From Podarcis bocagei (Eukaryota), in NCBI GenBank assembly GCA_964188305.1, contig OZ076886.1: DNA of 64,000 bases. One strand, 5' to 3'. This document shows positions 1-64,000 of this stretch, piece by piece; positions within the stretch are counted from its first letter, which is position 1; each line of letters starts with the position of its first letter. A program made the translations under genes and the position numbers. The notes under the pieces were generated by a model. That model was not told the DNA's origin. It did not search any database and saw only the letters and a list, made by a program, of their open reading frames with translations.

Positions 1-494
1 GGAGATTTGTTGTATGTCAATTTTGCCGCAGCTCACTGTGTAAAGGCAGTGACATATAAATAAACTCAACCCATCAGTCCTGGGAGGATGTGTCTCTCAA
101 AGGCGATGATTGGTCACGATAGCTAGATTTTATTTATTTTATTTTTATGGTGCATGTACGGTTTAATTGTCGAAATCTCCATGCAGTTTGCATTGGGCAT
201 AAATGAGATCTCCCTGACCAAAGGTAGTAGAACTTTGAAGTCCAGATGTTGGGGATGAATAAGAAAGGTCGGCCACCATCGCTTTTGTTGCACTGTTTGT
301 GAGCTTCTCAGAACCACCCATCTGGTTGCTGTTGGAAACAGAATGCTAGCTACCTCAGGTGGACCTTGACCTGTTCTAGGAATAATAATAATTTTATTTT
401 TTATACCCCACCCATCTGGCTGGGTTTCCCCAGCCACTCACAGCAGTCAAGTTCTTATCAGATCAATATACTGATGAGGACATTGGTAATAAAG

Positions 495-650
495 ATCAGT
501 GAAAGAACAACTGATTTACATGCGAAAGGCCCCAATTCTCAGCATCACCAGATAGGCATAGGAAAGACGCTTGCTTGATAACACCAAGGACCAGTCAGTA
601 AAGACCATGCTGAGCTAGACCGACCAACGTTCTGACTTACTATGTTCTGA
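495..650 (+). mobile_element. Degraded tRNA-derived SINE (LF-SINE/Squam2-like)
   Basis: catgcgaaaggcccc...ccagtcagtaaagaccatgctgagctaga...ctgact; related to the copy at 61270-61770. Confidence 0.5.
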
Positions 651-3600
651 CATAGTAAAGCAGGGTACTGCATTCCTGTGCCACACATATCATACCCAAA
701 TCCTCTTCCAACATGTCAATTCTGTTTCAGCAACCTGTGAATAATAGGAGTGAGTGTTTTCCCACTGTGAAGGCAGAGAATGTCTACAGCTCTACACAGA
801 ACGAAATGGACATGTGTAGTGTCCATGTACTATGTAGCTGAGCCAAACTTTCTTAGAGGGCATTTTTCTGAGAGAATTTGATTCTTTTCCTTTTTCTCAA
901 CACCCCCCAAGCCAAAGGTGCTGTAACAGCTAAATTTCTTTGCCACTTATTTCCATGGTTGCATTTTAGGATGAATGTTGTTACTACTATAACTGTAAAA
1001 CCAATTTTAAAAATAGGTTATAAAAAAATGGAAAAGGCTGACCATACTCCCCCCCCCCCCCCGAAAACTTTCCATCAGTTTTTGGGGTGGGTGAGTGGGC
1101 ACAATTTCTCCTTCAGTGCTCCATCGCAGTGAATGCAAACGGCGCTCAGGCTTCCAGTCCAGTTGCTGTTGCTGCCTCTGCCTCTGCCACTATTCAAAAT
1201 GCCAGTAATGGCAACAAAAAGAAAAGCCCTTTTGGTAAAAGGAAAATAGAAGTTGCGCTGCTACTGATAGTGAGGCTACCTTGGGAAGCGGGTGGAGAAT
1301 TTCTCTTCTGCCTGTAAAGATTTGGTGAAATGGTTCCTCCTTACTACCCGATTTCAGAAACGAAAGAGGCCATTAATGTACTGTTCACTGCCGCCAGGGA
1401 TAAGACTGGGATTATTATATAAGTGCTCAGGACAGGAGCAGCAAGTAAGTAGCAGCAGCGGCGGCTAAGTGTTGATTGACAAGATGCCTGTCAGTGGCTG
1501 CCTTTGACTACTATGTGATCTCAAGAGCTTTCGCAAGTCCCTTTGTCGAACCTGCACCTTTCTTGCCCCTTCTGCTCGCTGCTTCACATGAAATGAATGA
1601 CCTTATTAGTCTGCCGCCTTCTTTGGCAGGGACTTTACTTCATTTGCCTGAATCTCTAAACCCTTTCCCACTTCCCCCTTAATCTTCCAAAACTTAGAAA
1701 ACAATGGGCTGTTTTCAAACTATCCTGTTAGCTTACCTGGCATCTTAATTAGACTCAGATACATGTTTCACAAGCCAGTTTGCAGCCTGTGGCACCCTGT
1801 GCTGCTAAAAGGAGACAGCAGCTAAGTGTTTTTGATAAAACCAAAACTCTCTCTTCCCTGACCCTTGCCTCCCCCACCTCCACCCCATCTCTTTCTCGCA
1901 CCACCTCATCAGAAGCCAACCAGGGTCAGTTTAATAGGCTCTGGGGTGAAACAGCAAAGGAAAGAGAGATCATGTGAGAGCAAGTGGCGGTGATAGGGTC
2001 ATTGCTATGCACTTGCCAAGGGGCCCTGAGCGCGCTCTCTTTTCCTGAGCCTTGGAACTGATCCATATAGTGATTCATTGAACTTGGGAGCTCTCCACGG
2101 AAACAAGAGGCAAAATAATAATAATAAATCCACCATGTATTGTGTTTACCCTCGCATTAAATGAAAAGATTTAAAAGACTCTCTAAAGATGCAAGGCTTC
2201 ATGTGCTGAGCAGCTGCCTCGCTAATTTTTATCTATTGGCAAGCACATAAAAGCTTTTGTGTGTGAAGAGATGCAGCAAAAATGTTTTCGTGGAAGTGAG
2301 GAGCTGGGACAGTATTGAACCATCCCATTGTGAAATTTCTCTTGCTCCATTATGACTGAATTCAGAGGACTTTCCCATATGGATGAATCATGATGCCCCC
2401 AGATCTCTGCACCAAGTGGATTCTCTGTATCTTTCATACATTTACCGCTTGGGTCTGCTTAGCACCTCACTTTATTAGAAAATTATTCCCAAAAATGGTG
2501 TTTAGCATTTAACTATTATATTGGCCACTTGACTATCATCATATGAAGACTGAGGTATAAATTCCCTAAATTAATAAACAATTGTTGTTACTGCTGTTCT
2601 TACTTAAAACACCAACAAGCCCTGTTTGCACAATATTTGTGTTTCCTGCCTGCAACACCCCACCATATTCAATTTTGGTATGTTTATTTTCCATGTGCAA
2701 TGTGCAAACATGGTTGATTGCATGTTTTCACCAATACAATGCTGTGTTCAATCCACCACAACACCCCTCTCTGCCTCCTGGCTGTCTCTTACATTCTTGA
2801 GAGCTGAGAACAGACAAACAGTCAAATAATCCAGCTTCATAAGAGTTTTATGGCTGGTGAATGTGTATCATACAGTGTACAAATTGTACTCTCTGCCTGT
2901 AGGCCTGCAATTAGGAGTGTACACTGTACGATATTAATTACCGTGCCATGCTCTTATCCAAGCAGGCTCAGCTTAGCTGCTGGATGGGCACGAGCTATTA
3001 ATTACAGCATGAATTAAGATTTTCAGTGCTAACCCAAAATGTGTGCATGCAGGGCCTGGTTAATTATTGTGGTTATTATTTATTATTATTAATTGTTGTT
3101 CTGGCTGACACCAGCACTATCTTGGTTTCTCAAATGTGCTACCAGGGACATGTGACATGCCTAGTGAGGCATAGAAGTAGATTGTGGGGACAGATGAGAA
3201 AGGGAAAAAATGGATGGGGTGGTGGTAAGACTAGTAACTTCTTGTGCACTGGAGACCCGAGGACACAGAGAAGCTAAGAAGAGGAGTCTGGGCTGTGAGA
3301 TGGGTACAGAATTTGATTAAAAATGATCAGCTGCAGTTACTCATCCTGCTTAGATAAGTGATCCAAGTGAACCTCCCAGCACCCCAGGCATGCTAGGGAT
3401 CTCTCTGAGCAGCCTTCATCACCCTGTGCTGGTTGGGGCAGATGGGAGGTTGTAGTCCAAAACACCTGGAAAGTGCCAGGTCTAGCCAAGGACCACATTG
3501 AGCTGATGTGGATCCTCTGCCTTTTACTGCCACAATGGTTGATTTCCATCAGGGTAAGCCAATGCTTAATTCAGGGAGGCAGAAAGGTCAGGAGGAGGTC

Positions 3601-5294
3601 TTAGTGAAACCCAAAATGACTACACCTCCTTCCATTTTGGTCAAATCATGATATCCTCCTTGGCCATCTGAAACCAGTAGCTAAGACGGAGCAGGGCTCT
3701 TCAGCCCCACTATAATTCAAGCGCTGCCATAGACAGCCTTGATGGAGCAGAGAATCATTTGTAGGGTTACCAGGTCGCCTGCACCTTCAACATGTCATGC
3801 AGAAGAGGGCATTTTCACACACGCAGCTTTTCTCGGTCCTTTAGGCACTATGTCATGACGAGAAGCTGCATTTTTCCAAAAGTCACTTCCACTCATGCAC
3901 AGTGTTTAAAGGGCACGAATGCCCAAGGGGGGTCCCTCTCCCCTCTCGTGTTTTGCACCCACCTCCAGCCTTTGATGCCTGCAGTGCCTTGAGTTGCGAA
4001 AGGCGCCTCTTGTTCTGCTTGCAGCCTCTGATTACATATGCAAACCATCGTGTTGGTTTCTGTTTTGCCCTCCCATCCCAAGCTGTTCTTGTTTTGTAAT
4101 ATCAATTAGACAGGGGGCAATTAGCTGCAGTCTGAGTTAAACTGAAAGCTGTGCTCATAAGCAGCTATTGATAAATAGCTGCGTTGCTACGGCAGAGCAA
4201 TTAACATCCAGGGCTGCTTTTGTCTAATTCAAGTTTTTATAGCTTATTATCAGATGATACAAATGCTGGCTCCCTGCTTCCAAGGCAGTAATGAGAGCTC
4301 TCCACCATGAGCCTTCATCTTTGATATTGGAGTTATTGGCTAAATACAGGCTCTTAATGCATCACCATAGCAACAGGAGAATGGAGCCAAGCACTTGCAT
4401 AGAAATGGGGATGGGGGGGCATTGTGTTCCCTGGTGTGACCACTTCTAGTGCTGTTATTCCTTTAAGGTCTGCTGACCTCTTTCGCCCTAGCAAGATGGT
4501 CTCTCTTGCAGAGTTGAGATTTGCCTGGTGCCCTGTGGACTGCTTCTCACAAACAGTGCACAAGTAATGATAAATCTGTGTCTGGAGTTCAGACTGTGGG
4601 TGCACAGTTGTGTTTGCCACCATATAAAATCAATCAATCAATCAATCCCTGCAGGGAGAGAATAAGCATGTCAGGGAGCTTTCTTCTCTCCAGCAGGCTA
4701 GTTTTCATGTGAACCTCCACCTGCAACACCTTTGTTTGCTGATTGTCAAAGAACTAGCCCTGCAGTGCCAAGGTGAACCTTGTCCTTAGTGACTCTGAGG
4801 TGAGTGTTATATAGCATCATGACAACCAAAGACTGTCAGGCTAACCAAGAAATGTCCTTATGTCTGCTGTCTGCAAAGCAAGGGGCTGTTACTGCAGGAA
4901 GGTGAGGTTGATGACTGTAAAAGGCAGGCATAGGGAAACACTTTCACTGCTCTGTGGCAGTGATGTGAACACACTAGCGACGAACGGCTCAATCCTTTGC
5001 ATGTTCATTGCAGCTTGCTCCCAAGTAATGTGTACAGGATTGCAGCCTAAGATTTCAGTCCTTTAAAGCAGCCCCACATTGCAATTGTATGTGCTTACTG
5101 TGTCCACTGGGAATTCAATTTAACTAGTATAACTCAATTCTAAGTTGCACTGAGTTGCATAAGACTGAGTAAGAATTAGGAAGTCCGCACTATCAAATCT
5201 CAGTTGTTAGGTGGCCTCAGTAGCCAGTAGGCAATATTCAGCCCCCCTCCCTTTTGGGGATCATGTTGACCTGCCTTGCAGGGCTGTTGTAAAG

Positions 5295-5680
5295 GATGCA
5301 GGTGGTACTGTGGTCTAAACAACTGAGCCTCTTGGGCTTGCCGATCAGAAGGTCAGCGGTTCAAATCCCCACGACGGGGTGAGCTCCCATTGCTCAGTCC
5401 CAGCTCCTGCCAACCTAGCAGTTTGAAAGCACACCAGTGCAAGTAGATAAATAGGTGGGAAGGTAAATGGCATTTCTGTGTGCTCTGGTTTACGTCATGG
5501 TGTCCAGTTGTGCCAGAAGCAGTTTAGTCATGCTGGCCACATGACTAAACTGACCACATGGAAAACTTTCTTTGGACAAACGCCAGCTCCCTTGGCCTGA
5601 AAGCGAGATGAGCGCCATAACCCCAGAGTCGCCTTTGACTGGACTTAATCATCCAGGGGGTCCTTTACATTTACCTTTAC
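5295..5680 (+). mobile_element. Sauria-type SINE, full length
   Basis: tRNA-like head (ggtggtactgtggtctaaac...ggttcaaatccc), gcaagtagataaatagg core, (accttt)n tail; 33-bp flanking duplication. Confidence 0.9.
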
Positions 5681-7325
5681 CATGCTGACCTGCCTTGCAG
5701 GGCTATTGTAAAGTACTGAATGTGAAACACTTTGAATACTTGGGAAGTTTTCTACAAAGATTGATTTTGTTATTAAATGTTTTTAAAATGTGTTTTAAAA
5801 TAAACACCTCTACAAAGAAAAGGTATCTCTTGACTCTGGATCAGCCCCTAAATAGCTAGAGCCCCATTTTTTTTACATATATACTTTCAAGGGATAGGGG
5901 GTGAGTCATGGATAAAGCAAATCATGGACCAAAACATCCATTCATTATTGCCCTCTATTCATTTTTATAAATTGCAAATCTTGAGCAATCCTGCCTGCTC
6001 TGATTTTTGTGGTTGGGGAGGCATGCATCTTTCCCAGTCTAGGTACTTGCAGCTTTCTGTTTTTTCATTTCAGCATATGTAAAGGCTCCAAGCTCTCACT
6101 GTAAATCATCGGTTCAAATGCACATCTGCAAAACGTCTCCTGGTGTGATAGGTTTGGTATAGAACATGGAACATGGAAAAGGGATTGAGCAAGTAGCTGG
6201 GGGAAAAGGAAGCAATATAATTATGCAGTGGTTTGGGTTGCACATGGATTTTTGTGTGTGGCTTGTGTCCAGTATCCTTCACTGGTGGTTTCAGGCCTGG
6301 GAAATATGTCCAACACCCCTGGCATTACATTTGCACTTTGATAACTATTGCAAGGAGCAGAAAGTATTTGAGCATTAGTGTATGATGAGATGAGAATCTT
6401 AAGGACTGCGTGAGTATATACTTTTCTGTTCTTTCTTCAGTATCTGTGCTGCATCCCACAGTTTGAGAAATGTGGTGTATGATGTTTATTGACATTTATG
6501 GCACAGTGCGACCCATGGTATAGGAGGGGAGCCGATGCTGGCTCTTATATAAGGATGCATGACACTGGGGAGAATAGATGGCTACCTTCTGTGGTCCCTT
6601 TGATCATTCCAGCTAGTCTCTATCGCTTATAAATCCATGTTCCTTTTTATGCAGCGTTCTCCTGCTTTTCGAAGCAGCCTTTAATCTCATCATTTAAAGA
6701 ACACATGCTTTCCATGCTGCCTGTCCTAACCTGAAGGGCAGAGCATCTGTTCAAACAAACAAACTTAGGGGTGAGTGCACAGCCACTTTGCCCCATCCAC
6801 TCTCCCTGTTGCTTTGTGCAAACTCCACGCCTCTGAAGAAGGTCCTCTGTTCATTGCTTGAGGAGCAAGGCTTTTTTTGTATGTTGAGACCACATCACCT
6901 CTCTCAGTTCAAGGTACTTCAGTGTGAAAAGTTTATCCTTTCCACTTTCTTCTTAGAAAAAAAGGGAGATGTCAGGAGAGTGATGGAGTCGCAGGCTCCT
7001 GGTTTAGCTGTAGGAGAAGCAGATCATGGAATAATTATTTAGGAAAGGTTTGCAAATAGTCTGGTGTGGTGAAAGAGCTCAGAACCAATTTTGCACTTCA
7101 CTTTTTAAACTCCTGAACCGAGTGTCTTGAGATTTGTTGACAAAAATATGCATGTGTTGCCGTCATTTGTTGAATTCGTCGAAAATGGAGTCCTCAGAGT
7201 ATGCAGTGAAACCATAATCATGGAAGGATCAGGCCCTCCTTCTATGCTCATTTTGGGGAAACCCCAACCCATTTTTCTGTGACCATTTCATGACTGACAG
7301 CAGCATAGATTGGATTTTGCTGTTT

Positions 7326-7489
7326 AGGACTGCATACACCATCGTACAGTTAAAACCCACCACCACTACCCTGAATCCTGGGAATTGTAGTTTGTGAAGG
7401 GTGCTGGGAATTGCAGCTCTGTTAGGATTGAACTGAAGTTCCCAGGATTCTTGGTTGGTTGGTGTCAGTGTATGGTGTGTATGCAGCCT
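7326..7489. mobile_element. Inverted-repeat MITE, possibly PIF/Harbinger-like
   Basis: aggactgcatacaccat / atggtgtgtatgcagcct termini; internal gaatcctgggaa / ttcccaggattc. Confidence 0.6.
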
Positions 7490-10400
7490 GAGAATAAGTT
7501 TAAAAGAGAGAAACTGCCCCATTAACATTAACAGATTTTTTAAATTAATTAGTAGTGTTTTTGAGCAGCATCAGCCTTTTTGACGTGTTACCTCAGAAAG
7601 AGTTCTTAGCAGACCATAATTATCCAGGCATGACCCCATGGACAGCTCTCTGTCTCTGGGGCTTGGTGGGAATTCACGCTGTGCTTACAGCATTTACATG
7701 CTTTGTAAAGACTAGTTTGTGTGACTGTTGCGTGGTGGTAATGTGTTTGAATGGTCCAGTGAGCATGCTTTCTCCCCTTCCTCCCCCACTTAGGGAATAA
7801 TGAAAGAGAGGGAAGGATAGGTTTGCTCTCAAAATTAGGGTTTAAGACTAAGACGTCACTCCAGAAGTGCCATCAATGTGCATGTTGTTTGTCATCCAAA
7901 TAACAGAATCAGGTCTGTCGGGGAGTGGCCTTACTGTGGTCCTGACAAAATCTGTCCCCTCTACTACTGTTTGCATGGGGGAGGAAAGTCTCCGTTGACA
8001 CAAAATCACCCAGCTCACCCCCCGTTCATAGCTATTAGCCTGAAATATTCCTAAACCATGGGTAGCTGTGATCATTTACCCATGTGGCTGAAGAGACTGT
8101 GAATAGAATTTAGCCCTTTTCCTGTTACCTAGCGGAGATGCCTTTGACCACCTCATATAAGTTCCCCAGCTGTATCTCCAAATAGAATAAAAAGCTTTTC
8201 AAAATAAATAAAAAAGCCTTTAACTAGATTCCTGAAAGCTAACAACATTGAGCATCTTCAGAGTTTGCTGTGAAAGGGCAACAACTGAGGGGGGATTCAT
8301 TGTGCAGCTACATTATCTACCTTTCAGAGCAGGGATCTCTAGCTGGCCTAGGCAGGAAGGGAGACTCATTTAAAAAGACTGATCGGAACCAGGCAAGCTT
8401 TCAGAGCTTATGCTTTACTTCACTGGTTTCTGGTGATAACAAAACAAGGTTTGTTGTGCCATTGTGAAGACCATTGTGGGCAAGGTATTTTGCTGCCTGA
8501 GGCAATTCCCCTCCCAATTCCACAAACAGAAACTGGCTGGACTCCAGTTAAATCTTACTTCTATACTGATGAAGGGATAGCATCCTGCACTTTGAGGTGC
8601 AGAATACCTGGGGGCTCAAGAGGAACAGTCCCTGAGCATCTGTTACCTGAGCCAGTTGCCTCCCTCTGCCTAATGGTTGGGCCAGCCCTGTCGAAGGATC
8701 TTTGGCCTTTGGGAAAAAAAGAGAGGGAATTTCTTCCATGATATTTTGTGTCAGGTCAATCATTTCACTGGTCAGCTTTTATTCCTGCTCTATGTCCGAA
8801 GCAATATTAGGGGGCTATGTTTTGGCATGCAGATGTGTGTTTGTTGCTCACCGCTTTCGTTCAAGCGGCGTCTCTCTGCAGCATTGCACTCTCCAGAGAA
8901 GTCTTCTGAAATAATTAAATCAAACTGTTCAATTGTGGAAGCCTTTTATAGTTAGATTGCTAGGCCCTATGGATTTATTAACAAAAACAATCTTCATATT
9001 TTCACTTTTCACAGAACCTTTATGTTCTGTGGTCTCTGGGGAGGTTTGCTAATGTCTGTTCATTCTTTCATGGCACTAGTGTGTTGACAATGATGTTGTA
9101 GAAGGTATTACTAAAAAGGCTGCTTTTGACTTCTCTGTACTACAGGACTGGAAGAGAGGAATGAGAGGAGGGCAAGAGGGAATAGTGTAAGAACTAGACA
9201 CACAAACACACACAGAAAGTTGATCACTGATGCTCAAATTACAAATTGCCTCACAGGGCCAAACAGTTCAGAAGTGCTGCCTGGCACATGGTACCTTTAT
9301 TTTATCATGTGAACCAGAGGAAGCAGAGAAAGGAAACTAGTTTCCCTAATCCTTTCCTTTTGTGACTGCTATCTTGTATAAATATTGTCCTTCTCTTGCT
9401 TTTCCTGGAAACCACAAAGACCCTGAAACAGCGTCTCACGTGATGGCATATTACCTCACGCTTGAGCAGTCTTGGCTCTTAATCCTGCATAATGTACTTG
9501 AATGAGTGGGGTGAGCTAAGCGTCCCTGGCAGGCGCGTCCATCTCTGTCTCTATCTCATTGCCTCCCTCTCTGCCAGAGATGCCGCTGCGGACATGGACT
9601 GGCCCTCTGCTAGGCTGGCATGCTCTATTAATGAGTTTGAAGCAGATATGCTTTTCCTTTGGTTGCATTTTGCACCCAGAAAATTCTGATTTCTGTTTCA
9701 CATCTTTGCTGCAAAATGAATGTAGTCCTGTTTCCGTAAATTGGTCATGCAACTCCTTACTGCTACCTGGTGAGTGTTTGTCCAAGCTGGCTTTGGATGG
9801 GCCAAAATTTAGCCACGGGGAGAGCTGTTTTCATGCAACCAGGTGCAAAAAGGGCTGATTTCAGCCTTAGTGCTGGTCCTGTAAACAACTGTGCCATGTT
9901 TGGGAACACTTCATTGTACAGATGGTGGTTGTTGGACCTCTTACAGCGACTGTCAAAATATCTGTGTCTGGGAACTGTTCCATAATTTCTCTACTTCTTT
10001 AGTTCCTACTCTTTTCCTGATAGTTTTCTTTCCTTCTGAGCAGCTTACTCTCAGTCGACAAAAACCAGTTGCAGCTCTCTAGGCTTCTTGATCTGGATCT
10101 CTGGACTTTTCTCCAGCCAAAGAGCTCTCACTAGCCCTCCTTTGCATCCCCCTTGAATACCGGGCAGGAATGTGTCCTTGAATTCAGATAGTGCCTCTTG
10201 CTTGCTGGTATGGAGGATGCTTCCGTATTTAGCCTCATGCCCATACAATGACATAAAGTTTATCCCGCTTTTGCCAGGTCAGAGTATGTGCTTGCCCCAC
10301 AGGAATTGACCTCCAGTTCAGATATAAGGCTTCTTCTGCAGACAGACAGGTCTCTGGTTGGTCACGCAGCAGACCTTACCTCTTTTGAAATCATGTTTGC

Positions 10401-10568
10401 CCTGATGGCAAGGAGAACAATAACACCTTGTGGACTTAGCTCTTAGAAAAGTTGGCCGTCTCTCACCTGCTATGAAATTGGGCTTAGCCTACTTCTGTCC
10501 TCCCTATCAACTTCAACCTCTCTAGGACAAAAGGCTGTCCTATTACTATGGCTGGCTTTAGAGTAGAT

Positions 10569-10705
10569 CAGGCATAGGCAAACTCGGCCCTCCAGATGTT
10601 TTGGGACTACAATTCCCATCATCCCTGACCACTGGGTCCTGTTAGCTAGGGATCATGGGAGTTGTAGTCCCAAAACATCTGGAGGGCTGAGTTTGCCTAT
10701 GTCTG
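10569..10705. mobile_element. Palindromic hAT-type MITE, copy 1
   Basis: TIR caggcataggcaaact / agtttgcctatgtctg; nearly whole-length hairpin. Confidence 0.9.
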
Positions 10706-11029
10706 CTTTAAAGCTCTGTGTCTGAATGCCCTTCTTTGTGCTGGAACTTTCCCTACAAAACCCACTCTTTGGTGCTCAGTTGAAACAAACAGTGATCCCC
10801 CGAAAACCTAAGTTGATGTTTGCTCTGATTGAGCTCTAAAGAGTGGATGTCCTCCAGGGCAAAACAAAACGAAACAAAAATATGCTTGGACTTGGAGTTT
10901 TTAAGTGTGAACCTGGGCCTGGAAAGAGCACCTCACACAGTCCCTTTGTCTGGCACAGAAAAGAAGGGTAAGGGCTTAGCCACACTTACCTTTCCTCTGG
11001 TCTTTCCAGAAATGGTCCATGTTTTAAAG

Positions 11030-11165
11030 CAGGCATAGGCAAACTCAGCCCTCCAGATGTTTTGGGACTACAACTCCCATCATCCCTGACCACTGGTCCT
11101 GTTAGCTAGGGATGATGGGAGTTGTAGTCCCAAAACATCTGGAGGGCCGAGTTTGCCTATGCCTG
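11030..11165. mobile_element. Palindromic hAT-type MITE, copy 2
   Basis: TIR caggcataggcaaact / agtttgcctatgcctg; near-identical to copy 1 with the same loop orientation. Confidence 0.9.
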
Positions 11166-11197
11166 GAGTAGATGCTGCTGCATCCCTTGAGTCTGCC

Positions 11198-11400
11198 CAT
11201 AAGAACAGCCTGCTGCATCATTTCAGTGGAGCCATGTAGTCCAGCATCCTGTTCTCACAGTGGCCAACCAGATGCCTGCGAGAAGCCTGCAGGCAGGTCC
11301 TGAGCCCCAGAGCACTCTGCCCACTTGCAGTTCCCAGCAACCAGAAGCAGAACATATACCCACCATGGCGTTCTGCAAGGGATGAATTTCTTCAACCATC
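11198..11400 (-). mobile_element. CR1 3'UTR fragment
   Basis: cataagaac...gtccagcatcctgttctcacagtggccaaccagatgcc is the reverse complement of the 63020-63100 type sequence. Confidence 0.7.
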
Positions 11401-12452
11401 ACTGCATTCTCGCCTTTAATGATCTTCCAGATAGGCTAGCAATGAAACTTCCCCCCTCTCCGCCTTTGACTTTTAGCCATGGAACAAACCCTCCTCCCAA
11501 GATAGGATGGCTGTAGTCGGCTTCAATCTAGCAATGTGCAGGTAGACTGGGAGCAGGTTTGATTACAGCATTTAGCTAATGGTCCAAACAGACCAGATGG
11601 GTGGCAGGAGAAAGTGGAACAATAATGAAGCTTCATGGCTTTGCCCCGCCTTTTTAAATACGTTTCGTGTTTGCCAGGAGGGAGCCTAAGGCATAAGAGA
11701 TCAAAGCTAAGACGTCCTTGCTCTTAATACCTTGGGGAAGGAGCTGTTGAATTGAATTGACAGGCAAGGCACCATCCACTTTGTTAAAACATCAAGAACA
11801 TTGCTAATGATCTACTTCTGTCCCAGCAGGTAAACTACAGTCCTGCCCGTTTTTATCACAGCGATTAGCCAGGTGTCTAGGTGCAATAAAAAGAAAAAGA
11901 ACATTGATGCTTCATTGGATTGTCTAGGCCAACAAGTTCACTTCCTACAAAGGATGCTATTTCAGAATCAAAATCGTTCTTACAGCACTCCAGTTTTCCA
12001 AATCAAAGCACGTAGGGCAACTGCAGTCCATGCTCGTTGTCTGAATTGCAGCAGCACTTTGGCTGTGTTCCTACACCTGTTTACTGTACACACATCATTC
12101 TCAATGCTGGGATTTTAATCTGTGTTCACTTGACAGGTTATCCCAAATGCATATGTATCCTGCACTTTGTTATATGAAACTACGGTTTGATGTGTTTCTC
12201 AAACCGTCTTCACACTGATTGAAGTCCTTAAGCCATTCCTAATTTGTCTCTAGCCAACTTGCTCTAAGGCGGTAATTTGAGCGCACACTGAAATTATTGG
12301 CACAACGGCAGCAAGTGCCAGGGGGTCTTCCCTTTCTGTAGCTTCAGAAAGGCAGCTTTTACCCCTTTCAGCCCCATAGTAGTGCATTCACTGTTGTTAT
12401 TTTTGTGTCATGCACAAATAAAAAAATACATTTATAAACATTGAAATGAGTA

Positions 12453-12690
12453 CAGTGGTACCTTAGGTTAAGAACTTAATTTGTTCTGGAGGTCTGTTCT
12501 TAACCTGAAATTGTTCTTAACCTGAAGCACCACTTTAGCTAGGGCCTCCTGTTGCCGCTGTGCCGCCGCCATGCAATTTCTGTTCTCATCCTGAAGTAAA
12601 GTTCTTAACCCGAGGTACTATTTCTGGTTAGCAGAATCTGTAATCTGAAGTGTCTGTAACCTGAAGCGTTTGTAACCCGAGGTACCACTG
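12453..12690 (+). mobile_element. Tc1/mariner-superfamily MITE
   Basis: TIR cagtggtacct / aggtaccactg, TA TSD, internal taacctgaa repeats. Confidence 0.9.
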
Positions 12691-13383
12691 TACATCATGA
12701 TAAATGAAATAGTGTGCAAATTCATTTTAAATTCAACTAACTGAATTTGGATTAGGGCATTTTAATATTTAAGTTGGTGTAAATGAATACAAATGAATAG
12801 GAACTTTGGATTAAAATTAGTTCCTAGTTCCTAAAAGGGAGCTATGAGCAGCTAGTGCAACTCCCCGCCACAGAAACATTCAGATTTCAGTTATTTGGAA
12901 GGTACCTAATAATTTCCAGAGTAACTTTTCTTCAATTGCATATTCCACTCATAACAGATCCTCAGGATCTGTGCGTCAGAAGCACAGTTGTGTGGACTGG
13001 CAAATCTTGCTATTGTGTTTAACTACGCTTGGACTTTGTGTGGGGTCCACTTGTTTTATTGATCTGTTACAGCCAGCCATGGCATAAGGGTACCATAATC
13101 TTTCTCCTCCTCACAGTAACAATAATATGAATCATATGGGCTACCATAGCAAATATTGTGATTCTTAGTGATGTCTACATTGAGTTTTAAATCTAGTGTG
13201 CAATTCTGGCACATATTCCGTTAGAAACACCCCGTCATTTACTTACAGGCCAGGGCTATAGAGTCCACTATGCCTTTGATTCAGCTAAATCAAGTACCAC
13301 GAACTGGCAGGACCTCAGCTTTGATTAAATGCAGGTCTGCAGACATTATGCTTAGAAAGTGATCCTGATTTTATAAAGATTGC

Positions 13384-13402
13384 TAGCACCACCTAGTGGA
13401 CA
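13384..13402 (-). promoter_or_regulatory. CTCF core motif
   Basis: Minus strand TGTCCACTAGGTGGTGCTA versus consensus TGGCCACCAGGGGGCGCTA. Confidence 0.6.
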
Positions 13403-13953
13403 TTTCTGACTCTCCACCATTAACATGTAAATTTATACCCTGAGTGAAGTAGGCTCATTCACTTATTTGGAAGTGAATTTCCATTTTCAAAGCCTTGGGA
13501 AACCCTCTACTTCTTACTTCAGCATTTTGTGACTGAGCCTTGGACTCATGAGCTACACTCCCTTTTCTTCCTTCAGCACCAACACAAGGAAAGAATTAGA
13601 AGCTTTTGCTCTGCTTTCAACTAACCACAGTTACTGGTTTGGTCAGAACCTGGACAAAGTGTGGCCAGTCCATGATTTATGAGAATAAGCTAACTTTAAA
13701 CCACAATTTATTATATTGGCTCATTTCCCTAAACCACAATTCAGATTAACCACAGCTCCATGCTTGGACATAACTGATTAAAAACGGAAGTAAAAGCTCC
13801 CAACCTCTTCATGTGGCGACACACACAAGTCCAATGCTCACACATGTAATGGTACTCAATATTGCTTCCTGACTGGATCAAGATGTTTTAAATTAAGGAC
13901 ATGGAAGCAACATTGCATGCTCGAACTTGACATGCAGTGAATGGCAATGCCAT

Positions 13954-14184
13954 TGTGGTGTAGTGGTTAAGAGCGGTAGTCTCGTAATCTGGGGAATTGG
14001 GTTCGCGTCTCCGCTCCTCCACATGCAGCTGCTGGGTGACCTTGGACTAGTCTCTCAGCCCCACTCACCTCACAGAGTGTTTGTTGTGGGGGAGGAAGGG
14101 AAAGGAGAATGTTAGCCGCTTTGAGACTCCTTAAAGGGAGTGAAAGGCGGGATATCAAATCCAAACTCTTCTTCTTCTTCTTCT
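13954..14184 (+). mobile_element. tRNA-derived squamate SINE (Squam3-like) with (TTC)n tail
   Basis: A box tggtgtagtgg, B-box-like ggttcgcgtc, gggtgaccttgg and cctcacag core, ttc tail; family name is from memory. Confidence 0.75.
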
Positions 14185-14996
14185 AAAATAATCTCCACTT
14201 CAAATTCAGAGAGTGTTTTTCACAGTTCCTTTACATTGAGTGAGAGACACTTTTATGACAATGCTTCCTTGAGTTGTTTGGGTATAGGTTTGTTTCATAA
14301 CCTCGTGTTTCTTCAATTGTGTTGACAATGTACCTTTCTGGGGAGAAGGATGTTTATACCCTTCAGACTGGGAAGAACATAGGTAGGGCTGTGTATACAC
14401 CAGGAACATTTCAAAATTCAGCATGCTATACAAATTATGCAAAGCAAGCAAATGTTTACCTATTTTGTATTATTTATTATATTTATTGTTGTGAGATGGT
14501 GTCTGTTGGGTAGGACTGGAAAGGAGCTATCCATGGCAATCCACAAAGTGAACCAGCAACATTTGTCAAGTAGGATTGAATGCAATTTCCTAGGGACAAT
14601 GAAATAAGAACAGTGAGTTTTTTTTGTTTTTAAAACCAGTGATAATTTGAAATGATGCTGAGCTCTATATTTGAGACTTGCATTAGATGGTGTTTAAAAC
14701 CTGTTAGCTTCTCTAATCTCAGTTTCTCTCCTGCTTTCTCAATGCCAGCATTAAAAACTTAATCTGAGGCCTATTGTGTTTTGCATTGCTTCTGGAAAAG
14801 GCTGAGGCCAAGGTTTGTGAAACCTGGTTGTTGTTGATACAGTCATTAAGAGGATTTCCTACAGGAATATGCCTTTCTTGTTTGCATCAGATGACAGATG
14901 CAGAAAATACCTCTTCTACCCAATGCAGATTCATTGGGAATCCATAACCTCGCAAGGCACATGTCTCTTTGACCAGTTTTCCTACAGAAGATACAG

Positions 14997-15223
14997 TTTG
15001 GCCAGTAATGGTTAAAAGTGCCAGACTAAGAACCCAGAAGACCGGAATTCAGTTCCCCATTTATCCGGGAAGCTCACTGGGTGACCTTGGACCAGTCACC
15101 ATCTCTCAGCCTAACCTACCTCACAAGGTTGTTGACATGAGGATAAAATGGGAAGGGGGAGATCCATATGCACCACCTTGAGCAGCTTGGGGGGAAAGGT
15201 AGCACATAAATGTAATAAATAAT
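14997..15223 (+). mobile_element. Older related SINE (Squam3/CORE-like); a second degraded copy follows to about 15420
   Basis: gggtgaccttgg...cagcctaacctacctcacaaggttgttg...aaatgtaataaataat. Confidence 0.7.
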
Positions 15224-15460
15224 ATCTGGAAGTAACATCAGTCTACATGATCTTTTACAGACTAGAGGAGAGCTGGAGTCAAATGCTCACTTATCCGCAA
15301 AGCTAACTGGGTGACCTCGGACCACTCACTCTCCCACAGCCTGCTGAGAAAGAGAGGAAAGGAATGGAATGGAATGTATGTTGATCTCAGAACTGGGAAG
15401 GAAGGTAGGATACAATTTATACAAAATTTATAGAGCATTTGTGGGAAGCTAAGGTACCAG

Positions 15461-15776
15461 GGATGCGGGTGGTGCTGTGGATGCGGGTGGTGCTGTTGGC
15501 AGTTCGAATCCCTGCGACGGGGTGAGCTCCCGTTGCTCGGTCCCTGGTCCTGCCAACCTAGCAGTTCAAAAACACGTCAAAGTGCAAGTAGATAAATAGG
15601 CAGGAAGGTAAACAGTGTTTCCATGTGCTGCTCTGGTTTGCCAGAAGTGGCTTAGTCATGCTGGCCACATGACCCGGAAGCTGTACGCCGGCTCCCTTGG
15701 CCAATAAAGCAAGATGAGCGCCGCAACCCCAGAGTCGGTCATGACTGGACCTAATGGTCAGGGGTCGCTTTACCTT
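15461..15776 (+). mobile_element. Sauria-type SINE with rearranged head
   Basis: Same family core and tail; 11-bp TSD taaggtaccag at 15450-15460 and 15777-15787. Confidence 0.9.
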
Positions 15777-16554
15777 TAAGGTACCAGCAGGTGGCAGTAG
15801 AGGTGAACTGACAAGGTATTACCATTAGCGCCTGCAAGTATGTATTGGTAATTTGACAGAGGTGAAAGCAAAGAGAGGTCAAGGCACTAAGTGCTGGTGT
15901 TTCAGCAGAATATACCAAGCATATTTGTACACAAGCTATGGATCTCCTGGGAATCTGCTCCCATGAATACTCAAGAAATCTTTTCCCCAGCCTGACATCC
16001 TCATTGCACCAGTCAATCACCCTCGAGTTGAATATATTCAGCTGTACAAGGGGTGCAAGTTTCATGAGAGCAAAAGACATGCAGTATTCCAAAAAATGAA
16101 AAGGTGGGTGTGCCTAAGGAGGGCATGTTCAGTTTAGGAGGGGCTGAGCCAGTGCAAACCAGGAAGAAGAAATGGCCTCTTGCGCATTGTAGAATTTTGT
16201 AAAGATACTTACAGAGACCCTTTGCAATCGCCTAGGAAGCACCGGCACCCAAGGGTGCCTAGGTGACCCTTGTCCTTAACATAGGTTGACAGATACAGCA
16301 TAATACACAGAAAGTTTGGTTCTGGGCCACATTCTTCCCTGTAACCAGGCTACCCACGTTAAGCAGCTATACCTATCCAAGGTCTGCTACTTTTACGTAG
16401 CTTCTGTCTTCAGACAAAACCTAAGCTAGTGAAAGCAGAAAGTGCAAATGGAAAGGCATAGCCATGAATTGAATGCAACTCATAGCTGCTGCACTCTTGA
16501 ACCCTCTCAATTTTTGAATCTATCCTGTGGCTGATTAAACTGCACTCTCTACAG

Positions 16555-16704
16555 CAGTGATGTCCAACCGGTCGCCTGCATTGATCGTGGGACCCCTCTT
16601 GATATATTGATGGGTGTTCTTTAATTGCAATCAGCTGATGAATTAGGAAATGAAAGTAGCGGTTACCGCTGTGTCGTTCTTTTAGGTTAGCGATTTCTCC
16701 CCTT

Positions 16705-16740
<36 letters not shown>

Positions 16741-16779
16741 GGGAGCAGATGGCAGTCTCCTGTGAGTTGGACATGCCTG
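16555..16779. mobile_element. Non-autonomous hAT element with internal (TA)n
   Basis: TIR cagtgatgtccaac / gttggacatgcctg; TSD ctctacag / ttctatag. Confidence 0.7.
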
Positions 16780-16905
16780 TTCTATAGCAAGGGCGGCAGA
16801 ACTACAACTCCCATCAGCCCCAGCCAGCATGGCTAGCAATGGTGTTAGTTGTCTAACAGCCCAACAATATGTAGAGGACTGCTAAGCTCCCCACCCCTGC
16901 TCCCA

Positions 16906-16933
16906 ACACACACACACACACACACACACACAC
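16906..16933. repeat. (CA)n microsatellite
   Basis: Seen directly. Confidence 0.95.
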
Positions 16934-17637
16934 GACCAGCCCAAAATAATTTGCTGCCTGTGGCAAAGGGCATGGTGGCAATTCCTGTGGACATTCCATA
17001 TGTAGTAGCCACATGGAATCTCCTTCTGTGCACCTGAGGAAAGCAAGCTAGTTCAAGGCCTGCAGGACTGGGTGTATGGCACCTCCCAACCAAAGAGAAT
17101 TGCCAGGGTCTGTCCCTATTGCCCCCTAGCATATTCTGCCTGAAGTGTTTGCCTCATTCTGCTTAATGGTACAGGATAGCTAGCCTCTCTTGCTGTAATC
17201 ACACAAACTATTTAAGGGGGTGGGCTTGTAATACATGAATAAAGAGAGCTTGAGTATGGAATACAGTAGTAGGCCTGCCAGCTGTATTTCCATAGTGAGG
17301 TGTGTTTAAAAAATATTCATTTGTGTTTGCGTGTGCGTGTATACACAAACACACACCCATCAGAGATTGATATTGGCCCAAAGTCATGAAGAATGCATTG
17401 GATCAGTGCAGCGGAATCCTCCGAAATCCTCCACTTGAAAGCGGCCTTAGAGATGAGCCCTTTGAGGTCTGGAAGTACTGCCTGCCCTAAGCCCCAGAGA
17501 GGTAAAAGAAAAAAGGGGCCAGTCATATGTGGCACTGAGAATTCAGTAGTTTGACTTTCCTCAGCTCAGCCCTGTTATACCACCTCTTCTTCAGCTGGGA
17601 AGAAATAATTCAGACTTGTTTTCCCAAACAGTTCACA

Positions 17638-17643
17638 TTTATT
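17638..17643 (-). terminator. Poly(A) signal AATAAA of SEC14L1
   Basis: tttatt on + strand; U-rich sequence and TGTA motifs upstream on the mRNA strand, GU-containing sequence downstream. Confidence 0.7.
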
Positions 17644-18124
17644 ATTGATACAAATAAAAAAAATCTTTTAAAGACCGTTATCTTATTACCAAGATTGAGG
17701 TAATATGTTTACAAAACATTTACAGAAATTGATATGAAGTTCATGAATACAGATGAGGAGGGAGGGGAAAAGTTGTTAAGTTCAGTAAAGGTAGGACCAG
17801 CAGAATTATCAGTTCTGACAGGAAGGAAGGATCGCGTAGGTAGGACCACACACTATGGAGAAGAGGATAAGTTGGGTAGGTGATTGTTGCCATGGCACTC
17901 CATTTTTTTAAAAATGCTGCTTTTTGTGATGTATGGACCCCCTCAAGTGTTTGTGCTTTGAGCTCTGAAAGATGCATTTGACTTCTAGGAAAAAAAGCAC
18001 CCCCATATGGGACACTTCTGAGCAAACTTAATAGATCTTCAGACAGGAGAAGTGGCTGTAACTACAAAGCCAGACATCTCTGAGCTGATGTGGACTGTTG
18101 AGTGAAGTGGTTTCTTTACAGCTG

Positions 18125-18140
18125 TCAGCAAAATCGCCAT
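18125..18140 (-). CDS. SEC14L1: Alternative terminal coding segment of SEC14L1 (R)WRFC*
   Basis: Long polypyrimidine tract ...ctctctctttttctctcag|A TGG CGA TTT TGC TGA; in frame with donor AG|gtagtg at 19913; matches my recollection of a human isoform ending RWRFC. Confidence 0.75.
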
Positions 18141-19909
18141 CTGAGAGAAAAAGAGAGAGAGAGAAAGAGGGGACCATCCCTTACAAGTGGGGAAAAAAAG
18201 AGGACATGCCCTTTTGCACCAGGAACACTAACTGGCTGCACATGGCACCATGCTGCTTTGAGGCAGGAGCTATGTTCATGACTGCATATCAAGCATTAAA
18301 ACCACTTCTGAAATCATGGGGGGGGGTGTCTTATTAGTTAAGCAGCTATCACAGAGAGCAAGAGAGCATGTGTGAGTTTGTGACCTAATGTATATTCTGC
18401 CACCCTTCCTACAATTTGACCAATACTTGAAGGGTCACCTTGACCTAATACTTCAAACACCACAAGTGTTAGTTGTCTAATTCTTCGGAAAACTGTTTTA
18501 GTCAGCATTTTACAGCCTTTAAACAAACATAGGCATTTGGCACCCTGATCCTAAACCAATTTCCACAGAGCACAGCACCATCATATTCTACAAGCTCCTT
18601 CTCTGGCCTAGTTCTATTTATAAACAAGGGGCTTTTATTTTAAATATATTTCATATCTGGGGTGGGTTGAAGAGGATACAACTTCAGCCGTTACCCGCTT
18701 TTCCAAGTAATTTGCAGCCTCTGAAATGTTTTAACTAGCTGGCTACTAAGGTCCGATGCAACACAGCAAACTTAAGACTGGCTGAATGTTTTGAGCTTTC
18801 CAAAAAATACATGCAAGGTTTCAAGCTGAAGTCTCTCAAATATGAAGGAAGTAGCAGGGGAAGGGTGATTAAAAGTGCACTTAGCATAGTAATTAAAGCC
18901 CTGGTTATAGGAAAATTGAAGCTGCAATAATTGTAGCCACAGCAGACTACACTTGTGTTCTGGACAGGATGTGGTGGCATCTTAGTGACATGTGAGATTT
19001 TCATTGCGGTTGTAGGACAGATAAGAATCTGTGAAAAGAGCAGCCACCCCCTTCCACTCATCAGCTCTTGGCAGAAGAGATGCCAGCATTCAGTGGGTTC
19101 AGGGTGAAAAGATGCAAGTTGGGGCAGATGGGGCTCCGGAAGTTTAGGATGTTGAAACAAGTCTGCTCTGTCCTCTTCAGTGCTAAGAGGTGTAACTTTA
19201 TAGACCTGAAAAACCTTTCAATGCCCAAAGCTGGAATTATTAAGCCCTTAGCAGTGAGATTAAGTGAAATGTATGAATGTCAAAAGGGCTGCCTGAGAAG
19301 ACCAGAAATCCTGCTTCCTCCGCCGAAGGCAGCACTCACCTATGACAGAGCTAGAGAAAAAGGTAAGCAGTTCAGCCAGGCACCCGCTGGCACTTCATGA
19401 AATGTCAAGTATTCTAGCTACTGCCTTTCTCTATACTTAAATGCTGGGCAGAAGCAGAGGAAGACTCTCACAGCGCCACGAAAGGAGGAAGTGTTTTCGA
19501 GCTTTGTGAGAACTTCACTGGCAGGAGCTTTAGGTTAGATTTCTAATGCACTATAGAATGTCTTGAAAGGATGGTATTTTAAAAAATAAATTATCAACCA
19601 CACTGATTACTCCTTTCATTGCAAAACAGCCCTTGCATGTCCAGGTTAGGATTTGTGCAAGCATGTTTATGATTGGGGAAAGGGGGAAATACTATGGTTA
19701 CCGCATTAAGACTGGATACGCTTTCAGCTCTAATTCAAAACAAAACCAGTATATTTAAATGCACACACAGCTACTTTACTATCTATAAAAAGGCCTTCCA
19801 CATGTTTTTTGTTTTTGCAATTGTCACCGATGATTAAGCTGTATTGCAGTTGGCTGCCATAGACGAGGGTCCGGCCATCTCATCAACTGGCTTTTGGCTG
19901 GCAGTGGCA

Positions 19910-20015
19910 CTACCTGGAAATCATGGAGCTGGAGTGAGACTGGCCGGAAGAGGTTGTAGCAGCACTGAGCTGAGAAAATCCGCTGTGACTTGATTCAAGG
20001 CTGCTCATGGACCCT
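19910..20015 (-). CDS. SEC14L1: SEC14L1 last coding exon (GSMSSLESSHSGFSQLSAATTSSGQSHSSSMISR*)
   Basis: 106 nt, ttttgcag|A GGG ... AGG TAG; summed CDS is 2145 nt = 714 aa plus stop. Confidence 0.96.
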
Positions 20016-21316
20016 CTGCAAAAGAGACAGATAGTAAGGTATTATACAAACTTGTGTGTGTTTTTTTTGCTTTTGTTAATTATGCTGGTTGGGTGGAAGC
20101 TCCCGCTCTCATACATAGAATCACAGAAGTTGGAAGGGACCTTGCGGATCATCTAGTCCATCCCATACAGGGATCGAACCTGCAACCTTGGCATTATCCT
20201 GTGCTTTCCAGAACAGTAGCTGTATTGGTTTGTTGCACTATTTTTTTTAATATAAAAAACCTCTGTATACTCTCTGCCCACCAGCAGCATATGAGCTCCC
20301 AGAAAAGGAATGTTGTCCTTAACAGAAATGATAATAATTAAAAAGTTGCTCATCTCATGGTAAGGTGGAACCAGAGTGGATGGGGGGTTCTTTTCTTCAA
20401 TCTAAATTTCAATTTAACCCTTGATTCAGTAGGAAAATATTTAAGAATTATCCGTCCTTAATCCGTCCTTGAAAGAATTTCAATTCAAAAGAGATTTCTT
20501 TCACTTCTGACCTTCTTGAATGAGAAGCAGGTATTTTGTTTAAAAGCTCTCCTTAAATGCAAGTCATATCCAAGCCAAGAGGTTTTAAATATGCCAATGG
20601 ATTTGCACAATACTATGCAGCCAGAGTGAGGCAGTTTTGTGATCTTTGGGCCCAACTGCATCTGAAACTAGGGGCAACCAACTTTTCAGGTTGTCTACTC
20701 TAGACACATTCTGCACACAACCACCATTAGAGGTATTCAAGTAGGCATTTCACATACGAGTTTGGCTTCATGAGAATCTGCTCCTTCACAAAATATACCG
20801 GTACTTGCAGTTTTTGGATCCTTTCAGCTTTAGAGCCCTGAATAGTTCCCTATGATTACAATCTCTTGTCATAGAATTGTAGAGCTAAAATGGACCCCAA
20901 CAGTCATCTAGTCCAACCCTTTGAAATGCACATGGTCCTCCTTCCAATTTGAAACCATACTGGACCTTGCTTAGCTTTGCAAACATGCTAGCAGTTTTAC
21001 TGCTGCATCCCTGATCTTGGTGGTCAGGTAACTCCATTCACAATAGCTTCACCTCCCTCCCTCCCCCTTTCTTTCCCTAGTTCCTGCCAACTTTACTTAA
21101 TACTCGTATTTGATGTGCAGTAAGTACTTTCACAACATTGCTGTTCTAAGCAATTCTGGCAAAGTGGCAGAACTGCAAGGACCCTTCTTCCATGTTTAAA
21201 AGGCCTTCACAGTATTGCCTTTCAACCAAGCAAATCATAAGAACTATTTTTGATTTTCCTTTCAGGGGTCTTTCCACTGGGACTTCCCTGCCATGGTGCC
21301 TGCAAAGGCATAGCTA

Positions 21317-21544
<228 letters not shown>

Positions 21545-22247
21545 TCACAACTCTGGTTTGCGACTCATAGTGAAGAAGCAACAGTATAAATCTTCTCTAA
21601 AACTGTTTACTCCAACAACAATCCTGAAACAACCCCATGCAGGTAGTCTGTAGGCAACTTGATCAGTAGGTTTAGCCTTTATAGCTGGAATCAGTCAAGG
21701 CCCCACCTTCTCCAGGTGGACCATAGGAACCAGGTCTTCCAGGACTCACAGCTAGATAATCACCTCTCAGAATGTTGCATGTGGCCATTTTAGTGTTGTG
21801 GGAAACTGATGGGCTGCAAAGTGTTTCAGCCTTACAGTTGTGGTGATACTCAACACCCCCAACCCCCATTGGCTGGATCTTCTTCTAAAATGCTTGATTG
21901 ATATATCTGGGGATAGGAAGTGGCTGGCAATCCCAGGGCTTTCCTTTTGAAAACTGACCAGCACCATCCTAAAATCCCTTACCATTCCACAGCAAACAGT
22001 AAGGCCACTCATGACGCAAGGCAACTATTCATTGCAACTTAAGAATTCTCTTAGATCTGCCCAGTTACTGTTGGTTGTGATCAGATAGCCCCCCCCCCCC
22101 GAGTGCTGTAGTCCAGCGATGGAAAGCTCGTAGCCCTTGAGGCATTACTGACTACAGCTCCCATCATCACTTAGTTGCGCTAGCTGGGGTTGATGGTGCA
22201 CTGGGAGTCAAAACATCTGCAGGGGCATAGAATTGGAAGGGATGCAT

Positions 22248-22296
22248 TGCCTAACGTGGGGCTCAAACCCACGACTCTGATATCAAGAGTCTCATG
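22248..22296 (-). pseudogene. tRNA-Lys(CTT)-derived fragment (tRNA pseudogene or SINE head)
   Basis: Minus strand catgagactcttgatatcagagtcgtgggtttgagccccacgttaggca resembles the 3' two-thirds of vertebrate tRNA-Lys-CTT; D arm missing, T loop mutated. Confidence 0.7.
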
Positions 22297-22412
22297 GGTT
22301 TCCCAGCCCCTGCTGTAGTCTCTTGTTACCAATTCAAGTGACTTCTGTTTGGGGTAGAAGCCAGTTGAAAGTAGCCTAACAACATGGATTTTGCCTCGAG
22401 GCTGGTTCTCAC

Positions 22413-22664
22413 CTGCACGCTCTCCCCTTCTTTACAGCTAAGCGGAGACTCCACCATGCTGTAGTCCCGCCCCAGCTGCCAGGCTTTGTCTATCAGTTGC
22501 ACATTATTGCCACCGGGAGAAGTAATGCTGTGGGCCCCCAGGGAGTCCTTTTTCGGAGGCTGTGGTGCCCTCTTGGAGTGATAGATGTTAAATACAATGT
22601 CACCTTTGCAAACATCAAAATCCCAGGTGATCACAGACGAAGCTTCCACAATCTGAATGAAGAT
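22413..22664 (-). CDS. SEC14L1: SEC14L1 coding exon 13 (IFIQIVEASSVITWDFDV...CKEGESVQ), GOLD domain
   Basis: 252 nt, ctctag|ATC ... CAG|gtgaga; overlaps ORF 22326..22649. Confidence 0.96.
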
Positions 22665-24134
22665 CTAGAGAGTTGGAGGATAATTATATTAAAAGCTCGG
22701 TCAAAGCAAAAAGCCTTTCAATGAGAAGAGCCAATTTGGCGCTGCTGTCAAATTCCACACACTTCGAATGCTCTGGCGTAGAAACCCACTGTGTTTATAT
22801 TTGCTACAAAACCTGCTATGAGGGATTCTGTGACCAGATGCAAGAGTTTAATTGCTTCTGCATCCAACTGCGTAACAGTTACAAACAAACATTTTAAAAA
22901 GCAGTACAAAGTCAAATTACACAATCAATTTTCATTTCAGCCCTACAATTAAATAAATAAAAAAGCATGTTATTTCAGAAGCCATAGAAAGGGCGGGGGA
23001 CGGGACAAATTCACCCTTGGCTTTATGACAGCAAGGAGATGTGGCAGCCCTTTCTGCCATTTTGAAAGCTCGCTGTTTGTCAATAGTTGGACGTTAAAAC
23101 AGCATGAGAGAACATGGTGTGGGAAAAGTAATCTCTTTTTAAAAAACAGCCTTGAATACTTCTAATGCAGAATAGTTGGAAGTCTAAATACTTTTTTACT
23201 TTTCATTAGATGTTATTGTTATTCTTATTAGATGCTAATTTTTGTGATTGTGGTTTTTTGCAATGTTAAGGTTTCTTAATGATGATGTGTTTTTAATTGT
23301 TGTAACCTGCCCTGGGACCTTAAGGTGAAGGCCAAGTAATAAGATAATAATATAGGCTTCCCAGTGATCGAAAGACACTGTAGAAAGACATTTTCTACAT
23401 CTAGCATATCTCTGTCCTGCTGCTTTAAGGAAATGCAGATTAAAAGAACTGACCCTTCAATAAATGCTGCTGGGGGGGGGAATAGGTGGCTCAACTGCAT
23501 CAACATTCTTCCAGTTACTACATAATAAAAAGGTAGATTAAAAGTATGCTACAGGCACCAACTGAGTGTATTCAAAGTGCACCGCATCTTGTTTTCTGCA
23601 AAAAAAAAGTTTAGTAAAGGGGGGGGGGGAGTCAGGGCTTGCCTTCACAGCAGGAGTAGAAACAGTAATTTGAGCAGTGCTCAAATTACAGGTGGGCCAG
23701 AAGGGCTTGATCCCCTTATCTTTTGAGGCAGCCCCCTTGCTACTACTTTTAGCAGACTGCAGGAAACAATGTTAGACTAAAAATGGGGGGTGGAGTTGTG
23801 TGCCTCTCTACTTCTTCCCCTTATTTCAGCATTGTTCACCAACACAAGCTCATAAGAAAGGACTTAGAAGGAACTAAGATGTTTCAGAAAGTCCACTCTT
23901 ACCAATAACTGTCCATGTGAGGCCGGCTTGCATTACTAACAAAACAGCTGAACAAAGCTGAATGAGATTTGAGCTCCTCTGTTGTGAACAGAAAATGCTT
24001 AAGGTAGCATTTTTCTAACTGTGGAAGAGAAGAAGATTCCTCTACTCAGCTGAACAATTATTTTGAGAGTGGACTAGCTGAAATATCATCTGAAGCGCCT
24101 CTAATTGCACAAAGTTGGCATGAAGCCCATGTCA

Positions 24135-24443
<309 letters not shown>

Positions 24444-24879
24444 TTAGTGGATGCGAGTTATCATTTAACAAAGACACATGTGAATTGGTTTTTAAAAACT
24501 GTGTGTGTGTCCCACCCCTTACAATTCCATATTGGTTCAACAAGACCAAACTGCAAGTTTGTCTGTTTGGAAAATTTATATAGTGGGTTAGACCCTCCAC
24601 CCCATATTCTTATGCGATTCACCTGGTTCTGTTGTTTTTACAGCCAAAATGGCAACAGCCACACAAGGTGATCATTAGCAAAGTTGGGTAACCCTGAGAA
24701 CTGCAGGAGTATAAACAACCTTTCAGGGAACCAGTGATTCTAGATGCATTTGTTAATTAGAATTGCAGTGTGCTCCACTAATTGAGTTATCAGAATGTAG
24801 GGAATGGGAAGGGGGAATTACACACTCGACAGTGCGGCTTCCCTCATGCTTGATCCAGAAGTTAGTGCAGAATGCCACA

Positions 24880-25735
24880 GCAAGAGTGCTGCCAGATGCA
24901 AGGCCCGATGTCAGCATATAACACAGCTCTGCTCAGAGATCTGCACTGGTTGCCCATTTGCTACCAGGCCAAGTTCAAGGTGTTCCTATTCGTATATAAA
25001 GCCCATAACAACCTGGGACCAGTTTGCCTACAAGATCGCCTTACCCTACACACGGCCACTCGACCGCTTGGATCAGTGTAACTGCCACTACTTACAGGTT
25101 GCCACATAATATCCGTTCTGCATTTGCAAGAACTCAATTCCACTTGGAACTCCCTGCTTATTGAGGTTAAGCAGGTGCCTTCCACTGTACTATTTTCGGC
25201 ACCTGCTAAAAACATTCCTGTTTAGACAAGCCTACCCAGACGCGAGTGGCGCTGTGGTCTAAACCACAGAGCCTAGGGCTTGCCGATCAGAAGGTTGGTG
25301 GTTCAAATCCCCGCAATGGGGTGAGCTCCCATTGCTCAGTCCCTGCTCCTGCCAACCTAGCAGTTCGAAAGCACGTCAAGTGCAAGTAGATAAATAGGTA
25401 AATGGCTGGAAGGTAAATGGCATTCCCGTGCGCTGCTCTTAGTCATACTGGCCACATGACCCGGAAGCTGTATGCCGGCTCCCTCGGCCAGTAAAGTGAG
25501 ATGAGCGCTGCAACCTCAGAGTAGTCCGCAACTGGACCTAGTGGTCAGGGGTCCCTTTACCTTTACCCAGATGTTTAGAAAGCTAAAGTAATTTTAATCT
25601 GTATTAGTATTTAAACGTTTGCATGTTTTAAAATAGGGTTGTACATTTTTTCTTTTTATCTGCTGTGCACCACTTCAGGGTGGTGGTTGTTTTTACAATC
25701 AAGCAGTGTAGAAATGTTATGGAATAAAGAAAATA
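24880..25735 (+). mobile_element. L2-clade LINE 3' fragment, interrupted by the SINE at 25241-25563
   Basis: LLRDLHWLPICYQAKFKVFLFVYKAHNNLGP is the typical L2 ORF2 C-terminal LHWLP motif; frameshifted. Confidence 0.8.
25241..25563 (+). mobile_element. Sauria-type SINE inserted into an L2-type LINE fragment
   Basis: Family consensus features; TSD tacccaga at 25233-25240 and 25564-25571. Confidence 0.9.
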
Positions 25736-25763
25736 ATCAATGAATGCAGTTCTGCTACAACTA

Positions 25764-26051
<288 letters not shown>

Positions 26052-26115
26052 TTACAGCCTCCAATTGCTTCTCCCTGTGGCTCTGCCTGTCTGCAACTTC
26101 GTGAGCTGGCTCACT

Positions 26116-26379
26116 TAGAATCATAGAGTTGGAAGAGACCACAAGGGCCATCGAGTCCAACCCCCTGCCAAGCAGGAAACACCATCAGAGCACTCCTGAC
26201 ATATGGTTGTCAAGCCTCTGCTTAAAGACCTCCAAAGAAGGAGACTCCACCACACTCCTTGGCAGCAAATTCCACTGTCGAACAGCTCTTACTGTCAGGA
26301 AGTTCTTCCTAATGTTTAGGTGGAATCTTCTTTCTTGTAGTTTGGATCCATTGCTCTGTGTCCGCTTCTCTGGAGCAGC
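26116..26379 (-). mobile_element. CR1 LINE 3' end, little diverged
   Basis: [52 protein letters not shown] is the CR1 ORF2 C-terminus; ttccaac...tatgattcta tail. Confidence 0.92.
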
Positions 26380-26601
26380 CAAGTGAGTCTTGCCAAGGAC
26401 TTGCCACGTGAGTCAAGTCCCCGGATCCTCAAATGGCTTCAAGAGGATACTTTTACTATTGGTGATACTCATAAAAGTGGCATGTTCAAGAGGTGAACTA
26501 TTCCACCAGGCCACATTACTACTGTATGTAACTGAATTGTTTTTTGTTCCAGAAATGATGCTCCCTATAAAAAACAATGTTGCAAGTGTTGACCATGGCT
26601 A

Positions 26602-26874
<273 letters not shown>

Positions 26875-27043
26875 TTACTAAATGTGTCTTCTTAAAACAA
26901 AACAAAAACCTCCCCACAGCTCCCCCAAAATCAGATTTGCTGAAGAGGTTTGTATCAACCACTAGAAAGCTGTCTTACTCTATCCCCCCTTCTCTTAGTT
27001 GTTGGGTGCATCACTGAACTGACGACATTCAAAGCTTCTAGGG

Positions 27044-27179
27044 CAGGCATGGCCAAACTTGGCCCTCCAGCTGTTTTGAGACTACAATTCCCATCATCCC
27101 TGACCACTGGTCCTGCTAGCTAGGGATGGTGAGAGTTGTGGTCCCCAAATAGCTGGAGGGCCAAGTTTGACCATGCCTG
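27044..27179. mobile_element. Palindromic hAT-type MITE, copy 3 (intronic)
   Basis: TIR caggcatggccaaact / agtttgaccatgcctg; 8-bp TSD ttctaggg / ttcaaggg. Confidence 0.9.
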
Positions 27180-27618
27180 TTCAAGGGAGTCCCCAATGTC
27201 ATAAAACTCCCTTTCATCTATACTCTGGGTGTGAGGGATGACAACCTGTCTTCACCCTGAATGAGGAGCAGGTGAAAATCTACTTCCAAGTGCCACATAA
27301 GGCCTGGAAAACCGGTTTCCATGTTTTCCTAAACGTTTGGCTGAAACTCATGTGAGATGTGTCCTCCTAATTCATATGTGGGCCATGCACCTCACTTTGA
27401 AATCATGGCTTTGGGCATGATGCACTGCAGTGGCCAAACATGGCGTGCCATTGCATCTGTGGGCACGGGGACAGGTTGGAGCCCTCATACACAGGAATTT
27501 CACAAGTATATCTCCTTAGCTAACATATGAATCAATATTAGAGTGATTAGCATGGAGTCTCTCAACACTTCACATTCCACTACTCATTATATTTCATTTA
27601 ACAGCTATTCTCTTTTAC

Positions 27619-27689
27619 CTTATAGGTCTTCCAAACACTTTTGTATTTTCTTCACACCTCCTCAGTCCTTCTTCGTTAATAGAGAGAAC
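27619..27689 (-). CDS. SEC14L1: SEC14L1 coding exon 9 (VLSINEEGLRRCEENTKVFGRPIS)
   Basis: 71 nt, tag|GTT ... ATAAG|gtaaaa, phase 0/2; hand translation. Confidence 0.95.
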
Positions 27690-28867
27690 CTAAACATACA
27701 CACACACAAATGAGAAACAAGGATACTGCAGAGATGCTCTAGCAGAATAGCCATGGCGAAAATCGGGACAAAGAGAACTGCTTCTATCATCTCTGTTTTA
27801 CCTTTGAAAGGAGATAATAATCCCGTTCCTGCTTTCCCAATTCACTGGTTCTACAGACTTTTCTGATGTTCCCCTAACTTAATTTCTGCATTATGTTTCT
27901 GCTTTACCTTTGTCAGCAATAATAGAAAAAGCTACCCATCCTCATGTTTGGAAGTCTCAGAAACTGAACTGAGTCCCCCCCCCCCCATGTGGTAGGAATG
28001 TGAGGTAGGGGTGTGGGGGAGAGAGACTGGAGTAAGTATACAATTAAGAAAGACTTTAGAATATGAAATTCCTCTGGATAATGGAAGGCCTGGGCTAGGT
28101 GGGAGCAGCCAGAATTCTATATGCAGGGAAACTGGAGTTCTTTGTTATTTTATTCTAACAAAATGTGCTAGTTTGCCAATAATGTAACCCCCCTGCCCAC
28201 TTCATTAGTCCATTCTTGAATAGGTTACGTTATTGACAAAGAACAGGTATTTAATATTGTGGTAAGCTGGATTGATTGCATTAATATTCCACATTTTCTC
28301 CAAGGAGCTCAAAGTGACATACGTAGTTCTCCCCTCCTCTTTTAATCAGACAAGCTAAAACTGCTGCATGATAAAAAGTTGCAAGAGCTGGCCCAGGGAA
28401 AAACTACAGACCAAACTCCATAACCTTTTTGTCTGGCTATACCACAGGATGTTATGGGGCGAGGTAATATAGAGGACTGTTCTACTTCACAGTGGGGAAA
28501 TCACCTTTTTGCAAATCCCCATGCACACACTAGAAACCTGGCAAATGGGAAACAAGCTGGCTTAGAAACTCCCCCCTAATGTGCTTCTTTTCCCCCTTTG
28601 CATGCTGACATTTTTATTTTTAAAATGGGAACATTAGAAAAAAATAACCCACCACCTACAACCGGAGGTAATGCAAGCCACTCTATGACCTCAGGATTCC
28701 ACCACCTCACCTTCCTGCATATGTAAACCACAAAGTAAGACAACTCCACCCAACCCACAAAGAACAAAACAAAACTTCTGATATTCTGGCAGAACAGTGT
28801 GAAAAATGAACACAGATTGACGAGGCCAGCCACAGTGTGCTCATCTTTCTAATGCGAAGCAGAGCTA

Positions 28868-29146
<279 letters not shown>

Positions 29147-30015
29147 TTAACTCCACCACCTCATTAGGAACTTGTATTAGCAAGAATCCTGGGATGAAGG
29201 AGAGGGAGAAGCACACTTTGTATGTTCTCATTAACGTTGTAAGAAACAGGACAATGCTGGCAACTTGGCACAAAGCTATAAAAAATTAGGCTGCAGGACC
29301 AATTTAATGTATTGGTCAATATTATCTGAATAATTGCAGTTTCAGGCAGAACTGCCTTAGGAAAGCTTAACATTCCTACAGTCTGAGCTATTAATGGAAT
29401 GCAGCTAGATGAAAACCTAAAACTATTCTTTAACCCAAAGTGTGTGGCTTTGAGGATTGAATAAAATCTTTTATAAGTTTGTGAGAAAACTGTAGAAGCT
29501 TTAGTACTTGAAAGCAGAATACTTGGCATACACAAAAAAAGACAAAAGTTGCTGTGAGCCCCTTTAAAAGTTTAGGTATTTCACTTAAAGCACAACTTTA
29601 TGCAGTAAAGCGTTATTATTTTCCCCCCACCATGAAGGGTAGTTTTTTTATTTAATTTCTCAGAATACATTATTGCCAGCTTTTATTCTTTGAAGCACAG
29701 CTTTCAGGGGCCGAGTAATTTTAACAGTGGCAATATTTTGTTTAAAACACTATCTTTAGAAGCAGAGATAACAAACACGTCTCCTCGCTTGTTCCAACAA
29801 ATGCACACTGTGTGTGTCTTTTGGACCACGTTTCTGAAAACTATGCTTTCATGACTTCAATCCTGCCCGAATGATGCTTGAAAACAGCATAGTGATTCAG
29901 AAGCATTTTGTTCCTACCTCTGCAGGAATGTTCAAGGGACATTTTAAAAATCTACAGAGAACCTTTCCTATGGCCCCTTTTGCTACGCATACCAGCCAAA
30001 GTGAATAATGGGCTA

Positions 30016-30252
<237 letters not shown>

Positions 30253-30668
30253 TCAGCAAAAGGGGGCTGAAAGTTACAAACCAGCTGATTCCAAAGTTAT
30301 CTAAACGGTGGAGGTGAATTTTATTTGCTACTGAGCAATATCCATTTTACACCCTCAGAGCAGAAAACTGGGGCAGCTGCCTTGATTAGATTTAAATCTA
30401 CTCTGCATAAATAACTTGTTCTAGTATTTGCATTAATGTTTACACCCAGCTTTTGAGGCAAATTGCCAACCCAAGGTGGCTTATGGTATCTTTGATAAAA
30501 CAATAGTGTTATGTATTGCATGCTCTTTAGATGGTGCACATGAGTCAAAAGGAAGTTTCTCTTAGATAAGGCCGTCCCCATCCCTTTCACTCACGGAGAA
30601 CCAGGAAGACACCAGCAGTAGAGAACTAAAGAAGAAAAATAGCTATTGCCCACAAATGCAGGTTACAG

Positions 30669-30870
30669 CAGAGCTTTCCAAACTTTTCATGTTGGTAACA
30701 CACTTTTTAGACATGCATCATTTCGTGACACAGCAATTCAGTCTTACTAGCAAACCAGAGGTTAAAGTAATCCCTTTCCCTGGGAGGAGCACGAGGAGTG
30801 TTCATGTGACACACCTACACACTGCAGCCGACACACTAATGGGTCACGACACACAGATTGGAAAGCTCTT
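30669..30870. mobile_element. Non-autonomous hAT element
   Basis: TIR cagagctttccaa / ttggaaagctctt; exact 8-bp TSD ggttacag. Confidence 0.88.
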
Positions 30871-31103
30871 GGTTACAGTATCTCCACTTAGGTCTTTACA
30901 TCATGGTTGCAGGGATACAAGCATCAAGAGAACAGCAAAGAAAACTACTGAAGCCCTCTCTACAAATTCCATGAAATTTGGATAAGAAAAGATGGAGAAA
31001 GCAGAAAATAGTAAAATGGGGTATTGGTATGTTTTCTGCTATAGTATAGCTGTTAGACTTTTAGCAATTAATAGGAGGTAATCAGTAAAAGAAAGAGACT
31101 CGT

Positions 31104-31106
<3 letters not shown>

Positions 31107-31146
<40 letters not shown>
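31107..31146. repeat. (CA)n microsatellite
   Basis: Seen directly. Confidence 0.95.
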
Positions 31147-31151
<5 letters not shown>

Positions 31152-31682
31152 AAAAATAGGATTAAAAATCTGAATGAGATTCCCAATAGCACTTGTCAGT
31201 TTACCCCCTTTTGTGGACAATGACCACAGCACAGCACACTTTGCCATTCACAGCATTGCTGTTCATGTGCCCCAAGAGGGAAAAAAGCAAGCTGGGAAGT
31301 TTTTGAACACTTTGTAAGAAAGTTTGTTATTCCTTTGCTCTATCTGTGTTAAACTATAACTGACTTACAATGCCATCCTGAAAAACAGTACTTTATGCCA
31401 CTTTCAAGCAGACCAGAGTGAAAATGTGTGTTAAAGAGATGAACAGCTAGAGCGGGGTGTGAGAAAATAGCAAATCAAAGCTGTGAGGAGATTTTTGTTC
31501 AAAAAAAAAAATCAGATGGAAATGTCATCGTTCTTTAGTTTAATCCACAGAAAAATGGGTACAATCAGGCAAGACATTTAAGAGACGAGAAGGGAAATGG
31601 CAAACACTCAAGGGTTTTGCAGTGAACTGGATAACAGAGTTAAGCCGGGATACATCTGCAGTGAAGATCAAGCCACTAAGTA

Positions 31683-32045
31683 TCGTATTTTTCGCTCTAT
31701 AACACGCACAAGACCATAACACGCACGTAGCTTTTAGAGGAGGAAAACAAGAAAAAAATATTCTAAACAAAACAGTGGATGTATGATTTTTGTGGTTCAT
31801 GCTGTGGCCACAGACGTGATCTGACGGTGAGTTTGGGGTAGCCCAATGCAAAAATCCTGAGGATCCATGTGGATCCATGCTAAAGTCGCCCTAAAGTCGC
31901 AGGGGCGCTGGGGGAGTGAACGGGAAGCAGGAGGAGGAGAACAATCCCTCTCACACACACAAACACACAGAGTATCAATCCTAAAGTCGCAGGAGAGGCA
32001 GGGGCGCTGGGAGTGGGAAGCAAGAGAAGGAGAACGATCCCCCCC

Positions 32046-32087
<42 letters not shown>

Positions 32088-32673
32088 TATCAATCCGATA
32101 GTCGCAGGAGAGCGTAGGGGCTGGGAGTGGGAAGCAAGAGAAGGAGAACGATCCCCCCCACACACACACAGAGTATCAATCCTAAAGTCGCAGGAGAGCG
32201 CAGGGGCGCTGGGAGAGTGAACAGGAAGCAAGAGGAAAACGATGCCACACACACACACACACAGCCCCTACAGTGGCTAATCCAAAATCGGACAGCAAAA
32301 AACTGCAGGCAGGGACAGAGCACGGGGTTGTTTTAAAGCAGCCAACCCCGCTCTGCTTCTCTCCCTCCTCCCGGCTAGGCTGGCTGAAAAGCTTTGCTGC
32401 TACTTAGCAGCTCAGTGGAGAGGAGAGAGGGACAGAGAGCACGGGGTTGTTTTAAAGCAGCCAACCCCGCTCTGCTTCTCTCCCTTCTCCCCGGCTAGGC
32501 TCGCTGACAGGAGCCGCTTACACCCGCTTTGCAGTTTCAAAGAGAGCCACGGACTGCTCACAACTGCAGCGGATTCCCCTGCCATCCGTAGGCATTCGCT
32601 CCATAACACGCACAGACATTTCCCCTTACTTTCTAGGAGGAAAAAACTGCGTGTTATAGAGCGAAAAATACGG
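31683..32673. mobile_element. Non-autonomous pogo/Tc2-like DNA transposon (991 bp) with internal minisatellite
   Basis: TIR cgtatttttcgctctataacacgca / tgcgtgttatagagcgaaaaatacg; TA on both sides; no transposase ORF. Confidence 0.88.
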
Positions 32674-34167
32674 TAAATATTGGGAAAGTAATTAAGGAGA
32701 TTTTGGTTGTATGGCAGATAGCATAAAAATAAGCAGGTTTGAAAGAAAGAGCACTAGTACTTACAAATCTGTTGGAACAAAATACAGCCCAGATTTTGAA
32801 AATATAATCAACTTTTGGCCTCTACATCAGAAAATTACTTAAGAGTGGTGAGAGGTAATGCTTGAAGCATCCTTTTTTTTTCTTTCTGCTAATGGAGCCA
32901 AATAAAATCAGACATTCTAGATGCTAAGATGACATAATCATGATTTAAAAGTGATTTAAACTGAGCTTCTGCCCTATAGCTCCGAAGATAATATTAGGCT
33001 AGAGAAAATGACCATGTCTAAATCTTGGATGGAAACTGGAAGCTGTAGGAGTGAACAAGCTGACTTACGATAGAAGGAAAGTGCAAGAAAGAAACTTAAG
33101 GAAACACAAAAAACACAGGTCGGTGTGAATAAACCACCACATTGGGGAGCAGAGGGGCAAAGAAACTTTGCAAGCTGGTGAGGCGGGGGGGGGGGGGGTG
33201 TGCTACGTTGATTTTGAAAACAAATGATGGAAAGTTAGAATGAACCACAATCCATTTTAAGTAGCACATCCACACCAAGAGATCAGGGCACAATGTGGCT
33301 TCTAATGTAGAGCTGGAAGCTTTGGATTCAAGTTGAGTTTAGGTACTTACTATGTGGGAAGCTCCCTTCAAACTTAGGGTAGCTTCGTGTGCTATACAGC
33401 AACAAATACATATTTACCACTAGTGGGGTACATTCCTTGAGCAGCCACAGCTATTCACAATTCGCTGGATCACGTTGTGCCCATCTCTTTCCTATGCGAA
33501 GTTTTCTCCCTAAACTTCAGACTTAGAACTGAAGTAAGCTAACTTTTATTTTAAATAGCTTACTCTTGAAGTACTGGCTGTGGAAGGCGGGGAGAACAAA
33601 ACAGGAAATTGGAATTTGGCTGTTGCGGTATTGCAGGAAAGATGTATTTGCATGTCTAACTGGCCTTTAGCTTTTATGCTAGTCATATAATCTCAGTGCA
33701 ACATTCCATGAATTACGGACCACCTGCCCAAGCGTGCAGTCTTGCATGCTTTCAAACTATCTATGCTGTGAGAAAGGCATGGCAGTGGTTAATGGAGGAA
33801 TGTCGTTAACAGGAGCCTCCTTGCAAGGAACTAAATCAATCTCCAAGCAGGACACAGTAAAACTGGTTAATTTGTTGACATTTCAATTTTATGCTTCTAC
33901 AATACATAACCTTTAGCATATATGAAAGGATATCTAGGCTACCAAGCCAAAGCTTTGTTTTCTTTAAGTATAAAAGCATCTGGTCTCTGCACTCTGGGAA
34001 GTAGATTTAAAGATTAGACTTTACAGCACACAGAAAAACTAAAAGGTATCAGGTTCAAACTAGTTCAAGGCCATCTTATGTAAAAATGTCCATTCCCTTG
34101 GATGGATTATTGACATGCTGCCAGACCATCTTGCATGCTGTGCACTTTTCCGATGAACGGGAAGTCA

Positions 34168-34311
<144 letters not shown>

Positions 34312-34769
34312 TTACACAAATGCTATTAGAATCAATGATTGCTGGATCAATTAACAAATGGCTTTCAGTATACATTCTTCAAGTTGAAGCTCTGGCTTGT
34401 CCTTTTGCAGAGCAAGCTGCCATTTTTAATACATAGTTTGAAAAGAATGAAATGCTACTAGCTGAGCTGTTTTTCTTCCACCAGCTCCAGCTAGCCATCG
34501 CCCTAGTCAATAATGGGTGCCTTTCCCCCACTCAAAGTCTCTGTTAATAAAATGCAACCTACAGATTTTATATCTGAAAACATATCAGTGTACAGTTGTT
34601 TGTGCTATTTATGCTGTGCGGCCAAAATCATGAAGTTTGGCTACAGAAATTGAAGACATTTAGCACAGAAATAGAGATCCACCAACTCCTTGCTTAAACT
34701 ATAGCTGTTATATTAATGGAGACACACAAAATAACCCCAAAAGGCAGACAGGGCAGGCAAACAACGCAC

Positions 34770-35001
34770 CATCGGGTGTTCCAGCTGTGGGCTCTGATGC
34801 ATTGTTGCAATTGTTGATTTCCTTAGGGCTGAGTCCCTCCTTGGTGGTAGTTTCAGGTATGTTGATTGGAGGGGACAGTGGCCGCCTTACATGAGATGCA
34901 CCACGTTCAAAGGTAAATTTAGCCGGGGGACTCCAACGAGGAATATAATTAATTCCCTCCTCTTCTAGCTGATTCAAGTAGTACTCGATTATTTCTTTGC
35001 C
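34770..35001 (-). CDS. SEC14L1: SEC14L1 coding exon 5 (GKEIIEYYLNQLEEEG...AGTPD), end of PRELI domain plus linker
   Basis: 232 nt, tttcaaag|GGC ... GATG|gtgcgt, phase 0/1; inside ORF 34708..35013. Confidence 0.94.
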
Positions 35002-35767
35002 CTTTGAAAACAAGGCAATTCTTTAGTCAATGCACTTCTCTTTGGGCATAGGTTTTCAGAGAAAATTGCACTATTAGTTCTTCCTTATGTAAAACAAGAT
35101 GTAATCTAAGAAAGTGAGAGCCCTACTACACGCTTCTACATTTCAGCATCACCCACCCCCCAAGAGCATGAACTAGTTTAGAAAAGAATGAACCTATTTC
35201 TATGGTACTCAAAAGATACACCAACTCAAAAGTCACAAGGAGACCTAAGGCAATGCATTTGCCCACCGACTCCTTTTTGGCCAGGCATGGATACAGTTGG
35301 TCTGGGAAGCATGGAGCCCCCACTTTTGACGAAGGCAACTGAGCATCTCTACATACAGGTTAAAGCCTGGGCACAATAAGCTAGGCAACCTCCTATTTTT
35401 GACAAGTTGTTTTATTCTTGTGGGGAAACTTCTTCTAAAGTCGCATGCTGTTTGGCACAGTATGATTTAAAGCACTGCCAATCCAAGCCATGCTTGCAGT
35501 TGGGCAACTGCCTCTAGGGAGATAAAAAACAAAACAAAACACTATCTTTATTTACTTTGTTATAACAAAGAGTTTAAGCACCTATGACGCATTCCAGGAA
35601 CCGCATAATCAATTTTCAAATCACAAAGTCAGTGCACTCGCAGGCTCCTCTATTTGCAACAAGAGCAGATTAATCAATATTGTCTAAATAAGAATGCACC
35701 ATTCATAGAGGACAAGAGCAGCCACCAATAAAGCCGAACCTGGCCGGACAAATCCCAAATGGGCTCA

Positions 35768-36007
<240 letters not shown>

Positions 36008-37483
36008 TCAAGTATCACAAGAGATTCTGAAGTACAGCATACAATGTTCTTTTTTAGTGCAGCCAACTGGCGTGCTCACCAATGCACAACACAACTAAGC
36101 TTTAGTTTAAAGCTGCACCACTATGTAATGTAAACCACAGTGGCTTAAGACTGCCAATGTACTTTGGTCAAGGACTTAGGTTTTAAAATAGTAATCGACC
36201 TAAGTGGGCTCTGTAAAGCTCATGTTTATGAGTTTTCAGTTCTCTTGGTTTTTAGTCCCATTTCAAGATCCAAAAAGGCAAGACACATGTGTAATCCCTG
36301 CATTTCAGCAGAACTATTCCAAGTATTCACATTCAAGTTATTGGTGCAACTCTTTGCTAGTTTCTCAGCATGGCTTCCACCATCACAGAAGTCAACTTTT
36401 CTCAATTCCTGTCACAAATCACACAAGTCATCCTGAAAACTGCCACAGAGAAAGGAATTGCTGTGTATTGTCTAACTCAAGGCATAAGGAATTTAACAGC
36501 CTGTTCCTGTGCAGACGTAGGCATTCCTACATTCACTGGAGTTTATTAATTAGGCTAATATAACTCTGCATATGGCAAGGCTGAAAGCAGAGATCTGGCA
36601 CATTTAACTTGGGCAGGCAACTCCTGGACTTTGCTAAATTAATTCTACTTGGAAAATTATGACTGATTATGGTGGATGCCTTCAAAGTAATTCTAGAGGA
36701 ATATTAAATGTTTGGAATTAGCAGCCAGAATTTAAATTGGGTTTTAGTATTCAAAATGCCACACACTACTCCTATTTCTTCTTAGCAGCTAAGAGCTTTT
36801 ATGGCTGCTGCGATGTTGTCACCTCTCTGAAGAGAAGCAGCAGCCTAAAACCCCCTTATCATTGAAGAAATTGAATTGCTAGCTCTAGATTTTTCAGCTC
36901 TTTAAAAGAAAAAGAAGGGAAAAAAGCAGACAGTGAGCATAGGCTTGATTTATATGCCTATTTCCCCTGGTATTTAGATTTTCCTGTTGGCAAGAATGTG
37001 GAAACTTATGCATGCAACAGAGTTCTTTACCTTGCTTTGATTGTCTGCTTTTCCTAAAAAAATAAATCATGGCTGTCTGCAAGTTTAAAAGACACTGGGA
37101 CAAGAACTTGTCGGCTCACCCGCATCATATCCTATGCCCTGGCACTACATACTATCAAGTAGGAGTCTGAACACCTGCTAGCACCCGTGCAGACTTAAAT
37201 CAGAATGAAAATGAAGTGTTCTGAACACATGCCAGTCCTAACATATTCAATATGTTTGTACTGCCTGAGCACAGAATGTTAAATATGACTAGATCTGATA
37301 TTTCAGTGTTGTGGGATTCTGTCCAAAACAAGAAAATTCCCAAAAGCCGTTACAAGTTACCCAGCTCAAAAATGCCAGCAAAATATGTGCAGCATTAAAC
37401 TTTCTTATTGAAGGAAAAGCCAAAGTGCAAACCTCCACTGAAGGCCCCAAAGGCTTAAACCACACCAACCTGCCTTGACTCAC

Positions 37484-37615
37484 CGTGTAACAGCAGTGTT
37501 CATTAATGACGACCCTATTTGAGAAAGTCTCATTGTGGGCCTCTATGTGCAAAGTGCGGTCTCTTCTGTTCAGTGAGTTCTTCTGGATGAAGTAAACATA
37601 ATCAACCCCTGCAAT
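37484..37615 (-). CDS. SEC14L1: SEC14L1 coding exon 3 (IAGVDYVYFIQKNSLNRRDRTLHIEAHNETFSNRVVINEHCCYT)
   Basis: 132 nt, cag|ATT ... ACG|gtgagt; inside ORF 37289..37684; preceded by a 100-nt intron. Confidence 0.96.
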
Positions 37616-37706
37616 CTGAGAGAAGGGAAGAGGCAAAGTTAAACTGGAGTAGCAGCAGCCTTGCAGACAGCTATCCAGGCCCATCTATTCAGGCCAACCA
37701 TTGTTA

Positions 37707-37901
<195 letters not shown>

Positions 37902-38981
37902 TTACAAGACTCTCCAGATAGCATTGTAATATATCTGAGTTAAAGCTGATCACGACCCGTTGCATTTTCTTCAAGTTGTTAAAATAATTAAAGGATGATG
38001 ATTTGTGCATTTCAAGTATCTACCAACAACAGTATGTGGCACTAGCAGGCTCGGAGTCTAATTTTCACTCCTTGTGAAAGCTCTCCAGGCGACTCTCGAA
38101 AGTACTTCCCCAGAGGCTAGTAAAGACTTTCAAGGTCTGTTCCTTGCAATAATAGCTCTCCCCAAGCACAATAGCTACATTCATGTAATGACTGCAATGT
38201 GCCATTACCAGACTATACTTGTGCCTAAGAACTTAATGCCTTTTATTAAGTTACTCACACAGCAATGTCCTCAGTTCAGCTAAACAAAGAACATGGTCAC
38301 AGCATCCATAAACCTTCGAATCGCCCCCAAAATGGTACTGCATTTCAAGGAAAAAACCAGAAAACTCCAAAAGACAAGCTCCACGGGTTGGAATCCCTGA
38401 ACACAGACTGACAAACTGTTTTGCATTCCCTATTCTCAGGGCCTCACTTTAAGCAGAGAGAACAGTTGTGTTGTGTACATGTATCCAATATTATTCTCCC
38501 ATAATGCCCTTATTCTCCCATAATGCCCAATTACAGAATCAGGGCTTTTTTTCTGTCCCATTTTACTTTATTTCACAGTGGACTGTTTCATGGAGATGTC
38601 AGGAGAAGAGATGGGGATTCTATGGGCTGGAAGAACAAACATGCAGCTGAAAACAACAGGGAAGGTGGCTGAATTGTTAAACTGATACCCTTTCCCATCT
38701 CTCATGGCAACATATTTACTCAAGAGAAACATGCATTCACCCTAAAGGAATTGATCTGAGAGAGGAATAAGGAAGTAGAAGCATTACTACCATTGCCTGT
38801 AAGGGAAATAGAGTCTTAAAATGGCAGCCTGGCTAGAATGGCCAGACTAGGGACCCAGCTGCAACAGCAGGGGCATGCAGGCATGATGTCCAGGGCACAG
38901 ATTGATTTAGGCCTAGTTCTGACTTAGTTGGTTAAACAGTGTCCAGTTTGTACTGCTTCAGACTGCAAGTGGATGCTCCTC

Positions 38982-38990
38982 TGTGTGTGT

Positions 38991-39039
<49 letters not shown>
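38982..39039. repeat. (TG)6(CG)4(CA)n compound microsatellite
   Basis: Seen directly. Confidence 0.95.
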
Positions 39040-39042
<3 letters not shown>

Positions 39043-41989
39043 CTCCTGCACCTCTCTCTTCATATGCAAAGCTATAAGTCCGTGAAAAAGGTTGAAAGCC
39101 TAGCACACAAAGCCCACCCAGCTAAGACACTAGTATTCAGCTGGGAGGAGTATTCAATCGTGAGAAGCCCACCAGCCATCTGAAGTGGCACAGCCCAGAC
39201 ACAGGTTTACCACAACAGCAACAAACTGACTGTAACTGTCTCAACTTATATAACACTCTCCAAATGCTTGATGAATCCACCCCAATGCCTTAACAAAATC
39301 CTGCATTCACATTGTGATATACCAAATGTCATGATGGCCCCGCTACACATACCATAAAAAATATCATTTTAACAGTATTTTTCTTGCATTCAAGACACCA
39401 AGGAGGTTGTTTGTGCACCCATTTAAGTCAAATTAATTTTGGCAGGAGCAATGAGTTTCCAAATATCGCCCAAAATAGGTAAGCTCAGACAATCAAGCAC
39501 CATGATTTGGAAACAAATTCTGCTTCTGAACAGGATTACAAGAGAAATAAGCTCCCCGGCAGAATCTACTTACATAATGTATTTTGCATTATTTCCACAT
39601 AGAGTCTAACTGCTGCTCTTGCTTGCACTCAACATTCCTGTGAATCAGTATCTGAAGGAAGCTTATTAAATTCATTTAAATGTTGCTTTTTCTGTGCCCT
39701 TACCATTCACTCTTAAAATCCTAGGTTCTAGGATTATAGTGCTGATCACATTTTGTCCAGTGCCCCAAATGTAGCTGAAAAGCAGAATCAAATGCTATTA
39801 TAGTTTGTATTTAAAAAGGAAATGGCATCTTTTTTCAAAGCTGGCTTTGAACCTCTGAAGGTGCAAAGCACTTGAATACCCCACCATACTTATGTGACTC
39901 AAAAGGAAGCAGCTGGATTATGAAAAGAACAAAACTAGAGCACTACAACAAGACTGGGCAGGTAAACTAAATACATTGTAGAGCATGAGGAACTTAGGAG
40001 ACCAAATGCTTTCTCTTACTCTCAGCTTAAAGGAATTGTGCATGAGGAGTAAGCACAATGTGTACGAATGACTGTAATTATAATTGTGTAAAGAATTCAT
40101 TCTAGTTCAGAAGACCGGAGAAAGTGAGCCTAAGCTTGGATATGAAAATGGTAACATATTTTTAGCTTTCACAATTCAAAAATATATATTGAAATATGTG
40201 GTCTTGCAACAAGCTGATGCCTCAACACAAACTTTGTAGTTTCAGGTAACTATTAATATTTTATTAGCCTGTAATTGCTCCATGTTAGTAGTAGACATTT
40301 TGTTCAACACCAAGGATGACATCTAGATCTGGAAACATTGGCCTAATCAGTATTACTAGTTTCTACTTTGCTCTAAGGCTACGCAATTTTAAATGTGGCT
40401 AGTGCATGATTTTGGTTGATAGTGGTGTTCTAAACGCAGCCATGCTTAGAACTCTTCAGTGAAAATCTGATTACAACAGACATTCTCTATTTCTTTCAAG
40501 GCATTCAGCAGCTAGACTTCCCTCATATGATCTGTGCACAGTCAACGGCTGCACCATTTCATTTTCCCAGAGCGATTGGTATGCTGGGAAATGACAGAGC
40601 CCGTCACCAGCTGAGACAGTGGAGAAGAGCTTCTGACATCACCCTCCCCTAGCTTAAAATCTCAGCTCAACAATGCAGAGGGTTGCTTAGCAACCATAAG
40701 ATTTGAAATAAATTTTGGTTGAAAGGGTAGCTTAGCTATTTATATGCTGATCTGAACTTGCACAGCTTCAGGTCTCATTTGGGTGAATTTTAGAAAGCTT
40801 TCTAGTAACAATGTATCAGTGAAGCCCAGCATTAAAAGGTTGCCTGTCGCCTTACTGGGTTATGCTAAATCCATCACAAAATTCTAAGCGGCTGGAATGT
40901 TTTAATTAACTCGTTTCCTTGTTCTTAAGACGTCAAGTAATCATTGAAGCCTGAGCCTTTGTGGGGTGAGCAAAACTTTCTAACTCGGACTGCATGGCTC
41001 AGTGGCTGGAACATTGGTTAAGGGTCTCAGATACTGAAGCTTTGCAATTTTGTGCAAACCACCCCCACCCCTTAGATACCATTTTCCACATGCTGAGTAG
41101 GTCACACAGCAGAGCTGACTTTGGCAGCCAACCTGGAGTTCAATGAAATGGCAGTTTGAAGAAACTGCACTCACAATGAACCTGAAATTGTTCCAAGGGC
41201 ATAGATCTATGCATACGGATACCACCACCTCATTCTACACACCATGTCCATTCCCCAAATAAATATTTAAGACCAAAAACATCTTCTGGTCTCCCAGGTT
41301 CAATTAGCAGGACCTAACTCAGAGAATACTGCCACGATTCCAGACACAGCTGCTACAGTGTGGTCTACACCAGTTAAATCTCGATTAGCTCACTGCAGTA
41401 ATGGAATTTCAGGAGAATCCTGCGCAACAAGGTACAGACCACCAGCATGGCAGCTGTGATCTTTTGTTCTCCAGTTATGCAATTGTTCTGCAATTATGTT
41501 TATTTCTTCCACTGCTACAGGCTACTCACAAAACTGGAATAGCAAGCTTCTCCTTCGCTCAGCAACAAAACCCTGAACTGTCTGTCAATAGCAAAGACTG
41601 TGATAAAGTGAAAATGGCAGGGGAGTCTGCGGTGTCCTCTTACTGAAAATGATGGCACATTAGGCAGGCTTATAAGGGGAATGGAGGGGTGGTGTGCTAC
41701 GTTAACAGGTTCCCTTATGCTGATGCTATGCCTTTCACAAATGCTACAAGACAGGAAAGTCAGGCATTTCCCCTATAAGGCAAACAGATGTCTGCAAGGA
41801 AGTCACAAGGCAATGGGGCTCCATATAAATATAGCCAAAACCCACATATAAGGATATAACACCAGCTGCATTCACTTGCTTGGCAGCATACACATAAAAC
41901 CACCACCAGTGATAATCAAATAATGAAGACTTCCTCCAGAGGTACTAACAGCAGAATATAAACACTGGAATACAGGTGGACATATGGAT

Positions 41990-42491
41990 CAGTGTTAGAA
42001 ACTCAGATATGTATGCTGGGCGCCAAATCACTCCTTAAACCGAGGTTACAGTCGCCAAAACAGAATGCCTAGTTGCCATTTTGGGGCCTGATGGTCATAT
42101 TTTTCAAATGAGGAACTTACTGTGATTGATAATCAGATAAACATCTGACTAGTTCTGATGACAACCTTGAGCTAGATTAAGAGCTTTGAGAATTTAAACA
42201 AGAAAAGTCACTTGATTCAGGGATAGTCCACTTTTTCTTAATGGTGACTGCTCTTCCTCAGGCTGCACAAAAAAAGCAATTTGGTTCCCAAAATTCATTC
42301 TGACTGTGCAGAAAAAAAATATAACTGGTAGAATTCTACAGTATGGGGAATTAGTGTGTGAAAACAGTCCAGATCCAATGATCCCCAGATGGTGGAGATG
42401 TCAAATGCCATCCTGGCACCCAGGCATCTTCACTTGATCGAAACTGGTTGAAAGCCTGGTGCAAAATATGCCTGGCTAATTTCGAACACTT
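41990..42491. mobile_element. Old hAT-like element
   Basis: Termini cagtgttagaaa / tttcgaacactt; flanks atatggat / ctatggtg only partly match. Confidence 0.45.
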
Positions 42492-43796
42492 CTATGGTGT
42501 TTTCGCCTTATGTAGGGTGGTAGTCAGCTAAATTTTACTCAGAGTAGACCTAATGAAATTAATGGGCCTAACTTAGTCATAGTCACTGATTTCAATGGAT
42601 TTGCTCAGAGTAAAGCTTAGCAGAATATCGTCCCTTAATTTGTGATTCAGTATAGAAGTCATACCATTAACCACAGCAGTAGCCAATGCAGTACAGGAGT
42701 CAAAATGTGACATATACACTCCAACTATCATTGGAAAACAGTTGTGAACACTAGGCTTTGTAGGGGTAGGCTACCTAAACTCAGAAAGTAAAATGCAAAA
42801 ATGCAGTGCCAGGAGTCAGTCTCCTTACAAAAATGTAAATTATGGTTGAGATTCAACTAACAAGCCCTGCCAGCCAAAGCTTGCATAAGGACTTCCACTA
42901 GTGCAACAAGGCTTCTTTCCACTACATAGCGGGTGGGAGAATCCCTGGAACAGTGTGCAGGGGGAAGAGAGGATAGATTGTTCCATCAGACAAGCAGAAA
43001 TGCTTGTGCTGATACAGAGATCTGCTGAGCGTTGCACTACATTTAATTCCACTCTCAAAGTCTCAACATCAAAGAACAGTGGAGAGTCTCTTTTGGAAAA
43101 TGCTTTCCTACTATGCCCCTACATCCTTTATAAACCCTCCTTTGACATTGCCTCTTCTTCCTTACCCAGCTTTGGGAGTCCAACCAAACCAGCCCAGGAA
43201 ATACTGACAAACAAGTTTACAATCAGCCACTCATATTAAAGACAAATTGTGACAACAGCAGTATCTGCAGTTTACAGACCATGAACTACCACCACAAAAG
43301 CACACAGGAAGAACTGCAAAGCTGACAACTAAATTCTGACAAGTTGCAGAACAGAAAGTGTAGACACAAAAACAAAGGGTATTTTTCAGTACACATATTT
43401 AGAAAACACCCTCAAGAGGGAGGAAGACCTACTGGCAGAACAACTTAGGTTCTTGGAACTAAACCCAAGGCTGATGTCACTCACATTTTCCAGCAAGTGG
43501 AGAAACACAATAAGTTTTGGAAAAGTAAGCAATTCTGTCAGGAAACTCACTGCTTGCTCTCCTATTGTGGCCTGAGCATATCTAAATTCCATGACATTTG
43601 TTCCCACAGTGTTGTGGGAGACAAGAGGCTACAAATACAATAAATGTGCCCTTTTTGATCACACAGGGTGTATGTATCACAGTATTATCGAAGCAAAGCA
43701 TAACATCAATGCCTGCTGCTGTATTAAACCACAACACATGTTCAGAAAGGCCACTACATTAGGGTACCTTGAGAGCAATGATAGGTGGGACAAGTA

Positions 43797-44037
43797 CAGT
43801 GGTACCTCGAGTTACAGACATTCAGGTTACATACGCTTCAGGTTACAGACTCCGCTAACCCAGAAATAGTGCTTCAGGTTAAGAACTTTGCTTCAGGATG
43901 AGAACAGAAATCGTACTTCAGCCGCGTGGCGGCAGCAGGAGGCCCCATTAGCTAAAGTGGTGCTTCAGGTTAAGAACAGTTTCAGGTTAAGAATGGACCT
44001 CCAGAACGAATTAAGTTCTTAACCCGAGGTACCACTG
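43797..44037 (-). mobile_element. Tc1/mariner-superfamily MITE, same family, opposite orientation
   Basis: TIR cagtggtacctcg / cgaggtaccactg, TA TSD. Confidence 0.9.
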
Positions 44038-47000
44038 TAATTCTAGTTCTGTCCCGCATCCTTCTGCTGCTTTCCAGAAGGTCAAAATTGAGACTGAGGA
44101 GGAAGCTGACAGCCACGGCCACCTCTTGAGCCTATTGTAAATTAGATGGCAGGCAGGAGGGATGACTGAGGGCGGAATGTGATTGGTGGGGCAGTGCCCC
44201 ATTCACCCTAATGGAACAGTCTCCACTGGCACACAGATTCTCAGGAATCCATCTGTGCTTTTGAAACTCCTGGTTTCCTATTCAGGTGCCAGAAACAGCC
44301 TCAGTTTCATTTTGTGCTACATTTCTTGGTTGTTTTTTTTATAGACTGAAATAGGGGTAGTGAATCTTCAAATCCTAAGCATCAAGACAGGTTGATGCTA
44401 ACCCCCAGCCATACTTTTCAGCAAATACTTTCCAGAGGGACAGACTTCGGCAAAAAGGCTAGAAGCCAATAAAACCCAATCCACAACACAATAACCAGCC
44501 TCTCCCTTAATTCATAGGAGTATAGTACAAAAACAGAGTTAATTTCTTTGGCTGTTAATAGAGGAACAGAAACTCCTGCGTTTTACTTAAGCTTTCTTAA
44601 GAGTTCTTTTTATGTAATCACTTACTGTAAAATAATGCTTTAAATCTGCCATTTAAATAAGTCAAATGAGGAAGAATGCCGTGAAATAAGAATAAGGAGC
44701 AGTGTAACAGATACAAAATCCAAACATACTCTAATTCTTCAAGTCACAGGATTCCAAGGCTAATTTCTAGAGGCAGGGCTTTTAAAAAGTTGGCTGATTT
44801 CTATACAGCTCCCATTTTACTTTGTTGTGCCAGGAGCCATACATACATAAAACTTAGCATGCTTAATAGTCTGAAGAACAAAACAAACCTACACACAATA
44901 TTTGTAATTTGAGAAGTCGCTTTTCTCATTTTAACAGCCAACTGTAATCTTCAGGTAACTAGCCATGTGGTTCTCTGCATGTCAGTCTAACATTACACTT
45001 AAGCTGCAATTCCACACCCACTTACATAGGAGTAAGCCACAATGAACTCAGTGGGACTTACTTCGAGCAGCCTGTATAGGATTCTGCTGCAAATAAAGGC
45101 TGCACTCAGGAAAACACATATGCAGCTTTAAAAGAGACAATCTTATAAAAGCCAAAACTACTATTAGCCAGCATTACAGAGACAACAGACTTCAACAGAA
45201 CTGAACTCCAAGCCAATATTTATGGTGTCTGCCAGTCAAAGACATTTGCTGATTTTTTAGCAACTCTTGACAAGAAAAGCTTGCATCCATCTTCAGCATC
45301 AATAAAACTGATTAAAATCTATGTAGACCAATCCTGCTCTACTGGTTTCTGGCTAGGCCACACTTCTCCCCTACTAGAGATAAGAATCAATATAGTTAGC
45401 ATTGTGAACCATGAAGTAAAGAAACTTTTTAAAGGTTTCCTAATTACATGCAACACTTTCCCTTTCTGAAATCTAATTCCACTGAAAAGGCTTTTGCTTG
45501 AAGGAAGAGAACAGTGCAAAGGAATAACCACCACCTTCTCTTTCAGTTTCCTTCTCAAAAAACATTCCTACTCCACCCTCATTGTTATCAAGCCCTGACC
45601 AACTTTGGCTGCAACTCCTCATCAGGACAAAGATGATGTTGTTTAGTGTGTTCACTTAATCTAGAACTGTGTTGCTATACACATATTTGCAGGACTGAGC
45701 TCAGGGAGTCTAGTTTTTAAAGTAAATCACTTAGTTGCATTACAGGGGCATTTTATAAAGCACCCCTTCAGCCAGATTCTCAAGTTTTAAGTGTATCTTT
45801 TTGAAATGTATCTGCTGCTCAGAGCTCAGTAGGTTCTATATTCCAAGCTTGAACAAATCCATTAAACTGTTTGCACTGCTCATGCATGAAACCCATTTAA
45901 GCCAGCATTAAAAAGCTTGCCCTTGCTAGGTTTTGAAGATATTTGTAAACTTGGTTTCGTCTTCCTTTTCAACATTTTCACTGCATATATGGGGGCTTCT
46001 AGGTATGATGCACAAATTATGTTTTACACAGCTAGAGCAGAACTCTACATACTTATTATTGCATACTTATTGCAAAGATGTTTGCAATATATGGCTAGTG
46101 GGCCATGAACAAACAAAGGCTTCAAAGTGAAGCCCAAAGCTTATACTTGAAACTGCTGATAACTCTCATGTCTCCATCCTTCATAGACAAACCTCTGCCT
46201 TAAAACAGTAAGCAGAAGTACCAAAAATACACATTATTTTGCATTGGTGCCTAGTGATTTCTAACATCACTTTATTTTTTGAAGGTGGTGAGTAAAGACT
46301 TCTTTACTCACCAATAACAAGTCTCGCCCTAGCAAGTGTTCACATTGTTTGCTGCCAGTCCATTCCCATGAGGAATTTGGGAGGCGGAAGAAGGAAGGTT
46401 GGCCATTGTGTTAAGGAGATACCATTACCAGGCTAAGATTTCGCAAGGACTTCTGAACAAGGAAGAGGGTACTTAGTAGCATTTCCTAGATCTAGGATAC
46501 TGTTTCCTGAACCAAACCTTGTTTAAGCCCTTGTATAAAATGAGAAATAATAGCTCCTTCAGCATGTCCACAACCATGTACTTTTATCTGCAAACTTGCT
46601 AAAAGCATCAGCAGAACTTGACTGAACACATCTCTCTCATGTGCTCATCAGCACAATTTCTGAGCTTAAGATGCATGCTCAGGGTTGAGACATATTGCCA
46701 ACAAAACTGAAGTTCTATTAGCATGGTTGGGTTTTGTTCTGCTTTTATAAATCTTGCTGGCTTCTCCTATGCAAGCAACTTCCTACGAACACATCAAATG
46801 ATGGCTTCAGCTCTCTTTCTCACTTAACCAAACCCTAACTTCTTTTTCACCCCTATTCCCATGAGTTATGCTCAGTTAGGATGTTTAGAAAATAAAATAT
46901 AATGGTGGTAAGATCTTTTCCCCTCAGATCTCAACATTGCTTCAGACAAGGTGTGCATAGACAAGTCACAGGAATGTCATTACAACTGAAGAGACTTTAA

Positions 47001-47954
47001 GGAGGAAAATCAGATTAAATACATGCATTAATATCATCACTTAATACTGTCTTAATGTAGGCGTTCTTCTTCCTGCTCCTATACTTGTGCTGACGTCTCT
47101 CCGAGTCATAGGTATAAACAGTGCCAACTTGAACTGATCCTTTTTACCAGTGTTTCAAATATATCTTGGCCCTATAGTCAAAAGAAGCCGTTTTGCACAG
47201 CATGTCCTGGTGATCTGCTTAAAAGATCACTGCCAACACCTTCAGGCTTGCTGTGCCTCCTACAACAAGTCTGTCGGAGTTCCTGCTAGGCTTCAGAGCA
47301 AGAGGTTTTTTAAAAGTTACAAATACGTATTTCACTCCTCCCCAGAGACGTTGCTTATCTCAAGACTACACTAAGAAAAGATATGTGCAACATTGCAATC
47401 CCTAAACCATATGCTTCAGTGGCTTCAATTCAGACATCACATCAAACCATGGTATACCTAACCAAAGTCTGAGAGCAAACCACAGTCTGATATATTTTTA
47501 AAATACCATGGCTTTAGAGCTGCCTGACTGCTTTTGTTTTTCATCTAATCTCTAGATGCAACAGGCTCTGGAAACAGAGCAACAACCCTAACTGTTGTTT
47601 ATCAATTCACATATCATGCTAAAACTACAGCTAAGTTTCATTAATCATGGTTTGGTGTGGTGATGGAAATGATCCCATGAACTGCCTAATCTAGATAAAC
47701 AGACAGCAAGAAACACAGAACATACTGTTCTAATTTCCCTCAGGTATTTGTTCCAGATCACCTGCTGAAACTTTTCAACCATCATATCCTGGAGCAAATG
47801 TGAAAGGCCTGCATAAATTATTTGTAACTGGAAATTGCCTTACATAGCACCCACTTCAGAGCAAAGATACCCCATGGCACTCAGTTTTTATTAACCAATG
47901 TTACCCACCCAAGCAGTTAAGTAATTCATTAACATATTATAAACTGATACTTAC

Positions 47955-48017
47955 AGCCATAATTAACTCAAAGGGCTTCTTATACACCCTCACGGGAGAT
48001 TGGTATTTCTGCACCAT
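47955..48017 (-). CDS. SEC14L1: SEC14-like protein 1, coding exon 1 (MVQKYQSPVRVYKKPFELIMA); exon spans 47955-48045 including 28 nt of 5'UTR
   Basis: Hand translation matches the SEC14L1 N-terminus; Kozak ACCATGG; acceptor ttttcccag at 48046-47; donor GCT|gtaagt. Not in the ORF track. Confidence 0.96.
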
Positions 48018-50894
48018 GGTTGCACAGAGTTAGTACTATACAGATCTGGGAAAAGAGAACAAAAATTGTGGGAAATAAATGCATTTATTGACACTAATTT
48101 AAACAGTAACCATGGAGACTTTTTGCATGTTCCTTTTCATCACCAAAATTCCACATCCTGATGACATATGCAAGAAGATTTTGAGGACTGAGAACTCAAG
48201 GTCAATAATTTCTACTGGTGGTGCTACTATCAGGATACGTTCATTGTTGACCACATGTTTAAAAAGGCAATAGCCAAGGTCATTACCATCATGGAATCTG
48301 AATAACTATACTAAGTCATAAATTAGTATCATTTACATGGGCTAAAATATGTGTGTTTGGGGGAGGGGTACTTAATCTACTATTTTAAGCAACACATTTC
48401 TGGCTCAATTTTTAATTTCACATTCAGAGGATGGCAGAACATCAGCAGAACACCCTGCACAGTTACTGACACAGACCAGGAACAGGCATTACATCATCAA
48501 CCACAGGAAGTACAAAGCAATATTTGTACTACACATGTGTTTCAGCCATGGCATTTCAAGGTTGTGGTCCTCATGGTTTTACATAAGCTTGAATACACTA
48601 ATAAATGCATTTGAAATAATCAATAGTCAAAAGGCAACTAAGAATGCAATCCTACACCCACATATTTCCAATCACATCTGCAAGACTCCCTGTATTATAC
48701 TTGCACGTGCCAGTTCCTTCACATAATGGCACCTGGACCTTGGGAGGTACCAATTCTATATCTTTACTTAACTCCAAGAAGCTGAAAGTCAGAAAAAGAT
48801 TTGTTCATCTCATCTCAATGGTGTAGGTTATGTTACTTGACAAATGGCAAATACAAAACCTTATAACAGGTTTCTATGCTATGTGCTACTTAAGCATATA
48901 TTCAAGTAAGTTCCTCTGAAAAGGAAATTAGGGGGGGGTACCTTCCAAAAATCCATGTAAACAATATATCCACAGACTCAACTACTTTAACTGGAAAATG
49001 TAGCAGGCAACTTATTTTAAAAATGGGACAAGGTATATTGAATATAATGGGAAAACTCGGAATAAGATTTTATTCTTACTTTATCTATTAATTTTTCCCA
49101 TTAAAGTGGCTCTGAACAACATCTGTTTTTAACAAAGTATGGAAATTATTCAGTAATAAGATTTTTGAATTAATATCTAAGAGTGACACGTTGCCAAGCT
49201 GTAAATAAAAAACTGACTATTTTGAAATCTGAATGCAACATGGGCTAATTATTAAAATTTAGCTCAGTCTTTCCCCAAGACTCAGGGCTGGTCCCAATCA
49301 TTTTAATACACAGGAAATATTTTAAAGTAACAAAAAGAACAAATAATGAAGATTTCATTCTTATAAATACAATAAAGATTGTAAGTAGTAAAATAAATAC
49401 CTTCCAGGCATACATTTTGTATATGTTTAGTTAATTTACTTCTGCACAAGCACACAGAAGCTGATGAAAAATGCAATGCTCTACAGATACTGTAATTAAT
49501 AGCCACTAGGGCACTTAGTAGGAACGCCCTTAAGGAATTAATGGGACTGAATACTACTGCCTGGTGTGTATTGCTTAACAATCAAGACTTCTTATGCACA
49601 CACACACACACACACAAGAATGTACACAAATATTGTGTACACAGCTAACATAAATGGATGTTAGGAGGCCCTTCTATTTATCATTTATTATTTGTCCCAT
49701 CTGGGTTGTTCCAGCCAGTCTGGGTGGCTAGGACCAGTTTCTACAGCTACAGAAAAAAGTCTACAAATGGCTGCTTCTCCAAATTAGCTTCAGAATGCCA
49801 GTGGAAGTTAACAGTCTCTTCCAAGATTCCAACAATAATTCTGTAAGCAGCTAAAGGGAAGAATGTTGGAGGAAGATCAACTCCCTGCAACACAGTGATC
49901 GGCTTGTCAGCAAGCCACCAAACCATTATTCTTGGGAAGTTAGAAAGACAAGAACTACATGAAAAGAAAAGTTTGGTCACAGGATTTTTGACACATCTAA
50001 GCAGAAAAACCCAGTCCAAATAATGATAGAGTACAGGCTTGAAACAGTTTTCTTTCCTCTTTCTAACCACACTTGCAGCCTGCAAAGCAGTCGAAAGCAG
50101 AAACAGAAAAAGTCACCAAGTGTGACTAAGTTTGGGTTCTATTTATTCTGAATTCATCTACCACAGACTCATAGAATTAAGTGACTTTAGTAAATTTAAT
50201 AATCTCCTGTGCACTGTAGCCCCTTTCCAGCAACTGAAGTTGAAAAGGCAGGTTTTAATGAGACAAATAACTTTCCCTAAACTTAAAAAAGAGGGGAACG
50301 AGTTTAAGAACCACAGAAGATAATTGGTGAGGAGGGAGGAAACTTCCCAAAGATTTGGCCACTATCTATCTGACCTATTTGGAGGTAGGGCAGTTTTAGG
50401 AGCCAGTTAGGAAACAACTGCCTAACTTCAGAATAGGCAAGGAGAAGAATAGCATAGGGAACAGAAAGCCACAGTGGGGGAGTATGGTGGGGGCTGGATG
50501 AGAAAGAAAGAAAGAAGTATTCTGGGGCAAAGCAAAGGGCACTCAAGTAAACAAAGCCTGAGTCCGGGGTTAATAAACTGAGAAGAAAATTAAAAGAGAG
50601 GAGGGAACAGCTGAGAGCTGCCAAGGGACAAAGGGAAGAGCCAAGGCTTTTAAGGACAAGCGTGGGGAGAGATCAATGGGAAAGAAGCCAGAGAAAGACA
50701 GCAATGGCACATGCGGGAAAGCTGGAAGAGGGAATGTGAATGTGAATATGGGGAAGAGGTAGAGTCTGGGTACCAGAAAATGGTGGGTGGAAGGGAAGAG
50801 GCAGGCAAATAGAGGAAAGGATTGCGGAGGTAAGAGGTACGATGCACTGAGAATGCTGAGGGTCAGGTAGAAGTGGGGAGCCAGGAAGAGGGAA

Positions 50895-50953
<59 letters not shown>
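50895..50953. repeat. (ATT)n microsatellite, expanded tail of a minus-strand retroposon 3' end
   Basis: About 19 ATT units abutting cccgcccatctg.ctgggtt, a tail motif also seen at about 405-440 and 49695-49730. Confidence 0.9.
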
Positions 50954-51039
50954 CCCGCCCATCTGCCTGGGTTGCACCAGCTACTTTGGGACAGAGAGAT
51001 GGGGGGGGGGAATAATCCTCAAAAGAGACATAAGCCAGA

Positions 51040-52080
51040 GGAAGAGAGGGAAGTCGGGGTGACCGAGGAGAAGGGGGGGGAAGGAGCTGAGGAAGAGGGG
51101 CGACCCCGAGAGGGAAGGCGAGCCAGGTGGGGGGCGACTCGGGGGGGGGGGCTAGGCCGAGGAAAGCAGCTGAGAGTTGGCGAGGGAAGAAGGGCCGAGA
51201 GGAGAAGGCGGAGGAGGAGGAGGAAGAGGATGGGACATGGCCAGAGGTGAAGAAGAAGAGAGAAAAGGAGGCGCAGGGGGAGAGGATATTCGTGGACGTG
51301 GGGGGAGGGCAGCCGGGAGAGAGGAGCACGGAGGGTGGGAGTCAAAGGGAACGGGGGGGGGGGGGAGAAAAGGTGCTTAAAGGGGGAAGGGGAACGGGGG
51401 GCGGCTGGTGGGGGTGAAGGGGGCCTCCTCAGGGAGGGAGGGGGCGGGGTGGGGAGAGCAGCCCGAGGACGGCGCAGCTGTGTGGGGTAGCGGCGAGGGA
51501 AGCAGCCGAGCGGATGAAGAGGACCGGAGGGAGGGAGAAGCCGAGCGGGGACCCACCTTCTTCTTCTATCGCCAAGGCCGGCTGGTCTCTTGTCTCATGT
51601 CGGCTCCCTGCTCGGCTCCCTCCTTCGGGTGTTGCTGCCCCTGCCGGTTCCGGAGGGGGGAAGAGGAGGAGGAGGGAGGGGGGAACAGAGAGCGGAGACG
51701 GCCCGGCTCGTTGTTAGCCAGTGACGGAGCAGAGGAGGGGCCCGGCTGCCTTCCAACCCGTGCGCCTGCGCACTGTGAGGAGGCGAGGGGACGCTCCACC
51801 CTGCCCCTCCGTCTGCGCATGCTCCCAAGAGGCGGCCGCTTGCGCAGGCAGTGTGGAACGCTCAGAGCGAAGGCGCACAGCTGTTTTTGCGCAGCAAGTG
51901 GGGTCGTTTCTACCGTGTTGCTGTGGCAGCTGATTGCTATAGAGAACGCCGCTGAATGGGCGCAGTCGATCGAGCATGGCTTTCGTCCACCAGCAGAACA
52001 CACGGAACCTGGTGCAAAAATCGCACTTTTGTCTGAATACCGTGCATCCTCCGAACCACAACTGGGATTGTTTCGGTTAT
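51040..52080. promoter_or_regulatory. CpG-island promoter of SEC14L1
   Basis: Only extended CpG-dense, GC-rich non-repeat stretch in the window; NRF1-like TGCGCCTGCGCA 51761-51772, TGCGCATGC near 51814, GC box GGGGCGGGG 51441-51449. Confidence 0.85.
51557..51722 (-). other. SEC14L1: Probable non-coding first exon of SEC14L1 (TSS approximate)
   Basis: Inside the CpG island; donor AAG|gtgggt at 51555-56; Inr-like TCACT near 51722; NRF1-like site about 40 bp upstream. Confidence 0.65.
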
Positions 52081-54343
52081 AATATCCCCCCTTTTTTGTG
52101 CTGGCTCTGTACTCCGATCTGTTGGTATTGTTATTTCCCTCCCCCCCCCCGCTCCTTCTGTATATCCGATTCATTCATAACTGAAAATCAGTAAAACTCA
52201 AATTAAAGCAAAGGTACAGGTAAAGGTACCGCTGACCATTAGGTTCAGAGAGAACGCCACTACACTTTCTGGAGCCGGCTCACTGATAAGGCAGGCTGAA
52301 GTAGCTGCCGCCAATGTAAAAAAACCCCTCCCAACTGGTGGGGGCAGGGGGCAGCACTTAAAGAACATAAAACATCGTAATTATGTGTGACACAACATCA
52401 CACACAAAAAAACTCTTGTGTTCATTTGTACTGCATATACAACATACCAATCTGTTACTTTTAATTCATTTTAATGTGGCACAGTACTGTACAATAATAT
52501 GCCGCGCATAGTGTTATGGGTGGGGGACTGAGCTGGATGATCTCTTTGGGTGCCTTTCAATTTGGGGGTTCTGTTAGCGTTAAACAGGTTGGACAAGTTT
52601 CTCTTGGCAGGTGTTATTTGTTACAGAAACTGAAGACGGGTTGCTCCTAATTACTCTATCAGTGGCCAGCAAAGATTTCAATGATCTGCCTCACCCCTGC
52701 CGCACGTGTGTGTGTAAGTAATAGACCTGGAAAACTGAGTGGATGCAGTGAATTTTGGGTGCCTACACTCGACCTGCATATTTTCAAATAAACACCAATA
52801 TTACAAAAGACCAGTAAGCCTCCTTTGACCTTATTCCAAAGGAAATAAAATCTAGGTGCTAAACCCATGAAACTCCTCGCCACTTGGGGAATTGTGGTAA
52901 ACAATATTATAATTCCATAATAAATTAGCGCAAGCTGGATTTAGTTTGTTTTTAATGCCAGGATTCAGCCCTAGAGTATGTTAGTTTTAAATAAATTAAA
53001 AGCACCTCTGAGAACAGATCATCTTTACCTTACCATTGAAAATCTGAGCTGATGGAAGTGAATTTCCATGTAAACTTCAGCACCTGTACCTGCAGTGTTT
53101 TTGCTTCAGTCTGCTCCAGTCCAGTGCTCTTCATCCCACAGCCAAAACATCTGAGCCTGCCGGTTTTTAGTGCGAGCAAACACTATTCTTATAAAACTGC
53201 AAGCTTCAGAATCTCATTGCATCATCCTTGGAACAGCAGAGAGTCTGCTGTTTTCAGAAAGACTTGTGGGAGTTAATCCTGCCCAAAACATAGCTCTTCA
53301 GGAGGCTGGTTTCTTTCTAGTGTCACAGGGCAGGAAGAGTTTTGCTTAACACCCTATAGCAGGCCAATTTGCATGGGCATGTCGATGTAATGCTACCCAA
53401 CTATTCACTGGGTCGGATACGTGGGAAGGAATGTCTCAGAGGCACGTTCTGCAGGAAGCATTCTTATATTTGGATATTTTACTTCTGTGCACTTGACTGG
53501 GGATTCTGGGACATGTTCTGGTGTTTGCAGTCTAAGTCTGGTGAACTTAGCTGTCAACTCATGAGAGTGAACCCTAGAACACTCCCAATGCACCAACTGG
53601 TTCTGCGTTTTGGAAGAGAAGCTTGAACCTGGTGAACAAGCTCTCTTTTCAAGTTGCCCACCATGTTACTGAGCTTCTAATTAAGCAACTTCTGTTAGGC
53701 TTCTGCTCAAGTCCAGAGTTCCTAGGAATGCAGCTTGAAAGCTCAATTCCGTATTTTAAGAATCGGTCTCTGTGCGTTACTCAAGAAAACAACTGTAAAC
53801 AGTTCTCATGCTTTTATGGGCGGAGAGGCGAAATCAGTATTTATATTATTGTTGGGTCATTTTTTGTTAGCCTCAAAGAAGAAGCGAGTTTTGTTTTGTT
53901 TTAATTAAATATTAGCCAATGTGTTTGTCTGTAACCAGAAAAGGGTGAATGTAAACAGTGCAGACTTTGAAATCAAGCCATAATAATATTTTTCCAGACA
54001 CAAACTTTTACTGTTTATTAATGGCCGTTGAGACAGAATCTGGCATGAGTTATTTAGGTTGTGACTCTCACATGGTTCCTTCTCACACTGCCAGAATTGG
54101 GGATTTGGTTTGTTGTTCTGTGCAGGAATTTCCTTAGTTATTTTTCCTTTCCCCCATCAGAGGTTCTCAAGCTACTGTTAACAAATTCTTCCTCCAGGGT
54201 AATGAATATTTGACTTGTTTTAATATATACATATGCTCCAGGATTATTCTTAAGAAAAGTGATTTACTACATTGTAGTCTATTAATTTATCAAAAAAACA
54301 AAACAAAAACCCAATTCCTGTGCCTTTAATAGCAGCTTAAAAC

Positions 54344-54500
54344 CATAAGAACCACCCAGCTGGAGCAGACCAGTCCAGCAGTCTCTTCCCACAGTGGCCA
54401 GCCTATGGGATGCCCACAAGGTGGGCATGAACACAACAGTCTACTTGTTCTCCCCAGCACACAGCCACTGCTATTGGAAGTAAGGTACATTCTTCATAGT
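54344..54500 (-). mobile_element. CR1 3'UTR fragment
   Basis: cataagaac...gtccagca...cacagtggcca...gcccacaag. Confidence 0.6.
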
Positions 54501-54859
54501 GGCTGTTATGAGTTTGGGGTGGAAGAGCAGGCTGTAGGCGAGATCCTTCTAACCCCTGGATTAGAAGCCAGGCTACCTTCTTGTAGAGACAGCCTAGGAG
54601 ATTGACCATTAAGGGAAACAAAGGAAAGGGGCTCTGTGAGAGATGGCAAATGGATGGGGCCCCTTCCATTTTTTGGCATAAAAATACATGGCATTTTGGT
54701 TTTCTTTATTCAGGTCAGGGGTTTATAGTTCTTTGTCTGCCCTGATTAAATTATTTCTGGGCCATATGTAGCATATTTAAAAGATCAGCTTGTAAATGGA
54801 GCGAGAGATTTTAAAAGAGAAGACAACTCTATAGATAGCATTTTAACATAGCGTTAACA

Positions 54860-54862
<3 letters not shown>

Positions 54863-54891
<29 letters not shown>
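54863..54891. repeat. (TG)n microsatellite
   Basis: Seen directly. Confidence 0.95.
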
Positions 54892-54893
<2 letters not shown>

Positions 54894-55541
54894 GTGTACG
54901 GAAAGTAGTTTACCATTCATCACTATCGTAAATATCCTTCCCCTGATTCTAAAGAAAAACATTTTGATTTAAATTTAATATGTTGCAATAAAACCTTTCC
55001 CGGCTTCCTCAAGAGTGCAGAGCGTTTTATGAAAATAAACCCATATTAAGCAACTCTTCTTTGCTTGCAACACAAAATTAGCAACACAGATTCTCATTAT
55101 GTAGTCATTTCCTGAAAGTAGGACACAAGCTTCTGAAAATGGGCACCTTTCCAAATCAGCAATTTCTGGACTGGCATCTGATAACCTCAGCACATTACAT
55201 CATCTTGCTGTTGCGTATAAACCTATCCAGCCAACACAAGGTACCTGTGGCTTCTCATTGGATGGTTGCTTGGACAGATTCCCTCCCTCCCTCCTTCCAG
55301 TTAAAAATTGGCTTTAGCTTTCTCTTTGCTGCAAATACCTGGAAGTGAGAGGAGAAACAGTTTGCCTTAGGGTAGGGATGGGGAATGTCAGTCCAAGGGG
55401 CCAAATGCAGCCCTTTAGGCTGGTCAAGTTTTGGTTGGAACTTTCACCAGGTGCTCCACTGCCACTGCTCAAATCCTCATGTGTTTTTGCTTGGCTGGAT
55501 ATGTCCCTGTAGTCTGATATTGATTCTTTCCTGCACAGATA

Positions 55542-55548
55542 TGTGTGT

Positions 55549-55589
<41 letters not shown>
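55542..55589. repeat. (TG)n microsatellite
   Basis: Seen directly. Confidence 0.95.
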
Positions 55590-55590
<1 letters not shown>

Positions 55591-56429
55591 AAGCTAACCT
55601 ACAGCTCAAAAGTAAAAATGACATTTGTTGCTCCTCACACTTGTCTCTTGAGACAAAGTCCACTGACATATCACCCTCAGATGGTGGTCCAGAAAGCAAT
55701 ATGGACTTCTCAGGCTAAAAACGGTTCTGGGGCAGGCGGGGGCTTCATCTGCGCCAGATTTGATTCACTTATTGTCTCCCTCCCCTCACTAGCCTCTTTA
55801 GACCTTTCAGTAGGAAAGGTGCTCTAACCTTTGAAATTCTCTTTTTCTATTCATTCAGTGCTGTTATATCTTTCTTTCTTTTACATGTGGCAACCAGAAC
55901 TGTGCACAGGATTCCATGTGTGGTTATGCTATGGATAAAATGGTGCTACGATAACTGCTGTTTATGTTTTCAGTCTGTTTATAAAAGTTAACTTGCATTT
56001 TCTTTCCCCTCAGCTTCTTGTACTATTTCTGCTTGGTCTTCATTCATCCGTTCCCATTAAAATTATCATGGACAGATCAAATAAGTTCAGGTGCCAGCAT
56101 TCTGCCTTCCCGTCTTCCAAAGTCAATGTACTATTGCCCGAAGTTTATGCAAAACCAGAAGTGGCATGCATCTAAGCCCCAAGCCTGACTCATGGAGATT
56201 ATGAAACAGGGTGAGCATGTGGCCACAACAGCCTTGGCAAGCCAAACTCCTATTTCCATTCTGCAAAGCTAACAAGCAATTATTGCCACGGTTTCCAAAC
56301 AGATGCAGAATTAAGTGCCATCATTCACCAGGATTAATGAAGCCGCAAAGCATCTTGCTGACATCAAAGGAAATGGCACATACACACAAATGGAGGAAGT
56401 TTTGATATAATTTAAATGAAATGTCAGTT

Positions 56430-56935
56430 CTATAAATGTAAGCCAAATTGAAATTTTGCCCAAATTTGATTTGAGATTTGGTTAAAATAACAACTATACA
56501 TGATGAATAACAGCAACAAACAGGGGAAAGAAAGACATAACATATTACAAGGACAGGAATAAACACCATGGACAGAATAATTGCCACACCCAGGAAGAAC
56601 AAGGATATAGTCTGAGTTCCTCACTTGTAATTTTATAAATCATTTAATGTGTCAACACGAATAGAAGTTATTAATATCGCAATTGTTGTATAAGTGATTA
56701 TTATTATGACCAGAATGTAATTGAAATTAGTAAGTTTTTGCAACACAGAAATAAAGAAAATAATCAAATCATCAAATCTAGCACGCTAGGGCCCACTTTA
56801 TCTAAATTATATAATTTGGTATTTGAACGATTGGCATTAATAACTGTATTATAAATTGGTATTGTTATAATGAGACTATTATTGGACTGTAATTGAAAAC
56901 TAACAAAAATATTATTAAAAAATAATAACTATAAA
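56430..56935 (+). mobile_element. Possible highly degraded non-LTR retrotransposon 3' end (RTE-X-like)
   Basis: A-rich stretch with traces of LRFG and a C-terminal zinc-knuckle-like motif across frameshifts, AT-rich tail; weak. Confidence 0.3.
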
Positions 56936-57456
56936 AAACACTCCCCTCAATGTTACATTCAGTGTTGTTGTTTTTTACAATGGAACTTTTGGAATCAAAG
57001 TTTGAGAGATATTAATTATTACTAATTTTAAGTGTTATATTTCAAGTTGCAGAAGCTTTACCACCCCCAAAAAATCACCTGGGTGGAATAGGAAGACTGT
57101 GGTGCGTAGCAGAATGAATGGTTTGAAATAACATTGCTGCATAAAAATGAATGAATTTAGAATGACAGCTCCAGACAAAACAGCTTGCATGGAAGCATCC
57201 ACCATTTGGTTCTTTCATCACCAACAGCAAACATCTCTCTAATTGTCATATGTTGGCAGATGACAAGAGCTAGGAGAACAAAGATGGGGGACACAGAATA
57301 AGATCAAGATTTCAACATTTCTCTGAAGTTATATACAGGAGGGGGGTCCTTTCCTGTCTTGAATTCTTTCAGGGATTAACAATACAAACATTCCACGTTT
57401 CTTTACTCGGTTCAGTGGTCTGGGTTCAGTAAGTTTCTATGAAATGCACAATAGAG

Positions 57457-57483
57457 CTCTCTCTCTCTCTCCCTCCCCCCCCC

Positions 57484-57517
<34 letters not shown>
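57457..57517. repeat. (CT)n-C run-(CT)n-(CA)n compound repeat
   Basis: Seen directly. Confidence 0.9.
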
Positions 57518-59446
57518 CCCTTTTACCAGTTTATAATGAAAACTTATGGGATATAAAGAAATGTGTTCTGCAAACTGCAGTTGGAGGAGCCTTCTGAGAA
57601 GAGACAGAAGCTGAGTGAATTATCGGAAGGATGTGAGACCCTGTGCCACTCCCTAACAAAAATTTGACTGAATACTTGCAACTGTGGATGAGGCCCAGTA
57701 GTGTGTACCCAGAAGGTACATCAACATCACTTAGCTTAAAGTAAATCATCAGAGGCTGTAGGAAAATACCTGACTTTTTTGTGAGTCACCTTTTGTGGTT
57801 GTTCCAGTGGAATACAATGATCTTGTGAGCAACTCACGCAAGGTTTTCCTAGCCTCAGGCTTCTCAGAAACTGGGAGAGGAAGTCCGGGGTGGGAAGCCC
57901 CTCCACTTCATGTGTGACCAAAAGAGAGAAAGAACCACCTGAACTAAACCCTAACTCATTGAGTCTGAAGCAGAACGGGATATGGTCGGGGGAGCCGTAA
58001 AATTTCCACTTAAAAACTTCCTGCCCAACTCCTTCTAATAAACCATTAGCAGCTCAGCCATAAAAAGAGGAAAGAGTCACACAGAGAAAAGCTGAAGGAT
58101 ATCACATTTATAAATTATGTACATGAAACAAATGTGCATGTTATGCTCATTTTTGCATTGTTTAGTTTGCATCTTTTAATTGTGGGGAGAACAAAGGCAC
58201 TTCACCCGAGCGCTGGAAAGCATACTTCCCCAAGCACAGCAGACCACATACTGACTTTTGAAAGCTCCTCAGGAATGCCTCACACTTCTCATACTATGAT
58301 GACTGAGAAAAAGACAGCTGAGATGGTCAAGAAACTATTGATATCACACCCAATACCACAATCTATAGGTTGTCTGTGCTTCTGTGGAATACATATCTAT
58401 TACTGTACATTTCTAGCAGGCTCAAAGCAAAAGCAGCCATCAGGGTGGGCGGAAGGATGTTAAAGCTTTTGTGTTTCTTTTTAAACAAAATCTTTGCCTT
58501 CCAGTATGTTCATTATCTTTGTATCCAGCTTTCCGAGGGCAGGCAAATTCAAGGTGGCTTACAAGAAGCATGTTCACCAGTATAATTTGCTGCTCCTGAG
58601 ACTTCTTTTGTTAATGGAAAGGTGGCTGCTGTATATTTTGCTCCTTACCTCAGTCCTGAAGATTTCTCTGGTTTACAAGTCCAGATGGAAAGTTACCAGC
58701 TAAAAGCAACATACACATTAGTGGCTTAAAACACCATGAGGTAATTTCCCCTCTGTTGCATTTCAAGGGATATTTCTACCTTGCTGTCCAGACCAGAGAG
58801 GGGGTGGGGATGTCTTTACCTGATGCACATTACCCAATTTGTTTCTCTGCACACTCAGACACCCAAACTCCAACAAAGCTGTCATCTGCGCATACAGCAA
58901 AGGATATATGGAATGTACACACCTCAGCTCAGTGGCAGCTGACTTTTTCAAATCAGATGGAGACTGCTTTAAGAGGAAACACATCAAATGGGTAATTCTC
59001 AAGAAACTATAGGATACAAATGGATTGTGGCTAATGTCATGTATACTCAGCTTCAAACACAAGCGGTGAGAAGGCGAAGAAGCCGGAGTAAGTGGTAATG
59101 TGGATGCAGCCACAGATGCAAAAACATCACTGGTGTCAAAAGTGCAGTTGCTGGAAGTTCAGAGATGCTTGGTAAGAAAAAAGAAAATTAAGAATGATTG
59201 TTTCCTGGAAAGAATGCATGATGGAGAAATATGGTAGATAATTGCAACTACTATGCACATGCAGACCTGAGTTCTAAAATTAGAATTTCCAATTCATGAA
59301 AGAGATCCTAGAATCACCGAAGGTGATCTTAGCACAAATATTAACTCAGGATGCTGCAACTGGAGAGCAATATCAAACAACGAAGGAATACAGAGAGTAG
59401 AACCTCATCAAGCACAACCCTGAATACAAAATAAGAGAATATTGTA

Positions 59447-59672
59447 CAGTGGTACCTCAGGTTAAGTACTTAATTCGTTCCGGAGGTCCGTACTTAACCT
59501 GAAACTGTTCTTAACCTGAAGCACCACTTTAGCTAATGGGGCCTCCAGCTGCTGCCGCGCCACCGGAGCACGATTTCGGTTCTCATTCTGAAGCAAAGTT
59601 CTTAACCTGAAGCACTATTTCTGGGTTAGTGGAGTCTGTAACCTGAAGCGTATGTAACCTGAGGTACCACTG
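59447..59672 (+). mobile_element. Tc1/mariner-superfamily MITE, same family
   Basis: TIR cagtggtacctcaggtta / taacctgaggtaccactg, TA TSD. Confidence 0.9.
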
Positions 59673-60803
59673 TACACTAAATAGCTCAGTGCAACATGAA
59701 TAATGTGAGCTTAAAGAATATACATATTCAGAATATGCAGTCTCAGATAAATCTTGAAGAGGTATAAACAATTTTACACATCACTAATCAATGTCACCAG
59801 GTTCAAGGGTTCAATGCAGTGCATTGATTCTCTGTGTTAAATCTTGTAGTTGAGAAACTGTGTATGAGGAGGACTCTGACAACCAGAGAGCAAATGGAAA
59901 TGTTAGGAATTATTGGGAAGTAGCCAATGCCCTTGAATCAGGTCTCGCCTGTTGCTGTTTTATCTCCAGGGGTACATTCCAGTTATGCCACATGTTCCTA
60001 TTGCAGAGCCTAGCTGAGTAAGAAGTGGAAAGTGTTTGCCATAGATGGCAATGACTAGGGCCAGTGCTTATTACACGAAGCAAAGCAGCTTTACTCCCGT
60101 GTACAGTACTCAGGGTAAGGGGCCTGTATGGTGCTTCTGCATTTAGTCTTTATTTTGAATTGGTTAGCAACATTTGCTCATTTTAAAAAATGCATTGGGG
60201 TGCAGGGAGGAGGAGAGGAATGACGCTGGAAGAAGCTTTGCTAACTTCACACTTTTTAAATTTTGCTGACAATGGCACTCTTTGAAGCAGCAAATGGCCT
60301 TGGTCAGATTTTTGGCAAGCAAACAAATCCACTTTCTAACGAAATCTACAGCAAGTGGAATTTAGGTCACTGCACAGCTGTGTTCAGTTTATCCCAGCAG
60401 CTCTTTAAATATTTAAGAAATGGCCGTCCAATTATGTCACTGTTAAAACAAAAACATTTTTTTAAAAAACAGGCAGTGCGCTCATTCAAATATTTCCAGG
60501 ACTAGCGTTTCCCCTTTCATCTACAATTCTATGGTTCTCTGTTTTCTAACGTTGGGATACAAAAAATAATTCCTGGTTTCTCATCATAGTACCTTGTTAT
60601 GTCAACCTGGCTGTGACAGTAAACGAGAGATGTCACGTCCAAAGGATTCCACCACCACCTCTTGTGTTGTCTGTTTTAAACATAAAGTTGCTTTGCCAAG
60701 TTATTCAGATGAGTTTACAACATTAAGAGTAAAATAATAAAAGCAACAGAACTAGCTTCCATATTTCTTAGGCAAGGCTGTGGTACCCACAACAGATCAG
60801 AAA

Positions 60804-60923
60804 CAGGGGCATAGCCAGGTTTTATGTTAAGGGGGGCAGAACCTCAGTCAGTTAAGTATTTTTATTGATTTTTATTGATTTAGGGGGGCAGCTGTCTTCC
60901 CCCTCCCCTTGGCTACACCCATG
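60804..60923. mobile_element. Short hAT MITE
   Basis: TIR caggggcatagcca / tggctacacccatg; exact 8-bp TSD atcagaaa. Confidence 0.85.
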
Positions 60924-61269
60924 ATCAGAAACTTCTTGGAGGAACTATATTAACAGGCTAAAGTTGCATTTAGACCAGCTGATCTATTTCCAGGGCAAGG
61001 AGAGGCAAAGTTTTTCCTTTATCACTTCTTGACTTAAGACTTTTGTTTGTGCTGTTTTTGTGCTTCACACACTACTGGCAGGAGCCTGGAGCCAGGGTGG
61101 GACTCTATCCCATGCATCACAATGGGCTAATTTATTTGAGCACATACAAAACAGAGCATTGCTCTGTTTTTAAAGAACACGGGAAGGCAAGATTGCATGT
61201 TTAGACATATTCTTCAGTGTTAAGGTGATTGGTGCATTGTTACCACTGCAGTTTGGAACATCAGGAGCG

Positions 61270-61770
61270 CAGAAATCTGCCTTACTAAGTCACGCTATCA
61301 GTCCACCTAAATAGTATGGTCTATGACAGGGGTGCAGCACTTCAAGTCCTGGGGCAGAATGTGGCCTTCCAAGCCTATCTTTCTCCTCCCCGTGCAATAT
61401 TGCTGACCAGCCAGTGCTATGCCTTCCTTTTACTGCTTCTGCCTGGCTGGAAGATGATACTGAAGTATGATAGTGCCCATTGCTTGCCTATATGTAGAGG
61501 TTAATGTGTAGAAACCTGTGACTTTTGCATGGGCTGAAATGTAGCCTACTGTACAAATGAGTCACATCTGTTGCTCCACCCACTTTTGCCTCTGGCCCCG
61601 CCCACCAATGGCATAAATCGCCAGAAGGTTGTCTACCTGGCAATGTTTTCCCACCCTTGGTTTACAATGACTAGGGTTTCAGGCATTGCCAGTCCTAGTG
61701 GAGATGGTAGGGAATGAACCTGGGACCTTCTGCATGCAGAGCAGATGCCATACCACCACTGAGCTGCAGG
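61270..61770 (-). mobile_element. tRNA-derived SINE split by a hAT-like insertion (about 61327-61660)
   Basis: Head gcagctcagtgg...gcatgcagaaggtcccaggttca on the minus strand; 3' part resumes near 61325. Confidence 0.55.
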
Positions 61771-61904
61771 AGGGATGAGCAAATTTGAGGGTCCCCCTCC
61801 CCATTTATTGTTTTTCCAGTCTTAAATCCAGTTCTTCACATTTCCAGATCAGTTTGCAATTTTTAGGAAATAAAGTCCCTATGAAAATCCACCAACACTT
61901 TAGA

Positions 61905-62016
61905 AAAACTGTCTGCGGACAAATGCCGTCTCCCTCAGCCTATAAAGCGAGATGAGTGGTGCAACCCCAGAGTCATCTGCGGTTGGACTTAACCGTCAGG
62001 GGTCCTTTACCTTTAA
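61905..62016 (+). mobile_element. 5'-truncated Sauria-type SINE
   Basis: aaagcgagatgag...caaccccagagtc...ggggtcctttaccttta 3' end. Confidence 0.8.
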
Positions 62017-62085
62017 CTTTTTTTTTTAGCTCCCTCCTATGCAAAAACTCCTATGTGAGTTTGCACAAGTAAGCTAGATGATAAC

Positions 62086-62212
62086 CAGTGCTGTTTTTCT
62101 AGAAAAAGAGGTGCCCTCACCATGAACGCCTCTATTGTTCTGTTATAACAGTAATGGCACCACTTGAGTGGTGCTGGAACTGAGTTCCTGCTAAAAACAA
62201 GCAAAAGCCCTG
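62086..62212. mobile_element. Short hAT-like MITE
   Basis: cagtgct...agccctg termini; TSD atgataac / acgataac. Confidence 0.7.
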
Positions 62213-62709
62213 ACGATAACTATATGGGAACCTAAGTGCCATGATGCCCCTGCACTCAAGAAAAATTCTCTCTCTTAATATCTATAAAGTGTACCTGACT
62301 GTGAGACTTGGGATCATTCCTGAACACTCCCAAAACAACATGCTGACCTTCTTGGCAGTTTGTAGAAAGGACAAACCACTGCTCTTGCTAAACATAGAGT
62401 GCACTGAAGCACCTGACGTCAGGCAATTAACTACAAGATGGTTTATGGATGAAAAGTCTCCTGGGGGACCACTAAATCCAAAACAGTCAGCAAACCCTGG
62501 AATTAAAAGCCTTGTGTGTTTACCAAGTGGAAAAGGACCAAGAATTGATCTCAGAGGAAATTCTTAAGTGTTCCTGCAGTTTCCCCGACTTCAAGCTGCA
62601 GAGTTGTTCGGTTTCTGTTTATTTTTTGGTGTTTTGCTGTTGTTGCTCACTAGGGAATGATTTGGAAGGTGTATAAATAGAGGTAAATAAAAGTAGGCAT
62701 GGTGTGGAG

Positions 62710-63100
62710 AACGTGGATACAGCAGCACTAGAACACATGGACGTTCAGTGAAGCTGAATGCTGGAAGGTCAAGGGTGGGAAAAAGTACTTCTGAGCACAG
62801 CACACACTTAAAACTGTGGGATTCATTTCCACAAGCTGTAGTGATGGCCACCAACCTGGATGGCTTTAAAAAGAGTTTTTGGCAAATTCCTGGAGGATAA
62901 GGCTATCAAAGGCTACCAGTTATGATGGCTATGTTGCTCCTTCACTGCTGGAGGCAGTAGGCCTCTGAATAACAGTGACTGGGACTCACAAGAGCTCTTG
63001 TGCTCTCTTGAGAGTTTCCCATGAGCATCCGGTTGGCCACTGTGAGAAATGGATGCTGGACTAAATGGGCTACTGCCCTGACCCAGCAGGCTTCTTCATA
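62710..63100 (+). mobile_element. Older CR1 LINE 3' end with 3'UTR
   Basis: Degenerate KLW.S.PQ.VVMATNLDGFK coding followed by ggttggccactgtgagaa...gatgctggact. Confidence 0.8.
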
Positions 63101-63376
63101 CATGCTTGAGGAAGAGAGGAGTTTGCAAGCTGCTGAAGAGTAACACTCAGTGGTTAAGGTTGTCCCTGCTAAACAAGTGAATGGTGACAGCAGTATCCGC
63201 CTTTGCTCCCCTTGTGCTCTTCCTCTGGGTGGCTACATGGATTGGGACTCAAAAGGAAAAGGCACGCTTTATCGTGATTGGGTAACAGAACTGGGAGCAA
63301 GAGGAGAATTTTCAGCTGAAACAACATGAGGGGGAAAGGGTTAAGCGCAGCCCTTATGTGCCAGGCTGCACACTTT

Positions 63377-63640
63377 AGGGATGGGCAACTTTTTCCAGCC
63401 GGGGGGCAACCTCTTAGTGGCTGTATGCTAGTGATGGGCAGGGTGAGCTGTAAAATTCAGGCATGGCAACAGATTTATTTCTGCCAACCATGTTAATATA
63501 CAGCTGAAATACAATAATCTCCAAGTGATTCCACAACAGTGCAAGGTGAGGGAAAGTGTCATGTGGGGAAAGTCCTGAGGGCCGCACTGAGAGGACTGGA
63601 GGTCACATTTGGCCTCCAGGCCTGTGGCTTCCCATCGCCA
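63377..63640. mobile_element. Old hAT-like element
   Basis: tagggatgggcaac start, ggccgca...tttggcctcc subterminal motifs, ttcccatc end. Confidence 0.45.
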
Positions 63641-64000
63641 TTCCATGTTGTGAGATAAGGGCTTAGGAAAAAGAGACACACTAAACCAAATTTCAGCTCT
63701 GCCCTCACACTACATTCCAACATGGTTAACTGAAGTGCAATGGCTCTTCTAACCCAATCCTAGATATGTTTGTTTAGTCTACTTAATTTTAAGTGAACTT
63801 ATTTCAGGTAAGCGTGGTTACAGCCCACAATGCTAGAAGCAAAGTGCAAGTAGAAGGAGGAACCACTAGCGAGAGGTTGTTGTTGTGTTTTTAAAAACGG
63901 AAAATAATTAGTGTGTTCCTCAAACAGAATGGACATTTCCTCTTTGACGTTCAGTCGACACATGGCATGACTCCAAGCAGATAAGATCATTCCTCTAGAG

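Follow-up and report, generated by a model that had tools for sequence, protein, structure and literature searches.

Two copies of a palindromic hAT-like MITE in the stretch of wall lizard DNA analysed here (64 kb, referred to below as the window) lie in direct orientation on either side of a 308-bp piece of non-coding DNA, and the whole is enclosed by a single exact duplication, 8 bp long, of the target site (TSD), with no TSD belonging to either MITE. The anatomy supports the conclusion that one event, not two insertions, brought both MITEs and the DNA between them to this site. In our reading, the unit arose through hAT transposition of an aberrant kind or through repair guided by a MITE, and comparable products are known in maize. 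Among the possible routes, we tentatively favour alternative transposition, at rather less than even confidence; by analogy with maize, an inside-out copy of one donor MITE locus would here have been inserted in one event.

Table 1. Features of the two-MITE unit and of the reference copy of the same MITE family (positions are those of the window)
Feature	Position	Strand	Description
Left outer 8-mer GAGTAGAT	10561-10568		Left copy of the TSD of the whole unit; exact match (8/8) to 11166-11173
MITE 1	10569-10705	+	137-bp palindromic hAT-like MITE, CAGGCATAGG...CCTATGTCTG
Inner 8-mer CTTTAAAG	10706-10713		Itself a palindrome; 7/8 match to 11022-11029; read as one copy of the putative donor-MITE TSD
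Core cargo	10714-11021		308 bp, non-coding, unique in the window
Inner 8-mer TTTTAAAG	11022-11029		Second copy of the inner duplication, one mismatch
MITE 2	11030-11165	+	136 bp; arms complementary except at the CpG site
Right outer 8-mer GAGTAGAT	11166-11173		Right copy of the TSD of the whole unit
Copy 3 (reference)	27036-27187 including TSDs; MITE 27044-27179	+	TSDs TTCTAGGG / TTCAAGGG; lies in a SEC14L1 intron

The order of these parts can be written A-M-B-cargo-B-M-A, where A is the outer 8-mer, M the MITE and B the inner 8-mer, and on re-reading the sequence we found the coordinates and letters that an earlier, sequence-only reading had given for this pattern to be exact. The two copies of GAGTAGAT are separated by 597 bp and are the only occurrences of that 8-mer in the 64-kb window, both of them at the outer borders of the unit. 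Between MITE 1 and MITE 2 lie 324 bases, made up of the core cargo and the two inner 8-mers, and the MITEs themselves are full-length direct repeats with a spacing of 460/461 bp. That neither MITE has a matching TSD of its own, as had also been claimed, is borne out by the flanks, since the two that border each element agree with one another at only 3/8 positions when counted by eye. The unit therefore has the structure by which a macrotransposon or composite transposon is defined, namely elements in direct orientation that share one outer TSD of the length typical of the family and have none each, together with the outer half of what defines a Composite Insertion, that is, transposable element (TE) termini in the outermost position and an 8-bp TSD. 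Relative to the stop codon of SEC14L1, it is about 8.7 kb downstream. A 69-bp dispersed repeat (11207-11275), which has an inverted 83% copy at 63025-63092, begins 41 bp outside the right end of the unit, so that the unit adjoins, or sits inside, an older repeat.

The elements are non-coding and 136-137 bp long, with arms of 58-63 nt that are 90-98% complementary (90% in MITE 1 and 98% in MITE 2) and with the termini CAGGCATAGG / CCTATGCCTG; a CAG-type terminus is typical of hAT elements. An 8-bp TSD was found around copy 3 (7/8), around the two-MITE unit (8/8) and in the inner pair (7/8). On these tested features the MITEs fit the hAT superfamily. No open reading frame (ORF) of transposase size was detected in the 64-kb window. 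MITE 1 and MITE 2 are 95.6% identical and differ by five substitutions and, in the central loop, by an indel of 1 bp, while copy 3, an older copy, is 87.5% identical to MITE 2. Copy 3 had been put forward as an example of the normal TSD of the family; it does carry an ordinary 8-bp duplication, but an imperfect one, TTCTAGGG and TTCAAGGG agreeing at 7/8 positions. Degenerate short fragments of the family were also seen at 22150-22224 (71% over 83 bp) and 16801-16824 (92% over 24 bp), and a pattern describing the MITE core had 0 matches in metagenome and prokaryote genome contigs.

Since the argument depends on how readily such 8-mers agree by chance, we estimated this from three million sampled pairs of 8-mers from the 64-kb window. 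For unfiltered pairs, the probability of an 8/8 match was 5e-5 and that of at least 7/8 was 6e-4. With pairs restricted to 8-mers having a central TA, which is common to all target sites seen in the window, these values were 7e-4 and 7e-3, and under an nTnTAnAn filter they were 1e-2 and 7e-2, this last filter being deliberately too strict, as both GAGTAGAT and the target site of copy 3 break it. For random 8-mers, an outer 8/8 and an inner match of at least 7/8 have a joint chance of about 3e-8; a central-TA preference raises it to about 5e-6.

These figures support treating the outer 8-mers as one TSD: the outer match, which the sequence-only reading had singled out as the strong evidence, is 8/8, confined to the unit within the window and expected by chance at 5e-5. 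The same reading had allowed that the inner match could be coincidental. The probability of a coincidence is 0.7% with a central TA and 7% under nTnTAnAn, and the three target sequences of the MITE family seen here agree pairwise at only 3-4/8 positions (counted). For two unrelated target sites of this family, we would put the probability of a 7/8 inner match at roughly 1-2%, a rough estimate within the bounds of 0.7-7%. The inner 8-mers are thus most simply taken as the probable TSD of a second, single MITE insertion, a reading that the match supports. Substitutions between the MITEs amount to 3.7%, a level with which one later change in the 16 inner bases agrees, and, taken together, 5 substitutions in 136 bp are compatible with 0/8 changes in the outer and 1/8 changes in the inner 8-mer pair. 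In sum, the core of the earlier proposal, that there was one event and that it involved a second MITE with its own TSD, is backed by the internal statistics of the outer 8/8 and inner 7/8 matches.

The arms of the two MITEs carry a further, slighter trace of the same nesting. Each arm has a single CpG, whose G is arm position 18; this base is G in the outer arms but A in the inner ones, as the arm-variant swap had been described. It is the sole site with the swapped pattern, the changed base of MITE 1 lying in its right (inner) arm. Only MITE 1 has the four other differences, which are found at arm positions 4, 45 and 52 and, as the indel, in the loop, so that 5/6 of all differences fall in that element, a lopsided but not significantly lopsided distribution. 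Once two of the four CpGs had changed independently, a reciprocal pattern of the same type would arise in about 1 in 6 cases, which makes the swap, with its single CpG site, weak evidence that adds little. The inner 8-mer pair is the stronger internal clue of the two.

Taken together, the inner 8-mers and the inner arms most likely derive from a single donor MITE locus, now in inside-out form. We infer that there was one donor, of which two copies were used, that a join lies inside the cargo and that a transposase was involved. Elsewhere in the genome, the donor would have had the form ...cargoR-YTTTAAAG-MITE-YTTTAAAG-cargoL..., and two copies of the donor MITE would have been used together, most simply the sister-chromatid copies present just after replication. 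The hAT transposase would cut one copy at its left end and the other at its right end, and the cut ends would insert at the target GAGTAGAT, generating the usual 8-bp duplication. The attached flanks would be dragged along, the right flank behind copy 1 and the left flank ahead of copy 2, and following re-replication the two short flank pieces, 308 bp in total, would end at breaks and be joined by end joining. The predicted product is A-M-B-cargoL/cargoR-B-M-A (the slash marking the join), in which the cargo would consist of the two donor flanks, the right one first and the left one after it. Such a reaction would need no resident MITE at GAGTAGAT, and an equivalent outcome could be reached if the donor were first duplicated in tandem and then moved on the outer ends. 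The 95.6% identity of MITE 1 to MITE 2, as against 87.5% for copy 3 and MITE 2, fits two copies of one element, and the inner 7/8 match is what would be expected if both 8-mers came from one donor duplication. Against alternative transposition, position 18 would need two independent changes of the same type at inner-arm CpGs if the MITEs were identical at birth, with the chance of about 1 in 6 already given; the differences fall mostly, though not significantly so, in MITE 1; and a 0.6-kb product from a single element would be an extrapolation from what is known in maize. Stated in full, the proposal is that a single palindromic hAT MITE underwent alternative transposition naturally in a vertebrate, from two sister-chromatid copies and with aborted re-replication and end joining to follow, and that the unit is the relic of this; in that form it is doubtful.

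The three routes that had been proposed in the sequence-only reading could each give the same product, but its list was without a published fourth route, that of alternative transposition (PMC4270019). Two of the three start from a MITE resident at the site, with GAGTAGAT as its TSD, which broke or recombined, so that an ectopic MITE with the TSD YTTTAAAG supplied the inner parts. In one variant, a break, for instance at the centre of the palindrome, would be followed by invasion of one ectopic MITE by both ends, which would copy into its flanks and then be joined; in the other, a circle of about 461 bp containing a MITE and its flanks would recombine into the resident copy. Either way, the result would be two chimeric MITEs with resident outer parts and donor inner parts. 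This predicts the same pattern of outer and inner 8-mers and directly explains the outer G and inner A of position 18, and a palindromic MITE would have homology to thousands of templates. Set against this, repair of a break would require over-long synthesis from both ends on one ectopic template as well as end joining, the integration of small circles by recombination is rare in vertebrates, and the arm evidence is that of a single CpG site. We consider an origin at a resident MITE a possibility, albeit an unlikely one, and placing alternative transposition above break repair or recombination at such a MITE is a judgement on our part, not a result.

The remaining route of the three, transposition of the unit as a macrotransposon, would be the simplest reaction and is one known for hAT elements in maize. 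Two unrelated MITEs 324 bp apart elsewhere would have moved, as an M-cargo-M block, on their outermost ends to GAGTAGAT, or ectopic gap repair would have copied a two-MITE template to yield the same product. The exact outer 8-bp duplication and the direct orientation fit, and with palindromic MITEs any outer pair of ends would be equivalent. We nevertheless think it improbable, because two independent targets would in that case have supplied the inner flanks. Given a central-TA preference, the probability that such targets agree at 7/8 is about 0.7%, and it reaches 7% only under the nTnTAnAn pattern that the other two target sites of the family break. Less probable still is that nothing of this kind took place, and that two independent insertions with decayed TSDs acquired a chance outer match or that the assembly is in error at a repeated element. 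Two independent insertions are not credible in view of the low joint chance computed above under either model, and because the MITEs, at 95.6% identity, are young and similar enough for TSDs of their own to be readable, yet each shows 3/8. Nor could a simple mis-join induced by the repeat set two cargo ends 308 bp apart.

Several other rearrangements were considered and rejected. An inversion between the two MITEs has the wrong flank pattern: as noted in the sequence-only reading, it predicts A..rc(B)..rc(A)..B, which does not fit, and the reverse complement of GAGTAGAT, ATCTACTC, is absent from the locus. The ends of the cargo are not inverted repeats, which argues against the cargo being a TIR element between two abutting MITEs. 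A fold-back or mirror duplication is at odds with the asymmetric MITE centres and with outer 8-mers that are direct, not inverted, and a tandem duplication at the insertion site cannot create the cargo.

The closest parallels come from maize, where Su et al. 2020 reportedly described Composite Insertions formed by alternative Ac/Ds transposition. In the Composite Insertions of maize Ac and fractured Ac (fAc), TE termini lie on the outside with an 8-bp TSD, and each TE is followed inward by its own donor flank (PMC4270019; PMC9910405). The two flanks are joined to each other, at a microhomology of 4 bp in one case (PMC4270019), and it has been demonstrated experimentally that these insertions arise by alternative transposition, re-replication and end joining (PMC4270019, Zhang et al. 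2014). Like them, the lizard unit involves a hAT-superfamily element, with termini at both outer borders and one 8-bp TSD. In maize, the donor flanks that lie inward of each element are fused; in the lizard unit, the inner 8-mers behave as a donor TSD (7/8), and the two parts of the cargo would be the donor flanks. The maize reactions involve a pair of distinct elements, Ac and fractured Ac, whose reversed ends lie 331-822 bp from each other, in contrast to what appear to be copies of one 137-bp palindromic MITE in the lizard. The maize products, which were observed as they formed, range in length from 4.5 kb to over 36 kb, whereas the lizard product is 0.6 kb in size and is an old, fixed vertebrate relic.

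Ac/Ds macrotransposons are likewise said to have been described in maize by Huang and Dooner 2008, and Wang et al. 2022 are also said to have dealt with Ac/Ds macrotransposons. The lizard unit resembles these, and bacterial IS-flanked composite transposons, in having one TSD and a pair of elements in direct orientation that would have moved the DNA between them on the outer ends, but differs in its inner flanks, which in those systems are unrelated and here match at 7/8 as one duplication. DNA transposons are also able to capture host DNA through gap repair, as in Pack-MULE-type capture and in the filler DNA found at excision sites. The likeness would lie in repair that uses an ectopic copy of the element as its template and leaves host DNA between transposon ends. 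In classical capture, however, the filler lies between the two ends of one element, while in the lizard there is a complete element on each side, with a second 8-bp duplication at the borders of the filler.

Most studies of alternative transposition have followed it while it takes place in maize. A fixed vertebrate product resolved to the base, if that is what the lizard unit is, would imply that host DNA in animal genomes is shuffled by the same aberrant hAT reactions or by break repair guided by MITEs. Should the two-copy transposition reading be true, the very abundant MITEs of lizards would as a matter of routine place copies of short flanking segments at new sites, by a reaction so far shown only for engineered or special maize Ac/fAc pairs. 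The A-M-B...B-M-A pattern would then be a signature that can be searched for genome-wide, the nested pair of duplications serving as a simple rule for finding further cases and for measuring their frequency. The value of a single 308-bp non-coding segment is mechanistic, not functional.

The cargo itself has only short ORFs, and no Rfam families were found in it. Within the 64-kb window there is neither a second copy of the cargo or of the unit nor a paralogue spanning the insertion site, and we saw in the window no sign of cargo function and no sign that the unit had moved again or that such MITEs regularly serve as vehicles of host DNA, as the sequence-only reading had proposed. Searches among raw-contig gene calls gave no match, whether by 20 exact look-ups of ORFs from around the locus and from the exons, by a tolerant search with the right-flank ORF or by a mixed profile of four ORFs that was able, when checked locally, to detect an empty-site ORF. 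Inside the cargo, positions 10762-10846 form an 85-bp imperfect palindrome, its 30-nt arms 77% complementary and separated by a 25-nt spacer, which may be a decayed small foldback element or a coincidence.

The MITE arms contain the 13-mer ACTACAATTCCCA (10605-10617); the three remaining arms and copy 3 have versions of it that differ at one base. The 13-mer is letter for letter the THAP11-binding site that forms the core of the ZNF143 SBS2 motif (PMC3627581), and the four bases that follow it also nearly fit SBS2. An abundant MITE could act as a spreader of THAP11/SBS2-like sites. Both MITE hairpins (10589-10685 and 11055-11140) match the Rfam family mir-5408 on both strands, at up to 63.9 bits and below its gathering score of 90, and mir-3160, again on both strands, at 60 bits and below its gathering score of 80. 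It may be that the annotated mir-5408 and mir-3160 precursors are themselves hairpins of MITEs from a related family.

The neighbouring gene is an orthologue of SEC14L1, on the minus strand, with coding exons running from 48017 down to 19913. Fifteen (15) coding exon pieces align to fish SEC14L1, covering its PRELI, CRAL-TRIO and GOLD parts, and only fish SEC14L1 was among the matches listed in protein searches with SEC14L1. The stop codon TAG at 19910-19912 overlaps a GT donor, and a strong acceptor near 18143 would yield an alternative SEC14L1 ending, RWRFC. About 3 kb upstream of SEC14L1 coding exon 1 is a GC-rich stretch (51000-52200; 66% GC, GC skew +0.37), probably the CpG-island promoter and a 5' UTR exon of the gene, which is flanked near 50.9 kb by a long simple repeat of the AAT/ATT type.
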